This document shows, in pieces, positions 1 through 64,000 of a stretch of DNA of 64,000 nt. The DNA comes from an archaeon. Its GTDB lineage: Archaea > AGJL01 > Methanococci > Methanococcales > Methanocaldococcaceae. The notes under the pieces are model-generated. The model worked only from the letters and a program-made list of their open reading frames with translations, had not been told where the DNA came from and ran no database searches. The stretch covers positions 21,836-85,835 of the forward strand of contig JAJRSC010000015.1 of assembly GCA_024278985.1 (NCBI GenBank), read 5' to 3'. The translations under genes and the position numbers were made by a program. Each line of letters starts with the position of its first letter. Position 1 is the first letter of the stretch.

Positions 1-595
1 CTATAATTTTTATATTATGTTCTTTTGCTAACAATAGTGCATTATATGTTGGTGGAGCTTTTGAAATAATAACTGGAATATTTGAATTAATAACTTTATT
101 TATTATTTCTGAGTTTATTCTACCACTAAATCTTAAAATACTATTTCCAAGATTTAAATCATTTTTTACGGCAAAGCCTACAACCTTATCTATAGCATTA
201 TGTCTTCCAATATCTTCAACCATAAAAATTTTGTTATCTATAAACAACACTGCCCAATGAAAAGCACCAGTTAATTTCCAATATTTAGGTTGTACCTTAT
301 AATTAATAGCCCTTTTAATGTCAATATTATAGTTTTTTTTAAGGTTTAATTTTCCTTCTTCCCCATAAATATATATATTATCTCCAGATATCTTAACATC
401 ATCAACTCTTTTTAATAAACCTTCACTTATACTATATCCATAACCAAACTCTTCTAAGTTATTTGGGGATAAAGTAATTTTCCTAACAAATTTATCATTA
501 ATATATATATTTATATTTTTTTCTTCAGCAATATAATCTTTAGTTTCTATTATTTGATTATTTACAACTTTTTTTATAACTACTTCTCTTATCAT
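1..595 (-). CDS. fdhD: Formate dehydrogenase accessory sulfurtransferase FdhD (runs off window edge)
   Basis: Manual translation from ATG at 595 (MIREVVIKK...) gives TGAFHWAV and EDIGRHNAIDKVVG motifs typical of FdhD. Confidence 0.85.
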   Translation of the reverse strand, partial: MIREVVIKKVVNNQIIETKDYIAEEKNINIYINDKFVRKITLSPNNLEEFGYGYSISEGLLKRVDDVKISGDNIYIYGEEGKLNLKKNYNIDIKRAINYKVQPKYWKLTGAFHWAVLFIDNKIFMVEDIGRHNAIDKVVGFAVKNDLNLGNSILRFSGRINSEIINKVINSNIPVIISKAPPTYNALLLAKEHNIKII

Positions 596-675
596 TATTT
601 CACGCTTAAATTAACTTATAATACTATTTTCTAAAACCTTTTTCTGTGTATTTATGTGTCATAAATAAACACAAA

Positions 676-692
676 ACCGTAAAATATATATA
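676..692 (+). promoter_or_regulatory. BRE/TATA promoter candidate for thermosome gene
   Basis: accgtaaa-atatatata about 55 bp upstream of ATG 749; GGTGA SD just before the start. Confidence 0.5.
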
Positions 693-748
693 GAATATCT
701 ACAACATAATTATACCGAAGAAAGAGACAAAGAAAAAGGTGATAAAAG

Positions 749-2382
749 ATGGCAATGGCAGGAGCACCAATAGTAGTTTTACCACAAAACGTTAAAAGAT
801 ACGTAGGAAAAGACGCTCAAAGAATGAATATCTTAGCAGGTAGAATAATCGCTGAAACTGTTAGAACTACCTTAGGACCAAAAGGAATGGACAAAATGTT
901 AGTAGATGAATTAGGAGACATTATTGTAACTAACGATGGAGTTACAATATTAAAAGAAATGAGTGTTGAACATCCAGCTGCTAAAATGTTAATTGAAGTT
1001 GCTAAAACCCAAGAAAAAGAAGTTGGAGATGGAACAACTACCGCAGTAGTTATTGCTGGAGAATTATTAAAACAAGCTGAAGAATTATTAGACCAAAATA
1101 TCCACCCAACTGTAATAATAAATGGATTTGAATTAGCAAGAAATAAAGCAATTGAAGAAGTTAAAAACATTGCTAAAGAAATAAAAGCTGATGACAAAGA
1201 AATGTTAAAGAAAATTGCAATGACTTCAATTACTGGTAAAGGTGCAGAAAAAGCAAGAGAAAAATTAGCTGATATTGTTGTTGAAGCTGTTACCTCTGTT
1301 GTTGATGAAGAAACTGGAAAAGTTGATAAAGATTTAATAAAAGTTGAGAAAAAAGAAGGAGCTCCAATTGAAGAAACAACTTTAATAAGAGGAGTAGTTA
1401 TTGACAAAGAAAGAGTACATCCAGAAATGCCAAAAAGAGTAGAAAATGCTAAGATTGCATTGTTAAACTGTCCAATTGAAGTTAAAGAAACTGAAACTGA
1501 TGCTGAAATAAGAATAACTGACCCTGCTAAGTTAATGGAATTCATTGAACAAGAAGAAAAAATGATTAAAGATATGGTTGAAAAAATAGCCTATACTGGG
1601 GCTAATGTTGTATTCTGTCAAAAAGGAATTGATGACTTAGCACAATACTACTTAGCTAGAAAGGAATCTTAGCAGTTAGAAGAGTTAAAAAATCAGATAT
1701 GGAAAAATTAGCTAAAGCTACTGGTGCAAGAATAGTAACTAAAATTGATGACTTAACTGCTGAAGATTTAGGAGAAGCTGGATTAGTCGAAGAGAGAAAA
1801 GTTGCTGGAGACGCAATGATATTTGTTGAAGAATGTAAACATCCAAAAGCAGTTACAATATTAGCAAGAGGAGCAACTGAACACGTTGTTGAAGAAGTTG
1901 CAAGAGCTATTGATGACGCTATTGGAGTCGTTAAATGTGCATTAGAAGATGGAAGAATTGTAGCTGGTGGAGGAGCAGCTGAAATAGAATTAGCTAAAAG
2001 ATTAAGAAAATATGCTGAAAGTGTTGCAGGAAAAGAACAATTAGCAGTTAAAGCATTTGCAGATGCTTTAGAAGTAATTCCAAGAACATTAGCAGAAAAC
2101 TCTGGATTAGACCCAATCGACATGTTAGTTAAATTAAGAGCTAAACATGAAGAAGAAGGCGGAGAAACTTATGGATTAGATGTCTTCAGTGGAGACGTTG
2201 TTGACATGTTTGAAAAAGGAGTAGTCTAACCATTAAAAGTTAAAACACATGCAATCGATTCCGCAACTGAAGCATCTATAATGTTGTTAAGAATTGACGA
2301 TGTCATAGCAGCAGAAAAATCAGATTCAGATAAAGGAAAAGGAGGAGAAGGCTCAGACATGGGCGGAGATGAAGAATTCTAA
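749..2382 (+). CDS. ths: Thermosome (group II chaperonin) subunit; apparent frameshift at ~1661 and in-frame TAA at 2227
   Basis: [16 protein letters not shown] and GGGAAE motifs. ORFs 749-1672 and 1699-2229 are contiguous homology, which continues past TAA 2227 ([25 protein letters not shown]) to TAA 2380-2382. Confidence 0.93.
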
Positions 2383-2424
2383 TCTCCTAAACTCTTAAAA
2401 TTTTATTTTTTTATTATTTTATAT

Positions 2425-3084
2425 TTATAAATTTTTATATTTGATATCTTTTATATAAATTTTAATTTCATAATTTTTTATAACTTCTTTGTAGGTATTA
2501 ATAGATTTTTTTACTGTCTCTTTAATATTTCCTTCTAAATTTGAAGTAGATACTTTTAGATTTTTTAATTCATAAATCAAATAACCCTCTGTTATATTTT
2601 TTGGAACTTTAAATATTAATAACCCAGTATAGGAAGTATAAGGTCTTAAATTTACCATTGTTAAACTATTTTCAACATCTAAATAATCCTCAGGATAATA
2701 TTTATTTCCACTATTATCTATAAAATAAAAATCTAAATTACTTACAAATAAAGGATAATTTCTATTATTATTAATTTCCAATTTTATAACTAAATAGGAT
2801 AAAGAATTATTTTCTATTTTTTTTGTTCCTAAGCTCCCTTTTATCTCATCAGTTTTATAAACATCAATTACCTTAATAGTTAGGTTATGAATAACTACAG
2901 GTTTTTCTTGTGTTGTATTTACTACTATAGGCTTTTGAGTTATTATAGATAATAACCCATCATTAGTATTATTTTTATTATCTTCATCTCCAAGAAAAGA
3001 GTTTATAAAATTAATTAGAGTGGCTCCTGAGAAGATTAATAAAATAAATAATACTAATAAATAAATTAATGTTCTGATTCCCAT
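2425..3084 (-). CDS. Membrane-anchored DUF4352-like protein
   Basis: N-terminal hydrophobic anchor; [35 protein letters not shown] pattern. Confidence 0.6.
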
Positions 3085-3491
3085 ACATCATCCCCAAAGA
3101 ATAATTTAATCTCCCTCTCTGCACTTTTTTTGGAATCAGAAGCATGAATAATATTTTCTGGTAGTTTTGTACCAAAATCTCCTCTTATAGTTCCTGGGTC
3201 TGCCTCAGTTGGGTCAGTCATCCCTATCATTTTTCTAACTACTGAAATAGCATTTTCCCCTTCAATAACCATTAAAACTATTCTCCCAGAAGTTATAAAA
3301 TTAATTAAATCCTCAAAAAAATCTTTTCCTTTATGTTCTTCATAGTATTTTTCGGCAAGTTCTCTATTTAATCTAACCATTTTCATAGCTATAATATCAA
3401 GCCCTTTATTTTCGAATCTTTCTATTATTTTTCCTATTAGTTTTCTTTTAACAGCATCTGGTTTTATAGCAACAAAAGTTTTTTCCTTCAT
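3066..3491 (-). CDS. ndk: Nucleoside diphosphate kinase
   Basis: [27 protein letters not shown] motifs. Confidence 0.97.
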
Positions 3492-3502
3492 ATCTATCCC
3501 CC

Positions 3503-4663
3503 TTATATAAGATTAATAAATTTACCTAAACAGTAAAATACTCCTATAGATGCTCCAATATTAGATAATGTGGCAACCAATAAAATTCTAAATAAATTAT
3601 TATTTAGAAGTTCTTTTAATGAATTTGTATTTATAAAATTAATTATATCCTCTTCATTGATTTCTCTAAATTTTAACTCTATTAATCCTGTTACAGTTCC
3701 TACAGCAGCAAATGGTAATGGGATAAGAGTAGTTATTGGAGCTGATAAAAAAGCAACTAATGCAGTTAATGGTTTTCCCCTTGCTAATATTACTCCCAAA
3801 CTTGCAAGTCCTCCAGTTAATAGTATCCAATTTATTGTTAATAACTTTAAAATATCTGGATTGTTTATAGAATAAAATATTATATAACCTAAAATTCCAA
3901 ATATTGCAATGGTTAATAAATAGCTAAATATCTTTCCAATTTTAAATTTCTTTTTTTTAACTTTTAATAATTCATATATATCATAATCATAACCATCCTT
4001 TAATTTCTCTAAATAGTTTATGATTCCTTTAACATGCCCTGCTCCTACAACAACAACTAAAGAGTTTTTAACTTTACTCAACTCAAAAATCTTTTTTGCC
4101 ATATATCTATCTCTTTCATTAACTAAAACCCTAAACATTGTTGGAGACATATCTTTAAGTAATGAAATAAATTTTTCTGGATTTTTAATCATTTTATTTA
4201 TATCCTCTTCAGAAACTTCAATTTCTTCAGCATTTAAAATTTCATAAAATAGTTTTAATTTTTCTTTTAGAGACATTTCATTTAATAATCTTGACAATGT
4301 TATATTAATATCTCTATCTATTAGATATATAGGAATTGATAAAGAAGAAGCCATATCTATAGCAGTTTTCATTTCTTCTCCAGGTTTAATTCCAAAACTT
4401 TCTCCAATCTTTTTTTGAGAACTTGCCAATATAATGTAAATTAAAAATTTTGTAAAATCTCCTGTTTTTAAAACTTGTTTAATATCTATCTTTTTTTCTC
4501 ATGAAATTAATGATAAAAATCTTTTTTCATCTAATTCAACTGCTACTCCTTCTGGATTAACTTGATTAATAATATTTTTAACCTCTTCAATACTATCTTT
4601 AGAAATATGTGCAGTTCCTACTAAATAAATCTTACAATTGTTTATTTCAATTTCCTTTATCAT
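3503..4663 (-). CDS. TraB/GumN (pheromone-shutdown) family membrane protein; in-frame TGA at 4499-4501
   Basis: Same-frame upstream part from ATG 4663 ([20 protein letters not shown]) joins ORF 3503-4429 (PGEEM, ERDRYMA, VVGAGH). Confidence 0.85.
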
Positions 4664-5823
4664 AAAAATGCCCTCTTTATAATTATTGTTGCATAACTTC
4701 CTTTATTTAATTGAAAATTTAATTTTAGTTTATATTTATTTTTATTTAATTCATCTTCTTCAAAATTACCTACTTTTAAATTTTTTGGAATATTTAATAT
4801 ATTTCTTTCTGAATATATAAATCTTCCTATTATATTTAATTTATTTAGCTCTTCCATTCTTATATTCTCCTTTTTTAGAATTTTATTAATTATTTTTAGT
4901 TCATCATCATTATATTTTCCATCTGGAGAAATTGTAGGAAATTTTTTATTTTTAAGTTCTAAAAATATATCATCATCTATATTTAGATAGAACATTAATT
5001 CTCCACATTCATATTTATAATAAACCCTATCTTCTTTAGGAATATATTTATATAAAAACTCTTTTACACATTCATTCCACAAATAACTTTGATAAGCTGA
5101 GACAAATATTTTTTTTAATCTATTATCAACATATTTTAAAGCTTTTTTATAGTCATTACTCTTTTTTAGTTCTCTTACAATATTTACAAACATCTTAGCT
5201 TTTATGTTATTGTCCTCTATATACTTCCAAATTTTGCTCCAATCTCCCCAATGTTGATTTATAAATCTTTTTAAATCTTTGATTTTCTTTTTTTCTGATT
5301 TTTTATATTTTGTTAATAAAATTTTTATAGCTTCTTCATAATTTCCTTTTATAATCTCCTTAGCAATAAATTTTTTGTTAAATACACTTCCAAATCTTTG
5401 ACTATCAAAGTAGTTAGGAGCTCCTAAATAAAGATTTCTTAAATTTTCTTTTATTCTTTCAATATCTTCCTTTTTAATATCTCTAACAGTTATTTCAAAT
5501 TTATTTCCTTCTAAATCTCCTAATAATAGAAATTTACTTTCACCTATATGTTTAACTTTTAAATTTTTCTCATCCAACTCTAATATCCCATACTTTTTTG
5601 GAATAGATATATATTGAGTGGTTATAGCATGTCTATCTTTTAACCCACAGTAACCAATATCTTTAAGAGGAATTTTAAATTTCTTAGATATATATGAAAA
5701 AGCTTTTAAACTTTCAATATTTCTTTTAGTTAATTTATATAAATAACATTTATTTCCTTTAATCTTTTCAAAATCAACAATCTCCTCCACAATAAAATCC
5801 TCTGGTTTCATTCTTAACTTCAT
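4660..5823 (-). CDS. truD: tRNA pseudouridine(13) synthase TruD
   Basis: PEDFIVEE, GLKDRHAITTQ, NYFDSQRFG, GSYAT motifs. Confidence 0.93.
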   Translation of the reverse strand: MKLRMKPEDFIVEEIVDFEKIKGNKCYLYKLTKRNIESLKAFSYISKKFKIPLKDIGYCGLKDRHAITTQYISIPKKYGILELDEKNLKVKHIGESKFLLLGDLEGNKFEITVRDIKKEDIERIKENLRNLYLGAPNYFDSQRFGSVFNKKFIAKEIIKGNYEEAIKILLTKYKKSEKKKIKDLKRFINQHWGDWSKIWKYIEDNNIKAKMFVNIVRELKKSNDYKKALKYVDNRLKKIFVSAYQSYLWNECVKEFLYKYIPKEDRVYYKYECGELMFYLNIDDDIFLELKNKKFPTISPDGKYNDDELKIINKILKKENIRMEELNKLNIIGRFIYSERNILNIPKNLKVGNFEEDELNKNKYKLKLNFQLNKGSYATIIIKRAFL

Positions 5824-5856
5824 AATAATTCACCAATTATTTAGGGGGGTTAAGTT

Positions 5857-6747
5857 ATGATTTCTGTTGTAGGCCATACTGCTGTAGATCATATATTTAA
5901 TATTGAGAAATTCCCAGAGCCAAATACATCCATTCAAATACCAACAGTTAAAAAATATTTTGGTGGAGCTGCTGCAAATGTCTCAGTTGCTATAAAAAAA
6001 CTTGGTTATAATTCTGAACTTATATCATGTGTTGGGTATGACTTTGAATTCTTAAATTATGAAAGTTATTTAAAAAATATTGGTGTAAATATTTCTAAGT
6101 TGTATTACTCTACTGAAGAGGAAACTCCTAAGGCATGGATATTTACTGATAAAGATAACAATCAAATGACATTCTTCTTATGGGGAGCCTCTAAGCACTT
6201 TAAAGATTTAAGTCCAGAATTGCCAGATGGAGAAATTATTCATATAGCTACAGGTGACCCTGAATATAACCTGAAAGTAGCCAAAAATAAAAAGGCTATT
6301 ATCTCCTTTGACCCAGGACAGGATTTACCTCAATATAGTAAAGATACTTTATTTAATATTATAAAAAATACTAACTTTTTATTTTTTAATAATTATGAAT
6401 TTGAGAAAGCCAGTAAATTATTAAATTTTGATATTAAAGATTATTTAAAATATGTTGATGCCCTTATAATTACTTATGGTAAAGAAGGAAGTAAAATATA
6501 TACAAAGGATAATATCATAAATATCCCATGCATAAAATCCAATGCTACTATTGACCCTACTGGAGCAGGAGATGCATATAGAGCTGGTTTTTTAGTTGGT
6601 TATCTTAAGTATAAAGATTTTTATAAAGCTGGATTATTGGGTTCAGCTGTTGCTTCTTTTGTTGTTGAAAAAAAAGGATGCCAAACTAATTTACCAACTT
6701 TTGATATGGTTTTAGAAAGATTAAAAAATAATGGTTATCAATTATAG
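5857..6747 (+). CDS. PfkB-family nucleoside kinase
   Basis: GGAAANV and DPTGAGDAYRAG motifs. Confidence 0.88.
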   Translation: MISVVGHTAVDHIFNIEKFPEPNTSIQIPTVKKYFGGAAANVSVAIKKLGYNSELISCVGYDFEFLNYESYLKNIGVNISKLYYSTEEETPKAWIFTDKDNNQMTFFLWGASKHFKDLSPELPDGEIIHIATGDPEYNLKVAKNKKAIISFDPGQDLPQYSKDTLFNIIKNTNFLFFNNYEFEKASKLLNFDIKDYLKYVDALIITYGKEGSKIYTKDNIINIPCIKSNATIDPTGAGDAYRAGFLVGYLKYKDFYKAGLLGSAVASFVVEKKGCQTNLPTFDMVLERLKNNGYQL

Positions 6748-6756
6748 GTGGATAGA

Positions 6757-7673
6757 ATGGGAATAATTAGAGAAATAAAAAACTAAAAGAAGAAAAAAAT
6801 GCTATTATTTTAGCCCATAATTATCAACCTTATGAAATTCAGAGAATTGCTGATTTTCTTGGAGATTCTTTAGAACTTTGTATTAAAGCAAAAGAAACTG
6901 ATGCAGATATTATAGTTTTCTGTGGAGTAGATTTTATGGCTGAAACTGCTAAAGTGATTAACCCAGATAAAAAAGTTTTACTTCCAGAGGTTAAAGATAC
7001 TCAATGTCCAATGGCTCATCAACTACCAAAAGAAATTATTATTGAATATAAAAAAAGATATAATAATGCTCCATTGGTTGTATATGTCAATACTACTGCT
7101 GAAACAAAAGCAATGGCTGATATTGTATGTACTTCTGCAAATGCTTTAAAAGTTGTTGAAAGTTTAGAGGAAGATGTTATTTTATTTGGTCCAGATAAAA
7201 ATCTGGCATATTATGTACAAAAAAATACAGATAAAAAGGTTATTCCTATTCCAAAAGATGGAGGTTGTTATGTGCATCAACTTATTACTATTGAGGATGT
7301 AAAAAAAGTAAAAGAAAAATATCCTGATGCTATTTTATTGGTACATCCAGAATGTAATCCAGAAATACAAGATGAAGCTGACTATATATTAAGTACCAGT
7401 GGTATGGTTAAAAAAGTTATTGAAGAGGAAGGAATTTATATTATTGGAACAGAAGTAGGTTTAATAGATAGGATAAAATATGAAATTGAAAAGAAAGGTT
7501 TAGATAATAGAGAATTAATTCCTCTAAATGAAAATGCAATATGTAAAGAAATGAAACAAATTACTTTAGAAAAGCTTTATAGAGCATTAAAAGAAGAGAT
7601 ATATGAAGTTGTTCTAAGTGATGAAATTATTGAGAAGGCAAAAAAACCAATTGAGAAAATGCTGAAATTATGA
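6757..7673 (+). CDS. nadA: Quinolinate synthase NadA; apparent -1 frameshift in A-run at ~6777-6783
   Basis: ATG 6757 after GGTGG SD; ILAHNYQ, GDSLEL and FCGVDFMAE lie upstream of the tracked ORF; CPMA, CYVH, HPEC, CKEMK motifs. Confidence 0.92.
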
Positions 7674-8038
7674 GAATTGAAGAAAATGAAATTTTTAACA
7701 AATATTTTAAAAATCTTTCAGATAAGGAGAGGGCTATTTTTGAGGGAGGAATTAGTTTAGGGGCGTTATTCCACCAATTTGTAGGAACTCCTGTAAATAA
7801 AAAGAGTAAGGAAAGTTTAGAGAAAGCTATTGAAGAGAGTATAAAAAACCAGCCATTTGTTGAAGATGTAAGAGTTAATATAAAGAATGTAGAAGAAAAA
7901 TATAAGTCATTAAGTGGAGATATGTTATATGTTGAACTAACTATAAAAGTTAATAAAATTAGAGTATATTTTAAATTAGAATATATTAAAGAGTTGGACT
8001 ACCCTTTAATGTATATTGAAAAAATTGAAAAACTTTAA
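7670..8038 (+). CDS. mptD: Archaeal dihydroneopterin aldolase MptD
   Basis: ERAIFEGGISLGALFHQFVGTP and ELDYPLMY motifs. Confidence 0.85.
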   Translation: MRIEENEIFNKYFKNLSDKERAIFEGGISLGALFHQFVGTPVNKKSKESLEKAIEESIKNQPFVEDVRVNIKNVEEKYKSLSGDMLYVELTIKVNKIRVYFKLEYIKELDYPLMYIEKIEKL

Positions 8039-8052
8039 TTAGGTAGATAATA

Positions 8053-10158
8053 ATGAAGAAATTAATGTTTTTATTAATTTTATTTTCTTTACCTTATGTT
8101 TTTTCAGAAAGTTTAGAGTATAAATATATCTCTACTATCCCAATTGAGTTAATAAAGTTATCAGATATAAAAAGTATTGATGAATTAAACAAAATATTAG
8201 ATAATAACAATACATTAACTATTTTATGCTTAGACAAATTAGATAAAAATACAAGATATTTATTAACATACTTAGGTGTTAAAGAATATACTCCTTCAAA
8301 AATTCCAGATTTATATAACTATACCTTAGTAACTGATAAAATACTATTATATAAAAAATATACTGTTTATAGAGATGAAGATGGGATTTATATTTTCAAT
8401 CCTCCTGTTAATGTTAATCATTCTAAATTTGAATTTATCAAACCATATATAATAAAAGTGCCTAATCCAAAGTATATTCCTAACTTTGATGGTTATGTTT
8501 TAATAAATAATGGAACATTTATTCTATATCCAAAAAAATATGTTATTAGAAGAGCAGATGGAAGTTATATTTTTATTCCTCCAAAAAATAAAAGTGATGA
8601 GTATAGGGTTATATATACATTTAACAAACCCCCAACAATGATTCCTGAAACATATAATTATACATTTGTAGATAATAAAGGAATCTTTATAATTTATCCA
8701 AAAAAGTACTACATAAGAAATAAAGATGGAATTTATATTTTTTATCCTCCTGTCAATGTTAGTAAGAAAACAGTATATAAAATCTCCTATCCAAAAATAT
8801 CTGATGGTGTTTATGAGATAAGAAAAAATAAGCTTTTATTTTTGTATGATACAAATCTTAACAATATTAAAACATTAAATATTATTGGGAAATATATAGC
8901 TAAAAATGGAGGAGTTTTTGCATATATAAATAAGGTTCCACCATACTACAAAAATATTTTAGTTGCTGGTGTTGGAATACAGAAAATAATTCCTGATGAA
9001 AATGGAGATTATGCCATTGAAGTTGCAGGAAGAAAAATAAAAGTTGATTTATTAGATGAGGATGTTATTAAAAATAAATTAAAATCAATCAAAGCTCTAA
9101 AATCTTTAGGAATTAATGTTAGTTATATTGTAACTGGAGATGAAGGAATAAAATTAGTTCAAAAAACTGATGTTGATATAGATGAAGCTAAAGAATTGTT
9201 AAATGACTATTGGTTTAAAAAATATTACACTAACTATACCCACCTCTATTTTAATTCATATTATTCCTATTATATAAATAATGATGATATTGTTGGTTTA
9301 AGTTATTATCCACTAATATACTTAGAAAAAGCTCCTGAAACTTTTGATGAACCATATGGAGATTTATATCCTAATGTAATCCATTATAAAGGAACTGAAG
9401 ATTATGGATATTGGGAGTATGGACCAGAATCTAAAAATGAATATTATCATGAAGATAATGAGCCATTTTGGAATGATAATGAAAAGTCAGCTGAAGGTTG
9501 GTACTATGAAGGAAGATATGTAACTGATGATTCTGATTTATGGGAAAGATATAAATATTTTGAAGATTGGTATGTTAGAAACTATGCCTATTTATTAGCT
9601 AAGGGTGTTGATGGATTATTTTTATTATCCTCAGATTCTTATTTGCTTAATGTAATTTTAGGTAAAGAGGATTTAAATTCTGATAATTATAGTTATTCAT
9701 TAGATATTAACAAAAAAATTAAGTATCTTATAGTTCCAGGTAGCAAAGGATTCAATATAGTTGATAATATTCCTATTATTTATATTCCAACACTATTATG
9801 TGATTATTATGGTGTAAAAATTTTAAATATGACTTATATCCCTCCTAAAGATGAAGATTTTGGAGTTTATGTATCAAATATAATAATGTTTAAGCCAAAA
9901 TTATTGATTGAACTAAAAGAAAATGGTACTTGTATAATGGACTTTAAAAATTTAGCTGAATGGCTTACAAAGTATAAGAAAAACTTTATAATTTTTAAAA
10001 AAAGAAATGTTATATACATAAAAGATAACAAAAATGTAAAGATAACTATATTTAAAAAGAACTTTCCATATAACCTATACAATATAGAGGAATACAAAAA
10101 AGATAGTTATATGTATGTAATTGATAATCCTCCTAAATATATTTATTTAGGTGACTAA
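8053..10158 (+). CDS. Secreted hypothetical protein with three internal ~55-60 aa repeats
   Basis: Signal-peptide-like N-terminus; repeated IP..YNYT.V...YPKKY..R..DG.YIF.PP. Confidence 0.7.
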   Translation: MKKLMFLLILFSLPYVFSESLEYKYISTIPIELIKLSDIKSIDELNKILDNNNTLTILCLDKLDKNTRYLLTYLGVKEYTPSKIPDLYNYTLVTDKILLYKKYTVYRDEDGIYIFNPPVNVNHSKFEFIKPYIIKVPNPKYIPNFDGYVLINNGTFILYPKKYVIRRADGSYIFIPPKNKSDEYRVIYTFNKPPTMIPETYNYTFVDNKGIFIIYPKKYYIRNKDGIYIFYPPVNVSKKTVYKISYPKISDGVYEIRKNKLLFLYDTNLNNIKTLNIIGKYIAKNGGVFAYINKVPPYYKNILVAGVGIQKIIPDENGDYAIEVAGRKIKVDLLDEDVIKNKLKSIKALKSLGINVSYIVTGDEGIKLVQKTDVDIDEAKELLNDYWFKKYYTNYTHLYFNSYYSYYINNDDIVGLSYYPLIYLEKAPETFDEPYGDLYPNVIHYKGTEDYGYWEYGPESKNEYYHEDNEPFWNDNEKSAEGWYYEGRYVTDDSDLWERYKYFEDWYVRNYAYLLAKGVDGLFLLSSDSYLLNVILGKEDLNSDNYSYSLDINKKIKYLIVPGSKGFNIVDNIPIIYIPTLLCDYYGVKILNMTYIPPKDEDFGVYVSNIIMFKPKLLIELKENGTCIMDFKNLAEWLTKYKKNFIIFKKRNVIYIKDNKNVKITIFKKNFPYNLYNIEEYKKDSYMYVIDNPPKYIYLGD

Positions 10159-10160
10159 TA

Positions 10161-10925
10161 ATGAAAATAGCCTTTTATAACCTCCAAGGAGGTACAGGAA
10201 AAACAACTTTAGCAACAAATTTTGCTTACTATTTAAGCCAATCTATAAAAACTGCTTATATTGACTGTGATTTTTTTGCAGGAACTTCATCATTTGTTTT
10301 TAATTTGGAAGATGTTGAACATAATATAAATACTTATTTTATAGGAGAGTCTACATTAGAAGATATTATGTATAATTATGATGACTTAATTGTTATACCT
10401 GCTGGAGTTACTACTGAAGTTTTTCAAAGTAAATTTGATACTGAAAAGTTTAATGATTTATTAACTTTTTTAGCTGATGAATGTGAAATTATTGTCTTAG
10501 ATTTACCTCCAAACATTACTGAGGATAATATACTAACATATGCAGGTATATATGAATATATAGATAAAGTTCTTATCGTTTCTGATGATAGTATTCCAGG
10601 GATTTCCAATACCTTAAAAACCATGGATTTATTGGAAGATTTAGGATTAGGAAATGAGGGGATTATTGTTAATAAATATGTTGGACATACTGATTTAGAG
10701 GAAATTGCAGATGATTTATTAGGTGTTTTACCTTATGATATTAATGTAGAAAGACAATGGAAAGAAAGTACTCCAATAATAAGAATGAAAACAAAATTCT
10801 CAAAAGAATTTAAAAAGTTTATTAATAATACTGTTAAAACATACTTAGAGAAAGATTTAGCATCACTAAGAGCTTTAAAATTAGCCAAAGAGATATATGG
10901 ATTAGAAGATGAGGAGGAATTATAA
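10161..10925 (+). CDS. MinD/ParA-family ATPase
   Basis: QGGTGKTT deviant Walker A, DCD, IVLDLPP. Confidence 0.85.
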   Translation: MKIAFYNLQGGTGKTTLATNFAYYLSQSIKTAYIDCDFFAGTSSFVFNLEDVEHNINTYFIGESTLEDIMYNYDDLIVIPAGVTTEVFQSKFDTEKFNDLLTFLADECEIIVLDLPPNITEDNILTYAGIYEYIDKVLIVSDDSIPGISNTLKTMDLLEDLGLGNEGIIVNKYVGHTDLEEIADDLLGVLPYDINVERQWKESTPIIRMKTKFSKEFKKFINNTVKTYLEKDLASLRALKLAKEIYGLEDEEEL

Positions 10926-11737
10926 ATGCTTGCTAAAAGAATAATCCCATGTTTAGATATAAAAAATGGAAGAGTTGTTAAAGGAACTAAATTTTTAAAC
11001 CTTAGGGATGCTGGAGACCCTGTTGAGTTGGCTGAATACTATGATAATGAAGGAGCTGATGAATTAGTATTTTTAGATATTACTGCATCATCAGAGAATA
11101 GAGACATATTAATTGATGTTGTAGAAAAAACTGCTGAAAAGGTATTTGTTCCTCTAACTGTTGGAGGGGGTATAAAGAGTATTGAAGATATAAGAAAGAT
11201 TTTAAATGCTGGAGCTGATAAAGTTTCTATAAATACTGCAGCAGTAAAAAACCCAAATTTAATAAAAGAGGCAAGTGAAATTTTTGGTAGTCAATGTATA
11301 GTTGTAGCAATTGATGCAAAGAGACATTATGTTAATGAGGATGAATTAGATTTAACTTTTAAAAACATTGTAAAGGTTGAAGATGGATATTGTTGGTTTG
11401 AAGTATATATATATGGAGGAAAAAAGGAACTGGAATAGATGCAATAAACTGGGCTAAAAAAGTTGAAGAATTAGGAGCTGGAGAAATATTACTAACAAGT
11501 ATAGACAGAGATGGAACTAAGCAAGGTTATGATTTAGCTTTAATTAGGAGTATTGCCAAAACTGTAAAGTTACCTGTTATTGCAAGTGGAGGTTGTGGAA
11601 AGTTGGAGCATGTTTATCAGGCATTTATTAATGATGCAGATGCAGCTTTAATGGCGGGAATTTTACATTATAAAGAATATACAATAAAAGAGATTAAAGA
11701 TTACTGCAAAGAAAAAGGAATAATTATAAGGGATTAG
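10926..11737 (+). CDS. hisF: Imidazole glycerol phosphate synthase cyclase subunit; apparent -1 frameshift in A-run at ~11420-11425
   Basis: KRIIPCLD and [10 protein letters not shown]; after the shift [20 protein letters not shown] and VIASGG run to TAG 11735-11737. Confidence 0.93.
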
Positions 11738-11739
11738 CC

Positions 11740-12276
11740 TTGGATGATGAAGAATTTATTAGAGAAAAAGATATTCCTATGACCAAAGAAGAGATTAGGG
11801 CTATTTCATTATATAAATTGGAGTTAAATAAGAATGATATAGTTGTAGATGTTGGTTGTGGAACTGGGGCTATGAGTGTAGATATTGCAAAAAGAGTTAA
11901 AAAAGTCTATGCTATAGATGTTAATAAAAAGGCTATTGAATTAACTAAAAAAAATATTGAGAAATTTAATATTAAAAACTGTGAAGTTATTCATGGAAAT
12001 GCTAAAGAAATATTAAAAAACCTTAACTTTAATAAAGCCTTTATAGGAGGAACTAAAAATATAGAAGAAATATTAAAAATTTTAGTTCAAAATGATACTA
12101 AAATTATAGTTACAAATACAATTATCTTAGAAAATACTTTAAAAATTTTAAGTTTTTTAGAAAATTTTTATGACTGTTCAGCAGTTTTAGTTAATATATC
12201 CTATTCAAAAAAAATAACTCCTGGGCATATGTTTTTATGTAGAAATCCTATAACTATTATAAAGGCGAAAAAATGA
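11740..12276 (+). CDS. cbiT: Cobalt-precorrin-6B C15-methyltransferase CbiT
   Basis: PMTKEEIR, DVGCGTG SAM motif, NPITII. Confidence 0.9.
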   Translation: MDDEEFIREKDIPMTKEEIRAISLYKLELNKNDIVVDVGCGTGAMSVDIAKRVKKVYAIDVNKKAIELTKKNIEKFNIKNCEVIHGNAKEILKNLNFNKAFIGGTKNIEEILKILVQNDTKIIVTNTIILENTLKILSFLENFYDCSAVLVNISYSKKITPGHMFLCRNPITIIKAKK

Positions 12277-12617
12277 GTCTTATTCAAATTGTTGGATTAA
12301 TATTTTGTATTTTTATGCTTATTAATTCAATAGTTAAAACAAAAAGAAGAGAAATATCTATTTTTGAAGGGTTTATTTGGAGTTTAGTTTGGATTATTGC
12401 TTTAATACTTATATCCTATCCTAATTATATGAGTGATTTAGCAGAATATTTTGGAGTTGGGAGAGGTATAGATGTTGTTATTTATTTATCAATAATTATT
12501 TTATTTTATTTAGTTTATAAATTGTATGCTAAAATAGATAAATTGGAAAGAGAAATTACTCTATTAGTTAGAGAAATAGCAATAAGGGATAGATATGAAC
12601 CAAAAAAGAGAAATTGA
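12273..12617 (+). CDS. DUF2304-family membrane protein
   Basis: Three TM segments, GVGRGID, LEREITLLVREIAI. Confidence 0.8.
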   Translation: MSLIQIVGLIFCIFMLINSIVKTKRREISIFEGFIWSLVWIIALILISYPNYMSDLAEYFGVGRGIDVVIYLSIIILFYLVYKLYAKIDKLEREITLLVREIAIRDRYEPKKRN

Positions 12618-12804
12618 ACTATTTCTATATGAAGTTTTACCTTATGTTTCAAATGTAGAGTTTATAAAAGAGCTTATATTATCATGTAAAAATCTTGATG
12701 AGCTAAAGAAAAAAGTAGAAGAACTTTTAAAAAAAGAAACAGATATAACTAAAAAAACAGATTTAAAAATAGTTTTAGATAAGTTAATGGTGTATAAACA
12801 ATGA
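12595..12804 (+). CDS. Small conserved hypothetical protein
   Basis: ORF fills the operon gap and overlaps both neighbours. Confidence 0.6.
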   Translation: MNQKREIELFLYEVLPYVSNVEFIKELILSCKNLDELKKKVEELLKKETDITKKTDLKIVLDKLMVYKQ

Positions 12805-13394
12805 TAAAAATATTTTATGGTGTTGGTTGGAGCTCAAATACCTATTTAATTGATAATATCATTATAGACCCTGGAACTGAGGAAAATGTTAATTTTATTT
12901 TAGATAATGTTAAAAAAGTAGATTTTATTATTAATACACACTGTCATTATGACCATACCTCAGGAAATTATATTTTAGAGGAAATTTTTGGATGTCCTAC
13001 TATAATTCATGATAGAGAAGTTAAGCATTTAAAAAATGCTGATGAAGTTACTGTATCCTATTTATTTAACTCAAAATTAATACCACCAAAAGAAATAATT
13101 CCATTATCTGAAATTGTTGATGAGTTAAATTTTGAAATTATTGAAACTCCTGGCCATACTTATGGTTCTATATCATTAATATATAAAAATTATTTAATAA
13201 CTGGAGATACTTTATTTTCTAATTCAATTGGAAGATGGGATTTTCCTACTGGAAATTTTGAAGAGCTAAAGAAATCAATTTATTTATTAGAAAATATTTC
13301 CTATAAAAAAGGAATTGATACAATTCTTCCAGGTCATGGAGAAATAGCTGATTTAAAAGCTTTTGAATATGCTAAAATATTCTTAGAGGGATAA
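12801..13394 (+). CDS. MBL-fold metallo-hydrolase (glyoxalase II-like)
   Basis: THCHYDH, TPGHT, TGDTLF, PGHG motifs. Confidence 0.9.
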   Translation: MIKIFYGVGWSSNTYLIDNIIIDPGTEENVNFILDNVKKVDFIINTHCHYDHTSGNYILEEIFGCPTIIHDREVKHLKNADEVTVSYLFNSKLIPPKEIIPLSEIVDELNFEIIETPGHTYGSISLIYKNYLITGDTLFSNSIGRWDFPTGNFEELKKSIYLLENISYKKGIDTILPGHGEIADLKAFEYAKIFLEG

Positions 13395-13395
13395 A

Positions 13396-14205
13396 ATAAG
13401 ACAAATAGCAATTTATGGGAAGGGGGGTATTGGAAAATCAACAACTGTATGTAATTTGGCAGCAGTTTTAGGAGAAAGATATAATGTTTTAGTTGTTGGA
13501 TGTGACCCTAAAGCAGATTGTACTACTTTGTTAAGAGATGATGAAGAAATTCCAACAGTTTTAGAGTTATTAAAAGAAAAAAAAGATATTGATATAGATG
13601 ATTTTATAGTTAAAGGATATAATGGTGTCTATTGTGTTGAGTCTGGAGGACCAAAACCAGGAGTTGGATGTGCTGGGAGAGGGATAATAGCAGTTAATAA
13701 CTTATTAAAAAAGCTTAATGTATTTAAAAAATTAGATATAGATATAGTTATTTATGATGTTTTGGGAGATGTTGTATGTGGAGGTTTTGCTGTTCCATTA
13801 AGAGAGTTAAGTGAAGTTTATATAGTAACATCATCAGATTATATGGCCTTATATGCAGCTAATAATATATGTAGAGGAATAAGGGAGATAAATAAGGCAA
13901 AACTTGGAGGAATAATTTACAATGTTAGGGGAGCATTTGATTATTATGATATTGTAGAGGAGTTTAGTAAAAAAATTAATTCTAAAATTATTGGAAAGAT
14001 TCCCAACTCCTCTTTAATAGTCAAGGCAGAACTTTATGGTAAGACAGTTATTGAACTATATCCTGATAGTGAAATAACTAAAAAATATGAAGAATTAGCT
14101 AAAAATATAATTAACAATAGAGATTATACTTTACCAAATCCTTTAACAAATAAAGAATTAAAAACTATTAGTAAAAAAATAAAGGAAAAAATTAGTTCTC
14201 ATTAA
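13396..14205 (+). CDS. cfbC: NifH-like Fe protein, probably Ni-sirohydrochlorin a,c-diamide reductive cyclase CfbC; starts at ATA
   Basis: ATA-RQIAIYGKGGIGKST Walker A lies upstream of the tracked ORF; GCDPKAD, ESGGP.PGVGCAGRG, DVLGDVVCGGFA; no nifDK nearby. Confidence 0.75.
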   Translation: MRQIAIYGKGGIGKSTTVCNLAAVLGERYNVLVVGCDPKADCTTLLRDDEEIPTVLELLKEKKDIDIDDFIVKGYNGVYCVESGGPKPGVGCAGRGIIAVNNLLKKLNVFKKLDIDIVIYDVLGDVVCGGFAVPLRELSEVYIVTSSDYMALYAANNICRGIREINKAKLGGIIYNVRGAFDYYDIVEEFSKKINSKIIGKIPNSSLIVKAELYGKTVIELYPDSEITKKYEELAKNIINNRDYTLPNPLTNKELKTISKKIKEKISSH

Positions 14206-14977
14206 ATATAGCTCTATATAATTCTAAATTATATTTTTTTGCTGTTTCATAGGCATCTATAATACTCCAAATCCATACAGCTAAGCATATAATAGTTCCA
14301 ATGCAAATAAATGTTAATAGCACTCCAATTAAAAATAAAACTATCATTAAAACCCCTTTTCCAGTATCACCTAAGTATATCTGTCCTAATCCAGGTATTA
14401 AAAAGGATAGAATAATTGCCAATACTTCATTCTTTTTATATTGTTCATATAATAATTTTTTTTCTTCTAAACTTTTATCTTTTGCCAATTTTTTTATTTC
14501 ATCTATTTCCATACTTTCACTCTTTATAAAACTAAAAAATATAGGAACAATATAAAATACTATAGTAAAGCCAAATATAAATCCAGTAATGAATCTTAGA
14601 GTATTAAAACTCTCTCTTAATCCTAATAGCTGGGTACCTCCATCCAAACCTATAGGAATTAATGATAATATTAAATATTTTTTATTTGGTATTTTAAAAT
14701 TATTTAAACCTTTAATAATAGGATATAAAATATATCCTAACAAAAATCCAGTATATATTCCAAAACATCTTGCACATACAGCCATTTTATACCCTAAAAT
14801 AAAATAACTTCTTTCTGGCATTTGATGACATACATGAGAGTATAGATAATATAATAAATTAGAGAGAAAATCATAATTATAATATTTAAATATTGGAGCT
14901 AAAAATATACCTAAGTAATAAAAAATGTATAATAATAAAAAAACAAGATAAAGTTTATCTATTTTTGATAACTGCAT
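14192..14977 (-). CDS. DUF2085 membrane domain fused to TM2-domain protein
   Basis: CHQMPERS and CARCFGIY (DUF2085); LAIILSFLIPGLGQIYLG (TM2). Confidence 0.75.
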   Translation of the reverse strand: MQLSKIDKLYLVFLLLYIFYYLGIFLAPIFKYYNYDFLSNLLYYLYSHVCHQMPERSYFILGYKMAVCARCFGIYTGFLLGYILYPIIKGLNNFKIPNKKYLILSLIPIGLDGGTQLLGLRESFNTLRFITGFIFGFTIVFYIVPIFFSFIKSESMEIDEIKKLAKDKSLEEKKLLYEQYKKNEVLAIILSFLIPGLGQIYLGDTGKGVLMIVLFLIGVLLTFICIGTIICLAVWIWSIIDAYETAKKYNLELYRAIFNEN

Positions 14978-15338
14978 ATATTACTCCACCAACAGCTCCA
15001 AGGATTCCTCCAATTATTATACTAAATATAATTCCTATTATAAAGAAACCAGCAGCAAATCCATACATAAACATATCTGAGTGGATAATTTTAGACATTG
15101 CTATTATATAATTTAAAATACCTCCCAAAAAACCACCAAATAGCCCTGCTAAACATCCAATAAAAGCAGAATTTTCATAATTAATAAATCCACCATTTTT
15201 TTTATATAAATAAACTGCTACAATTCCGCCTGCTAAACTACCTAAACAACATAAAACATTTACTGCAGTTCCTACAATTCCCCCAACTATAATAGGTAGA
15301 GATATTTTATCTTTATCAAATTTTACCAAAATAGACAC
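14955..15338 (-). CDS. Gly-rich integral membrane protein
   Basis: Multiple hydrophobic helices with GGxxG repeats. Confidence 0.65.
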   Translation of the reverse strand: MSILVKFDKDKISLPIIVGGIVGTAVNVLCCLGSLAGGIVAVYLYKKNGGFINYENSAFIGCLAGLFGGFLGGILNYIIAMSKIIHSDMFMYGFAAGFFIIGIIFSIIIGGILGAVGGVIYAVIKNR

Positions 15339-15452
15339 CTTATTATTTTATAATTATATGTAAAATAGTTAATAATTATTTAAAAACTTAACCATTAATT
15401 ATTAATTAATGATATATATTAAATTATCTTATATAAGATGTTAGGGGATTTT

Positions 15453-16322
15453 ATGGAATTAACAGTTATTCAAAGAGAAATCTTACAAGAATTAATAAAC
15501 CTATATAAAGAAAAAAATAGACCTATAAAAGGAACGGAAATTGCTTTAAGATTAAATAGAAATCCTGGAACTATAAGAAATCAAATGCAATCATTAAGAG
15601 CTTTGGACTTAGTTGATGGAGTTCCTGGACCAAAAGGTGGCTATGTTCCAACAAGTAAGGCCTATAGAGTTTTAGGAATTGAAGATGAGGGAGGTATTAT
15701 AGTCCCTATTTATAAAAATGGGAAAAAAGTTGATGGTATAAAAGTTGTTAAGATAGAATTTGATACTGTTAGTTATGAAAAATGTTGTTCATCAAAAATT
15801 TATATTGAAGGAGATTCTAAACTTTTTAATATAGGAGATATAATAAGAGTTGGTCCAACATATCATAACAAGATTATAATATATGGTAAGATAATAGGAA
15901 GAGATGATATACATAGAATACTATTAATTGATGTATTTAGAGTTTGTAGTATTCCAAATGTTAGAGTTAAGGATATTGGAACAAAGAATGTTATTTCAGT
16001 ATCTCCAAAAAATACACTTAGAGAGACAGTTAAGATTTTTAAGGAATATGACATAAGTGGAGCTCCTGTTGTAGAGAATAATAAATTAGTAGGGATAATA
16101 ACTTTAAGAGACATTATAAATAATATAGATGACTTAAGTAGATATGTCTCAGAGGTTATGACTAAAAAAGTTATTACTATAAATAAAGATGAAAAAATAT
16201 ATAATGCTTTAAAGATTATGAACTCTAATAATATTGGAAGGTTACCTATAGTTGAGGAGGGTAAAATTATTGGAATTGTAACAAGAACTGATATTTTAAA
16301 AATATTAAGTGGGGAGGTATAG
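15453..16322 (+). CDS. HTH (HrcA-like winged helix) plus CBS-pair regulator
   Basis: QREILQELI..NRNPGTIRNQM..GPKGGYVPT N-terminus; two CBS domains (SGAPVV, GRLPIV). Confidence 0.85.
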   Translation: MELTVIQREILQELINLYKEKNRPIKGTEIALRLNRNPGTIRNQMQSLRALDLVDGVPGPKGGYVPTSKAYRVLGIEDEGGIIVPIYKNGKKVDGIKVVKIEFDTVSYEKCCSSKIYIEGDSKLFNIGDIIRVGPTYHNKIIIYGKIIGRDDIHRILLIDVFRVCSIPNVRVKDIGTKNVISVSPKNTLRETVKIFKEYDISGAPVVENNKLVGIITLRDIINNIDDLSRYVSEVMTKKVITINKDEKIYNALKIMNSNNIGRLPIVEEGKIIGIVTRTDILKILSGEV

Positions 16323-16925
16323 GCAAACTGTAAGATATGAAAAATCTTTATTAACAATATCCTTTAATTTTAGTTTTCTAATTCTTTCATTATCATATGT
16401 AAGATTTTCAAGTACATACAAGTAGATATTTTCATTAACACCTAAGGAAATTAGTTTTTTTGCATCCTCATTTAATTTATTTGGTAAAAAAATAACTTTT
16501 TTATTATTTTTTAATAGAATAGATAATATTTCCAAATTTTCTGGTTTTCCATGTAAGGTAATAATTTCAAAATCTTCCCAAGAAATTTTCAATTTTGCAG
16601 CAGCTACTTGTATAGACGAAATCCCTGGAATAACTTCAATATTATTTAAATCTATTCCAATTTTTTTTATAGTTTTTAATAAACCACTAAATCCAGGGTC
16701 TCCAGTTGATAAAATTGCTATATTTTTATCTTTATATTTTTTTATAATATCCTTTAATTCCTCAATAATATTTTTTCCCAGAATAATTTTTTTCTTGTCA
16801 TCTATATCAAAAAGATTCAAAGCTCTTTTACTACCAACTACAATATCAGCAGAATTTATAATGTCTATTGCTTTTAAAGTTAAATATTTCTTATCTCCAG
16901 GCCCAATTCCAACAATATATATCAT
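16305..16925 (-). CDS. cbiE: Cobalt-precorrin-7 C5-methyltransferase CbiE
   Basis: IVGIGPG, STGDPGFSG, IPGISS, ENLTY. Confidence 0.9.
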   Translation of the reverse strand: MIYIVGIGPGDKKYLTLKAIDIINSADIVVGSKRALNLFDIDDKKKIILGKNIIEELKDIIKKYKDKNIAILSTGDPGFSGLLKTIKKIGIDLNNIEVIPGISSIQVAAAKLKISWEDFEIITLHGKPENLEILSILLKNNKKVIFLPNKLNEDAKKLISLGVNENIYLYVLENLTYDNERIRKLKLKDIVNKDFSYLTVCLYLPT

Positions 16926-17014
16926 ATTTATAACCTCCAGTTTTTTTAGGTTAATATTATATATATAACATTAACTACATAACAATAGTAATTTATTACT
17001 CAAAAGGTGAAATA

Positions 17015-17860
17015 TTGTTAAGAGGAAAAGATGCAACATTAGCAGGAATAATAAGAGTAATTATAGAAGATGAGCCACAAACACAGGATGAAATAGCTGA
17101 AAAATTAGGAATTAGTAGAAGATATGTAGCAAGATTATTAAAGCCATTAATTGAAGAGGGAATAGTTAAGCATCCATATGTTGTAGATATGAATAAACTA
17201 CATAGGACAAATTTAAAATTTGATGATGAACTTCTATTAAAGGAAATTATAAAGCTATTAAAAGAAATGAAAAATACAATAGTTAACAATTTAGATTTAG
17301 TCTATAAGGCATTAACTGAAAATAATACAAAATTAGCTGAAGAAATTATTTTAAAAGATTACTCTTTAAATAAGATGGAAGAGGAGATAAGATTACTTTT
17401 AAATACAAGTGCATTAAAATATCTACCATTAGCTTATGCAAATGCATTTTTATCCATTGCTTCAAATTTAGAAAGATTAGGAGATTATATTGCTAATATA
17501 GCAGAGGAAATTGTTAAAGGTTTTAAAATTAATAATTTTATAGAAGAGGAAATTACTGAAATTTTTAATATTTTAAAGTGTATGATTAATGAAGCTATAG
17601 ATGTAATTACTGAAAAAAAGAAAGAAACTAAGATTTATGAGTATGAAGAAAAACTACATCATTTATTAAATAAGATTTTAAATAAAGTTCTTAACAATAA
17701 AATTGATGACTTAAACTTTTATATTTTATTTGGTATGTTTTTAAAGGATGTTGAAAGATTTGGGGATAGATGTGTTAATATTGTTGAGATAGCTTTAGAA
17801 CTATATCATAACATCCCAAGAAAACCATATCCAGAGAGATTAGTTAGAGGGCATATATGA
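17015..17860 (+). CDS. HTH-PhoU family regulator
   Basis: [19 protein letters not shown]; LERLGD and VERFGD PhoU repeats. Confidence 0.85.
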
Positions 17861-18477
17861 GAGAGTTTATTTTTAAAGCAAATAAAACAATAACATCTCC
17901 AAATATTAATTTAAAAGACCTACCTGGAAGTTGTGGAAGGTTAGATTTAGTTTGTAGATGTGTAAGTGATGCCTTTTTTTTGTCTCATGATATTAGAAGA
18001 GATGTTATATTTTATGCTCTTCTTTATGGAGAACCAAATCCACCAGTATGTATTAAATTTGTTGGTGAAGAATTAAAAAAGGTTTCACCTGATGAGAGAA
18101 GTATAGCAATATTTATAAAGAAGGCACTAAAAAAATATTTAGATGAGAATAAAAAAGATGATTGGATAGAATCAACACCTGGAATTTATGTAAGAAAGTT
18201 GGATTTTGAGACACTTATAAAACAAAAAATTATAGAAAATAAAGATGTTATCTATTTACATAAAAGTGGAGAAAAAGTTATTAGCAATCTAAAATATGAG
18301 AATCCTGTATTTATACTTGGAGACCATATAGGACTATCCAAGGAAGATGAAGAATTATTAAATTCATTAAATATTAAAAAAATCTCAATATCTCCATTAG
18401 AATTACATGCAAATCATTGTATTACAATAGTACATAATTTATTAGATAAAACTAAGTTTTGGGGAGGTATATTATGA
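17857..18477 (+). CDS. trmY: tRNA pseudouridine(54)-N1 methyltransferase TrmY
   Basis: [38 protein letters not shown] motifs. Confidence 0.9.
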
Positions 18478-19187
18478 GTGAAATTCTTGCAACTTTTACA
18501 GGTAGAGGGATAAAATTAACAGATGATTTATTAGAGAAACCTTTTATAAAATGGGATAATTTAGAGATAAAATTGTATCCTGATAAAATTGAATTTGATT
18601 TAAATAATATAATATTTGATTATCCTATTGAGAATATTGTAGATATTGGTAGAAAACTACCTAAAGAAATAATTGATAAATCTAAATTTTTCTCTGGAAC
18701 TATTGAAATATATAGTACTATAACAGTTTTGGAAAATAATGAAGAAGAGACTACTTTTGCATTTTCTCCAGAAACTAATATTTATGGAAAAAAACCTATT
18801 GAGACATTTTTAAGAAAATTATTTCAACTATTGTTAGAAGACAAAGAGGTATTTTTTAAAATTGAAAATGATGATTGGAAAAAGGGAACTCTTAAATTTG
18901 TAACAGAAAAGATTAAAGAGAATTTTATTATAAAATATGTGAATAAATTAGTTGTTCAATATAATAATGAAAATTATGATTTATTTACAAATATTAAAAA
19001 TCTTTTAATTGTAGAACATAATGTCTTAGGAGAAAATAGGCCTACATTGGAGATATTACAAAAAGTAAATGGAAAAAAAAGAAAAGTATATTTATATATG
19101 GAAGATAAAAAAATAAAATTATTTTTATTAAGATACTTATAGGAAATTTTAGATTATAAATTTGAAATAATTGAATATTTAGGGTGA
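18474..19187 (+). CDS. Hypothetical protein, possibly CheF/DUF439-like; TAG at 19140 may be an erroneous early stop
   Basis: ATG after GGAGG; frame stays open after TAG 19140-19142 to TGA 19185-19187, which overlaps the next gene's SD; family call weak. Confidence 0.5.
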
Positions 19188-19192
19188 GTATT

Positions 19193-19450
19193 ATGGATAT
19201 TAAAGTTGGAGATTATGTAGTTTATATAAATACAGGTACTAAAGGAAGAGTTGTAGATATAAAAGAAATAGATGGAGAAATTTGGGTTGTATTAGATAAT
19301 GATTTAATGTATAAACCATATTTATTAAGAAAAATTAATAAAAAAGAGGATTATGATAAAGATAAAGATGAAGATTATAAAGAATTAGTTAAGGAAGAAG
19401 ATGAAAAATATGATATTCAAGACTTTGGGGATGCTTGTGGAGCTGGATAG
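19193..19450 (+). CDS. DUF2098-family protein
   Basis: [16 protein letters not shown] and C-terminal ACGAG. Confidence 0.75.
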
Positions 19451-20498
19451 AATTAAAAAGGCACAATCTATTATTTTAAAAATTTTAAAAGAAAAAGGTA
19501 GAGATAAATTATATGATTTAAGTGGATTATCTGGTGGTTTTTTAATAAAAAGAGAAGATAAAGATTTATTAAATACCTATATTTGTAGTGCATACTTTTC
19601 TGAAAAGGTTAAGGAACTTGGTTTAAAACATCTTGGTGGAGAGGAATGTGTAGGATTTAATAGAACAAGTTCAGCTATTTTATCAACAATCTTAACATTA
19701 AAACCAAAAAAGGTAGTTCATTATCTTCCAGAACTTCCAGGACATCCTTCAATATTGAGAAGTTGTAAGTTAGTCAATGCAGAATATTTTGAATCTAATA
19801 ATATAAATGAAATATTAAAAAGAATTGATAAAGATACCTTAACAATAATTACTGGCGCTACAATGGATTTAAAGGTTATTGACTTAAACAATTTTAAAAT
19901 AGTTATTAAGAAAGCTAAAGAAGAAAATAGTATTATCTTTGTAGATGATGCCTCTGGAGCAAGGGTAAGATTATTATACAATCAACCAAGAGCTTTAGAT
20001 TTAGGGGCTGATTTAGTTGTTACAAGTACAGACAAACTAATGGATGGTCCAAGAGGAGGATTATTATCTGGAAAAAAGGAATTAGTTGAAAAAATTTATG
20101 AAACAGGATTAAAATATGGTTTAGAAGCTCAACCTCCTATATTGGCAGGAATGTATAGAGCATTGGAAAATTTTAGTTTAGAAAGATTAAAAAAAGCTTT
20201 TGAGAGGGCTAAAAATATAGACCTATCTAAGTTAGATGAACTAAATATAAAATATGAAAAAACACCTACTGGATTTGTTATAAAAAAAATTGTTGATAAT
20301 GATGAAGAAAATTTAAAAAAATTGGTTAATACTGCTTTATATCTTTTAGAATATTATGGTATCATAACTATAACTGCCCTTGGAGCTCCAGGAGCAAGTA
20401 AAAGTTTAAGAATAGATTTAACTTCAAAAGATGCAGAAAGATTAGATGATGAATATATTGTAAATGCAGTATATGAAAGTATTATAAAAGTTAGGTGA
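19431..20498 (+). CDS. SelA-like PLP-dependent protein (MJ0158/TIGR03576 type)
   Basis: [35 protein letters not shown]. Confidence 0.85.
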
Positions 20499-20504
20499 GT
20501 GTAA

Positions 20505-21158
20505 ATGCATATTGTTGGAGTTTTAGAAATAGCAAAAGATATTTTAAAGGCAAATAAAAGATTAGCAGAAAAAAATAGAAAACTATTAGATAAATACAAT
20601 GTTAAGGCATTTGATTTTTCTGGAGCTATAGGAAGTGGAAAAACACTACTAATAGAAAAACTAATAGATGAACTAAAAAACAACTATAGAATTGCATGTA
20701 TTGCTGGTGATGTTATTGCTAAATATGATGCTGAAAGATTAGAAAAAAAAGGTGTTAAAGTTATTCCTTTAAATACTGGAAAAGAGTGTCACTTAGATGC
20801 TCATTTAGTATCTCATGCATTGGAAGAGTTAAATTTAGAAGACATAGATATTTTATTTATTGAAAATGTTGGTAATTTAATATGTCCTACAGACTTTGAT
20901 TTAGGAGCACATAAAAGAATATTAGTAGTTTCTACTACTGAAGGAGATGATATAATTATTAAACATCCTGATATTGTTAGAAGTTCAGATTTAATAATAA
21001 TTAATAAAATAGATTTAGCTGAATATGTTGGAGTTGATGTAGATAAGATGGTTAAAGATGCTAAGGAAATAAATCCTAATGCTGAAGTTATAAAATTAAG
21101 TTTAAAAACTATGGAGAACTTTGATAAAGTTAAAGATTATATTTTAAAGAACTTATAA
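20505..21158 (+). CDS. hypB: Hydrogenase nickel incorporation GTPase HypB
   Basis: GAIGSGKT, ECHLDA, ENVGNLICP, NKID. Confidence 0.96.
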   Translation: MHIVGVLEIAKDILKANKRLAEKNRKLLDKYNVKAFDFSGAIGSGKTLLIEKLIDELKNNYRIACIAGDVIAKYDAERLEKKGVKVIPLNTGKECHLDAHLVSHALEELNLEDIDILFIENVGNLICPTDFDLGAHKRILVVSTTEGDDIIIKHPDIVRSSDLIIINKIDLAEYVGVDVDKMVKDAKEINPNAEVIKLSLKTMENFDKVKDYILKNL

Positions 21159-21159
21159 A

Positions 21160-21978
21160 TTATTTCACTATTTTATGTTTATCTATTAATTTATGAATTT
21201 CTTCAGAAAATTCAGATTTTTCTCTATCAACAAACTCTCCAACAATTATTTTTCCTTTTAGTTCTTCCTCACTCATATTTTTAGCTTTGTTTATATTTAT
21301 TGAATTTTCTTTAATATATTTTAATAATTCAATATTATTTTTGAATTTATTTAATCTTCCAAAATAAGTATAGCATTGAGAAACAACCTCAATAAAAGCA
21401 AATCCTTTTTTATTAATTCCTTTTTTAATACTTCTCACTAATTGAAAAGGATGTGCAGTTGTCCATCTGGCTACATAACTTGCTCCAGCTGCTTCTGCTA
21501 ACTTACATAAATCTAAAGGATTCTCAATATTTCCATATGGGGCAGTTGTAGCTACTTTTTCCTCTGGTGTTGTTGGGGAAACTTGTCCTCCAGTCATTCC
21601 ATAAATGTAGTTATTTACACATATAACAGTTATATCTATATTTCTCCTACAGGCATGAATAAAATGATTTCCTCCAATAGCTCCAGTATCTCCATCTCCA
21701 GTAAAACAGATAACGGTTAATTCTGGATTTGCTACTTTAATACCTGTTGCAAATGCTAAAGCTCTACCATGGGTAGTATGTAAGGAATCTAAATAAAAAT
21801 AACCTGGAATTCTTGAGGAACAACCAATTCCTGATGTTAAAACAACCTTATCTAAATCTAAATTTAATTCATCCATTGCTTTACATGTACAATTAATTAT
21901 AATCCCTATTCCACAACCAGGACAAAAAATATGTGGTAGCCTATCTTTTCTTAAATATTTTAGTGCAAAATGTTCCAT
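21160..21978 (-). CDS. korB: 2-oxoglutarate:ferredoxin oxidoreductase beta subunit
   Basis: FCPGCG, GIGCS, GDGD TPP motif, YGMTGGQ. Confidence 0.9.
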   Translation of the reverse strand: MEHFALKYLRKDRLPHIFCPGCGIGIIINCTCKAMDELNLDLDKVVLTSGIGCSSRIPGYFYLDSLHTTHGRALAFATGIKVANPELTVICFTGDGDTGAIGGNHFIHACRRNIDITVICVNNYIYGMTGGQVSPTTPEEKVATTAPYGNIENPLDLCKLAEAAGASYVARWTTAHPFQLVRSIKKGINKKGFAFIEVVSQCYTYFGRLNKFKNNIELLKYIKENSININKAKNMSEEELKGKIIVGEFVDREKSEFSEEIHKLIDKHKIVK

Positions 21979-21986
21979 TTTTTCAC

Positions 21987-23138
21987 CTAAAAGTTTTTAT
22001 ATGCCATAATAATTTCCTCAGGAGTATGTAACTCTCCTCCTATTTTTGGTACTAATTTAACCTTACATAATCCTTTACTTGCTCTTTCAACCTCTCTAAC
22101 TATCTGTCCTAAATTCATTTCAGGAACTATAATTTTTTCTGTTTTTTTGGCAACTTCATAAATTATTTCATCTGGAAATGGCCAAACAACATTTAATTTA
22201 ATATACCCTGCTGCTATATCCTGCTCTCTTAATTCTTTTACAGCAATTTCTCCTGCTCTTGAAGGAGAACCATAAGAAACTATAACAACATCAGAACAAT
22301 CATCTAAATATTCAGCAGTATAATCCCATATTTCTTTTTTATGTCTTAAAATCTTTTCATTTAATCTTTTTACTAATTTTGCATGTTCAACAGGGTCAGA
22401 AGCAGCATCTGGATATCCTTTTTCATTATGGGATAAACCAGTAACATGAACTCTATAGCCCTTACCAAATATTGGCATTTTTGGAATTAAATCATCATCT
22501 GGTTTAAATGGTAGTTCATTCATACCAACTTTTCTATTAATAATCTCTATGTTATCATAATCTGAGATAATTACTTTTTCTCTCATATGTCCAACAACTT
22601 CATCACTCATAACCATTACTGGAACTCTATATTTTTCAGCATAATTAAATGCTTTTATAGTATATTCAAAACATTCTTGGACTGAAGAAGGAGAAAGTGC
22701 AATTATTTGATAATCTCCATGACTTCCCCATTTTGCTTGCATCATGTCTCCTTGACTTGCTAAAGTTGGCTGTCCTGTTGAAGGACCTCCTCTTTGAACA
22801 TTTACAATTACACATGGTGTTTCTGTCATTACTGCATAACCAATATTTTCCTGCATTAAGCTAAATCCAGGGCCAGATGTGGCAGTCATAGACTTTAAAC
22901 CTGCCCATGATGCACCAATAACAGATGCTAAAGCACCAATTTCATCCTCCATTTGAACAAACTTTCCACCAATATGAGGTAATCTTAAGGCCATTCTTTC
23001 AGCAACTTCTGAGGATGGAGTTATTGGATAGCCTCCATAAAATTTACATCCTGCTACAATAGCACCCTCAGCTATAGCAATATTTCCCTGCATAAAATAT
23101 TTTCCAGGTTTTAATCTTCCTTTATCATCAAAATTCAT
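21987..23138 (-). CDS. korA: 2-oxoglutarate:ferredoxin oxidoreductase alpha subunit
   Basis: GYPITP, QMEDE, TATSGPG, RGGPSTGQPT, PEMNLGQ. Confidence 0.92.
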   Translation of the reverse strand: MNFDDKGRLKPGKYFMQGNIAIAEGAIVAGCKFYGGYPITPSSEVAERMALRLPHIGGKFVQMEDEIGALASVIGASWAGLKSMTATSGPGFSLMQENIGYAVMTETPCVIVNVQRGGPSTGQPTLASQGDMMQAKWGSHGDYQIIALSPSSVQECFEYTIKAFNYAEKYRVPVMVMSDEVVGHMREKVIISDYDNIEIINRKVGMNELPFKPDDDLIPKMPIFGKGYRVHVTGLSHNEKGYPDAASDPVEHAKLVKRLNEKILRHKKEIWDYTAEYLDDCSDVVIVSYGSPSRAGEIAVKELREQDIAAGYIKLNVVWPFPDEIIYEVAKKTEKIIVPEMNLGQIVREVERASKGLCKVKLVPKIGGELHTPEEIIMAYKNF

Positions 23139-23335
23139 TTTTTCACCACAGTAATTGCCTGGTCAGGACACATTAATTCACAAATTTTACAATATGTACA
23201 TCTACTTTCATCATCAACTTCTGAAGGGTAAACACCTTTTTTATTAAGCTCTTTAGAAATTGTAAATACTTTCTTAGGGCAAAATTCTATGCAAATATAA
23301 CATGCTTTACATAGTTCTTTATTTATGAATATCAT
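23135..23335 (-). CDS. korD: 2x[4Fe-4S] ferredoxin, delta subunit
   Basis: Two CxxCxxCxxxCP motifs, directly upstream of korA. Confidence 0.85.
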   Translation of the reverse strand: MIFINKELCKACYICIEFCPKKVFTISKELNKKGVYPSEVDDESRCTYCKICELMCPDQAITVVKK

Positions 23336-23612
23336 TCATTTCACCTAAAATAAAAATTGTTATCTCTATATTTTTAAGCTTAAAATAATATTTAAAAATT
23401 AAGAATTTTATGGAATTTATAAGAAACAATAAAAAATATTAGCAAAAATATTTAATATTAATTAATAGACTCAAAAGTTAAAATAAGACAACTATAAAAT
23501 TAGTAAAATCACATATATTATTATAAATTATTAACATGTTTTTGTTTTAGGTTATATATAAAAGAGGATATTTTAGCAATGTATAAAGTAAGAAAAAATA
23601 ACTATTTTTAAA

Positions 23613-24011
23613 ATGATATTATCAGTGGTTGGTATGGAAAATGAAAAAAATAGCTTAATAAAACTCTTTTGGATATTTCTTAGTGTATTTTTAGTATTAA
23701 TAATATTATCAATATCTGAATGGATGTATATAAATATAAGAATATATAATTATATAAAGATTACTTTTTTGATAGTTGGGATAACAATTAGTGCAATAAT
23801 TGTAGAATATATAATCCAATATAATATTTTTGAAAATAAAGGTGAGTTATCAAATATAGGGATTAATATAATATATTTAGCAATAGGTTATATTATATTT
23901 TCTCCAATAACTTTTGGAAATAAACTTATTATGATAGTTACTATACTTATTATTATATGCTTGCTTAGACATAATGATTATTTAAATTTTAAAAACATAC
24001 TAAAAAAGTAA
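23613..24011 (+). CDS. Orphan four-TM membrane protein (candidate immunity protein)
   Basis: Hydrophobic, extremely AT-rich ORF at the left edge of the accessory locus. Confidence 0.55.
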   Translation: MILSVVGMENEKNSLIKLFWIFLSVFLVLIILSISEWMYINIRIYNYIKITFLIVGITISAIIVEYIIQYNIFENKGELSNIGINIIYLAIGYIIFSPITFGNKLIMIVTILIIICLLRHNDYLNFKNILKK

Positions 24012-24045
24012 TAATACACTTAATAATGTGAAATCATAAAAAAAC

Positions 24046-24215
24046 GAAGAGTTGTTATTGATTATGGACTTTTAAAGGCTATGGAAGAAGTTGAGGATGA
24101 GGAGGAGATTGATAGAAACTGCTAAAAAGTTGTTAGAGTATTGAGGTAATGGAAGTATCTTTTAAAAATCTTTTATTAAAGATTTAACTTAAAAATATCC
24201 AGGGAAAGATAAAAT
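24046..24215 (+). pseudogene. Decayed relBE-type toxin-antitoxin remnant
   Basis: Frameshifted fragments IDYGLLKAMEEVEDEEEIDR..TAKKLLE (archaeal RelB-like) and, from ATG 24149, MEVSFK.SFIKDL..NIQGKIK (RelE-like N-terminus). Confidence 0.55.
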
Positions 24216-24235
24216 AATTTACTATTATAAATTAC

Positions 24236-24555
24236 TTTACTTTTTTATAACTATTAAAAATCTTAATAGGTAAAATATTTCCTTTTTATGCTTTACTATT
24301 CGATTAAAATCGTAATATATAGGGGTTTTGTTATTATTATTTAATGAAAAATGTAAAAAATAAAACTTTAAAAAAGTAAAGAATAGTTGGCGATGATACC
24401 TCGGTATAGAGGCGGAGCCAATATTAAGGGACTACCCAACCACCATAGAGGTGGCAAAATGAATATATTTAAAAGTAACATACTTAAAGGTTTCGCTGCT
24501 TTGATAATATTAGGAATGGTAGGAGCTTTAGTTGCTGAGCCAGTGGCTTTGGGAA
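24236..24555 (+). repeat. Direct repeat copy 1: promoter, structured leader and signal-peptide-coding region
   Basis: Closely matches 26680-27003; near-identical across the leader, and ATGGTAGGAGCTTTA..GCTGAGCCAGTGGCTTTGGGA is shared. Confidence 0.92.
24386..24454 (+). promoter_or_regulatory. Structured GC-rich RNA leader (kink-turn hairpin plus SD-occluding hairpin), copy 1
   Basis: TTGGC/GCCAA stem, GAT bulge, tandem GA/GA, CCTC/GAGG stem; then CCACC-ATAGA-GGTGG over the SD. Confidence 0.7.
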
Positions 24556-24770
24556 ATTTAGGTATAGTTTATGCAATAAAATCTTGGCATGAGGGAAATG
24601 TTAAGGGCTCTACAATTGGGGAAGGTTTAATGGATATAGGAAGTGCGGCTGTAACTGATGGCGTAGCTATATGGTTATCTGCTGAAGAAGCTTCCACAGT
24701 ATTATTAGCAGCAGGTATAGCAACTGGCGGAGTAGCATTAGCGGCAGTAGGTACTACAGTTATGGCTTAA
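24459..24770 (+). CDS. Secreted Gly/Ala-rich bacteriocin-like peptide A (103 aa)
   Basis: ATG 24459 follows GAGGTGG SD; signal peptide, AEPVALG, variable core, AEEA, hydrophobic LLAAGIATGGV tail. Confidence 0.75.
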   Translation: MNIFKSNILKGFAALIILGMVGALVAEPVALGNLGIVYAIKSWHEGNVKGSTIGEGLMDIGSAAVTDGVAIWLSAEEASTVLLAAGIATGGVALAAVGTTVMA

Positions 24771-24827
24771 TAATTCTTATTTTCCTTTTTATTTATTTTC
24801 ATAAATAACTTTATTTAATGTGATATT

Positions 24828-25109
24828 ATGCCGGATCTAATTATCATGCTATGGGTATTAACAATATTTCTTTCATTAATTGAGATTATACTATGGTATC
24901 GTTTATTGAAATTGGCTCCAAAAGAAAAAATGAATATATTGGTTAAATGTTTAGGATTAGGTGTATTATTTGCTGTAGTAAAACATTTGTTATTTAATGA
25001 CTACACTGTTATTTCAATTATTAAAGACATTACTTTATATTCTGTTATCTTTATGTCCATATTGTTTTCATATTATAAATTTATAATAAAAAGAGTATGG
25101 CATGTTTAG
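24828..25109 (+). CDS. Small three-TM membrane protein, candidate immunity partner of peptide A
   Basis: 93 aa hydrophobic, basic ORF directly downstream; GTGA SD. Confidence 0.65.
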   Translation: MPDLIIMLWVLTIFLSLIEIILWYRLLKLAPKEKMNILVKCLGLGVLFAVVKHLLFNDYTVISIIKDITLYSVIFMSILFSYYKFIIKRVWHV

Positions 25110-25355
25110 CCGAGCTATTGGATTTGGGAGATATATCAGCTTACTATTTGTATAAACACTCAAAAAATGGGGAGTATAGTAGCGCCGTTAAGGATGCTAA
25201 ACAATTGTATAAGTGTTATAAGTGGGGAAGATTAGGGATATTCAGCCTTAGAATTGGTTGCCGAAGAAGCGGTAGTTGAAGATGGTCTTTTAGCAGCAGG
25301 AATAGCTACTGGTGGAGTGGGATTAATAGCATTGGGAGTAGGGATAGGATTGTAA
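25109..25355 (+). pseudogene. Headless (orphan) peptide cassette with one frameshift
   Basis: Begins AELLDLGDI (homologous to AEPVALGDI); after a shift near 25233 it reads SALELVAEEAVVEDGLLAAGIATGGVGLIALGVGIGL-stop; no signal peptide or leader. Confidence 0.75.
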
Positions 25356-25429
25356 GAGCCTAATAATTTAATTTTAATTTTTTTAATTTTTGTGTAAATA
25401 TTCCCGAATTTAGTTTTATTATTGGTGAG

Positions 25430-25633
25430 ATGATGATGAGTAAAAAAGGGAATAAAAAATATTTTTTAAAATATTTTTTATTTTTAACAGTAAATACAAT
25501 AATTATAACTTTTCTTTTATCATATAACTTTAAGAATATATATCTAAATATATTTATGTTAAGCTTTGTCATAATAATCGATATTATATGGATGCGTATA
25601 TTAGCTAATAAATCTCAAAACAGAAACTTGTGA
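25430..25633 (+). CDS. Small two-TM membrane protein, candidate immunity partner of the orphan cassette
   Basis: GGTGA SD; basic N-terminus and two hydrophobic helices. Confidence 0.6.
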   Translation: MMMSKKGNKKYFLKYFLFLTVNTIIITFLLSYNFKNIYLNIFMLSFVIIIDIIWMRILANKSQNRNL

Positions 25634-25637
25634 AACC

Positions 25638-26172
25638 ATGAAAAAACTACCACCAATACTAACAATATCTATTTTCATAATTGGTTTTATTCTAGGAGTT
25701 GTATCAATAAATAACTTATCAAAAATCAACAATAGTGATATACCTAACTTTAAACCTAAAATACAATTTAATTTCCCTACAATCTTATTAAACAACTTAA
25801 AAGTTATCTTTTTAATGCTATCAGGAGCTATAACCTTCGGTTTATCCACTTTTATAAATCTACTATTCAACGGTTTTAATGTTGGTATCTTAATCGGCTC
25901 TACATTCCTAACTAACGAACCGTTAAAATTAATAACCGCCTTAATCCTCCCACACGGCATATTCGAAATTCCAGCAATTATCAGCTACAGCGGGCTTTAA
26001 AATACCTTATGAAGTTATCCAATACCTAAGGGATAAAAAAGAAAAACCAATAACAGAGGAAGATATAAAAGAATTCTTAAAACTATCTTTAATCTCAATA
26101 ATTTTGATTATTATAGCTGCTTTTGTTGAGGTTTATATAACCCCAAAAATAGCTAATTATCTGCTAACATAA
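25638..26172 (+). CDS. DUF95/SpoIIM-family membrane protein; frameshift at ~25980
   Basis: ILLNNLKV, NGFNVG, ILPHGIFEIPA; second frame SATAGFKIP...AAFVEVYITP to TAA 26170-26172. Confidence 0.85.
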
Positions 26173-26231
26173 GATTTAAATAGATAATTGAGGAATAGGA
26201 ATAATGAAACTAAAGATTAGGTGATTTAAAA

Positions 26232-26444
26232 ATGAAGACTGTCAAATTTAGGGTTTATTATGATGGGGAATATTGGATTGCAGAGGGTATTGATGTAAGC
26301 ATATTCACACAGGGGAAAACTTTAGATGAATTGATGAAAAATCTTAAAGAGGCTGTTGAATTGCACTTTGAAGATGAGTTAAAAGCTGGGGAGGTTATAA
26401 AAATCCTTTCTGTTTCTGAGATGGAGGTGTCAAGTGTTGCCTAA
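26232..26444 (+). CDS. hicB: HicB-family antitoxin
   Basis: YWIAE..IFTQGKTLDELMKNLKEAVELH signature. Confidence 0.85.
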   Translation: MKTVKFRVYYDGEYWIAEGIDVSIFTQGKTLDELMKNLKEAVELHFEDELKAGEVIKILSVSEMEVSSVA

Positions 26445-26679
26445 ACTTCCAGTTGTTAGTGGCAAGGACTTAATAAAATTTCTTAAAAAATTAGGTTATG
26501 AAGTCGTTAGGCAGAGAGGGAGTCATGTGAGATTAAGAAAAGAGACGGAATTTGGAATTCACAATATAACAATCCCTTATCATGAAGAGATAGCAAAAGG
26601 AACTTTAAACGCTATTTTAACCGACATTTCTAAATGGAACAACATTTCAAAGGAAGAGTTAATAAAAAAATTAAAGTAA
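26434..26679 (+). CDS. hicA: HicA-family mRNA interferase toxin
   Basis: LKKLGY..RQRGSH..IPYH.EIAKGTL.AIL. Confidence 0.9.
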   Translation: MLPKLPVVSGKDLIKFLKKLGYEVVRQRGSHVRLRKETEFGIHNITIPYHEEIAKGTLNAILTDISKWNNISKEELIKKLK

Positions 26680-27003
26680 TTTACTTTTTTATAATTATTA
26701 AAAATTCTAATGAGGAACATATTTCCTTTTTTTATACTTTACTATTTGATTAAAATCGTTATATATATAGGGGTTTTGTTATTATTATTTAATGAAAAAT
26801 GTAGAAAATAAAACTTTAAAAAATTAAAGAATAGTTGGCGATGATGCCTCGGTATAGAGGCGGAGCCAATATTAAGGGACTACCCAACCACCATAGAGGT
26901 GGCAATATGAAATTTTTAGAGAAGGGAGTATATAAGATTTTCGGAGCTATGGTTTTAGTAAGCATGGTAGGAGCTTTAATTGCTGAGCCAGTGGCTTTGG
27001 GAG
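26680..27003 (+). repeat. Direct repeat copy 2: promoter, structured leader and signal-peptide-coding region
   Basis: Matches 24236-24555; begins right at the hicA stop. Confidence 0.92.
26834..26902 (+). promoter_or_regulatory. Structured GC-rich RNA leader (kink-turn plus SD hairpin), copy 2
   Basis: Identical to copy 1 except one A>G that creates a G-C pair in the k-turn NC stem. Confidence 0.7.
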
Positions 27004-27206
27004 ATATTGGATACTATGCAGGAAAAGAATTGGCAGGAGAATCAGGAAGTGTTGTAGAAAGTTATCTCGGAACAAAAGCTGGAGAATATGCTGGTGAAAA
27101 TGCGGCTATATTATTGGCAGAATTATTTGCTGAGGAAGGAGCAGAAGCAGGAACTATTGCAGGACCTATCGGTATGGTAGTTGGAGGTATAGCTGGAGCA
27201 CTATAA
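26907..27206 (+). CDS. Secreted Gly/Ala-rich bacteriocin-like peptide B (99 aa)
   Basis: Same signal/AEPVALG head, different core, AEEG, Gly-zipper tail AGPIGMVVGGIAGAL. Confidence 0.75.
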   Translation: MKFLEKGVYKIFGAMVLVSMVGALIAEPVALGDIGYYAGKELAGESGSVVESYLGTKAGEYAGENAAILLAELFAEEGAEAGTIAGPIGMVVGGIAGAL

Positions 27207-27259
27207 ATTCTTCTTTTTATATATTTTTATATATTTAAACTTTTTATGGGGTGATTAAA

Positions 27260-27583
27260 ATGGCAAACACTTGGGTGATTGTTAGTTTTATAATAGTATA
27301 TGCATTATTAGTTCCATGGGTTGTTAATTGGATACTTCTAAAAAGGAAAATTAATTTTTTAAAATCTTTACATTATTTTGAGAAAAAATTCAGCATTAAA
27401 GAAAAAATTTTTATAACAATTATTGAACTCATTCCAGTATTTTTCTTTTTATACTCATATATTCAAATGAGTAGAAATTTGTCTATATTATATGGTATAT
27501 TTTATTTATGTTTAGGTATTTTGGTTGTCTTTCTATTAGATTACATATTAAAGACGACGTTTATTAAATATAAGAACCAATAA
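27260..27583 (+). CDS. Three-TM membrane protein, candidate immunity partner of peptide B
   Basis: GGGGTGA SD before ATG 27260; hydrophobic and basic; no visible similarity to the other partners. Confidence 0.65.
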   Translation: MANTWVIVSFIIVYALLVPWVVNWILLKRKINFLKSLHYFEKKFSIKEKIFITIIELIPVFFFLYSYIQMSRNLSILYGIFYLCLGILVVFLLDYILKTTFIKYKNQ

Positions 27584-27790
27584 GGGATTTACAACGACTA
27601 AAATTTTAATTATTATTAATATTATTATTAATAATTTTTAGTAAATATTATTAGGTAAATGAAACAAAATTTTGTATAAATAAAGTCCATTTTTATATAA
27701 AAATATTTAATTATTATTAAATTAGATAAATAAATATAAAATCTATATATACCTCTATTTTTAATATATCTTAAAAGGTTGTTAAGGTGA

Positions 27791-29272
<1,482 letters not shown>

Positions 29273-29283
29273 CTAATATTCTT

Positions 29284-30030
29284 TTATTCCTCAATTCTTG
29301 GAGCTAAGAAGAATAAAAGTTCAGCTCCAGCTAAGGAATACTCCATTTTTAAAGGCATATCATTACCCAAATAGATTTTTAAAACATCACCACTTCCTAC
29401 TCCTTTAACCATATCCTCCAAATATTCTAAGTTGAAAGATGACTTAGCATTTTCATTACATTCAAAGCTTAACACAGCTGAGGAGTCTTTTTCAAATATA
29501 CTTTCTGTTTCATTTATTTCTGACTTTGCATAAACAACAAATTTTTCCTCATCTATCATTAATGTAACAAAATCAGAGAAAAGTTTAGCATCTTTTAATG
29601 CCTCTTTAAATGCATCTCCTTTTATCATAACATAATTAACATACTCTATTTCTGGAACTTTTGTTGCTGTTGAAACTCCTTCTAATAATGAAATAGAAAA
29701 CTTTCTTTTTCCAGTATTTTCAAATATTATATTTAATTTATTTTTCTCCTCATCTAACTCCAAAATTAATTTATCTTTTGCTTTTGCCCTATTAAAGATT
29801 TTCTTAGCTATTTCTAAATCAATTCCTATCTCTTTCTCTTCATCTATATCATAACTATCAAATGCTATTCTTGGAATGTTTAAGGAGACAAGAGCAACAT
29901 GACTCGGGTCCATTGCTATTGCTTTAATCCCATCCTCATCTATCTTTAAAGTTACTTCATCCAATAATGTAGCAAGGGTATCAACAACTTTTTTAAAGTT
30001 TTTTGCACTTTCAAACTCTGCCCTAAACAT
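29284..30030 (-). CDS. pcn: DNA polymerase sliding clamp PCNA
   Basis: [18 protein letters not shown]. Confidence 0.96.
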
Positions 30031-30119
30031 TTTTTATCACCAAATTATTATATACTTAAAATTTACTTAGACCTTATAAATATTTATTATTTCTCTATAA
30101 ATAATTAAATGGTTGAATT

Positions 30120-30599
30120 ATGCTTAAACTTCCAGATGAATTAAGAGACGAACTAAGAAAACCATTTGGTATAGTGTATAAAGATATTCCAAATATTGAG
30201 GGAGAGATAATAACTGTTGGAGATATAGTCACTAAAACAGCAATAGATAAAGGTATAATTCCAAAATTGGCAATTGTAGATTTTAAAACTAAAAGAAATA
30301 TCCCTGTTAGAATAAATCATAACTTTGATAAAATATTTAGAGTATATAATCCTCCTGGATATATAAGTGATGAGGCAATAGAAAAAGTTAAATACTTATC
30401 AACCAAATATATTAAAAACTATGCTATATTTGTAGATGGAGAAGAAGATTTATTAACACTTCTTGTTATCAAGTTTTTTCCAATAGGAGATTATGTAATA
30501 TATGGTCTTCCTGATAAAGGTGTTGTTTTAATAAAGATTGACAAAAACATAAAAAAAACAGTTGATAATATATTAAAAAAATTTCAGAAGGTGAAATGA
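30120..30599 (+). CDS. GTP-dependent dephospho-CoA kinase (DUF359)
   Basis: VGDIVT, DFKTKR, NPPG, DGEEDL; adjacent to rps24e. Confidence 0.85.
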   Translation: MLKLPDELRDELRKPFGIVYKDIPNIEGEIITVGDIVTKTAIDKGIIPKLAIVDFKTKRNIPVRINHNFDKIFRVYNPPGYISDEAIEKVKYLSTKYIKNYAIFVDGEEDLLTLLVIKFFPIGDYVIYGLPDKGVVLIKIDKNIKKTVDNILKKFQKVK

Positions 30600-30895
30600 T
30601 GATTATAAAAATTATTTCTGAAAGATACAATCCATTATTAAAGAGAAAAGAAATAAGGTTTATTGTTGAACATGATGGAGCTACACCAAAATTTGAAGAA
30701 GTTAAAGCAAAATTAGTAGCAATGTTAAATGCTGATAACAATTTATTGATATTGGAGAAAATAGTTGAAGAGGCAGGTATGCAAAGAGCTAAAGGTTATG
30801 CTAAACTTTATGATGATATGAATATGTTAAAATTTATTGAAAGAGAACACATATTAAGAAAAAATGGTTTAATACAAGAGGAAGGTGAGGAGTAA
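30596..30895 (+). CDS. rps24e: 30S ribosomal protein eS24
   Basis: NPLLKRKEI..H.GATP..GYAKLY. Confidence 0.95.
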   Translation: MMIIKIISERYNPLLKRKEIRFIVEHDGATPKFEEVKAKLVAMLNADNNLLILEKIVEEAGMQRAKGYAKLYDDMNMLKFIEREHILRKNGLIQEEGEE

Positions 30896-31081
30896 ATGAC
30901 TAAAGGAAAAAAAACAGCTAAATATAAATACTACAAAATAGAAGGAGATAAAATTGTAAGATTAAAAAGATTTTGCCCAAAATGTGGTCCAGGTGTATTT
31001 TTAGCTGAACATTTGAATAGATATTCATGTGGAAGATGTGGATATATGGAATGGAAACAACCACAGAAAAAAGAGAGTTAA
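30896..31081 (+). CDS. rps27ae: 30S ribosomal protein eS31 (S27ae)
   Basis: [18 protein letters not shown]. Confidence 0.96.
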
Positions 31082-31929
31082 ATTATTTTAGCACCTTCAT
31101 TATTTGGGTTTGTAACAATTATTTTTTTTAGATTAAAATTATTTAATTTTTCAACTACTTTTTTAGTATCCTCCTTTTCACATATTGCTATATAACTTGG
31201 TCCTGTCCCAGATAATCCTGCAGTTATTGCCCCTGCTTCAATAGCATTTATTACTATATCAGTAGGAAAGTTTAAAGCTGATGAATATAAAAGACCATTT
31301 AAAAATAATGCCTTAAAATATTCTCTATTTAATGATAAGTTATAGGCAATTTCAACATAGTCCTTTATTAACTTCATTTTATTAACATCTACATTCTTTT
31401 TAAGGTTAGGAATGAATATTACAATATCCAAATCTTCTTTTAATTTATCTCTTTTTATTATTTCCCTTTTTATATTATCAGTTATTGTTATTCCTCCATA
31501 ATAAGATGATGTTGCATCATCATATGCCCCAGTTATTGTAAGATTTTCATCAAAACATGATTTTATTGCCAAATCTAATATTAATTTATCATTTATTTTT
31601 TCATCTAAAGCAGAAAAAGCTGCCAATACAACAGCATTGGATGTTGCTGAACTACTACTTAGTCCTGATCTTATTGGAATCTCTGTTTTTGTTTCAACAT
31701 AAGCAGAATAATTTAGATTAAAATATTCTAAAACATTTTTTACACATCTAACTATTAAATTTGGTTCAATATTTGCATCTAAAACTTTTCCTTCTATCTT
31801 ATTTTTACCATCATCAAAAAATTTTACTTTTGCATATACTTTAAGGTCTATGCCAAAGGCAGAACCTTTTCCAGTGGCAATAGCATTTATTATTGTTCCA
31901 GAAGCTAAGGCATAAGCACATCCTTCCAA
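31078..31929 (-). CDS. aroK: Archaeal shikimate kinase (GHMP family)
   Basis: [30 protein letters not shown]. Confidence 0.93.
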
Positions 31930-31933
31930 GTTA

Positions 31934-32548
31934 TCACTCCTTTACATAAAAGATATTTTCATCCTCATCATAAACAATTCCTTTTTTCCATTTAACAAAT
32001 AAATAATATTTATCTTTTTTATCATCAGATAGTTCCATAACAATCCTTTCAGCTATCATTTTGATAGGGTCTTTTCCAATTCTTTCCTCAAAATCTTTAA
32101 AGCTTTTAAACTTTTCTTTTTCTCTTTCTTCTATAATTCTCCACATATATTTTTGCCTAATTCCAGGGAGTAATTCTAAAGAGTGTAATCTTGTAGTTAT
32201 AGGAGGACATTCATTTAAAAATTTTACAAATCTCTCCTCTTGATGTTTTACTGCTTCCATAACAACATACAATAATTCTGTTTTTGCTGTTGATGTTAGT
32301 TGATTATATTTAATCATTCTTTTTACATGACTTATTTTATCTCTCTTTCCTTTTCCAATATATACTCTCTCACCAAGCATAACATCTGCTTTTGGTATCA
32401 ATTCCATTAAAACAAATTGTTCCTCTCCTAACCCTTGAACAATTGGGTCTCCTTTACCATGATACCCATATGGAAGATAGTCCAAAACCCAGGCATAATT
32501 TTCAAATTTTTGAGGTTTGTTTTTCTTTTTAAAGTGTCCTCTAACCAT
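31934..32548 (-). CDS. DUF655 RNA-binding protein
   Basis: AWVLDYLPYG, RLHSLELLPGI; conserved position next to rpo4. Confidence 0.88.
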   Translation of the reverse strand: MVRGHFKKKNKPQKFENYAWVLDYLPYGYHGKGDPIVQGLGEEQFVLMELIPKADVMLGERVYIGKGKRDKISHVKRMIKYNQLTSTAKTELLYVVMEAVKHQEERFVKFLNECPPITTRLHSLELLPGIRQKYMWRIIEEREKEKFKSFKDFEERIGKDPIKMIAERIVMELSDDKKDKYYLFVKWKKGIVYDEDENIFYVKE

Positions 32549-32599
32549 AAAATTTCACCTTTAATTTAAATGTATGAATATATAAGAATAAAAAAATTT

Positions 32600-32926
32600 T
32601 TATGGAAGATACTTTTTAACTACTTCCAATATTTCCTCCCAGTTTTCAGGAAGGTCTCTTTTGTAGTATATAGCTCTTAAATCATCCTTATCTATAGGTA
32701 GGATATCTGCTATTTTTACAGCATCCTTTTCATCAATCCCCAGATTAATAAGTTCCTCCACCAATTTTTTGGCATCTTCTGAAGGAAGTTTTTTTAATTT
32801 TTGTAGATAATCTAAGGCACATCCTTGTTCATATGATAAGTCTCCTAATTCTGCTCTTTCCTTCATAATTTTGTAAGCCTCGGATATTGTAACGAATCTT
32901 TCTTCTAAAATCTTTTTTCCAACCAT
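32600..32926 (-). CDS. rpoF: RNA polymerase subunit Rpo4 (F)
   Basis: LSYEQ.ALDY, AVKIADILP. Confidence 0.92.
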   Translation of the reverse strand: MVGKKILEERFVTISEAYKIMKERAELGDLSYEQGCALDYLQKLKKLPSEDAKKLVEELINLGIDEKDAVKIADILPIDKDDLRAIYYKRDLPENWEEILEVVKKYLP

Positions 32927-32931
32927 ATTAA

Positions 32932-33228
32932 TCAGCACTGAACTGGTTTTAAGTGTTGTGGGTAAGCAATTAATATTTTTTCTTTACCTCCATCTCTAAT
33001 TTTAACTAAGAAAGCTTTTCCTTGCTTACCTACAACAATTCCAGTTTTTCCATGATATCTTGGATGTGGCATTCCTTTATGAACTGATGGGTCTATTTTT
33101 ATAGCAACATATTCCCCTTCTTTATACTCCTTTAATGCTCTTGTTATTGGGTAGAGTCCTCTTTCTCTTGGGTGTTTTGATAATTTTTTCCTTGTTTTTC
33201 TTCTAAATCCTTCACTCATTTGAACCAT
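32932..33228 (-). CDS. rpl21e: 50S ribosomal protein eL21
   Basis: [22 protein letters not shown]. Confidence 0.96.
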
Positions 33229-34492
33229 AATCCTCACCATTTTTATCATGAACTTTTAAAACATCTAACCATTTACAATAAGCTGGTTTTTTTAAAATAG
33301 AAGATACTGAGGGCCTTGTTCTTCCGTTATCTCCACTTATTAACTCTTTAATATAGAGCCCTCCATCACAATATATAGTCATCTCAAAATGATTATCATC
33401 TAACTTATTAGCTTTAACTTTATATACCTTACGCTTTCTTTCAATATCAGCCCTTCTATGTAAAACTCTTTTTGGTGTTTTTTGATAAATAATCCTATTA
33501 GTTAAGTTTTCTTCCAATTTTTTTAAATCTTCTTCAGTTATATTTTCAGATTTTACTATAGCTTTGTAAGTTTTTTTATGGGGTGTGTTTTTAAATATAA
33601 CCTTATCCTTTCTTTCTCCAAACTCCAAGTTGAGAACTTCAACTCTACCATCTTGAGAAATAATTTTTTCTAATTCTTTTAAATCTATTTTTCTTTTTTT
33701 AGGATTTTTAATTTCTAAAACAAAAGGTCTCCCATCTCCAAGCATTCTAACATCAATATCTTCTCTTCCAGCACCATGGAATCTATAATCCTCTCCTCCA
33801 GTAGCTTTTAAAATTGGTTCTCCAATAATTTGTTCAACAGATGTTAAATATTTTTTTCCTGTATAGTTACAATATTTACATCCTTTTCCTTTACAATATC
33901 CACATAACCATCTTGTTTGTGGAATTCCTCTTATTAACTTTCTATACCTTCCTTTAATAAAAAGAGGATTTATTTGTAATATAATAGATTCATCATAAGG
34001 ATTAATATGAATAACAATATCTGGCTTTTCTCTATTAGGTTTTTTATTTATTGTTTTTGCTAAGACCTTACCAAACTCTCTACCAAATTCCTGTTTTATA
34101 CTTTCCATATAAGGAAATTTTTCAGATAAATTTTGTTCTAACTCTTTAATTTCATCAGGAATATGGGTTCCAATTAAAAATGTATCAAATTCATAATCTT
34201 TTAATAACTTTAGGGTTTTATCTAACAGTGTTTTTATCTTTTCTTCTTTAAATATTCCTTTACACCAAATACAATTATTTTCATCTAAATTATAATTATT
34301 TTTTAGAATTTCTAAAATTTCTTTCTCTTCATCAGATATTTTATTTTCTTTTTCTTTTATTTCCAGTTCTATAATTTTAGATAATTTTAATGCCTTACCT
34401 CTTTCTAAGTTTGTTGCTCTAAATATCTTTCCCCATAATCTACCAAAACATCTATCACATAAATTAATCTCTTTTAATATTTCATAATTCAT
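33212..34492 (-). CDS. pus10: tRNA pseudouridine(54/55) synthase Pus10
   Basis: [36 protein letters not shown]. Confidence 0.95.
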
Positions 34493-34504
34493 TTTAATCC
34501 CAGA

Positions 34505-35254
34505 TTATTTTATTTCTCCTAATTTAATTGCATCTTTACATATACATTCTCTTTTTCCAAATGGATAATTGACAAAATCATCAACTACCTTTAAAATCTT
34601 CTTTTCCATCTCATCAATCTTTTTTAAAACTTCTTCAACTGTTAATGGATTTTTAGATATACCACAGGCATAGTTTGTTATATTACAAATTGAAACATAA
34701 CACATTTCTAACTCTCTTGCTAAAACAACCTCAGGATATAGAGTCATTCCTACAACATCTCCAAGTGTTTTATAAAAACTTATTTCTTTCTTAGTTTCAA
34801 ATCTAGGCCCTTCTGTACATATGTAAGTTCCTTCAGAATATTCAAAGTTATTTTTATCTAATATACTTTTTAAAACTTTAATTAACTCAGGACAAAATGG
34901 ATATGTTAAATCAATATGAACAACTCTATCCTCATAAAAAGTTTCTTCTCTCTTCTTAGTAAATTCCATAAAATCATTTGGAATAAAAAAAGTTCCTGGC
35001 TTTAAAGAAAGATTTAAAGAACCAACAGAATTTATTGATAATATTCTTTCAACACCAAGTTTTTTTAATGCATATATATTTGCTCTATAGTTTATCTTAT
35101 GAGGAGGAATAGTATGTTTTTCTCCATGTCTTAATAATAAAACTATTTTATCATTTCTCATAACCTCGGCAGTTCCATAGGGGGTAGTAATGGTTTCTTT
35201 ATTATTAAGTTTTAGTATCTTATTAATTCCAGTACCTCCAATTATGGCAATCAA
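34505..35254 (-). CDS. MTAP-family purine nucleoside (methylthioinosine) phosphorylase
   Basis: IIGGTG, RHG.H..PPH.INYRAN, EGPRFET, VGMT.PE. Confidence 0.9.
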   Translation of the reverse strand: MIAIIGGTGINKILKLNNKETITTPYGTAEVMRNDKIVLLLRHGEKHTIPPHKINYRANIYALKKLGVERILSINSVGSLNLSLKPGTFFIPNDFMEFTKKREETFYEDRVVHIDLTYPFCPELIKVLKSILDKNNFEYSEGTYICTEGPRFETKKEISFYKTLGDVVGMTLYPEVVLARELEMCYVSICNITNYACGISKNPLTVEEVLKKIDEMEKKILKVVDDFVNYPFGKRECICKDAIKLGEIK

Positions 35255-35265
35255 TTACTCCACCT

Positions 35266-36048
35266 TTAGAATTTTTCAACAAATGCTTTAATTAGTTCAA
35301 TATTTTTATTTATTATTTTGTCAGCTTTATCCACTATTGTCTCATCTAAACAACTAATAGTTACTGCTGGTTTAGTAATTTCATCAAAAAATTTATTTAC
35401 ATCCTTCTCATCAAATAAGATTCCTTCATAATATCTTAAATTTGGAATTGCATATAATACACCATCTAATGCATTTATTTCTCTTGATGCATCTACAATT
35501 GTATCAATAGTTAATGTCATAGTCCCAGAAGTTTTTGAAACTCTTGATTTTCTATATGTCTTTAATATTCCTATTTTATCACATTTTAAAGACATTGCTC
35601 TTTTATTAGTGTTATCTACTTTGTATATATCTTCATCAAACACTCCCTTAGGGTCTTCAATAATTGCCACATTTGGAGAAAATTTTGATAAGAATTCTGG
35701 TTCTAATCCTCCTAATCCTGTTAAATCAATTAATAAATCAGGATTTATTTCTTTTTTTAAGAATTTTAATTTAAAGTCCTTTAAATGTAAAAATTTTATT
35801 TTCTCATCAAAAGCTATAAATCTCTCTAAAAACTCATGAATATCTACAATATAGATTCTTTCACTATATTCTTTTAAGTTTTTAGCTACATAATTACCCC
35901 ATAAATATACTCCAAAAATTACAGTTGTATTAAATTCTTCTCCTTCTAAAAAAGATTTTATAGCATTATATTTTTTCTTAGCTATTTCATTAATAACATC
36001 TATAACTTTAGTATTTGTTTCAACTGTCTTGACAGTTTCAGTTATCAT
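35266..36048 (-). CDS. hcgC: FeGP cofactor SAM-dependent methyltransferase HcgC
   Basis: ITETVKT, DLTGLGG, IEDP, KTSGTMTLT; paired with hcgB. Confidence 0.85.
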   Translation of the reverse strand: MITETVKTVETNTKVIDVINEIAKKKYNAIKSFLEGEEFNTTVIFGVYLWGNYVAKNLKEYSERIYIVDIHEFLERFIAFDEKIKFLHLKDFKLKFLKKEINPDLLIDLTGLGGLEPEFLSKFSPNVAIIEDPKGVFDEDIYKVDNTNKRAMSLKCDKIGILKTYRKSRVSKTSGTMTLTIDTIVDASREINALDGVLYAIPNLRYYEGILFDEKDVNKFFDEITKPAVTISCLDETIVDKADKIINKNIELIKAFVEKF

Positions 36049-36515
36049 TTTATATTCACCCCTACTCTTCTTAAGGCAGTTATTAATTCTTCTCTAACTT
36101 TTTCCTCAATATTCCTTTTATCTAAAGCAGAAGAAACTGATAAAGATGCCGATAATATCCTTCCTTTTTTGTCCAATATTACCAACATAGCTCCAGAACC
36201 TGGAACTCCTAACCTTCCTCTACTTATATAAATATCAGCATCTTCAGTATCAACTGCTATTAACCCCTTATATACTGCTGGCATTCTTGTTAAATCTGCC
36301 AACTCTGTATTTATATCAATCATTTTTATATCTGCCTTACATATCTTTTCCATAATAGATTTTATTACATTAAATTTTTTTTGGTTATTAGTTGATACAA
36401 CTATTTTTTTAGCATTTAAAATAGTATTTTTAATTCTTTCTACCTCTTCAATTTTGTCTCCTTTCCTTTTTTTAAATAATGACTCTAAATATGCATTTTT
36501 TATTATATCTTCCAT
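36045..36515 (-). CDS. hcgB: FeGP cofactor guanylyltransferase HcgB
   Basis: RKGDKIEE, ADLTRMPA, RGRLGVPGSG. Confidence 0.88.
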   Translation of the reverse strand: MEDIIKNAYLESLFKKRKGDKIEEVERIKNTILNAKKIVVSTNNQKKFNVIKSIMEKICKADIKMIDINTELADLTRMPAVYKGLIAVDTEDADIYISRGRLGVPGSGAMLVILDKKGRILSASLSVSSALDKRNIEEKVREELITALRRVGVNIK

Positions 36516-37387
36516 AATTTTCCAGCCTTAATTTCTTTTCTATATGCCTCCAATAATAAGTTTTCTTTACCAAGGTATTCAGCAACTGTTTTAAAATCAA
36601 TATCAATTTTTTTTCTAAAATTTTTATCTCTTAAAAGATGATGGTCTATAATAATTTCTGTATCAATGTTTGATATAATTTCTTTTAATGCCTCATTAGT
36701 TTTTTGTAAGTTCTTCTTTCCATATCTGAACATTAAATATGTTGGAGGTCCTCCAAGAAAAATAAGATTTGGCTTTTCTTTTAAAATAAATTCTTTTATT
36801 TCATCATATAATATTCCCTGTATATCTGAGGTATGTAAAAATTTAAAATCTTTATCTTTAACAAGAGTCATAACAACATATCCAAGTTTATCATCTTTAC
36901 CATGAGGAATAGGATTAGAAAATTTTAAAATAGTATTATCAAATTTAAACTCCCTACCATCAGAGTATTCTATTTTTTTTGCCAAAGTTTTTACATTTTT
37001 TAAAAACTCAGATGCCCTCTTTTTTTGACTTTCATTTATATATTTAGAAGGATGTTTAATAAGTAAAATTTTATCCTTATATAGGTCTTTTGCATAATCT
37101 TTAGACTCTAAATATATATCATCAAAAAATGGAGTATAGTGGTAATAATGATAATGTGAAATTATAACAACATCAGAAATTTTACAATATTTATTAATTA
37201 TATCTCTCAGTTCTCTTAAAGTTTTAAATTCTATCTCTGTAGGTTCTAATTTATATCTATCTGGAGCTATAGCAATCCCTGGGTCTATCATAATCTTTAA
37301 ATTATCTGTCTCTACATATGTAGCCATAGACCTAACTCCTAAACTTTCAGATGCCAATGGTAAAACTTTCATATATATCCTCTCCAA
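36503..37387 (-). CDS. UPF0282-type MBL-fold metallohydrolase
   Basis: ESLGVRSM, HYHYYH (HxHxDH expected), TSDIQG, DHHLLRD. Confidence 0.82.
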   Translation of the reverse strand: MERIYMKVLPLASESLGVRSMATYVETDNLKIMIDPGIAIAPDRYKLEPTEIEFKTLRELRDIINKYCKISDVVIISHYHYYHYTPFFDDIYLESKDYAKDLYKDKILLIKHPSKYINESQKKRASEFLKNVKTLAKKIEYSDGREFKFDNTILKFSNPIPHGKDDKLGYVVMTLVKDKDFKFLHTSDIQGILYDEIKEFILKEKPNLIFLGGPPTYLMFRYGKKNLQKTNEALKEIISNIDTEIIIDHHLLRDKNFRKKIDIDFKTVAEYLGKENLLLEAYRKEIKAGKLWKI

Positions 37388-37492
37388 TATTATAAGTGTT
37401 TGTAATAGTTCCTAATAATGAGATTATATAAAATAAAATATAAAAAATAAAAATTAACTATTTAATTAAAAAAATATTAAAAGTGAAGATTA

Positions 37493-38221
37493 ATGAAGTT
37501 TGATTTACATGTTCATACAATTGTAAGTAAATGTTCCCTAAATCCTATTTGGCTTTTAAGGAAGTTGTGTAGGAAATATAATATAGTTCCTGCTATATGT
37601 GACCATAATAAATTGACGAAATTGGATTTTGCAATTCCAGGAGAGGAAATAGCAACCAATAGAGGAGAGTTTATTGGGTTATTTTTAAATGAAGAAATAC
37701 CAAAAGGTTTGGATATTTATGAAGCAATTGATAGGGTGAAGGAACAGGATGGTTTAATTCTTATTCCTCATCCATTTGACCATCTAAGGAGTAGAAGTTT
37801 AATAAATTTCAATGTTCTTGAAGAGAAGGAATTTATAAAGAAGGTTGATATTGTTGAAGTGTTTAACAGCAGATGTAGAGATTTAAAACCAAATATATTA
37901 GCTTTAGAGTATGCTAAAAAGTATAATTTTCCTGTCTCTTTTGGAAGTGATTGCCATTTTTATTGGGAGTTAAATAAAGCATATATAAAACTTAATTTTG
38001 ATGATTTTGATAATCCAAAGCTATTTTTAAAAGAATTAGAAAAGATATCTCCTGAAATCTATAATTATAATAAAAATTTATATAAAAATCCTTGGAAAAC
38101 AGAACATTATTTTGGTATATTAGGAAATTCTAAAAATATTGAACTTTATAGTAAGGTATTAAAAAAAATTAGAAATCTATTTAATTTCAATTTTAAAAAT
38201 CCTAATATAATAGGTAGGTGA
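37493..38221 (+). CDS. PHP-domain protein
   Basis: DLHVHT, CDHN, GEEI, PHPF, GSDCH. Confidence 0.88.
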   Translation: MKFDLHVHTIVSKCSLNPIWLLRKLCRKYNIVPAICDHNKLTKLDFAIPGEEIATNRGEFIGLFLNEEIPKGLDIYEAIDRVKEQDGLILIPHPFDHLRSRSLINFNVLEEKEFIKKVDIVEVFNSRCRDLKPNILALEYAKKYNFPVSFGSDCHFYWELNKAYIKLNFDDFDNPKLFLKELEKISPEIYNYNKNLYKNPWKTEHYFGILGNSKNIELYSKVLKKIRNLFNFNFKNPNIIGR

Positions 38222-39357
38222 TTAAAATATTGGCAAATAGAGTAAAAAATATAAAACCATCTATGATTAGAGAGATTTTTAATTTATCTAATGAAAAATC
38301 CATAAACTTGGGTATTGGAGAGCCAGATTTTCCTACTCCTAAACATATAGTAGATGCTGCTAAAAATGCTTTAGATGCTGGAAAGACACATTACTCCCAT
38401 AATAAGGGAATCCCTGAGTTAAGAGAAGCAATATCTCAAAAGTTAAAAGAAGATTACAATATAGATACTGATATGGAAAATATAATGATAACTGCAGGAG
38501 CTTCAGAGGGTTTAATGTTGTTAATATTATCATTAATTGATAAAGGAGATGAGGCAATAATATTTAATCCTTCATTTGTTTCATACAGGGCATTAATTGA
38601 ATTAGCTGAAGGAAAGATAAAGGAAATAAATTTAGATGAAAATTTTGATGTAGATTTAGAAAAAATTAAAGAGTCTATAACCAAAAAAACAAAAATAATA
38701 ATCTTTAATTCTCCTGCAAATCCAACAGGAAAGGTTTATAACAAGGAGTTTATAAAAGGACTATGTGAAATAGCTGAGGATTATAATATAATTATATTGT
38801 CTGATGAGGTTTATGATAAAATCATTTATGATGAAAAAAAACATTACTCTCCTCTTCAATTCACTGATAATGCAGTATTAATAAATAGTTTTTCAAAAAC
38901 CTATGCCATGACTGGCTGGAGAGTTGGATATTTATGTGTCTCTGAATCTTTAGATAAAGAACTAAATTTAATAGATAGCATGATTAAAATACATCAATAT
39001 AGTTTTGCATGTGTTACTACATTCTCTCAATATGGTGCATTAAAAGCTATAACATCATCACAAAATTGTGTCAAGGAAATGGTAAGAGAGTTTAAAAGAA
39101 GGAGAGATTTAATATATAATGGTTTAAAAAAGATATTTAAAGTTAATAAGCCTGATGGAACTTTTTATATTTTTCCAGATGTTTCTGATTATGGAGATGG
39201 AAAAGAAATCTCTAAAAAAATTATAGAAAATGGAGTTTTATGTGTCCCAGGAGAAGCATTTGGAAGTAATGGAAAAAAATATATTAGATTTAGTTATGCA
39301 GCAAAATATGAAGATATTAAAAAAGCTTTGGAAATTATAGAAAATATATTTCAATAA
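38218..39357 (+). CDS. Class I PLP aminotransferase (aspartate aminotransferase-like)
   Basis: GEPDF, NSPANPTG, DEVY, SFSKTYAMTGWRVG. Confidence 0.93.
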   Translation: MIKILANRVKNIKPSMIREIFNLSNEKSINLGIGEPDFPTPKHIVDAAKNALDAGKTHYSHNKGIPELREAISQKLKEDYNIDTDMENIMITAGASEGLMLLILSLIDKGDEAIIFNPSFVSYRALIELAEGKIKEINLDENFDVDLEKIKESITKKTKIIIFNSPANPTGKVYNKEFIKGLCEIAEDYNIIILSDEVYDKIIYDEKKHYSPLQFTDNAVLINSFSKTYAMTGWRVGYLCVSESLDKELNLIDSMIKIHQYSFACVTTFSQYGALKAITSSQNCVKEMVREFKRRRDLIYNGLKKIFKVNKPDGTFYIFPDVSDYGDGKEISKKIIENGVLCVPGEAFGSNGKKYIRFSYAAKYEDIKKALEIIENIFQ

Positions 39358-39755
39358 TAAAACTTTATATTTACTTTTTTAGAGAGTGTTAAAGTGTTGT
39401 ATGTTATAACTATAGTATCAGTATAATTTGTAGGGTTATCATCTATTTTTATCCCATCTTTATAAGGTGTTAGTTTAATGATACTATTATTAATAACATT
39501 ATACTCCCTATTTCCAATAAGAATATTATAATTTATTGTTCCTATCTTAGGCATTTTAAAATATATTACTTCATTATTTGAATATGCCAATAAAGCAGAG
39601 TCTTCTAAATTGTCTAAAACATCACTTAATCTATCAGATTTTAATCCTACAAGTTCCTGAGATGTATTAAAGAATATTGTATATGATAAATATAATGAAA
39701 CTAATATTAATAATAAAAATGCCAAAACGGCATCTATAGCAATTTGTCCTCTCAT
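39351..39755 (-). CDS. Class III signal peptide (type IV pilin-like) protein
   Basis: MRG/QIAID followed by a hydrophobic helix. Confidence 0.75.
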   Translation of the reverse strand: MRGQIAIDAVLAFLLLILVSLYLSYTIFFNTSQELVGLKSDRLSDVLDNLEDSALLAYSNNEVIYFKMPKIGTINYNILIGNREYNVINNSIIKLTPYKDGIKIDDNPTNYTDTIVITYNTLTLSKKVNIKFYY

Positions 39756-39757
39756 AA

Positions 39758-40516
39758 CTATATACCAAATAAACTTTTTGCATTTTGATAGGATATTTTA
39801 CTTATTATCTCACTATTAATATTTTCAAGTTTCAATCTTAAAACAGTTCTTGGAACTGCTAAAACATCTGAAAAATTGGAAGATGTATCACTATTTAATA
39901 AAATTCTATCTGAAAAATCTATATTATCCTTAATAATCTCAACTGCTTCAGAGTGTGTTAATTTTCCAGGTTGTACTGTTAAACCAGCATAGTAGTTATT
40001 ATCTAAGACATCCTTAATAATTGATTTATTACAATGGTCTATAATTATTGGTATATTTATATCTAATGTTGAGAGTTCATCCAATATAATTTTAGTTATC
40101 TCCTCTTTATTTTTTCTTGGAGTATGAACAATTGCAGGATATTTTAAAGTATTTGAAAGTTCAACCTGCTTAATAAATACATCCCTCTCTAATTTATCTC
40201 CTTTTTCTAATCCTATCTCTCCAATTGCCACAACTCTATCATTATCAACAACATATTTTTTTATAAAGTTTAATGCTCTATCTATATCTGGAGGTATAGC
40301 CCTTGGATGTAGTCCTATTCCAATATAAACATTTAAACCAAGTTTTTTAGCCCTATTAATTTCACTAAAAACTTTTTCTATATGTGTTTCCCAAACTTCA
40401 TTTGTTTTCATTGGAAATGGGTCATGTGCAAGGGTAATAACACCCTTTAAAGTTAGAGCCATTAATTCCAAATCTTCCATACCTCTACAATCAATATGTG
40501 TATGAGTATCTATCAT
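39758..40516 (-). CDS. TatD-family hydrolase
   Basis: DTHTH, GLHP, GEIGL, HTPR, NSD. Confidence 0.88.
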
Positions 40517-41112
40517 TTTTCCACCTTTCTACCAACAGGCATTAATAATAAAGGTTCTTCTTTAATATTTAAAATTCTTTTAATTTCATCATCATAAAAT
40601 GCTCCAACTGAGACAGTTCCTAAGTTTAAAGCAGTTGCCATTAAATAAACATTCTGAGCAACATGACCAACCTCCATATGGACATATCTAAATCCTCTTT
40701 CTCCATATACAGATATAGTTCTATAATAATCAGCTGCAATAATTAGAGTTATTGGGGCAACTGCAATAAACATTTGATTTAGTGAAGCTATTGCCAATTC
40801 TCTACTATATTCATTATCATCTATCATTTCAATTGAATGCTCTTCAGGAATATAATGATATAAACCCTCCTCTAAACCTAAAACATCTCTAATATTTATA
40901 TATATCTCCAATGGATAAGTAGCTCCTGCTGAAGGGACAGTTTTAAAACCCCTATCATCAGTTACTCCATAAGCAGCAAATAAAATATGAGATAGTTCTT
41001 TAATAGTTAGTGGCTCTCCTAAGTACTCTCTTATAGACCTTCTTTTTAATAATAGTTCTTCAAAATTTGTTAGTATTGGTTCAGGTAATTCCAATTTCAT
41101 AACAATCTCCAA
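40513..41112 (-). CDS. SagB/ThcOx-like nitroreductase-family protein
   Basis: [30 protein letters not shown]. Confidence 0.88.
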
Positions 41113-41244
41113 AATTTACATTATAACATTAAATATAATTTAATTCAAACATAATATATTATATTTATGGTATGCTTATGTTTTAGTTAATATTGACTAT
41201 AAATAAAGAATTATTAATAAAAAGAAATAAAAAGTGAGAATAAT

Positions 41245-41982
41245 ATGAAAGCACTTTTTATTTATCATAAAGGAAATTATAGGATGGAGAAATTTTATAA
41301 TCATCTTATAAATAGCCCAGAATTTTGTAAGATATGTAAAGATTGTTATAATTGTAGAGGAGATTGGAGTTATAAGGATTTTGTTAAAAAAGTTGAAATA
41401 AATTCTATTTATGAGGAGTTTATTGATGACCCAACTGAATATATTCCTAAACTTCCAGATGGGGATGTATGCATTGCTCAATTACATGAAGATTTATTAT
41501 ATGAACTGCCAGAAATATTAAAAGATTACAATTATAAGGCCTTAATAGTCCCTTCTGAAGAACCAAAAGATTTATCTCCTGGAATGAGAAAAAAATTAAA
41601 AGAATTGTGTAATAAATATAGTATTGAGTTTGCAAATCCTAAACCCTTCTGTTCTTTAAGAAAAGGTAATTATGAAACAATAAATAAATTTATAGATTTT
41701 TTTAAAATAGGATATCCTGAATTTGAGATTATTGTTGAGAATGATACAATTAAAGATATTAAGGTTATTATATCCACTCCCTGTGGGGAAAGTTATTATA
41801 TTGCCAAGAGATTGAAAGGTTTAAAAATAAATAATTTAGATAAAATTAAGGAGGAAATAGCTAATTCTCATCATAATTATCCATGCTTAGCAAGTATGGA
41901 AATAGATAAAGAACTTTATGACTCAATACTTCATAAAGCAGGTTATATTGCTTACTCTTCAATATTAGATAAGATTATTTAA
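41245..41982 (+). CDS. DUF166-family protein
   Basis: LHEDL, PKPFCSL, STPCG, HHNYPCLASM. Confidence 0.75.
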   Translation: MKALFIYHKGNYRMEKFYNHLINSPEFCKICKDCYNCRGDWSYKDFVKKVEINSIYEEFIDDPTEYIPKLPDGDVCIAQLHEDLLYELPEILKDYNYKALIVPSEEPKDLSPGMRKKLKELCNKYSIEFANPKPFCSLRKGNYETINKFIDFFKIGYPEFEIIVENDTIKDIKVIISTPCGESYYIAKRLKGLKINNLDKIKEEIANSHHNYPCLASMEIDKELYDSILHKAGYIAYSSILDKII

Positions 41983-42075
41983 ACAAAATTATTTTATACT
42001 ATTTTATTTTATATTTATTGTTCAACAATAATAAAAAATCTTTTTTAAATATATAAAAATGAGTGAGGTTTAAAA

Positions 42076-42372
42076 ATGACATTACCAAAAACAACGATTA
42101 AAAGAATTATGAAACAGTACACAAATTTAAATATATCTCAAGAAGCTGTAGATGAAATCTGTAAAATGTTGGAAGAGATTATAAAAGTAACTACTGAAGT
42201 TGCTGAAAAAAATGCTAAAAAAGAAGGAAGAAAAACAATTAAAGCAAGAGATATAAAAAATTGTGATGATGAAAGATTAAAAAAAAGAATATTAGAGTTA
42301 TGTGAAAGAACTGATAAAATGCCTATTCTCATAAAAGAAATGTTAAATGTAATAACATCTGAATTAGAGTGA
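42076..42372 (+). CDS. Archaeal histone with C-terminal extension (MJ1647 type)
   Basis: LPKTTIKRIMK..RKTIKARD histone fold plus ~27 aa extension. Confidence 0.9.
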   Translation: MTLPKTTIKRIMKQYTNLNISQEAVDEICKMLEEIIKVTTEVAEKNAKKEGRKTIKARDIKNCDDERLKKRILELCERTDKMPILIKEMLNVITSELE

Positions 42373-42376
42373 GACA

Positions 42377-43051
42377 GTGATAGCTGTTATTAAATTTTTA
42401 GGGAGTAACTGTGATTTAGATGTTTGTAAGGCTATACAATTAGCTGGAGGGTCTGCAGAACTTGTTTTTTATACACAGAAAAATTTAGATAAATATAATG
42501 GAGCAGTTATTCCTGGAGGATTTTCTTATGGTGACTATTTAAGGGCTGGGGCTATTGCTTCAAGAACTCCAATAATTAATGCCTTAAAAAAAATGATTGA
42601 TGAGGGAAAACCTGTATTGGGAATTTGTAATGGGGCTCAGATTGGTTTAGAAGCAGGTTTTTCTAAGGGAGTATTTACTGTAAATAAAAATGCAAGATTT
42701 ATATGTAAATGGGTATATATAAGAGTAGAAAATAATAAAACCCCTTTTACAAGATTTTATAAAAAAGGTGAGGTATTAAAAATTCCTATTGCTCATGCAG
42801 AAGGAAGATTTTATGCTGATGATGATACATTAGATTATCTTTATAAAAATAATATGATTGTTTTTAAATATTGTGATGAGACTGGAGAGGTTACTGAAAA
42901 GGCTAATCCAAATGGTTCATTGGACAACATAGCAGGAGTTTGTAATGAAAATTATAATTGTCTCCTACTAATGCCCCATCCTGAAAGAGCATCTCAAAAA
43001 ATTTTAGGAAGTGATGATGGTCTTAAAATGTTTAAGGGGATGCTGAAATGA
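42377..43051 (+). CDS. purQ: FGAM synthase glutaminase subunit PurQ
   Basis: GSNCD, GGFSYGDYLRAG, GICNG, MPHPER. Confidence 0.96.
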   Translation: MIAVIKFLGSNCDLDVCKAIQLAGGSAELVFYTQKNLDKYNGAVIPGGFSYGDYLRAGAIASRTPIINALKKMIDEGKPVLGICNGAQIGLEAGFSKGVFTVNKNARFICKWVYIRVENNKTPFTRFYKKGEVLKIPIAHAEGRFYADDDTLDYLYKNNMIVFKYCDETGEVTEKANPNGSLDNIAGVCNENYNCLLLMPHPERASQKILGSDDGLKMFKGMLK

Positions 43052-43494
43052 TTATTCTCTTAGATTTAAATGGCACTATTGCCTTAGATGGAAAAATTAT
43101 AGATGGGGTTAAGGAAAGACTAAATATATTAAAAGAGAAACATAAAATTTATATACTATCTGCTGATACATTTGGAACTTTAAAAGATATTGCCAAAGAT
43201 TTGGATGTTAGTTATATAAAAGTTGATAAAGAAAAATATTTTTCTGAATCTATTGCCAAGTTAATAATCTTAAAAGAACTAAAAAATAAATATAATGAAA
43301 AGGTTATTGCTATAGGAAATGGAAAAAATGATGAACTAATGCTTAAAGAGAGTGATTTAGGAATATGTGTTATTGGAAATGAAGGGGCTCATATAAAAAC
43401 TCTTTTATCTTCTGATGTTGTAGTCAATAATATTTTAGATGCCCTTGATTTAATAATAAAAGAGAAAAGATTAAAAGCAACTATAAGGGATTAA
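43048..43494 (+). CDS. Soluble P-type ATPase-like HAD phosphatase
   Basis: DLNGT, SAD, GNGKND motifs. Confidence 0.82.
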
Positions 43495-43496
43495 AT

Positions 43497-44855
43497 ATGG
43501 ATTTTTCTGAGTGGTATTCTTCTATTTTAGAGAGAGCAGAAATTTTTGATGTAAGATATCCAATAAAGGGATGTGGAGTTTATTTACCTTATGGTTTCAA
43601 GATAAGAAAATATACTTTTGAAATTTTAAGAAAATTGTTAGATGAGTCTAATCATGAAGAAACTTTATTTCCTCTATTAATTCCAGAGACATTATTAAAA
43701 AAAGAAAGTGAGCATATAAAAGGTTTTGAAGAAGAAGTTTATTGGGTAACTCATGGTGGAAGTAAAGAGCTTGATGTTAAACTTGCCCTAAGACCTACAT
43801 CAGAAACCTCTATTTATTATATGATGAAACTCTGGGTTAAAGTTCATACCGACTTACCAATAAAAATTTATCAAATAGTAAATACATTTAGATACGAAAC
43901 AAAACACACAAGACCTTTAATAAGATTAAGAGAAATAATGACCTTTAAAGAAGCACATACAGCTCATGCAACAGAAGAAGAGGCAGAGGAACAAGTTAAA
44001 GAGGCAATTAATATATATAAAAAGTTTTTTGATTCTATTGGTATTCCTTACTTAATCTCCAAAAGACCAGAATGGGATAAATTCCCTGGAGCAAAATATA
44101 CCATTGCCTTTGATACTATATTTCCAGATGGTAGGGCAATACAAATAGGGACTATTCATAATTTAGGACAGCATTTTTCCAAGGCATTTGAAATAATATT
44201 TGAAACTCCAATAGGAGAGCATGACTTTGCATATCAAACATGTTATGGAATCTCTGACAGGGCAATAGCATCAATTATTGCTATACATGGAGATGAAAAA
44301 GGTCTCATACTTCCTCCAACAGTTGCTCCTTACCAAATAGTTATAATTCCTCTTATCTTTAAGGGAAAAGAAGAGGAAGTTTTAAATAAAGCTAAGGAAA
44401 TATATCAAATGTTAAAAGATAAATTTAGAGTTTATTTAGATGATAGAGATTTAAGACCCGGAAAAAAATTTAATGAGTGGGAACTTAAAGGAGTTCCTTT
44501 AAGAATTGAAATAGGGCCTAAAGATATAGAGAATAAAAAAATTACTTTATTTAGAAGAGACACTTTAGAAAAGTTTCAAGTTGATGAAAATAATATTGAA
44601 GAAATAGAAAAAACTTTAAATAACATTATTGAAAACCTTAAAAAAAGAGCTTGGGAAAAATTTGAGAATAATATATATATCGTTGAAAATCTTGATGATG
44701 TAAAAAAATATTTAGAAGAAAAAAAAGGCATTGTTTTAGTGCCTTATGATGAAAATATATATAATCAAAAACTTGAGGAGATTGTTGAAGGAACTATTTT
44801 AGGAGTAACTGAGTATAAAGGAAATAAATATATAAGTATAGCTAAAACATATTAA
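43497..44855 (+). CDS. proS: Prolyl-tRNA synthetase
   Basis: [29 protein letters not shown]. Confidence 0.97.
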
Positions 44856-44876
44856 TTTATTTTTATAGGTGAGACA

Positions 44877-45503
44877 ATGGATAATAAGAAAGGAACCACA
44901 ACAGTTGGTTTAATTTGTAAAGATAATGTAATTCTTGCTGCTGATAAGAGAGCATCTATGGGTAATTTAATATCTGATAAAAATGCAAAAAAAATTCATA
45001 AAATTGATGATTACCTTGCTTTAACAATTGCTGGAAGTGTAGGAGATGCCCAGGCAATAATAAGATTTTTAACTGCTGAGGCAAGATTATACAGAATGAG
45101 AGCTGGAAAATACTTATCTCCAAGAGCATGTGCAACATTGTTAAGTAATATTCTACACTCAAGTAGATACTTTCCATACTTAACTATGCTTATCCTTGGT
45201 GGTTATGACTTTGATGAAGGTCCTAAACTTTTCTCAATTGACCCACTTGGAGGAGTTAGTGAAGAATATAGATTCACAGCTACAGGTTCTGGTAGTCCTA
45301 TAGCTTATGGGGTTTTAGAGGCAGAGTATAAGGATAATTTATCTTTAGAAAAAGGGATAAAATTAGCAGTAACAGCAATAAAATCAGCTACTAAAAGAGA
45401 TACTTTTAGTGGAAATGGAATTTCCTTAGCAATAATAAATAAAGAAGGAGTAAAGATTTTAGAAGATAATGAAATTGACAAATTCTTAAAAAGGAAAAAA
45501 TAG
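44877..45503 (+). CDS. psmB: Proteasome beta subunit
   Basis: Short propeptide then TTTVG, ADKRAS, ATGSGS. Confidence 0.96.
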
Positions 45504-45615
45504 ATTAATTTAATCTTTTCTTTCAATAAAAAATATATTTATTTTTGTATTTAAATATCTTTTTGAATTTAATATTATTTTAAAATTTTTAAATAAATTA
45601 ATAAGGTGATTATTT

Positions 45616-47523
45616 TTGACAACTGTTGAGGAAATTTTAGAGGAATTAAAGGAAAAGATTATTAAGTTATCTCCAAAAGATGCAAAGATAATGGATGTGC
45701 AATTTGAAGGGCCTGAGTTAGTTGTATATGTAAAGAATCCTGAAGTATATACAAATGACATAATAAAAAAAATAGCAAAAGATTTAAGAAAAAGAATTTC
45801 AATAAGAGCAGACCCATCTGTATTAGTTGAGCCAGAAGTTGCAAAGAAAAAAATTTTTGAAATAGTTCCAGAAGATGCTGGAATAACAAATATTATTTTC
45901 TAACCTACAACAGGAGAGGTAATTATTGAAGCAAAAAAACCAGGATTGGTTATAGGTAAAGAAGGAAAAACATTAGAGCAAATAAAAAAAGTTATTAAAT
46001 GGGCTCCTAAACCAGTAAGAGCTCCACCAATACAATCAGAAACAATAAAAGCAATAAGAGCAACTTTATACAGAGAAAGAGAAGAAATAAAGGAAATTTT
46101 AAGAAGAATCGGGAGAAAGATATACAGAAGTATTATAAAAAAGGATGATTATTGGATAAGAGTTTCTTTTTTAGGAGGTGCAAGAGAGGTTGGTAGAAGT
46201 TGTTTATATGTGCAAACACCAGATACAAAGGTTTTAATTGATTGTGGAATAAATATTGCCTGTGAAGATAAGGCATTTCCATACTTTGATGCTCCTGAAT
46301 TTAATATTGAAGACTTAGATGCAGTTATTATAACTCATGCACATCTTGACCATTGTGGATTTGTACCTGGGTTATTTAGATATGGATATGATGGACCTGT
46401 TTATTGTACAATACCAACAAGAGATTTAATGACCCTTTTACAAAAAGATTATTTAGATATTGCTAAAAAGGAGGGTAAAATAGTTCCATATACATCTAAA
46501 GATATTAAGGCATGTGTTAAGCATGTTATCCCATTAGATTATGGAGTTACAACAGATATAAGTCCAACAATAAAACTAACTTTACACAATGCTGGCCATG
46601 TCTTGGGGTCTTCAATAGCACATTTACATTTTGGAGATGGACTCTATAATTTAGCATATACAGGAGATATAAAATTTGAAAGTTCAAGATTGTTAGAGCC
46701 AGCAGTTTCTCAGTTCCCAAGATTAGAAACATTAATTATTGAATCTACATATGGAGGATTTGATGATGTTCTTCCAAGTAGAGATAAAGCTGAAAGAAAT
46801 TTATTAAATATTGTTGGTCAAATCATTGATAAGGGAGGAAAAATATTAATTCCAGTTTTTGGAGTTGGAAGAGCTCAGGAACTTATGTTAGTTTTAGAAG
46901 AAGGGTATAATCAAGGAATATTTAATGCACCTGTTTATTTGGATGGTATGATTTGGGAGGCAACTGCAATACATACAGCATATCCAGAATATTTATCAAA
47001 AGAGATGAGACAAAAAATATTCCATGAAGGGGATAATCCATTCCTATCTGAAGTTTTTAAAAGAGTTGGAAGTACCAATGAAAGAAGAAATATTATTGAC
47101 AGCTCTGAACCATGTATTATTTTAGCAACATCTGGAATGCTAACAGGTGGGCCAAGTGTAGAATACTTTAAACATCTTGCCCCTGATGAAAAAAATGCTA
47201 TTATATTTGTTGGATATCAAGCAGAGGGTACTCTTGGAAGAATGATTCAGAGAGGTAAAAAAGAAATACCAATAATATCAAAAAATGGAAAAACTAAATC
47301 AATTCCAGTTAATTTGGGAGTTTATACAATTGAAGGATTCTCAGGACATAGTGATAGAAGGCAGTTAATGAAGTACATTAGAAAAGTCAAACCTTCCCCT
47401 GAAAGGGTTATAATGGTTCATGGAGAAGAAAGTAAATGTTTAGATTTCTCTGATTCTGTTAGAAGGTTATTTAAAAAAGAGACTTATGCACCAAGAAACT
47501 TAGATGTTCTGAGAGTTAAGTAA
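45616..47523 (+). CDS. fttA: aCPSF1/FttA beta-CASP ribonuclease with KH domains; in-frame TAA at 45901
   Basis: Two same-frame ORFs; the sequence after TAA reads PTTGEVIIEAKKPGLVIGK; HAHLDH, ESTYG, FSGHSD. Confidence 0.93.
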
Positions 47524-47552
47524 ATTTTTAGATTATTTTAGAGAGGATATTA

Positions 47553-48230
47553 ATGATTATTTATTTAAAAAAAGTAGATTCTACAAATGAATTTTCCAAA
47601 ACTTTAATAGATAGAGGATATAAAAAATGTGTTATTTTAGCTGATATTCAAACAAAAGGTAAAGGTAGATTAGGAAGATGTTGGATTTCTAATTATGGAG
47701 GATTATATTTTTCTATTATTGATGAGCCCCTATATATTTACCCTATATTAATCCCTGTCTGTATAATAGAGACTCTGAAATTGGGAAGAATAAAGTTTCC
47801 CAATGATATTATTGTTAAGAATAAAAAATTATCTGGAGTTTTGATAGAAAACTATAAGAATAGAGCTATTATTGGTGTTGGAATAAATGTATATAATAAG
47901 GTTGATTTAGATACAGCCATATCACTGAAAGATTTAAATATACATTATGATAAAGTAGAGATATTAAAAAACTTTTTAAATATCTATAATAAATATTTAG
48001 AAAAATTTAAAAAGAAAGAGATTTTTAAATTTAAAATTTTAAGAAAATATAAAAGATATTCATGTAGTTTAAATAAAAATGTAAAATTAATTCTTCCAAA
48101 TAAAACAGTTTTTGGTAGAGTTGTAGATATTGATTTTGAGGGGATAACTTTAAGGACTAAAAATGGTTTGGAAAAGTATCCAACTGGGGAAATTGTTCAT
48201 TTAAGGGATGATGATACATCGATGTACTGA
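47553..48230 (+). CDS. birA: Biotin-protein ligase
   Basis: DSTN, QTKGKGRLGR.W, KFPND, KLSGVL. Confidence 0.9.
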   Translation: MIIYLKKVDSTNEFSKTLIDRGYKKCVILADIQTKGKGRLGRCWISNYGGLYFSIIDEPLYIYPILIPVCIIETLKLGRIKFPNDIIVKNKKLSGVLIENYKNRAIIGVGINVYNKVDLDTAISLKDLNIHYDKVEILKNFLNIYNKYLEKFKKKEIFKFKILRKYKRYSCSLNKNVKLILPNKTVFGRVVDIDFEGITLRTKNGLEKYPTGEIVHLRDDDTSMY

Positions 48231-48249
48231 TTATATGATGATAAATAAG

Positions 48250-49146
48250 TTATCTGACCTTTAACATTTTTAACCATTGGCAAACCCTACAAATCTCTCC
48301 ACTACAAGGATATCCACATATCTTACATCTGTTTATTTTCTCATTGTAGTCAATTATAGATAATAATTTTTCATAACCTTTTAAGATACTAAACTTAACT
48401 CCTGGTTTATCTTTCTCTAATATTGATAAGATATTTTTTATTTTATTTCTATATGATATAGAGGAGTAAGGGCATGGTTCTTTTTGATATGGTAGATTTA
48501 ACAAATCAGCATAAAGTTTAACTTCTTCCTCAGGAATTAATTTTAATGGTTTTATCCTTTTAACAAATCCCTCAGTAGTTTTTCCAAATTGAATTAAATT
48601 TTTAATATTCCCCTCAATATAGTTCATTAATATTGTCTGAGCAAAATCATCCAAATTATGCCCAATAGCAAGATAATCATAACCTTGAGAATATTTATTT
48701 AGTAAATATCTCCTAACAACCCCACAAAATGAGCAAGGTTTTCCAATATTTAACTTATCCAAGTTTGGAACAATATCATCCAATTTTATTCCAAGTTCTT
48801 TATCAAAGGAAATAATTTTTAAATTAATCTCTTCATTTTTACAAAATTCAGTTATAATTTTTCTTGCTTTATCTCTAAACCCCTTAATCCCTTCATCTAT
48901 AAATATGGCATCTATTTTTGTATCAGGAATGTCCTTAAATAACTTTTTTAAAATATATGTCATAACAATACTATCCTTACCACCACTAAGTCCAATTATA
49001 ATTTTTGTATTTCTTTTTAAAATATTTCTTCCTAATGTTTTTTTTACTCTTCTTTCAACATCATTTATAAAACATTCTCTACATAAATATTTATTAGAAT
49101 ACTTTTGATAATAAATTCCCTTATTACCACATTTACATTTAACCAT
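48250..49146 (-). CDS. tRNA 2-thiolation enzyme (TtuA/NcsA family)
   Basis: SGGKDS PP-loop, CSFCGVVRR, GHNLDD, terminal Zn fingers. Confidence 0.88.
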   Translation of the reverse strand: MVKCKCGNKGIYYQKYSNKYLCRECFINDVERRVKKTLGRNILKRNTKIIIGLSGGKDSIVMTYILKKLFKDIPDTKIDAIFIDEGIKGFRDKARKIITEFCKNEEINLKIISFDKELGIKLDDIVPNLDKLNIGKPCSFCGVVRRYLLNKYSQGYDYLAIGHNLDDFAQTILMNYIEGNIKNLIQFGKTTEGFVKRIKPLKLIPEEEVKLYADLLNLPYQKEPCPYSSISYRNKIKNILSILEKDKPGVKFSILKGYEKLLSIIDYNEKINRCKICGYPCSGEICRVCQWLKMLKVR

Positions 49147-49166
49147 ATTTTCACATTGGGATAATT

Positions 49167-49808
49167 ATGGAGATTATTCCAGTTATGGATATAATGGATG
49201 GTATAGTTGTTAGTGGTAAAGGTGGAGAAAGAGATAAGTATAAACCACTAAAATCAGTTATATGTAATAGTTGTAATCCTATAGATGTAGCTAAAGCATA
49301 CAAAAATCTTGGGGCTAAAAAAGTGTATATTGCTGATTTAAATGCTATTTTAGGAAATGGTAATAATTTAGATATTATTAAAAAGATAGATTTTTTATAT
49401 AAAATTGTTGATTTTGGGATTAGAGATAGAAAAGATTATGAAAAAGTTAGAGAATTTTTTACCCCTATCATAGCAACAGAAACAGTTAAAGATATCTCTC
49501 TTTTTAAAGAAAAGGATATTTTTATAAGTTTAGATTTTAAAAATGGGAAGTTGTTAAATTATAACTTAGAAGATATAATAAACATAATTAATAAAAATGT
49601 CCCTTTAATTGTTTTGGATATCTCTTCAGTAGGGTCTCAAAGAGGGGTTAATATTGATTTAGTAAATAAAATAATAAATATTGTTAATAATCCTGTATAT
49701 GTTGGAGGTGGAGTTAAAGGAGAAGAGGATATAAAAACTTTAGAAGATTTAGGAGTTACTGGAGTATTAGTAGGGACAGCTATACATAAGGGTATCATTA
49801 AGATATAA
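49167..49808 (+). CDS. HisA/HisF-related protein
   Basis: IIPVMD, YIADLNAI, VGGGV. Confidence 0.82.
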   Translation: MEIIPVMDIMDGIVVSGKGGERDKYKPLKSVICNSCNPIDVAKAYKNLGAKKVYIADLNAILGNGNNLDIIKKIDFLYKIVDFGIRDRKDYEKVREFFTPIIATETVKDISLFKEKDIFISLDFKNGKLLNYNLEDIINIINKNVPLIVLDISSVGSQRGVNIDLVNKIINIVNNPVYVGGGVKGEEDIKTLEDLGVTGVLVGTAIHKGIIKI

Positions 49809-50991
49809 AAAATAATATTGTAGGAAATACTAAAACATTCATCATATTTGAAAGATTAGATTCTGAAAGATTTGCCAACAATCCAATAGATATAGATACA
49901 ATATAAACAACCAAAGAGTATAATAAATATTCTTTACATACAATTATAACAATCAAAGAACATAAAATTATTAAAAATAATGATAGATACCTAAAATTTA
50001 CTTCCTCTAAGATTTTTAAAATATATTTAGACAAATAAGATAATATAATAAAGGAGATTGTAGAGGAGATTAAAACAAGAATAAACATATCTCCAAAAGA
50101 ATATTTTAAATTTAAATTCCTAATGGTCTCTGCTACTCCACTTCTACCTTTTCCTATAAATATTAGAGATAATAAAGAAAAAACTTCATTAGATAATATC
50201 ATTGCTCCCTGAGAAACTAAAAAAATCTTTAAATTACTCTCCTTAATTATCTTACTCAAAATAAAATTTAACTGTGCTCCACTAACTGCTGGTAAAAATA
50301 TTCTAAAAAATCCTGTTATAGTTGCTAAAAATGAAACTTTAAAAAAAGAATATTCTAATTTAGGATAACTAATTTCCTGTTTTACTAATTTATTTGTCCT
50401 TAGATTGTTTATTAATATAGGAATCCCAAACATTCCTGTAAATATAGCTGTTAAAATTGAGTTGGTAGAATAATTTAAATATAAAACAACAATTCCAAAT
50501 ATTCCTGATAAAAAGATAACAAATATTTCCCAAATATGTTTAGATGTAAATATTTGGTAAATAACAAATAAAATTAAAATAATAGACATTTCTGGCTTAA
50601 TAAATTTATAAATTTCATCAATATTTACTCCTAAACATAAAATAATCAATGAAATCAATAAAGAAAATACAACCCCTAAATAACTACCAAACCCTGCTAA
50701 AATAACTCCTTCATAACCTTTTCCTAATAATGTTAGTCTATGCATTGGTAATATAGATACTGCTGTATTGTCATCAGGAACTCCTAAAAATGCTGATGGA
50801 ATAAAACTAATAAAATAGTGAGAAACTACTAAACCTATTAAGAAAGGAAAATAATTTTCAGTTCCAATATAGTTAATAAGAAAAATAGAGAGAACTGCTA
50901 TATTATTGGGATGTATCCCTGGAAATAGACCAGTAAATATTCCTGTTATAATTCCCAAAAGTAAATATAATATACTTATCATAATAATCAT
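49798..50991 (-). CDS. TctA-like (DUF112) membrane protein
   Basis: GLFPGIHPN, FIPSAFLGVP, multiple TM helices. Confidence 0.82.
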   Translation of the reverse strand: MIIMISILYLLLGIITGIFTGLFPGIHPNNIAVLSIFLINYIGTENYFPFLIGLVVSHYFISFIPSAFLGVPDDNTAVSILPMHRLTLLGKGYEGVILAGFGSYLGVVFSLLISLIILCLGVNIDEIYKFIKPEMSIILILFVIYQIFTSKHIWEIFVIFLSGIFGIVVLYLNYSTNSILTAIFTGMFGIPILINNLRTNKLVKQEISYPKLEYSFFKVSFLATITGFFRIFLPAVSGAQLNFILSKIIKESNLKIFLVSQGAMILSNEVFSLLSLIFIGKGRSGVAETIRNLNLKYSFGDMFILVLISSTISFIILSYLSKYILKILEEVNFRYLSLFLIILCSLIVIIVCKEYLLYSLVVYIVSISIGLLANLSESNLSNMMNVLVFPTILFFIS

Positions 50992-51132
50992 AACAAAATT
51001 ACCTAAAGTATAAATATAAGTTTAGAAAAAGCTTAAATATTCTTAACCTCTATAATTGTATGAAGAATATTATAAATATTTTTAGGTATAATTTCTTTTG
51101 AAACATATTCAGAATAAAAATAAGGTGAAAAG

Positions 51133-51324
51133 ATGGGAAGAGTAAGGCAGCTCTTTATAAAAAGAACTGCTTTAGAGTTAATAAAAAAATATAGAGATTT
51201 ATTCACAACAGATTTCGAAGAAAATAAAAGAAAAGTTGAAGAAGTAGCCCAAATATCAACAAAAAGATTAAGAAATAGAATTGCTGGATATATAACTCAT
51301 AAAATGAGACAGTTACAAAGGTGA
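51133..51324 (+). CDS. rps17e: 30S ribosomal protein eS17
   Basis: [24 protein letters not shown]. Confidence 0.97.
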
Positions 51325-51332
51325 ATTTATTT

Positions 51333-52205
51333 ATGTTTTCTGGAACCTATCCTGCCATCATAACCCCCTTTAAAAACTATGAAATTGATTTTGATGGTTT
51401 AAAAGAAAATATTGATTTTTTAATTGATAATGGTGTTGATGGTTTAGTAGTTGTTGGTACTACTGGAGAAAGTCCTACTCTCTCCCATGAAGAACATAAA
51501 AAGGTTATTGAGAAAGCTGTAGAATTTGTTGATGGCAGGGTTAAAGTTATTGCTGGAGCAGGTTCTAATAACACAGCTGAAGCAATTGAATTAAGTACAT
51601 TTGCCGAAGATGTTGGAGCTGATGCAATTTTATCAATTACTCCATACTATAATAAACCTACCCAAAAAGGTTTATTAAAACACTTTGGTATGATTGCTGA
51701 ATCTGTTAATCTCCCTATAATTCTCTATAATGTTCCATCAAGAACAGGAGTAAATTTAGAACCTAAAACAGCAAAAATTTTGGATGAAGAATATAGTAAT
51801 ATTGTGGCTATAAAAGAAGCAAATCCTAACCTTTCTCAGGTTTCAGAAATTATATTAGAAACAAATTTAACAGTTTTATCTGGGAATGATGAGCTAACAC
51901 TCCCTATTATGGCCTTAGGTGGGAAAGGAGTTATAAGTGTTGTTGCTAACATAGTACCAAAGGATATAGTTGAGATGGTTAATTCTGCTTTAAATGGTAA
52001 TTTTGAAAAAGCAAGAGATATTCATTATAAACTGTACCCACTTATGAAAGCTCTCTTTATAGAAACTAACCCTATTCCAGTTAAAACAGCTTTAAATCTT
52101 TTAGGAAGACCTGCAGGAGAATTAAGACCTCCATTAACAGATATGTCTGAAGAACATAAGAAACTCTTAATAGATGTGTTAAAAAATCTTGGGTTATTGG
52201 GATAG
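51333..52205 (+). CDS. dapA: 4-hydroxy-tetrahydrodipicolinate synthase
   Basis: GTTGES, YNVPSRT, IKEA, NPIPVK. Confidence 0.96.
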   Translation: MFSGTYPAIITPFKNYEIDFDGLKENIDFLIDNGVDGLVVVGTTGESPTLSHEEHKKVIEKAVEFVDGRVKVIAGAGSNNTAEAIELSTFAEDVGADAILSITPYYNKPTQKGLLKHFGMIAESVNLPIILYNVPSRTGVNLEPKTAKILDEEYSNIVAIKEANPNLSQVSEIILETNLTVLSGNDELTLPIMALGGKGVISVVANIVPKDIVEMVNSALNGNFEKARDIHYKLYPLMKALFIETNPIPVKTALNLLGRPAGELRPPLTDMSEEHKKLLIDVLKNLGLLG

Positions 52206-52208
52206 TTT

Positions 52209-52421
52209 ATGATGAAAGAGGTTGAAGAGATAATAAAAAAATTTAGTGAAGTTCTTGAAAAATACAATTTAGAGGAAGAAGAAAGTTATTACATAATTGA
52301 AAAAAAGAATGTCCTTAGGGAGGATATTCCAGAGAGAGATAATAATTACAGAGAAAATTTTTTAAAATTAACTAAAAATGAAAATGGATATGTTAAAGTT
52401 GAAAGAGCTCACTGGTTATAA
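52209..52421 (+). CDS. gatC: Asp/Glu-tRNA amidotransferase subunit C (methanococcal type)
   Basis: NVLRED and GYVKVE motifs; position after dapA. Confidence 0.7.
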   Translation: MMKEVEEIIKKFSEVLEKYNLEEEESYYIIEKKNVLREDIPERDNNYRENFLKLTKNENGYVKVERAHWL

Positions 52422-52487
52422 AAAACTTTATATAACTTCAACAATTTTTATATTTTCAATCTTCAAAACTTTAAAAAGGGTGAGAGC

Positions 52488-52595
52488 ATAAAAAGAAGTT
52501 CAAGAAGATGGAAAAAAAAGGGTAGAATGAGATGGAAATGGTATAAGAAAAGATTAAGAAGATTGAAAAGAGAAAGAAGAAAAGCAAGAGCATAA
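52488..52595 (+). CDS. rpl41e: Ribosomal protein eL41/eS32, 35 aa, ATA start (absent from ORF track)
   Basis: (M)[34 protein letters not shown] after GGGTGA SD. Confidence 0.9.
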
Positions 52596-52617
52596 TTTTT
52601 TATTTATTTGTGAGATA

Positions 52618-53148
52618 ATGTTTGAGATTGAAGTTAAGGGAAAGATTGATAATAAAGAAGAAATAATAAAAAAACTTAAATCTTTAAATTTTTCTTTTAT
52701 AGAGAAAAAGATACAAGAAGATATTTATTTTAATGGTATTGATAGAGATTTTAAAAAAACTGATGAAGCTCTAAGGATTAGAGATGATAATGGAATATAT
52801 TTCTTAACATATAAAGGGCCTAAAATTGATAAAATATCAAAAAGTAGAGAAGAGATTGAGGTTAAAGTAGAAGATAAAGAAAAGTTAAGAAAAATTTTAA
52901 AAAAATTAGGTTTTAAAGAATCATTAACTATTAAAAAAATTAGAGAAATATACAAAAAAGATAACATAACAGTATGTATTGATTATATTGAAAATTTAGG
53001 TTATTTTATTGAAGTTGAAAAAGAAACTAATAAATATGATGAAAAAGAAGTTAAACAACTTTTAGATTTATTAAAAGATTTAGGAGTTAAACAATTAATA
53101 ACTAAATCTTACTTAGAAATGGTGGCTGAATATGAAGAAAAAAAATAA
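52618..53148 (+). CDS. cyaB: CYTH/class IV adenylate cyclase-family protein
   Basis: EIEVK, DIYF, ALRIR, TYKGP, FIEVE. Confidence 0.88.
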   Translation: MFEIEVKGKIDNKEEIIKKLKSLNFSFIEKKIQEDIYFNGIDRDFKKTDEALRIRDDNGIYFLTYKGPKIDKISKSREEIEVKVEDKEKLRKILKKLGFKESLTIKKIREIYKKDNITVCIDYIENLGYFIEVEKETNKYDEKEVKQLLDLLKDLGVKQLITKSYLEMVAEYEEKK

Positions 53149-53245
53149 TAAATTGAAACTTTCTAAAAGGCAAATTATTGCTATACTTATAGCAGTATTT
53201 ATGCTCCTTTCAACTATCCCTGTTTTTTTAATTGGTTTAAAATAA
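53132..53245 (+). CDS. Small single-TM protein, 37 aa (absent from ORF track)
   Basis: GGTGG SD; [37 protein letters not shown]. Confidence 0.55.
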
Positions 53246-55886
53246 ATTCTTTAGCTTTTACTTTAATATTTTCTAAACTTTCAGTATATTTTCCTTGAGA
53301 TAAATGTTCTTTTCCTCCACCTTTTGCAATATATTTTATTAATTCATTCATATTAATATCAACATTTTCACCTCTTTTACATAAAATAAATCCAGAGTTA
53401 TTTAGTAGGATTACTATCTTATTGTCTTTTGCTAAATTGTCTGCTAAACTTAACATTTCTTTAGGTGTTAATGTAAGTTTTTCAACTAATAACTCATATC
53501 TTTCTACTCTTTCAAATTTATCCATTAATTCATATCTTTTAAGTTCTCCAACTTTCTTTTCTAATTGTTCAACTTTCTTTTTAAGTTCTTTATATTCATT
53601 GAATAACTTTTCAACAGACTTAACTATATCCTCTGGATTTGTTCTTAAAATTTCTCCTACTTTTGTTAATTTCTCTTCTAAATCTTGAACATACTCAAGA
53701 GATTTTAAACCTGCAGTATATATTAATCTCTCAACACCATCCTGAATTTTTTCAGTTTTAACAATTTTTATAAAACCAACTTCTCCAGTATTTTGGCAAT
53801 GTGTCCCACCACATGCTTGAACATCAATAATATTTTTATTTTTATCAATAATTTTTATTATTCTTAAAGTATCTCCAGGAACTACTCCTCCCTGATAAAT
53901 TCTAAAACCATATTTTTCTTCTGCTTCATTTCTATCCATAAAACAACTTTCTATATTATAGTTATTTAGAACTATTTTATTTGCAAGCTCTTCAATCTTT
54001 TTAAGCTCTTCTTTACTAATTTTTTTATAATGGGTAATATCTAACCTTGCTTTATCAACATCTACATCAGAACCTGTTTGCCATATATGCTTTCCTAAAA
54101 CTTCTCTTGCAGCTGCTAAAATAATATGTGTTGCTGTGTGGTGTCTCATTAAACTCTCTCTTCTTTCCCAATCAATAACTCCCTCAATTTCGTCTCCTTT
54201 ATTTAAACCTTCAATATTTTCAACTTTATGGAATATAGTCTCTCCAGATTTTTGTACATCTAAAACTCTGTATTTTTTATTATTTTTTATAATATATCCT
54301 GTATCTGACTTCTGTCCTCCACCTTCAGGATAGAAGAGTGTTTTATCTAATATAATATAGTTATCAACAATTTCTAAAATTTTAGCTTTAAATTTTCTTT
54401 CTTTTGGATATTTATAGTATAATGGTTCTGTTTTTATATTTAATGTTGGAAATTCTTTCTCTTTTTTGTCCTTTATCTCCTCTTTTTGTTCATGTCTCTC
54501 TGCTACAATTGTATAGAAATTATCTGGAATTTCTATTTTTTTATTATATTTTTCAGCTATTTCTTTAACTACCTCTGGAGGTATTCCATGGCTATCATAA
54601 AGTTCTATTAATTTATCTAAATCAATATCTTTATTTTTTAGTAATCTTTTAACTAAACTCTCTCCTTTTTTTAATGTTTCCCTATATCTTTCTTTTTCTA
54701 CTTTTAAAACATCATAAATATAATCTTCCATCTCTAAAAGTTCAGGATACAAGGATTTTAAATTTTTTAAATGTAGTCTTATAATATCTTCTATATCTAA
54801 ACTCAAATTAAGTTTATCCATATGTCTTAATGTCTTTCTTATAAGCATTCTTACTAAATAACCATCTTTAACATTTGATGGAACAATACCATCCCCAAGC
54901 ATAAATGTTATTGCCCTTGTATGGTCAGAGATGGAATATATATGTTCATATGGCTCAAGTATTTTATTGAGTTCATTAACATCTATCCCAACATGTTTTG
55001 ATAACTCATATCTTAATTTTTTTAAATCTCCCACATCTTTAACATCCATTAATCCAGCTAATTCTGTTATTTTTCCTAAAATCTTATCATCTATCTTTTC
55101 AACTCCAGCATCTTTTTTTAATTTTTCTACAATATCTCCAAATATTGCATCATAAATAGTTGGTTTTCCTGTTGATGCCCATACAAATCTTTCAATTCCA
55201 TAACCAGTATCCACTATTTTTAAAGGTATCTCTTTATATGTATCTCCAACTTTTTCATATTGCATAAAAACAAGTGTTGCCAATTCTACCCCATGAGTTA
55301 AAACTTCAAAACATGGCCCAGCATTTCCTCCTCCTTCCCACCAGCTTTCTATAAATGTTATACTTCTTTCATCTATACCCAATCTTTTAAAGAAATTAAA
55401 ACATAATTCCACAGTTTCATCTTTCCAATAAACTTTATTGTCTTCAGTATTAAATGCATGATGTCCTCCCATAGTAAAGCATGTTAAATGCCTTCCAGTT
55501 CTTCCAACATTATCAACATCATTTAATCTTATACATGGTTGAGCAATAACTAAAGGATTAGCTTTTGGTTTAACCAAACCCTTAGTAACCCATGGTTGAA
55601 AAACTGCAATTGAGGCAATTGTTAATAATATATCATCTCTCCATCTCTTGGCAGTTACTGGAGCTCTTTTTATTGGAGTGTGATTATGCTCTTCAAAAAA
55701 TTTTATAAACTCCTTAACCATCTCCTCATAAGTATATGGCTTATTAGTTATTGGCCTACCAATAAAAGAATACTTATCACAGGGCACATCTCCACATGTA
55801 TCTCTTTCTTCCAAACTCCAAAAAACTTTACCACACTTTTTACATTTTTGTTTTTTAAATCCAAGTTATTCAAATAATTTAACCAT
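53214..55886 (-). CDS. alaS: Alanyl-tRNA synthetase; in-frame TAA at 55866-55868
   Basis: ATG 55886 [23 protein letters not shown] is in frame with the tracked ORF; [18 protein letters not shown]. Confidence 0.96.
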
Positions 55887-55980
55887 ATTAATCCCTAATT
55901 ATTCCTATTAATCATAAAACTTAAAATACTACCTACTATTTATAAATAATTTAATTAATATTTTGTGAGGTGAGATATAT

Positions 55981-56262
55981 ATGGTGTTTGGTGCTGCAGC
56001 AAGTGAAAAATCTCCAGAGGAGATTTTAAAAGGAGTGGCTATGATGTTGGATGAGATTATTAATGATACTGCAGTTCCAAGAAACATAAGAGCTGCAGCT
56101 GAAAAGGCAAAAGAAGTAGTTTTAAATGAAAAAGAGGAACCAATAGTTAGAAGTGCAACAGCAATACATATTTTAGATGAAATTAGCAATGACCCAAACA
56201 TGCCATTACACACAAGAACACAAATATGGAGTATTGTAAGTGAATTAGAAAGAGTTAAGTAA
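55981..56262 (+). CDS. UPF0147-family protein
   Basis: [25 protein letters not shown]. Confidence 0.88.
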
Positions 56263-56784
56263 TTTTAAAAGAGTTAATTTTGCCTGTTCTTCTAAAACTT
56301 CCACTTTTATATATGCCTCCTTTAAGGTTTTTCCTAAGCATACAACACCATGCTTTTTTAGAATAATACAGTCCTCAGTTTTTTCAGCAACTTTTTTGGC
56401 TAATTCATAACTTCCAGGAGGATAATAATCTACATATCCAACATTTTTTAAAAAAATTTCTCCTTCAGGAGTTAGTAGTTCTATTTTTTTATCAATTAAT
56501 GATAAATATGTGGAGATTAAAGAATGAGTATGAATTATTGCATTAACATCTTCCCTTTTTTTATATATTTCTAAATGTAAATACCTCTCTGATGAAGGAT
56601 TTCCTTTTATTACTTCTCCATTTAAATTAATAATTGCTATATCTTCCTTCTCTAACAATCCCAATATTGAACCTGTTGGGGTAATATATATTTTATCTCC
56701 TTTTTTTATTGAAACATTTCCTCCACTTCCAACAACATATTTTCTATCATATAGTAACCTACAGATTTTTAAAAATTCTTCCAT
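56245..56784 (-). CDS. fucA: Class II aldolase (L-fuculose-phosphate aldolase)
   Basis: GNVS, TPTG, PSSE..LH, HTH, HGV. Confidence 0.88.
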
Positions 56785-56867
56785 TTTATCATCTTATAAA
56801 AAATTATATAAAACAAATAATATTAAGTTATTTAAAATAAAAAAATTATTTTGCAGGTGAAATTATT

Positions 56868-57116
56868 ATGACATCTGAAAAATTAAAAGAAATACTTTCT
56901 GAGTTAGAAAGTATTATGAACAAGGAAAAAAAATATATTGAATTAGTTGCTACAATTGAGTACCTTTTAAATTTAGTAGAACCAAGTAAAAGAGAAAAGT
57001 TTAGAGAAGCATTAGAAGATGCTGAAAGTATTGAAGATGTTTATGAATTATTAAAGGCTATAAAACTCCAATTAGGAATACAAGGAACTAAAAAGTATGT
57101 TTTAAAATTGGAGTAA
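56868..57116 (+). CDS. Small conserved hypothetical protein
   Basis: GGTGA SD, host-like codon usage. Confidence 0.7.
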   Translation: MTSEKLKEILSELESIMNKEKKYIELVATIEYLLNLVEPSKREKFREALEDAESIEDVYELLKAIKLQLGIQGTKKYVLKLE

Positions 57117-58214
57117 TATCTCTTTGATACTGTTTATAACATATTTAACTTGTTCCCATTCTAATCCATATACACTCATTTTTATTTCTTTAGTAACCCC
57201 TGGTTTTATTCCACCTATTCCTCTTTTTTTCAATTCATCATAAAAGAAATATCCTCTTCTTTTATCTTTCTTAGCAATATCATCTAGCACAGGAGTCTCA
57301 AATAAAATTAAATCATGTTCTTTTGGCTTAATGCCAAGTTGTTTAAATCCAACTTTTTCAAGTTCTTCAACGACATACCTTGTTTTTTTAATTTCTTCAT
57401 TCCACTTTTTTACTCTTTCTTTTACATATGGAAAACTTGACATAAGTGTAATTATTGGTAAGCCCCTACTTGTACATCCTAAAAATTCAATTTCTTTTTT
57501 AGGGAAATTTTGGGAAGGTTTTGCTATTTTATCATAAAATTCCTCTCTAAATCCTAAGATTCCAATTGGTCCAGATGCTGCCATACTCTTATGTCCTGAA
57601 GCAACTATAAAATCAGCCTTTAACTTTTTTGCATCTACTGGCATTCTTCCAACACTATAAGCACAGTTTAATAAAAATGGAATACCTTTTTCTCTTGCTA
57701 TTTTTCCAACTTTTTTAGCATCATTTAAGTTTCCATAATTTCCATCCACATGGGTCAATAATATTAAACCAATATTTTTATTCTTATCTTCCAATTCATC
57801 AATAACTTTTTTATAATCATCTAAATTTATCTTATATGTGGGATATTTTTCTTCATATCCTACCTTAGCAATATTTAATTTTGCTCTTTCTGCTGAGACA
57901 TAACTTGTATAGTGGGCATTACTATCCAAAATAACATAATCCCCTTCTTTACAAATAGCATGCATAACTGCAAATTTACCCTCTCTTGCTCCATGAGTTA
58001 CTCTTACAAAGTCTATATTTAACCACTCAGCAACTTCTTCTAAAAAATGTTTAATATTTGGATGTTCTATCTCATCCAATTTTCCCTGACAGAAATCACA
58101 TATACTATAACCATCCCAAAATTCATAAATTACTTTTTTTGTTTCTTTTGGAATAATACCTCCTCTTTGTATGGGATTAAGATTTATCATTTCTCTTAAA
58201 TTTCTACAGTACAT
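57102..58214 (-). CDS. pscS: Sep-tRNA:Cys-tRNA synthase
   Basis: NPIQRGG, GYSICDFC, GAREGK, SGHKS, LGCTSRG. Confidence 0.95.
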   Translation of the reverse strand: MYCRNLREMINLNPIQRGGIIPKETKKVIYEFWDGYSICDFCQGKLDEIEHPNIKHFLEEVAEWLNIDFVRVTHGAREGKFAVMHAICKEGDYVILDSNAHYTSYVSAERAKLNIAKVGYEEKYPTYKINLDDYKKVIDELEDKNKNIGLILLTHVDGNYGNLNDAKKVGKIAREKGIPFLLNCAYSVGRMPVDAKKLKADFIVASGHKSMAASGPIGILGFREEFYDKIAKPSQNFPKKEIEFLGCTSRGLPIITLMSSFPYVKERVKKWNEEIKKTRYVVEELEKVGFKQLGIKPKEHDLILFETPVLDDIAKKDKRRGYFFYDELKKRGIGGIKPGVTKEIKMSVYGLEWEQVKYVINSIKEILLQF

Positions 58215-58309
58215 TAATCCACCTCAAAAATAGTTAATAATATTATAATAAAAATATTAGAACAAATATATAAAAGAGAATTTAATGTTAAAAATAGTTT
58301 TTGTATTTT

Positions 58310-58654
58310 TTAGCATTTTATAGCAACTTCTGGAGCTCCAAGTTTTTTAGGATGTGGAGCTTTAATAACAAAGAACTCTAAAATTTCATCATCATTATTT
58401 TCAATTATCATTTTTGTATTGAATGGAACATATACAATTGTTCCCTTTTTATATTTTTCTTTCTCATCTTCTAAAGTAAGGGTCATGGTTCCTTTAATTA
58501 TTATTAAATGAACATTACTATTTGAATAATGACATGGAACTTTCTCACCTTTTGGTAGAACTATATGATTTATAATAACATCATCAGTATTTACTAACTT
58601 CTCAACAACTTTTTTATCAGTATTTAAAGAAAAATTATAGGTTTTTGCTATCAT
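58310..58654 (-). CDS. Cupin-domain protein co-transcribed with hcp
   Basis: HIVLPKGE..HYSNS..GTIVYVP. Confidence 0.8.
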   Translation of the reverse strand: MIAKTYNFSLNTDKKVVEKLVNTDDVIINHIVLPKGEKVPCHYSNSNVHLIIIKGTMTLTLEDEKEKYKKGTIVYVPFNTKMIIENNDDEILEFFVIKAPHPKKLGAPEVAIKC

Positions 58655-58658
58655 AATC

Positions 58659-60272
58659 TTAACCTACTAATCTTTTTATATCTTCTTCAACTGTTGAGAT
58701 TGTTGAGATTCCAAACTTTTCAACAAGTATTTTCTTAACATTTTCAGATAAGAATGCAGGTAATGTTGGACCTAAGACAATGTTTTTAACTCCTAAATAT
58801 AACAATGCTAATAAAACAGCAACTGCCTTTTGCTCATACCATGATATATTATAAGCTATTGGAAGCTCATTTATATCTTCCAAATTAAAGACCTCTTTTA
58901 ATTTTAGAGCAATAACTGCCAATGAATAACTGTCATTACACTGTCCAGCATCTAAAACTCTTGGAATTCCATCAATGTCTCCTAAATCTAATTTTATAAA
59001 TCTATATTTAGCACATCCACAAGTTAATATAACTGTATCTTTTGGTAGAGCTTTGGCAAATTCAGTATAGTATTCTCTTGTTTTATGTCTTCCATCACAT
59101 CCAGCTAATACAACAAATTTTTTAATTTTTCCTGATTTAACAGCTTCAACTATTTTATCAGCCAATGCTAAAACTTGATTATGAGCAAATCCTCCAACAA
59201 TTTTACCATTTTCTAATGGTGTTGGTGGAGGACATTTTTTAGCATGCTCAATAACCTCAGAGAAATCTTTAACCCCATTCTTTTCAGGGATTCTTTTAAC
59301 TCCTGGATAACCTACTTCATTTGTTACATAAACTCTATCTTTATAACTATCTTTTGGAGGTACTAAACAGTTAGTTGTAAATATAATAGGTCCATTGAAT
59401 TTTTCAAATTCTTCTCTTTGTTTCCACCAGGCATTTCCATAATTTCCTACAAAATGCTCATACTTTTTAAAGAATGGATAATAATGGGCTGGTAACATCT
59501 CACAGTGGGTATATATATCTACTCCACTGTCTTTACTTTGCTCTAATAACTGCTCTAAATCTTTTAAGTCATGTCCTGTTATTAATATTCCAGGCCTATC
59601 TCTAACCCCTATATTTACCTCAGTAATTTCAGGATGACCATAAGTTTCAGTATTTGCTTTATCTAATAAAGCCAAAGTTTCAACTGCATATTTTCCAACT
59701 TCTAATGCCAAATTAAATAATTCATCTGCATCTTCTGATTCCACTATTTTTGTAAAAGCATCTACTATAAACTTATGAATTTCTTCATTATTATATCCTA
59801 ATCTCATAGCATGACTTAAATATGCACCAATTCCTTTTAAACCATATGTAGATAATTCTTTTAATGCTCTAATATCTTCATTTTTTTCAGATAAAACACC
59901 TACAACTTCAGGATTAGCTTTTTCAGATATTTCCTCTTCTTTAAATGTAGCACAATCTGGGAGTTCATCTCTATTTAGTTTAGTTTTTTCTATTATTCTC
60001 TCTCTCAACTCAATACCTTTTTTAATATAGTTTAAAACATCATTTTTATCAAAATTAACATTTGTTATTGTAACAAATAAGGCCTTAGGAATGTAGTCCA
60101 TAACTTCATCATCTAAGTAGTTTCCTTTACTACAAACATAGGATAAACCTTTTATAGTATAAATTAATAAGTCCTGTAAGTTTGCTACCTCTGGCTCTTT
60201 TCCACAAACACCTATTTCAGTACAACCAACATTTTTAGCAGCTTCTTGACATTGAAAACAAAACATCTTCAT
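58659..60272 (-). CDS. hcp: Hybrid cluster protein (hydroxylamine reductase)
   Basis: [34 protein letters not shown]. Confidence 0.97.
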
Positions 60273-60421
60273 TTTTTCACCAAGTAATTTCTAATATATT
60301 TTATCTTTTATTTTAATATTTATAGATTGTTGAGATTTTTGGGGATTATAAAAAGATAATAATTATTAATCTTAATAATATAAGAGACATAAAAATTAAT
60401 ATCTTTTAAATTATTTTTTCT

Positions 60422-60438
60422 GTTCATAATTTATGAAC
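60422..60438. promoter_or_regulatory. Perfect 8-1-8 inverted repeat, candidate operator
   Basis: GTTCATAA-T-TTATGAAC in the divergent hcp/phosphoesterase intergenic region. Confidence 0.45.
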
Positions 60439-60530
60439 TTTTTTGTACATAATAGAAAATTATTTATAATATTTATGTATATAATATTCCAATGTACAAT
60501 ACTAAATAATAGAAATAAAGGTGATAAAAA

Positions 60531-62594
60531 ATGAATAAGAAATCTATATTATTTTTATTCTGTTTTTTAATGGTATCTTTTACATCTATTTATGCTAATG
60601 ACTATGGAAATATATTTTTTATACAATTAGCAGATATTCATTTATGTAATGATAGTGAAGTAGAGAAAGTATTTGGAGGAAAAATACCTCCTGTAAGTAC
60701 TGTGAAAAAAGTAATAAATGAAGTTTTAGCATACCATCCAGATGTTGTTGTGCAAACAGGAGATATTGTAGCATTGGCAGATCGTTATGACCTTGATACA
60801 GATGAAAGATGGTATAAATTAGTAAATAGTACAATATATACTCCAATTACATCACATGGAATACCATTCCTATATGCTCCTGGAAATCATGATCCAGCAG
60901 GATATAGACTAAGTGATATAAATACCTCAGATCCAAGATATTATAATGGATTAATATTTAAATATATAGATAAAGGAAAAAATAAAACGTATTATTCATA
61001 TGATGTAGGAAATTATCACTTTATAATGCTTGATCCTAAAGAAACTAAAGAGAGTGGTTATAGATCAGTAATTCTACCTGAAGAACAAAAAGAATGGTTA
61101 ATAAACGATTTACAAAAAAATAAAGATAAATTTATAATAATTGCATATCACCAACCATTAGGTTCATGGTATATTAATGATTCTGATGAATTTATTAAAT
61201 TAATTTCTCCATACAAAGGACATATACTATTAATAGCTGGACACACTCACGACAATAGACTTATATACAGAGATGGAATTCCTGAATATCAAGGAGGGGC
61301 AGTATGTGGTGATTGGTGGCAGACTGGAAAGACACCTGATGGATATCCAATGGGTTATGTGATATATTATATAACCAATGGAACAGTACATAGATTCTAT
61401 AAAGGAATTGGTTTAACTAAACAAATAAATATATTAAAGCCAAGGGAGGTAGTATTAAACGAAACTACACCAATAGAATTAAATGTATATTGGCAAAATA
61501 AAACAATAATAAATATTACATATTTAATCGATAATAATAAATCATTCCCATTAAACTTTACATTAATAAATACTTCACATAATATTTGGTGGTATCATGC
61601 TGTAGGGTATATTCATCCAATATTAGATAACAAAACACATAATATTACAATAATCGTTAAGTCAAAAGATGGAGACACATTTAATATATCAACAGTATAT
61701 ATATTTTCAAATAATAAAATATTTCCAATTAGTGAAATAATTAATGATACTAACTTTAAAAAATATTATGGTAGATTCGTAACTATAAATGGAACAGTAA
61801 CTAACGTAGCATATTACGGAAACTTATTAACTATTAAAGATAATAGTGGAGAAATTAAGGTATGGGCTGGAGATTGTCATCATAAAGAATTTAAGATCGG
61901 AGATAAAATAATTCTAAGAGGGGAAGTTTCCCAATTTAAAGGTACTAAAGAGTTGAAACTCATAAGTGACAATGATGCAATAATATATGGTCATGAAAAT
62001 ATAACAAAAGAGTTAATCAAAATTGATAAAATTAAGGAGATTTACTCAAACTATTCAAAACTTGAAGGAAAGTATATTGAAGTTCATGGAGTAGTAACAG
62101 CTCTCTTTGATAATGGTAATGAGATATATATTCAAGATTCTACAGCAGGCTTACAAATCTGGGCTGGAGAGATAAAGCACCCTAAAGTTAAAGTAGGGGA
62201 TTACTTAATTGTAAGAGGTATTTTATCAAAATACCACAATATGCCTGAAATAGAGGTTAGTTCAAAAAATGATTTTATCATAAATGGAACAGCTCCGGTT
62301 CCGAAACCAATAGTAATAAACTTAGAAGATATCCCAAAGTATTTAGGTAGTTTAGTAAAAGTAAAAAATGTGAAAGTTATAGAGATCGATAATTCAAAAA
62401 TTATAGTCACTGATGGAAAAATTAATGGAACTATCTGGTGTAAATATTCAGGATTTAATCCCTTGGAAGAAGTTAAAGTTGGAGATGTATTGGATATAGT
62501 TGGAATAGCTAAAAAATACAATACAATATATGAAATTGTTCCAAGAAATGTTTCGGATATAGTAAAACATCCATCAAACACACAATTGAAATAA
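60531..62594 (+). CDS. Secreted calcineurin-like metallophosphoesterase with C-terminal OB-fold-like repeats
   Basis: Signal peptide; ADIH, TGD, GNHD, GHTH motifs; repeated V.G.VT..I.D..G..VW..VGD...G units. Confidence 0.85.
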   Translation: MNKKSILFLFCFLMVSFTSIYANDYGNIFFIQLADIHLCNDSEVEKVFGGKIPPVSTVKKVINEVLAYHPDVVVQTGDIVALADRYDLDTDERWYKLVNSTIYTPITSHGIPFLYAPGNHDPAGYRLSDINTSDPRYYNGLIFKYIDKGKNKTYYSYDVGNYHFIMLDPKETKESGYRSVILPEEQKEWLINDLQKNKDKFIIIAYHQPLGSWYINDSDEFIKLISPYKGHILLIAGHTHDNRLIYRDGIPEYQGGAVCGDWWQTGKTPDGYPMGYVIYYITNGTVHRFYKGIGLTKQINILKPREVVLNETTPIELNVYWQNKTIINITYLIDNNKSFPLNFTLINTSHNIWWYHAVGYIHPILDNKTHNITIIVKSKDGDTFNISTVYIFSNNKIFPISEIINDTNFKKYYGRFVTINGTVTNVAYYGNLLTIKDNSGEIKVWAGDCHHKEFKIGDKIILRGEVSQFKGTKELKLISDNDAIIYGHENITKELIKIDKIKEIYSNYSKLEGKYIEVHGVVTALFDNGNEIYIQDSTAGLQIWAGEIKHPKVKVGDYLIVRGILSKYHNMPEIEVSSKNDFIINGTAPVPKPIVINLEDIPKYLGSLVKVKNVKVIEIDNSKIIVTDGKINGTIWCKYSGFNPLEEVKVGDVLDIVGIAKKYNTIYEIVPRNVSDIVKHPSNTQLK

Positions 62595-63040
62595 TGTTAA
62601 AACCTGGATGGAACTGTTTGTCTATTCCACATTATGCAAATATATCCTTCTCAGAACAGCCAAAAATAATATTGACATATTACAATAACAGTTGGATTAA
62701 TACAAAGAACTTAACCCCATTGTATGGATACTATATTTATTGTGAAAAAGAAACTATAATGAAAGTTGTATTTACTAAGCCAGAATTATCAACTCCTCCA
62801 AAAAGACCTATAACAAAAGGTTGGAATCTTGTAGGAGTTAATCCTGCTGAAAATGATATACATGGTGTTAGTTTATTCCAGTTTATATTGCCAATTAAGA
62901 ATATATTTATTTATTTAATAAATATGAATGGAAATTGTTATGACATATATAATGGAAAAAACGTTACGTTAAAACCATATAAAGCTTATTGGTTATATGC
63001 TAGTGGATTTGGAGAATTAGCAGGAAGAAATTTATATTAG
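62594..63040 (+). CDS. Cell-surface-protein C-terminal-type domain (GWN repeats); possibly the frameshifted tail of the upstream gene
   Basis: LKPGWNCLSIP and KGWNLVG motifs; no signal peptide; TAATG junction. Confidence 0.65.
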   Translation: MLKPGWNCLSIPHYANISFSEQPKIILTYYNNSWINTKNLTPLYGYYIYCEKETIMKVVFTKPELSTPPKRPITKGWNLVGVNPAENDIHGVSLFQFILPIKNIFIYLINMNGNCYDIYNGKNVTLKPYKAYWLYASGFGELAGRNLY

Positions 63041-63096
63041 TCATATATTTTTGTTTTTTAATATTATAGTCTTTAAAATTTTGGAGGAGTGAAAAA

Positions 63097-64000
63097 ATGA
63101 AAAAATGGATATTATTATTTTTAATGATGACACTTAGTTTAAGTTTAGCTATATCGCCACCTTCCTTACCGGCAGTATATTATGGATATATAATTTCCCC
63201 AGAGAATGTTAATGGATATTTAATAGCAAAAATAGATAATAAGACTGTTGAAAAGATAAAAATAATTAATAATACATTTGGAGGGCCATCCTATAAAGAT
63301 AAAAAGTTAATAATATATGATGAAAATTTAATTGGTAAAACAATATATTTCTATATAAACGGAACTATACCTTTAAACCATACTGAAAAATATGAACCTG
63401 GAGTTGTAAAAAAATTAATCTTGTTTTATAATATAAATTGCCAAAAATATAAGAAAAACAATATATATATAACAATACTTAAACCCAAAAATTATAACAT
63501 TAAAATTATTATACCAGTTGTTTCAAACTATTCAGAAAATATACACTATAATATAAATAAATTATCTGAAATTATAAAAGCCACTAAAGAGAATAAGATA
63601 CCTATAAGTAAAATAATGGATTATATTGTTCCCATAGCTTATTATGGTTTTAAAGTGATAGAAAAAAATCAGACACTAAAGGAGAGTATAATAAACAATA
63701 AAAAGATAATCACAACAAACATAACATTAAATATTACAAACACATCAAGTAAAGGGTTTATAACCCTAGCAATGCCAATAGGAAACATTGACAACCTAAC
63801 AATAAAAGTAGATGGTCAAGAGTTAAAAGAATTTGGAAGTGAAGAAGTAAATACTTCCTTAGGATGGTATATCTATGAAAATGGTATTTTGGAAATAACA
63901 TTAGTTAAAGATCCTATCGTAACAATAACATTAGCAACAGAATTACCAGAAGAAACAACTACATACTACTATACTACAGGAACACCACTAGCTTTAAGAA
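63097..64000 (+). CDS. Secreted/cell-surface protein (runs off window edge)
   Basis: GGAGG SD; MKKWILLFLMMTLSLSLA signal peptide, PPSLPAVYYG, many N-x-T/S sequons; frame open to window end. Confidence 0.8.
   Translation, partial: MKKWILLFLMMTLSLSLAISPPSLPAVYYGYIISPENVNGYLIAKIDNKTVEKIKIINNTFGGPSYKDKKLIIYDENLIGKTIYFYINGTIPLNHTEKYEPGVVKKLILFYNINCQKYKKNNIYITILKPKNYNIKIIIPVVSNYSENIHYNINKLSEIIKATKENKIPISKIMDYIVPIAYYGFKVIEKNQTLKESIINNKKIITTNITLNITNTSSKGFITLAMPIGNIDNLTIKVDGQELKEFGSEEVNTSLGWYIYENGILEITLVKDPIVTITLATELPEETTTYYYTTGTPLALR

What the first reader, a model, noticed from the sequence alone, without database searches (positions are those of the whole stretch)
23613..27583. Candidate polymorphic archaeocin/immunity cassette system in a hyperthermophilic methanogen
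Seen: three paralogous peptide modules (24459-24770, 25109-25355, 26907-27206) share the layout [signal peptide]-AE(P/L)xxLG-[unrelated ~40 aa core]-AEE(A/G)-[hydrophobic Gly/Ala tail]. Each is immediately followed by a different small membrane ORF. A DUF95/SpoIIM gene and TA genes are interleaved, and the locus sits between korD and guaB with no integrase. Known: a constant export head with a variable tip and a cognate downstream immunity gene defines polymorphic toxin loci; DUF95 proteins are conserved in circular bacteriocin clusters; Gly-zipper hydrophobic peptides are typical membrane-active bacteriocins. Inference: an exchangeable antimicrobial or kin-recognition peptide system. I know of no characterised peptide antimicrobial from Methanococcales.
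Basis: partly seen in the sequence, partly recalled or inferred. Interest (0 to 1): 0.9.

Follow-up and report, generated by a model that had tools for sequence, protein, structure and literature searches.

The report
Variable peptide and partner gene cassettes
A heat-loving methanogen carries swappable gene cassettes, each pairing an exported variable peptide with its own small membrane protein, which look like an untested archaeal toxin-and-immunity system of a locus type that others had already flagged.

Summary
pep1 (24459-24770) and pep3 (26907-27206) are intact paralogues: a signal-peptide-like head, the motif AEPVALG, an unrelated core and a Gly/Ala hydrophobic tail. "Module 2" (25107-25355) is a pseudogene without a head and with a frameshift. 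Each module is followed by a different 2-3-TM ORF. The SpoIIM/DUF95 gene is broken by a 5-bp deletion. HicAB and a RelB-like remnant are interleaved.

In 17 of 40 Methanococcales genomes the unit [peptide]-[variable membrane ORF]-[SpoIIM] repeats 1-6 times, usually upstream of a Yip1, ~500-aa protein and MacB/LolD-type ABC ATPase block. Peptide core and downstream ORF co-vary strongly (Mantel r=0.86, 0 of 5000 permutations). Heads follow the genome, not the core. No genome holds two similar cores. Partner genes often persist where the peptide is absent or decayed. This fits a bacteriocin/immunity-like cassette system sharing gene content with circular-bacteriocin clusters. No activity has been shown.

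New here: each peptide gene has a conserved 5' leader with a covarying K-turn hairpin and a hairpin that sequesters the Shine-Dalgarno site.

The locus class is not new. Makarova et al. (2014, 2015) described these arCOG01996 cassettes as candidate defence or membrane-remodelling systems. The window's copy is partly decayed and sits away from the usual site.

The parts
23613..24011 (+). Orphan 4-TM ORF (132 aa) with no peptide gene upstream; a candidate stand-alone partner/immunity gene
   Evidence: ORF. The weak homologue L042 9851-10231 (29% identity, E=3.5e-14) lies directly after a peptide gene. No Pfam hit.
24038..24140 (+). Remnant of the 3' part of a RelB-like antitoxin gene
   Evidence: 81% DNA identity to L043 6399-6591. 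The ORF there, L043 6311-6505, is RelB-like (PF18506, E=6.5e-20).
24228..24384 (+). Repeat copy 1: AT-rich promoter region upstream of the pep1 leader
   Evidence: Direct repeats D1, D3 and D6 against 26672-26832, 85-97% identical. The same region is conserved upstream of peptide genes in other genomes.
24385..24423 (+). K-turn hairpin of the pep1 5' leader: C stem, GAU bulge, tandem G.A/A.G, covarying NC stem-loop
   Evidence: Model R1 scores 52.5 bits, E=2.1e-12. Covariation counted. Fold z=-3.06.
24440..24454 (+). Hairpin CCACC...GGUGG that pairs the Shine-Dalgarno sequence just before the pep1 start codon
   Evidence: MFE fold. The SD is fully paired in the MFE of 22 of 31 unique leaders, against 0.32 in shuffles.
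24459..24770 (+). pep1: 103-aa precursor with a signal-peptide-like head (1-26), AEPVALG, a unique core and a Gly/Ala tail
   Evidence: Family profile score 98.8 bits. Its 90%-identity cluster has a single member.
24828..25109 (+). imm1: 93-aa 3-TM ORF, the candidate cognate partner of pep1
   Evidence: No close homologue in the sampled loci; the best is 34% identity at E=0.002.
25107..25355 (+). pep2 pseudogene: head deleted, 1-nt insertion causing a frameshift, stop at 25277-25279
   Evidence: 77% DNA identity to the intact gene at L053 198-486. Core 71% identical to L042 8192-8509 over 34 aa.
25430..25633 (+). imm2: intact 67-aa 2-TM ORF, a partner-type gene left behind a dead peptide gene
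   Evidence: Homologues at 60-65% identity, L050 7707-7919 and L042 2698-2904, also lack an intact peptide gene upstream. Weak similarity to the partner of the intact pep2-type gene in L053 (E=0.008).
25638..26172 (+). SpoIIM/DUF95 pseudogene (array type), broken by a 5-bp deletion near 25978
   Evidence: PF01944 E=1.8e-18. The whole-genome scan finds it split in two. The deletion is seen against 14 of 14 listed homologue alignments. The C-terminal frame ends at 26172.
26232..26679 (+). HicB (26232-26444) and HicA (26434-26679) toxin-antitoxin pair, interleaved in the array
   Evidence: Pfam. HicAB lies upstream of a peptide gene in L049 and L046, and downstream of a peptide and its partner in L055.
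26672..26832 (+). Repeat copy 2: promoter region upstream of the pep3 leader
26833..26871 (+). K-turn hairpin of the pep3 5' leader
   Evidence: Model R1 scores 55.6 bits, E=2.2e-13.
26888..26902 (+). Shine-Dalgarno-sequestering hairpin of the pep3 leader
   Evidence: Same sequence as in copy 1.
26907..27206 (+). pep3: 99-aa precursor; this core type also occurs in two genomes of another family
   Evidence: 70% identical to L051 4320-4571. Alignment A3.
27251..27583 (+). imm3: 3-TM ORF (probable start ATG at 27260), the candidate cognate partner of pep3
   Evidence: 52% identical to L051 4633-4989, which follows the pep3-type gene there. Also related to L058 968-1324 and to the orphan L044 13038-13379.

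Best explanation
The region is a partly decayed array of peptide/partner cassettes, a type found across Methanococcales.

How each unit is built and probably works:
- Each unit has its own promoter and a structured 5' leader made of a K-turn hairpin plus a hairpin that sequesters the Shine-Dalgarno site.
- It encodes a ~100-aa precursor. The constant N-terminal head is most likely a Sec-type signal peptide, cleaved before (E/T)PVALG.
- The mature ~75-aa product has a type-specific helical core and a Gly/Ala-rich hydrophobic tail. It is inferred to act in or on membranes as a bacteriocin-like toxin (an 'archaeocin').
- The variable 2-4-TM ORF directly downstream is inferred to be the cognate immunity protein.
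- The array-type SpoIIM/DUF95 protein, with the Yip1 and MacB/LolD-type ABC block at the array end in relatives, is inferred to process or export the peptide or to add protection. [quoted passage not shown]
- Cassettes (core + partner + N-terminal two thirds of SpoIIM) appear to be exchanged by recombination between constant junctions (SpoIIM C-terminus + promoter + leader + head).

Shown: the anatomy, the family distribution, the co-variation, the orphan partners, the decayed peptide genes and the covarying RNA motif.
Inferred: signal-peptide cleavage, toxicity, immunity, the roles of SpoIIM/ABC, and binding of L7Ae to the K-turn.

In this genome pep1/imm1 and pep3/imm3 look intact, pep2 and SpoIIM are dead, and no Yip1 homologue was found.
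For: 1. Family and layout. The peptide family occurs in 17 of 40 genomes of the order. Units of peptide, membrane ORF and SpoIIM repeat 1-6 times and are followed by Yip1 (PF04893, 2e-30), a ~500-aa protein and an ABC ATPase (PF00005, 9e-39; best NCBIfam matches MacB, DarD, LolD and 'putative bacteriocin export ABC', all below their cut-offs).
2. Co-variation. In 35 cassettes from 16 genomes, core and partner give Mantel r=0.86 (0 of 5000). All 16 partner-similar pairs lie among the 37 core-similar pairs, and 0 of 558 core-dissimilar pairs have similar partners. Head and core give only r=0.11.
3. One of each type. 0 of 30 same-genome pairs have similar cores, although heads score 0.87.
4. Partners outlive peptides. 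17 partner homologues lack an adjacent intact peptide gene, including runs of 5 in L050 and 3 in L044. Decayed peptide genes with an intact partner occur in the window (pep2/imm2), at L042 2920-3154, in L059 and in L082, where the peptide is cut to 27 codons.
5. SpoIIM. The N-terminal part co-varies with the core (r=0.43, 0 of 5000). The C-terminal 76 aa are near constant (mean score 0.90). Two or more SpoIIM matches occur in 16 of 17 peptide-bearing genomes and in 4 of 23 others.
6. Circular-bacteriocin parallel. [quoted passage not shown] 7. The family is small and diverse. There are 43 representatives at 50% identity among 1.84 billion proteins. Of the 37 sequences read, 36 carry Methanococcales-type heads or their C-terminal part with many distinct cores; the 37th, P0042, is an unrelated repeat protein.
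Against: - No experiment shows secretion, killing or protection. None of the proteins matches a known bacteriocin or immunity family. The AlphaFold model of pep1 is low-confidence (pLDDT 55).
- Co-variation of adjacent genes is expected from linkage whatever their function.
- The heads look like Sec signals, unlike circular-bacteriocin leaders (recalled), and cores of 53-104 aa are mostly longer than the 58-70 aa usual there (recalled).
- The Yip1/ABC block also exists in 7 of 23 genomes without the peptide family, so the adjacency could be a shared insertion site.
- In the window's genome SpoIIM is broken and no Yip1 homologue was found, though the assembly is only 86% complete. The system may therefore be inactive here.
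- Signal-peptide cleavage was judged by eye; no predictor was available.
Confidence: 0.5

Rival explanations
1. A non-lethal self/non-self (kin) recognition or surface-compatibility system. The variable exported peptide and its variable membrane partner form type-specific pairs that mark cells, for example for aggregation, fusion or DNA exchange, without killing.
For: The constant head with a variable core, the strict core/partner pairing, one of each type per genome, and sharing of types across genera fit recognition as well as toxicity. No toxin domain was recognised.
Against: Orphan partner genes kept without their peptide (17 cases) and peptide genes decaying next to intact partners are the classic pattern for immunity genes. 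They are harder to explain for a two-part recognition tag. DUF95, Yip1 and an ABC ATPase are the gene set of bacteriocin clusters.
Confidence: 0.17
2. A membrane-associated defence system against viruses or other mobile elements, as Makarova et al. proposed in 2014. The variable peptides and membrane proteins would be in an arms race with viruses, for example by masking receptors or aborting infection.
For: [quoted passage not shown] Toxin-antitoxin genes and AAA ATPase genes are interleaved in the arrays. Variability is high.
Against: No match to 5027 PADLOC defence models. The strict pairing of an exported peptide with a membrane partner, and the survival of orphan partners, are not predicted by this model. 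The SalXY/MacB-type ABC points to peptide transport.
Confidence: 0.13
3. A housekeeping-like membrane remodelling, vesicle formation or secretion complex built from SpoIIM, Yip1 and small membrane proteins, as Makarova et al. proposed in 2015. The peptides would be fast-evolving structural subunits.
For: PMC5898192 section 3.3 (passages read) files these cassettes (Metvu_0322, 0323, 0325) under membrane remodelling or vesicle formation, by analogy with SpoIIM and Yip1p.
Against: - Distribution is patchy: 17 of 40 genomes, and 0 of 7 in genus g2.
- Copy number ranges from 1 to 7 per genome.
- Decay is frequent.
- There are many discrete core types: 43 representatives at 50% identity.
- A separate, conserved stand-alone SpoIIM paralogue is present in nearly all genomes (39 of 40).
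All of these argue against a core cellular role.
Confidence: 0.1
4. In this particular genome the locus is a non-functional relic. It was moved away from the usual argH/Yip1-ABC site, has lost SpoIIM and one peptide gene, and is no longer active as a system.
For: - pep2 is a pseudogene.
- SpoIIM carries a 5-bp deletion.
- pep3/imm3 is not followed by a SpoIIM gene.
- No Yip1 homologue was found in the genome.
- The argH locus of this genome has no array.
Against: - pep1, imm1, pep3 and imm3 have open frames.
- The two leaders and promoters are 97% identical over 149 nt, which is not expected for drifting relics.
- The genome is only 86% complete.
- A stand-alone SpoIIM paralogue exists on contig C21.
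Confidence: 0.3

Closest known systems
arCOG01996 (SpoIIM paralogue) variable membrane-protein cassettes of Methanococci, Thermococci and Archaeoglobi (Makarova et al. 2014, PMC4158269; 2015, PMC5898192)
   Same: [quoted passage not shown] Metvu_0325, the paper's example for arCOG09673, is a member of the peptide family found here (P0004).
   Different: The passages I read treat the peptides as 3-TM membrane proteins and propose defence or membrane remodelling. They do not set out a toxin/immunity reading, core/partner co-variation, orphan partners, constant junctions or the K-turn leader. I read passages only. The supplements were closed, and the 2019 mBio survey by the same group was not held, so these points may be in print there. 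The window's copy lies at another genomic site and lacks the Yip1/ABC block.
Circular bacteriocin gene clusters of Bacillota (AS-48, leucocyclicin Q, the B. cereus cyc cluster)
   Same: The gene content matches: a small hydrophobic helical peptide precursor, a DUF95/SpoIIM membrane protein, an ABC ATP-binding protein, a small hydrophobic immunity protein and, in some clusters, a YIP1 protein (PMC8534725 and PMC7132975, passages read).
   Different: There is no sequence similarity of the peptides to solved bacteriocins (0 PDB hits). The head resembles a Sec signal. There is one DUF95 gene per peptide in tandem cassettes. Cyclisation is unknown. The host is an archaeon, and neither survey mentions archaea (0 occurrences).
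Polymorphic toxin / bacteriocin-immunity loci with orphan modules (CdiA-CT/CdiI, Rhs, class II microcins; named from memory)
   Same: A constant N-terminal part with a variable C-terminal part, a cognate gene immediately downstream, headless orphan copies, stand-alone immunity-type genes, and types shared across species.
   Different: The peptides are tiny (~75 aa mature) with no recognisable toxin domain. Export is probably by Sec plus DUF95/ABC rather than a dedicated large secretion system. The variable block also includes part of SpoIIM.
L7Ae / K-turn translational control in archaeal 5' UTRs (Daume et al. 2017, PMC5539422; Huang et al. 2019, PMC6298567)
   Same: [quoted passage not shown]
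   Different: Here the K-turn sits at the 5' end of peptide mRNAs, and sometimes two stand in tandem. The Shine-Dalgarno site is in a separate downstream hairpin rather than inside the K-turn stem. No binding data exist. Rfam has no match.

Membership tests
arCOG01996 variable cassette loci (Makarova 2014/2015) | A SpoIIM/DUF95 paralogue sits inside the cassette | tested here: met
   PF01944 E=1.8e-18 at 25638-26000, although the gene is broken. It is 88% identical to the array SpoIIM at L042 3587-4123.
arCOG01996 variable cassette loci (Makarova 2014/2015) | Small, highly diverged membrane proteins of the arCOG09673 superfamily lie next to SpoIIM | tested here: met
   pep1 and pep3 belong to the same profile family as Metvu_0325, the paper's example (P0004, E=1.4e-24).
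arCOG01996 variable cassette loci (Makarova 2014/2015) | Yip1 (arCOG02054) and a SalXY-type ABC transporter lie in the neighbourhood | tested here: not met
   Both are present in relatives but absent from the window locus. No Yip1 homologue was found in the 86%-complete genome. The paper describes parts of the system as variably present.
Circular bacteriocin cluster | Precursor, DUF95 protein and ATP-binding protein occur in one cluster | tested here: inconclusive
   Met in relatives. In the window the DUF95 gene is broken and no ABC ATPase lies in the locus.
Circular bacteriocin cluster | The mature peptide is ligated head to tail | not testable with these tools
   This needs mass spectrometry of the native peptide.
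Circular bacteriocin cluster | The peptide is related in sequence or fold to known circular bacteriocins (saposin-like helical bundle) | tested here: inconclusive
   The profile against PDB chains gave 0 hits at E<=10. The AlphaFold model is all-helical but has pLDDT 55, so no fold search was run.
Polymorphic toxin / immunity system | Constant N-terminal part and variable C-terminal part | tested here: met
   For same-genome pairs the head score is 0.87 and the core score 0.12. Alignment A2.
Polymorphic toxin / immunity system | The cognate gene immediately downstream co-varies with the variable part | tested here: met
   Mantel r=0.86 (0 of 5000). 16 of 37 core-similar pairs have similar partners, against 0 of 558 dissimilar pairs. 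Linkage is a caveat.
Polymorphic toxin / immunity system | Orphan headless modules and stand-alone immunity genes | tested here: met
   Window pep2, the L042 fragment, and 17 orphan partner homologues.
Polymorphic toxin / immunity system | Toxic activity that is neutralised by the cognate partner | not testable with these tools
   This needs expression and killing assays.
K-turn (L7Ae-binding) RNA motif | C stem, 3-nt bulge, tandem G.A/A.G, NC stem | tested here: met
   In 30 of 30 aligned hairpins the GA...GA dinucleotides are invariant. The bulge is GAU in 26 and UGU in 4. NC-stem pairs covary (CG 14, AU 13, GC 2; and AU 15, CG 10, UA 5). The score is reached by 0 of 500 shuffles.
K-turn (L7Ae-binding) RNA motif | L7Ae binds the motif and this affects translation | not testable with these tools
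   This needs a gel-shift or reporter assay.
HicAB toxin-antitoxin | Adjacent HicB-like and HicA genes | tested here: met
   HicA_toxin E=5.1e-18. HicB-like hits: DUF5395 at 25.1 bits just reaches its gathering cut-off of 25, while HicB_lk_antitox at 23.4 bits is below its cut-off of 27. The two genes overlap by 11 nt.

The most novel reading that the evidence does not exclude
These are archaeal counterparts of circular bacteriocins: hyperthermostable peptides that a cassette-specific DUF95 protein matures (possibly by head-to-tail ligation between the conserved (E/T)PVALG N-terminus and the Gly/Ala tail) and exports with the Yip1/ABC module. They would be swapped between Methanococcales as toxin-immunity-DUF95 cassettes through constant recombination junctions. 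Their translation would be gated by L7Ae through a K-turn leader, which would tie weapon production to the state of ribosome and RNP assembly.
Probability: 0.12. Interest if true: 0.88.

Novelty: new variant of a known kind. Interest (0 to 1): 0.62.

Why it matters
Archaeal antagonism in general is poorly known. If these cassettes are toxin/immunity pairs, three things would follow.
- They would give the first bacteriocin-like weapons of hyperthermophilic methanogens.
- They would give a cross-domain link for the enigmatic DUF95/SpoIIM family, whose role in circular-bacteriocin production is still unclear.
- They would give a natural set of dozens of small heat-stable membrane-active peptides, each with a matched protector.

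The K-turn leader would be a second natural class of mRNAs under probable L7Ae control.

All of this can be tested with cultured strains that carry the system. According to the names given, these include M. jannaschii (MJ0792), M. infernus, M. vulcanius, Methanotorris igneus and Methanococcus aeolicus. Hosts of a genus where neither the peptide family nor the leader was found (g2: 0 of 7 genomes) could serve as naive recipients.

Tried and rejected
- Rfam scan of 23000-28000 at E<=10 gave only a chance thermometer hit inside the oxidoreductase gene and nothing for the leader.
- Pfam, NCBIfam and PADLOC gave no significant hit for peptides or partner ORFs. The 'Transgly_assoc' hit to pep1 (E=0.019) is below its cut-off and lies in the head.
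- The PDB sequence profile search gave 0 hits.
- ESM Atlas gave a best score of 0.86, below the level of a lead worth quoting. Glycine-zipper and colicin rows at 0.79-0.81 are not evidence.
- AlphaFold2 of pep1 with 34 sequences gave pLDDT 55, so no fold search was attempted.
- Complex prediction of imm3 with the mature pep3 gave no verdict (score 0.01; controls not run).
- The look-up of sequencing runs listed no RNA holder, only two DNA runs from one study with a 0.07 share of words.
- The word-index search with pep1 found only itself and one head-only match.
- A class III (prepilin-type) signal was considered, because of 'KG' before the hydrophobic stretch. It was rejected because the G is not conserved (K-[G/I/V]-F).
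- A C/D box guide sRNA was considered for the leader. It was rejected because the hairpin is only 33-43 nt, with no second box pair or guide region.
- The insertion test failed to inform: 0 of 5 relatives have the oxidoreductase genes or PCNA within 1.5 kb of guaB, so local synteny differs anyway.
- Base composition shows no island signature.
- The 2019 mBio survey of archaeal toxins (Makarova et al.) is not held.

Full report
**What is in the window**

On the + strand, between the small 4Fe-4S subunit of a 2-oxoacid:ferredoxin oxidoreductase (23135-23335, - strand) and IMP dehydrogenase (27797-29272), the order is:
- a 4-TM ORF, 23613-24011;
- a remnant of a RelB-like antitoxin gene, 24038-24140;
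- pep1, 24459-24770;
- a 3-TM ORF, 24828-25109 (imm1);
- a peptide-gene fragment, 25107-25355 (pep2);
- a 2-TM ORF, 25430-25633 (imm2);
- SpoIIM/DUF95, 25638-26172;
- HicB and HicA, 26232-26679;
- pep3, 26907-27206;
- a 3-TM ORF, 27251-27583 (imm3).

pep1 and pep3 share a hydrophobic head, the motif AEPVALG and a Gly/Ala-rich tail, but their cores are unrelated.

pep2 is a pseudogene. It starts at the AE..LG motif directly on the stop codon of imm1 and has no leader or head. A 1-nt insertion relative to intact relatives puts a stop at 25277-25279.

The SpoIIM gene has a 5-bp deletion near 25978 relative to all 14 listed homologue alignments. Its C-terminal part continues in another frame to 26172.

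A ~240-nt direct repeat (24228-24463 vs 26672-26911) is 97% identical over its central 149 nt. It covers the promoter region and the 5' leader of pep1 and pep3.

Base composition does not set the locus apart from its flanks.

**The family elsewhere**

A profile of 34 peptides (alignment A2) finds the family in 17 of 40 genomes of the order. By genus the counts are 10 of 16 in g1 (plus the window's own genome), 0 of 7 in g2, 3 of 13 in g3, 1 of 1 in g4 and 2 of 2 in g5.

In a library of 1.84 billion representatives only 43 proteins reach E<=0.001. Of the 37 sequences I read, 36 carry the same kinds of head or its C-terminal part, joined to many different cores; the 37th (P0042) is an unrelated repeat protein. 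Sources name them only 'hypothetical protein', for example MJ0792, Metin_1317, Metvu_0325 and Metig_1067.

In the fetched loci the unit is [peptide ~100 aa]-[variable 2-4-TM ORF]-[SpoIIM ~180 aa], repeated one to six times. Most arrays end in a Yip1 protein (PF04893, 2e-30), a ~500-aa protein without a Pfam match, and an ABC ATPase of the MacB/LolD kind. They lie next to argH.

The window's genome has no array at argH and no detectable Yip1 homologue (the assembly is 86% complete). Its array is therefore in an unusual place and incomplete.

**Co-variation**

From 42 profile hits of at least 35 bits I kept 39 of 75-130 aa. I dropped one 270-aa protein and two truncated genes. 35 of the 39 had a membrane ORF starting within 160 nt downstream by an automatic rule. 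The four others have an overlapped, longer or no partner. One row, L063, had a SpoIIM counted as its partner.

Across these 35 cassettes from 16 genomes:
- Similarity of peptide cores and of downstream ORFs correlates at r=0.86 (0 of 5000 permutations as high). For pairs from different families r=0.85.
- All 16 partner-similar pairs are among the 37 core-similar pairs. None of the 558 core-dissimilar pairs has similar partners.
- Heads behave differently. Head versus core gives r=0.11. Within a genome heads score 0.87 while cores score 0.12.
- No genome has two similar cores (0 of 30 same-genome pairs).

pep3/imm3 of the window illustrates this. The core is 70% identical, and the partner 52% identical, to a pair in a genome of the other family, where the head is of a different kind.

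SpoIIM follows the core only in part. For 23 cassettes r=0.54. In 17 cassettes that could be split at a conserved motif (five divergent ones did not match the motif and were dropped), the N-terminal part gives r=0.43, whereas the last 76 residues are nearly constant at a mean score of 0.90. DNA comparison agrees: the 3' third of SpoIIM, the intergenic promoter, the leader and the head are conserved between otherwise different cassettes.

The exchangeable block is therefore core + partner + SpoIIM N-part, set between constant junctions.

Adjacent genes co-vary by linkage alone, so this shows that they travel as a unit. It does not show what they do.

**Partners outlive peptides**

17 ORFs homologous (E<=1e-5) to cassette partners have no intact peptide gene within 200 nt upstream. 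They include five in a row in L050 and three in L044. The other 32 'orphan' rows of that count are SpoIIM genes and were set aside.

Dead peptide genes next to intact partners occur four times:
- window pep2/imm2;
- the L042 fragment 2920-3154, followed by a 137-aa partner 68% identical to that of another genome;
- L059;
- L082, where the K-turn leader is followed by a peptide gene cut to 27 codons and then an intact partner, SpoIIM, Yip1 and ABC.

I saw no clear case of an intact peptide gene whose partner had decayed.

This asymmetry is what toxin/immunity systems show. It is the main reason I prefer that reading over a structural or recognition complex.

**Link to bacteriocin machinery**

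[quoted passage not shown] One B. cereus cluster also has a small immunity gene, a YIP1 protein and an ABC transporter. Loss of the DUF95 protein left mature leucocyclicin Q inside the cells (PMC8534725 and PMC7132975, passages read). Neither paper mentions archaea.

Extra SpoIIM copies track the peptide family. Two or more matches occur in 16 of 17 peptide-bearing genomes and in 4 of 23 others, three of which are weak hits in longer ORFs. Nearly every genome (39 of 40) also has a separate stand-alone paralogue.

The Yip1 block is found in 15 of 17 peptide-bearing genomes but also in 7 of 23 others. It is not exclusive to the system. These genomes are related, so the counts are not independent.

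**The leader**

Upstream of nearly every peptide gene lies UUGGC-GAU-GA-(stem-loop)-GA-GCCAA.

In 30 distinct hairpins:
- The two GA dinucleotides are invariant.
- The bulge is GAU in 26 and UGU in 4.
- Two pairs of the distal stem covary (CG 14, AU 13, GC 2; and AU 15, CG 10, UA 5).
- 87% of cells pair, against 76% in shuffles (0 of 500 as high) and 26-48% when the partner column is slid.

[quoted passage not shown] There, L7Ae represses translation (PMC5539422, passages read).

A covariance model, R1, finds exactly two sites in the window's genome, the two peptide leaders. It finds hits in 17 of 40 genomes, 16 of which carry the peptide family. Some leaders carry two K-turn hairpins in tandem.

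Between the K-turn and the start codon, a short hairpin pairs the Shine-Dalgarno sequence in the MFE fold of 22 of 31 unique leaders, against a fraction of 0.32 for shuffled upstream sequence. The anti-SD changes with the SD: CCACC with GGUGG, and CUCCUU with AAGGAG. Such 4-6-bp helices are weak at the growth temperature, so this part is tentative.

Rfam has no match. L7Ae binding is inferred, not shown.

The same leader and head also precede a few larger ORFs of 256-391 aa. The head is therefore best read as a general export signal.

**What is known already**

The locus class has been described.
- Makarova et al. 2014 (PMC4158269, passages read) noted arCOG01996 membrane proteins clustered with other membrane proteins in Methanococcales, next to an ABC transporter related to SalXY. 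[quoted passage not shown]
- Makarova et al. 2015 (PMC5898192, section 3.3 passages read) described three- or four-gene cassettes typified by Metvu_0322, 0323 and 0325 (Yip1, SpoIIM, arCOG09673) and leaned towards membrane remodelling or vesicle formation.

Metvu_0325 is a member of the peptide family.

I found no paper in the held library on MJ0792-MJ0795 and none beyond these two for the arCOG numbers. The 2019 survey of archaeal toxins by the same group is not held and supplements are closed. A toxin/immunity reading may therefore already be in print.

**Verdict**

It remains an inference.

I put about 0.5 on a bacteriocin/immunity-like function. The remainder is split between recognition, anti-virus defence and a membrane complex. 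Independently, I put about 0.3 on the window's own copy being inactive.

It is a new, displaced and eroded member of a known but uncharacterised locus class. The cassette logic and the K-turn leader are the parts that appear new.

Noticed in passing
window 24385-24423 and 26833-26871; L042-L063 upstream of peptide genes: A conserved K-turn hairpin (sometimes two in tandem) plus a Shine-Dalgarno-sequestering hairpin lies in the 5' leader of every intact peptide gene examined. Rfam has no match. It is probably an L7Ae-controlled leader.
   Followed up: yes
L051 6338-7150 (-); G016:C1:566284 and 650226; G007:C1:1281536; G038:C37:2550; G026:C1:441203: The same K-turn leader and signal-peptide head also precede larger ORFs of 256-391 aa with unrelated bodies. 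In L051 the ORF is followed by a 7-TM ORF. They may be larger exported members of the same regulon or larger toxins.
   Followed up: partly
window 26232-26444 vs L049 3907-4119: The window's HicB is identical in all 70 residues to the one in a genome of the other family. The SpoIIM-HicBA-promoter-head stretch is 85% identical in DNA over 1423 nt. This hints at recent transfer of array segments between genera.
   Followed up: partly
window 24038-24140: A remnant of the 3' part of a RelB-like antitoxin gene. The intact homologue in L043 (6311-6505) sits between two cassettes there.
   Followed up: yes
L082 (G003:C1:1283000-1291000), reverse strand: An intact K-turn leader is followed by a peptide gene truncated to 27 codons, then an intact partner ORF, SpoIIM, Yip1, a ~500-aa protein and an ABC ATPase. 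The genome has kept the 'immunity side' only.
   Followed up: yes
L043 3961-5043; L047 8030-9127 and 11711-12820; L050 4538-5551; L053 ~923-2042 (ORF at +482..1600 after the peptide gene ending at 442): Genes for ~340-370-aa ATPases beginning MKF(F/Y)NREKE... (an archaeal ATPase type by my reading; no Pfam scan was run) are interleaved in several arrays, often next to truncated SpoIIM fragments. None is in the window.
   Followed up: no
G000:C21:6635-7120 (L066 1390-2010): A second, intact SpoIIM paralogue (206 aa) lies next to an HMG-CoA reductase-like gene. The corresponding stand-alone paralogue is present in nearly all 40 genomes and is distinct from the array type.
   Followed up: partly
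L058 1369-1865 and L051 5013-5285: The SpoIIM genes that follow the pep3-type cassettes in two other genomes are also split or truncated, as in the window. I did not check whether this is coincidence or type-specific decay.
   Followed up: no
window 27797-29272 and relatives L077-L081: Gene order around guaB differs between this genome and five relatives. None has the oxidoreductase genes or PCNA within 1.5 kb, so this part of the chromosome is rearranged.
   Followed up: partly

Follow-up and report, generated by a model that had tools for sequence, protein, structure and literature searches.

The archaeal protein L7Ae binds k-turns of every kind tested in the work described by Huang, Ashraf and Lilley (2019, PMC6298567). 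To date its action on k-turns in mRNAs is known from the leader of its own gene and from a few Sulfolobus mRNAs, in which, according to the account of Daume et al. (2017, PMC5539422), it binds the k-turn and represses translation. In the l7ae-type cases set out in PMC6298567 the Shine-Dalgarno (SD) site lies in or adjacent to a weak stem-loop which is formed only on protein binding. The rules given in the same source state that folding with metal ions alone is set by two determinants, namely C:G at -1b:-1n, and C at 3b or G at 3n.

Here we describe a k-turn hairpin which occurs twice in the window (the whole stretch of 64,000 nt that was analysed), each time in the leader of a small peptide gene of a heat-loving methanogen, together with its homologs in other genomes of the order, the Methanococcales.

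The two hairpins and their genes

Each hairpin is 35 nt in length. The hairpins, the elements of copy 1 and the genes behind them are as follows; the scores were obtained with the covariance model R1, which is described below.

24387..24421, + strand: k-turn hairpin copy 1 (exact motif; 55.9 bits)
24387-24391/24417-24421, + strand: C stem UUGGC/GCCAA of copy 1
24392-24394, + strand: bulge GAU of copy 1
24395/24416 and 24396/24415, + strand: tandem G.A / A.G of copy 1
24397-24402/24409-24414, + strand: NC stem of copy 1 (U.G at 24397/24414, A.C at 24398/24413, then CCUC/GAGG)
24403-24408, + strand: terminal loop of copy 1, 6 nt
24459..24770, + strand: peptide gene 1, 103 aa
26835..26869, + strand: k-turn hairpin copy 2 (exact motif; 59.5 bits)
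26907..27206, + strand: peptide gene 2, 99 aa

Both hairpins carry the full standard k-turn sequence signature with the terminal loop on the NC helix, and the two are near-identical, the sole base differing within them being 24398 (A in copy 1, G in copy 2), which turns the A.C pair of copy 1 into G-C in copy 2. The preliminary description of this DNA had placed a k-turn in the leaders of both full-length peptide genes, and the motif is present there with the anatomy claimed. The sites were correct, and the bounds (24386-24422 and 26834-26870) one base too wide on each side. The A/G substitution had been given as the only difference between the leaders; this holds inside the hairpin, and the leaders also differ at 24376 (G in copy 1, T in copy 2), at 24458 (A/T) and, further upstream, at 24356 (A/G). 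The GC-rich island in AT-rich DNA is there as reported, the GC content being 0.525 over 24380-24419 as against 0.10-0.25 in the 200 nt upstream. Rfam 15, in which a family for the hairpin had been looked for, gave no match at gathering scores across the window and none at E <= 10 in 23800-27600.

The exact motif occurs twice in the window, and 100 dinucleotide shuffles gave no match to it. With a generic k-turn-hairpin descriptor three loci were found, compared with 0.58 +/- 0.67 (maximum 2) in 60 dinucleotide shuffles; these are copy 2 and two A+T-rich others, copy 1 having been missed because of its A.C pair. The host genome (1.1 Mb, 86% complete) contains these two copies of the hairpin and no more.

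The products of peptide genes 1 and 2 begin with a signal-peptide-like stretch, first basic and then hydrophobic; they contain a conserved motif of the AEPVALG type, and what remains is variable and rich in Gly and Ala. The family has no Pfam or NCBIfam match, and its search against the protein atlas gave no match of at least 0.9, with weak glycine-zipper-like leads only. These hypervariable secreted peptides are candidate archaeocin-like or membrane-active peptides. An archaeal SECIS element was considered as the identity of the hairpin and rejected: both peptide ORFs are open from ATG to stop (table 11), with no in-frame UGA.

The neighbourhood of the cassettes includes small membrane-protein genes after each peptide gene. 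A gene specifying a SpoIIM-family membrane protein (PF01944, 67 bits) accompanies the cassettes in the window (25638-26000; 120 aa) as well as at the locus of the MJ0792 orthologue, L042 (3398-3934; 178 aa). Between the two cassettes lie a HicB-like antitoxin gene (26232-26444) and a HicA toxin gene (26434-26679; PF07927, 65 bits), with an overlap of 11 nt, and the remnant of a third peptide gene (25097-25340). The latter is a 60-aa ORF which has kept the AEL..LGD motif and the C-terminal Gly/Ala stretch (repeat families D4 and D5), without the signal-peptide part, the leader and the k-turn hairpin. Elsewhere in the window, 48203-48262 displays the layout of a box C/D sRNA (AUGAUGA, 12 nt, CUGA, AUGAUGA, 12 nt, CUGA), with no Rfam match at gathering score.

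Layout of the leader

Around each hairpin an upstream module of approximately 230 nt is far better conserved between the copies than are the genes behind it; the two window copies are 97% identical over 24315-24463. The following elements were recognized in it.

24313..24322, + strand: TATA-like box, conserved upstream block (a)
24343..24362 and 26791-26810, + strand: conserved upstream block (b), ATGAAAAATGT(A/G)(A/G)AAAAT, between the TATA-like box and the hairpin
24370..24386, + strand: A-rich 17-nt segment before the hairpin, copy 1 (16 of 17 bases as in the first 17 nt of the MJ0792-orthologue RNA)
26818..26834, + strand: the same 17-nt segment, copy 2 (identical to L042 2428-2444)
24440-24444/24450-24454, + strand: second small hairpin CCACC/GGUGG, copy 1, a tentative structure holding the SD sequence GAGGUGG (24448-24454)
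26888..26902, + strand: second small hairpin, copy 2

Block (b) may be a promoter element, a regulator site or the start of a minor longer transcript. Short reading frames of various lengths begin in it, and in some relatives these frames end at the UGA within the k-turn GAUGA. An upstream small ORF of the MKNVEN type, beginning in this block, was considered and set aside: some relatives have ACG or GTG in place of its start codon, frame and stop vary, and the main RNA 5' end of the orthologue falls downstream of it. The TTTAAAAA box at 24367-24374 is found in the window copies and is absent from the copy in genome G005. Placement of promoters by eye in such A+T-rich sequence gave results that were inconsistent between genera.

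The k-turn hairpin ends (at 24421) 27 nt ahead of the SD site (24448), and in single-hairpin leaders the gap between hairpin and ATG ranges from 21 to 41 nt. In most leaders the sequence CCACC...GGUGG (or CUCC...GGAG) is conserved around the SD site, after the k-turn. Pairing of the SD window was predicted in 29/31 tails and in 27.4/31 when the upstream part was shuffled, a measure which does not discriminate; since the pairing is no better than in the shuffled control, what stands for the second hairpin is the conservation of its motif.

Homologous leaders and covariation

When the upstream module was used as a plain-DNA-similarity query against 40 genomes of the order, homologous leaders were recovered from genus g5 and, within the host's own genus (g1), from many genomes. 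The k-turn signature is kept in all 30 of the matches that span the hairpin. About six further matches cover the upstream part only, and one of them (L043, near 1480) has lost the 3' half of the hairpin. The covariance model R1 was built from 21 distinct hairpins and applied to the same number of genomes of the order with a cut-off of E <= 0.001. It gave matches in 17 of the 40, distributed by genus as follows.

Genus g1: 11 of 16 genomes, plus the host genome
Genus g5: 2 of 2 genomes
Genus g3: 3 of 13 genomes
Genus g2: 0 of 7 genomes
Genus g4: 0 of 1 genome

Box C/D sRNAs account for the weaker R1 matches, which score about 24 bits over 60-69 nt.

The distinct hairpins, 39 in number, are 31-39 nt long with an NC stem of 5-8 bp and a loop mostly of 4-7 nt. 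The fixed parts are GGC/GCC, the bulge and GA/GA. The tandem GA/GA is present in 39/39, the 3-nt bulge is GAU in 38 and UGU in one, and the C helix retains GGC/GCC throughout, a few G.U replacements aside, its -1b:-1n pair being C:G in 36 hairpins and U:G in the other 3. The NC stem, by comparison, has been replaced outright and occurs as CCUC/GAGG, GCCC/GGGC, GCUCC/GGAGC, GGAC/GUCC, GAAUAG/CUAUUC, GAACAU/AUGUUC and GAACC/GGUUC. In genus g3 the C stem covaries as well (UCGGC/GCCGA versus UUGGC/GCCAA). Tandem double k-turn hairpins with wholly different stems are found in g3 and in two genomes of g1 (G008 and G016); in the second hairpin of the g3 tandems the bulge reads UGU and 3b:3n is U.U.

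Covariation was assessed on alignment A4 (58 hits, 39 distinct), in which the sequences are kin, include many recent duplicates and were fitted to the model; in it 91.1% of the cells are paired as against 77.5 +/- 1.2 in shuffles, and the double-change cells number 62 as against 19.3, the observed value being reached by 0 of 500 shuffles in either case. Changes on both sides occur in 7 of the 11 pairs. Within the NC helix, where 92% of the cells are paired, they affect 4 of the 5 helix 2 pairs and a further pair. Sliding the partners by 1-3 columns left 25-50% pairing. A model-free count, carried out on 21 distinct hairpins anchored on GAUGA and GAGCC, revealed several Watson-Crick pair types at NC positions 5 to 8, including CG 18, AU 1 and GC 1 at position 5; CG 13, UA 6 and AU 2 at position 6; and UA 10, CG 9 and UG 2 at position 7. 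Approximately 40 of the 418 cells in A4 are G.U pairs, which on the opposite strand would read A.C. Because of these cells and of the asymmetric 5+2 GA loop, the RNA is read on the + strand of the gene; folding energy was uninformative as a strand test (z = -3.33 on + and -3.54 on -). Judged by its substitutions, the hairpin is a genuine, selected RNA k-turn stem-loop that has been kept by compensatory change in 5' leaders.

Genes served by the leader

For 49 of the 58 hairpins an ORF with the signal-peptide motif of the family is located within 330 nt on the same strand. The remaining hairpins are accounted for as follows.

Two truncated genes (L041, L045)
One copy lacking a start codon (L040)
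Two copies at contig ends (L040, L087)
Leaders of Fn3-like/WxLIP-like proteins with signal-peptide-like starts (L093, L094)
Leader of a 130-aa protein with a signal-peptide-like start (L089)
Leader of a 196-aa protein with a weak DUF4855 match (L088)

The hairpin always has one orientation and lies a short distance ahead of an SD site and ATG, and at E <= 0.001 no free-standing copies were found in the 40 genomes. Because of the 49/58 association and the types of the other nine, the element is regarded as a leader of exported-protein genes and not as a scattered small-RNA gene.

The same peptide core is found behind different 5' modules (window copy 2 versus L090), which points to cassette-like shuffling. 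Tandem arrays of 3-5 peptide cassettes are present at L083, L085 and L086 (g3) and at L033, L039 and L048 (g1); each cassette has its own upstream module and k-turn leader, and the 5' parts are near-identical and the C-terminal parts unrelated. By analogy, such arrays recall polymorphic toxin or bacteriocin loci.

RNA from the MJ0792 orthologue

The orthologous locus L042 of genome G005 has the hairpin at 2445-2479 and the ATG at 2511, and its ORF product is identical to the M. jannaschii 'Uncharacterized protein MJ0792'. This stretch is present in 12 RNA runs from five studies, and four of 14 runs (X14, as raw reads, and X9, X1 and X6) were examined; RNA ends were mapped in this single orthologue. 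X14 contributed 1827 reads, all antisense-read, which run into the adapter at the RNA 5' end. The 5' ends and the assembled contigs are listed below in the coordinates of L042.

2428: 5' end in X14, 1473 reads
2429: 5' end in X14, 203 reads
2427: 5' end in X14, 37 reads
2397: 5' end in X14, 19 reads
2430-2814: RNA contig of X9, which starts where the raw-read 5' ends do
2406-2820+: RNA contig of X1
2481-2820+: RNA contig of X6, which begins right behind the hairpin

The main 5' end, either a primary start or a processing site, is situated 17 nt upstream of the hairpin, and none among the X14 5' ends listed, the list stopping short of 14 weaker ones, falls in or behind 2445-2479. The conserved TATA-like box (a) precedes the minor end at 2397 by about 26 nt. 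Coverage in X14 extends from 2428 to about 2507; immediately ahead of the ATG the depth drops sharply from 699 to 10, and no reads cover the coding sequence. Because coverage stops ahead of the coding sequence, X14 is considered to derive from a 5'-end protocol or a small-RNA library. Contigs of other studies (X9, X1) span both the leader and the coding sequence, which are therefore joined in assembled RNA. In the MJ0792 orthologue the hairpin lies wholly within the mRNA.

From the likeness of its 17-nt segment, the RNA 5' end of copy 1 is predicted to lie near 24370. Because the G005 copy is without the TTTAAAAA box, a start inside the hairpin is excluded for the host organism only indirectly, via covariation. 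In MKFLEK-type genes codons 2-4 form a T5 run, 10 nt behind the SD hairpin (L042 2516-2520; window 26912-26916). Early termination at this run is conceivable; the X14 coverage ends just ahead of it.

Two findings that might have told against a k-turn in the leader, RNA 5' ends inside or downstream of the motif and the loss of the GA/GA pairs in homologs, were thus looked for, and the ends mapped in this one relative and the signature of the hairpin-spanning DNA matches went the other way. The canonical k-turn of the preliminary description is backed by covariation, which it had suggested examining in homologous leaders, by the strand-specific G.U pairs and by the position of the RNA 5' ends of the MJ0792 orthologue, ahead of the hairpin. 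Its suggestion of L7Ae-dependent control or stabilisation agrees with the findings and may hold, though in a form unlike that of the documented L7Ae translational switch. Its proposal of a dispersed small RNA family finds no support as written: the strong matches are not scattered, most lie directly upstream of one gene family, and the others are decayed copies, copies at contig ends and leaders of four other genes.

Proposed function and alternatives

Two L7Ae-family genes were identified in the host genome. In addition to C:G at -1b:-1n, the second published determinant of folding, C at 3b or G at 3n, is present in 28 of the 39 distinct hairpins; the 11 with U:A, A:U or U:U at 3b:3n would, by the published rules, need protein in order to fold. 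Minimum-energy folding, with a model which gives no credit for G.A pairs or protein, yields the hairpin in 34 of 43 distinct leaders at 37 C and in 28 of the 43 at 80 C. Because -1b:-1n is C:G and 3n is mostly G or 3b C, and also because the stem is G+C-rich, 5-8 bp in length and about 27 nt upstream of the SD site, a constitutively folded RNP is favoured over an SD-occluding switch.

On balance we consider it probable that this selected leader element carries a constitutive L7Ae RNP near the 5' end, the most likely role of which would be to protect the mRNA. We infer that L7Ae, a ubiquitous k-turn-binding protein encoded in the host genome, would bind the leader k-turn, and that the bound hairpin, constitutively folded near the 5' end, would protect the leader and the mRNA against 5'-end-dependent decay. 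Such protection would set the level of the peptide mRNA and tie it to the free L7Ae pool, and the SD hairpin next to it may in addition have a part in translation. The single-stranded 5' tail of 17 nt is long for classical 5'-hairpin protection and speaks against the stabilisation reading.

An L7Ae-dependent translational OFF switch, in which the k-turn, perhaps with the CCACC/GGUGG hairpin, would hide the SD site when free L7Ae is high, appears unlikely, although it deserves to be weighed with care. It has a precedent in the autoregulation of L7Ae and the repression of other mRNAs via k-turns, as reported in PMC5539422 and PMC6298567, and it would explain the conserved motif around the SD site in most leaders and the further complementarity, in one of them (L034), between the SD region and the 5' arm of the k-turn stem. 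However, in the documented cases, as those papers describe them, the SD site is in or beside the k-turn stem-loop and the RNA is unstructured without the protein, whereas here the distances to the SD site and the ATG are those given above, the G+C-rich stem is predicted to fold alone, and the pairing of the SD window is no better than its control. A stable small RNA of about 80 nt, derived from the leader and acting in trans or as an L7Ae sponge, with the link to the mRNA secondary, we hold to be improbable. The confinement of all 1827 X14 reads to the leader, with no depth in the coding sequence, and the beginning of the X6 contig at 2481, directly behind the hairpin, are what it would produce; a 5'-end protocol would look alike in X14, the X9 and X1 contigs link the leader to the coding sequence, and the constant orientation and position of the hairpin before SD and ATG, with the want of free-standing copies among the 40 genomes, argue against it.

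A little less probable again is a pseudo box C/D particle, that is, recruitment by the hairpin or hairpins of Nop5 and fibrillarin besides L7Ae into a guide-less RNP on the mRNA. The heptamer corresponding to box C is GCGAUGA in 35/39 distinct hairpins (C for U at position 2 of RUGAUGA) and GUGAUGA in 3/39, and the tetramer corresponding to box D is the consensus CUGA in 12; a box C/D sRNA of G005 (L095 371-431) has the same stem and boxes at its end and reaches 24 bits when scored by the hairpin model, and the tandem hairpins recall the two k-turns of an sRNA. Against this, guide regions and C'/D' boxes are absent, the NC stem runs without interruption for 5-8 bp up to its closing loop, and the tetramer is CGGA, not CUGA, in 22 of the 39 (CAGA in 4 and UAGA in 1). 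It is scarcely credible, lastly, that the hairpin is a hitch-hiking part of a recombination-homogenised 5' cassette or a protein-binding DNA palindrome. The 5' module (the upstream part and about 33 codons) is indeed far better conserved than the rest of the gene, and one peptide core may stand behind differing modules. Homogenisation, however, yields identity and not compensatory double changes, the G.U pairs and the asymmetric GA loop are sensible only as + strand RNA, and at L042 the hairpin is transcribed.

Beyond the constitutive, protective L7Ae RNP, which we continue to prefer, a wider reading is offered tentatively and with some doubt: the box C/D-like k-turn might be a post-transcriptional tag on the mRNAs of exported proteins in the Methanococcales, the 5' end of which would be both defined and guarded by a cap-like L7Ae RNP, much as by the snoRNP on SPA lncRNAs. 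If true, L7Ae and possibly further sRNP proteins would assemble on the 5' leader, the output of hypervariable secreted peptides would be coupled to the state of ribosome biogenesis via free L7Ae, and tandem hairpins would give dosage or cooperativity.

Significance and comparison with known systems

The literature search, the coverage of which did not extend to older lists of G+C-rich spots and transcription start sites, returned no description of this element and no paper on 'MJ0792'. If our reading is true, the peptide leaders would constitute a multi-copy natural k-turn-leader regulon, phylogenetically supported, in another archaeal lineage than that of Sulfolobus and attached to one class of genes, those of secreted hypervariable peptides. 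An architecture so unlike that of the known switch (stable, distant from the SD site, sometimes tandem) would make it possible to test directly whether archaeal mRNAs are stabilised or marked by k-turn RNPs, and through the MJ0792 orthologue in M. jannaschii the element is experimentally reachable. As a clean candidate it further lends itself to a new Rfam family, and it could supply thermostable k-turn parts of natural origin.

The peptide leader resembles the k-turn in the archaeal l7ae leader, as described in the accounts of Daume et al. (2017, PMC5539422) and Huang, Ashraf and Lilley (2019, PMC6298567), in that it is a stem-loop of the 5' UTR which combines a GAU bulge with tandem G.A/A.G pairs and would be expected to bind L7Ae. 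It differs in the gene served, which specifies a secreted peptide and not L7Ae; in the SD site, which is neither in nor beside the k-turn; in a hairpin which is long, G+C-rich and predicted to fold protein-free, while the l7ae elements of those accounts are unstructured until bound; and in the presence of two tandem hairpins in some leaders. Neither of the two defining features tested was found, which, as far as the predicted fold goes, places the element outside the class of l7ae autoregulatory leaders. The host's own l7ae leader (L096 1400-1456, G000:C25), which lies outside the window, has CCCUCC paired to the SD sequence GGAGGG with flanking GA and GGA, and is thus of the SD-in-stem arrangement described for l7ae autoregulation.

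The hairpin is also like the terminal motif of box C/D sRNAs, with a box C near the consensus and a consensus box D in the minority noted above, and its terminal stem UUGGC/GCCAA is identical in the box C/D sRNA of the congener (L095); in the host genome, at 86% completeness, a pattern search for a box C/D sRNA with the same ends gave no matches. Unlike such sRNAs it has no guides, no C'/D' boxes and no body of 50-70 nt, and it sits in an mRNA leader. The 5' stem-loop of U4 snRNA consists of an outer C stem, a 3-nt bulge, GA/GA and a short NC stem closed by a loop, and the peptide-leader hairpin shares this topology; U4 is a eukaryotic spliceosomal RNA bound by 15.5K/Snu13, and not an mRNA element.

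In human SPA lncRNAs the RNP reportedly defines and protects the 5' end. These 5' snoRNA-capped transcripts (PMC12084880), long RNAs whose 5' end bears an RNP of the box C/D type, are the nearest stabilising analogue of the peptide leader; as that paper describes them they are eukaryotic, contain a full snoRNA and acquire their ends from exonuclease trimming up to the RNP, whereas the peptide leader has a 17-nt tail. Synthetic L7Ae/k-turn switches, in the form described for example in PMC3105309, likewise place a k-turn hairpin in the 5' UTR for control by L7Ae. They are engineered and act mostly on eukaryotic cap-dependent scanning, whereas the peptide-leader element is natural, SD-distal and archaeal, and probably represents a new natural case of a protein-controlled mRNA.
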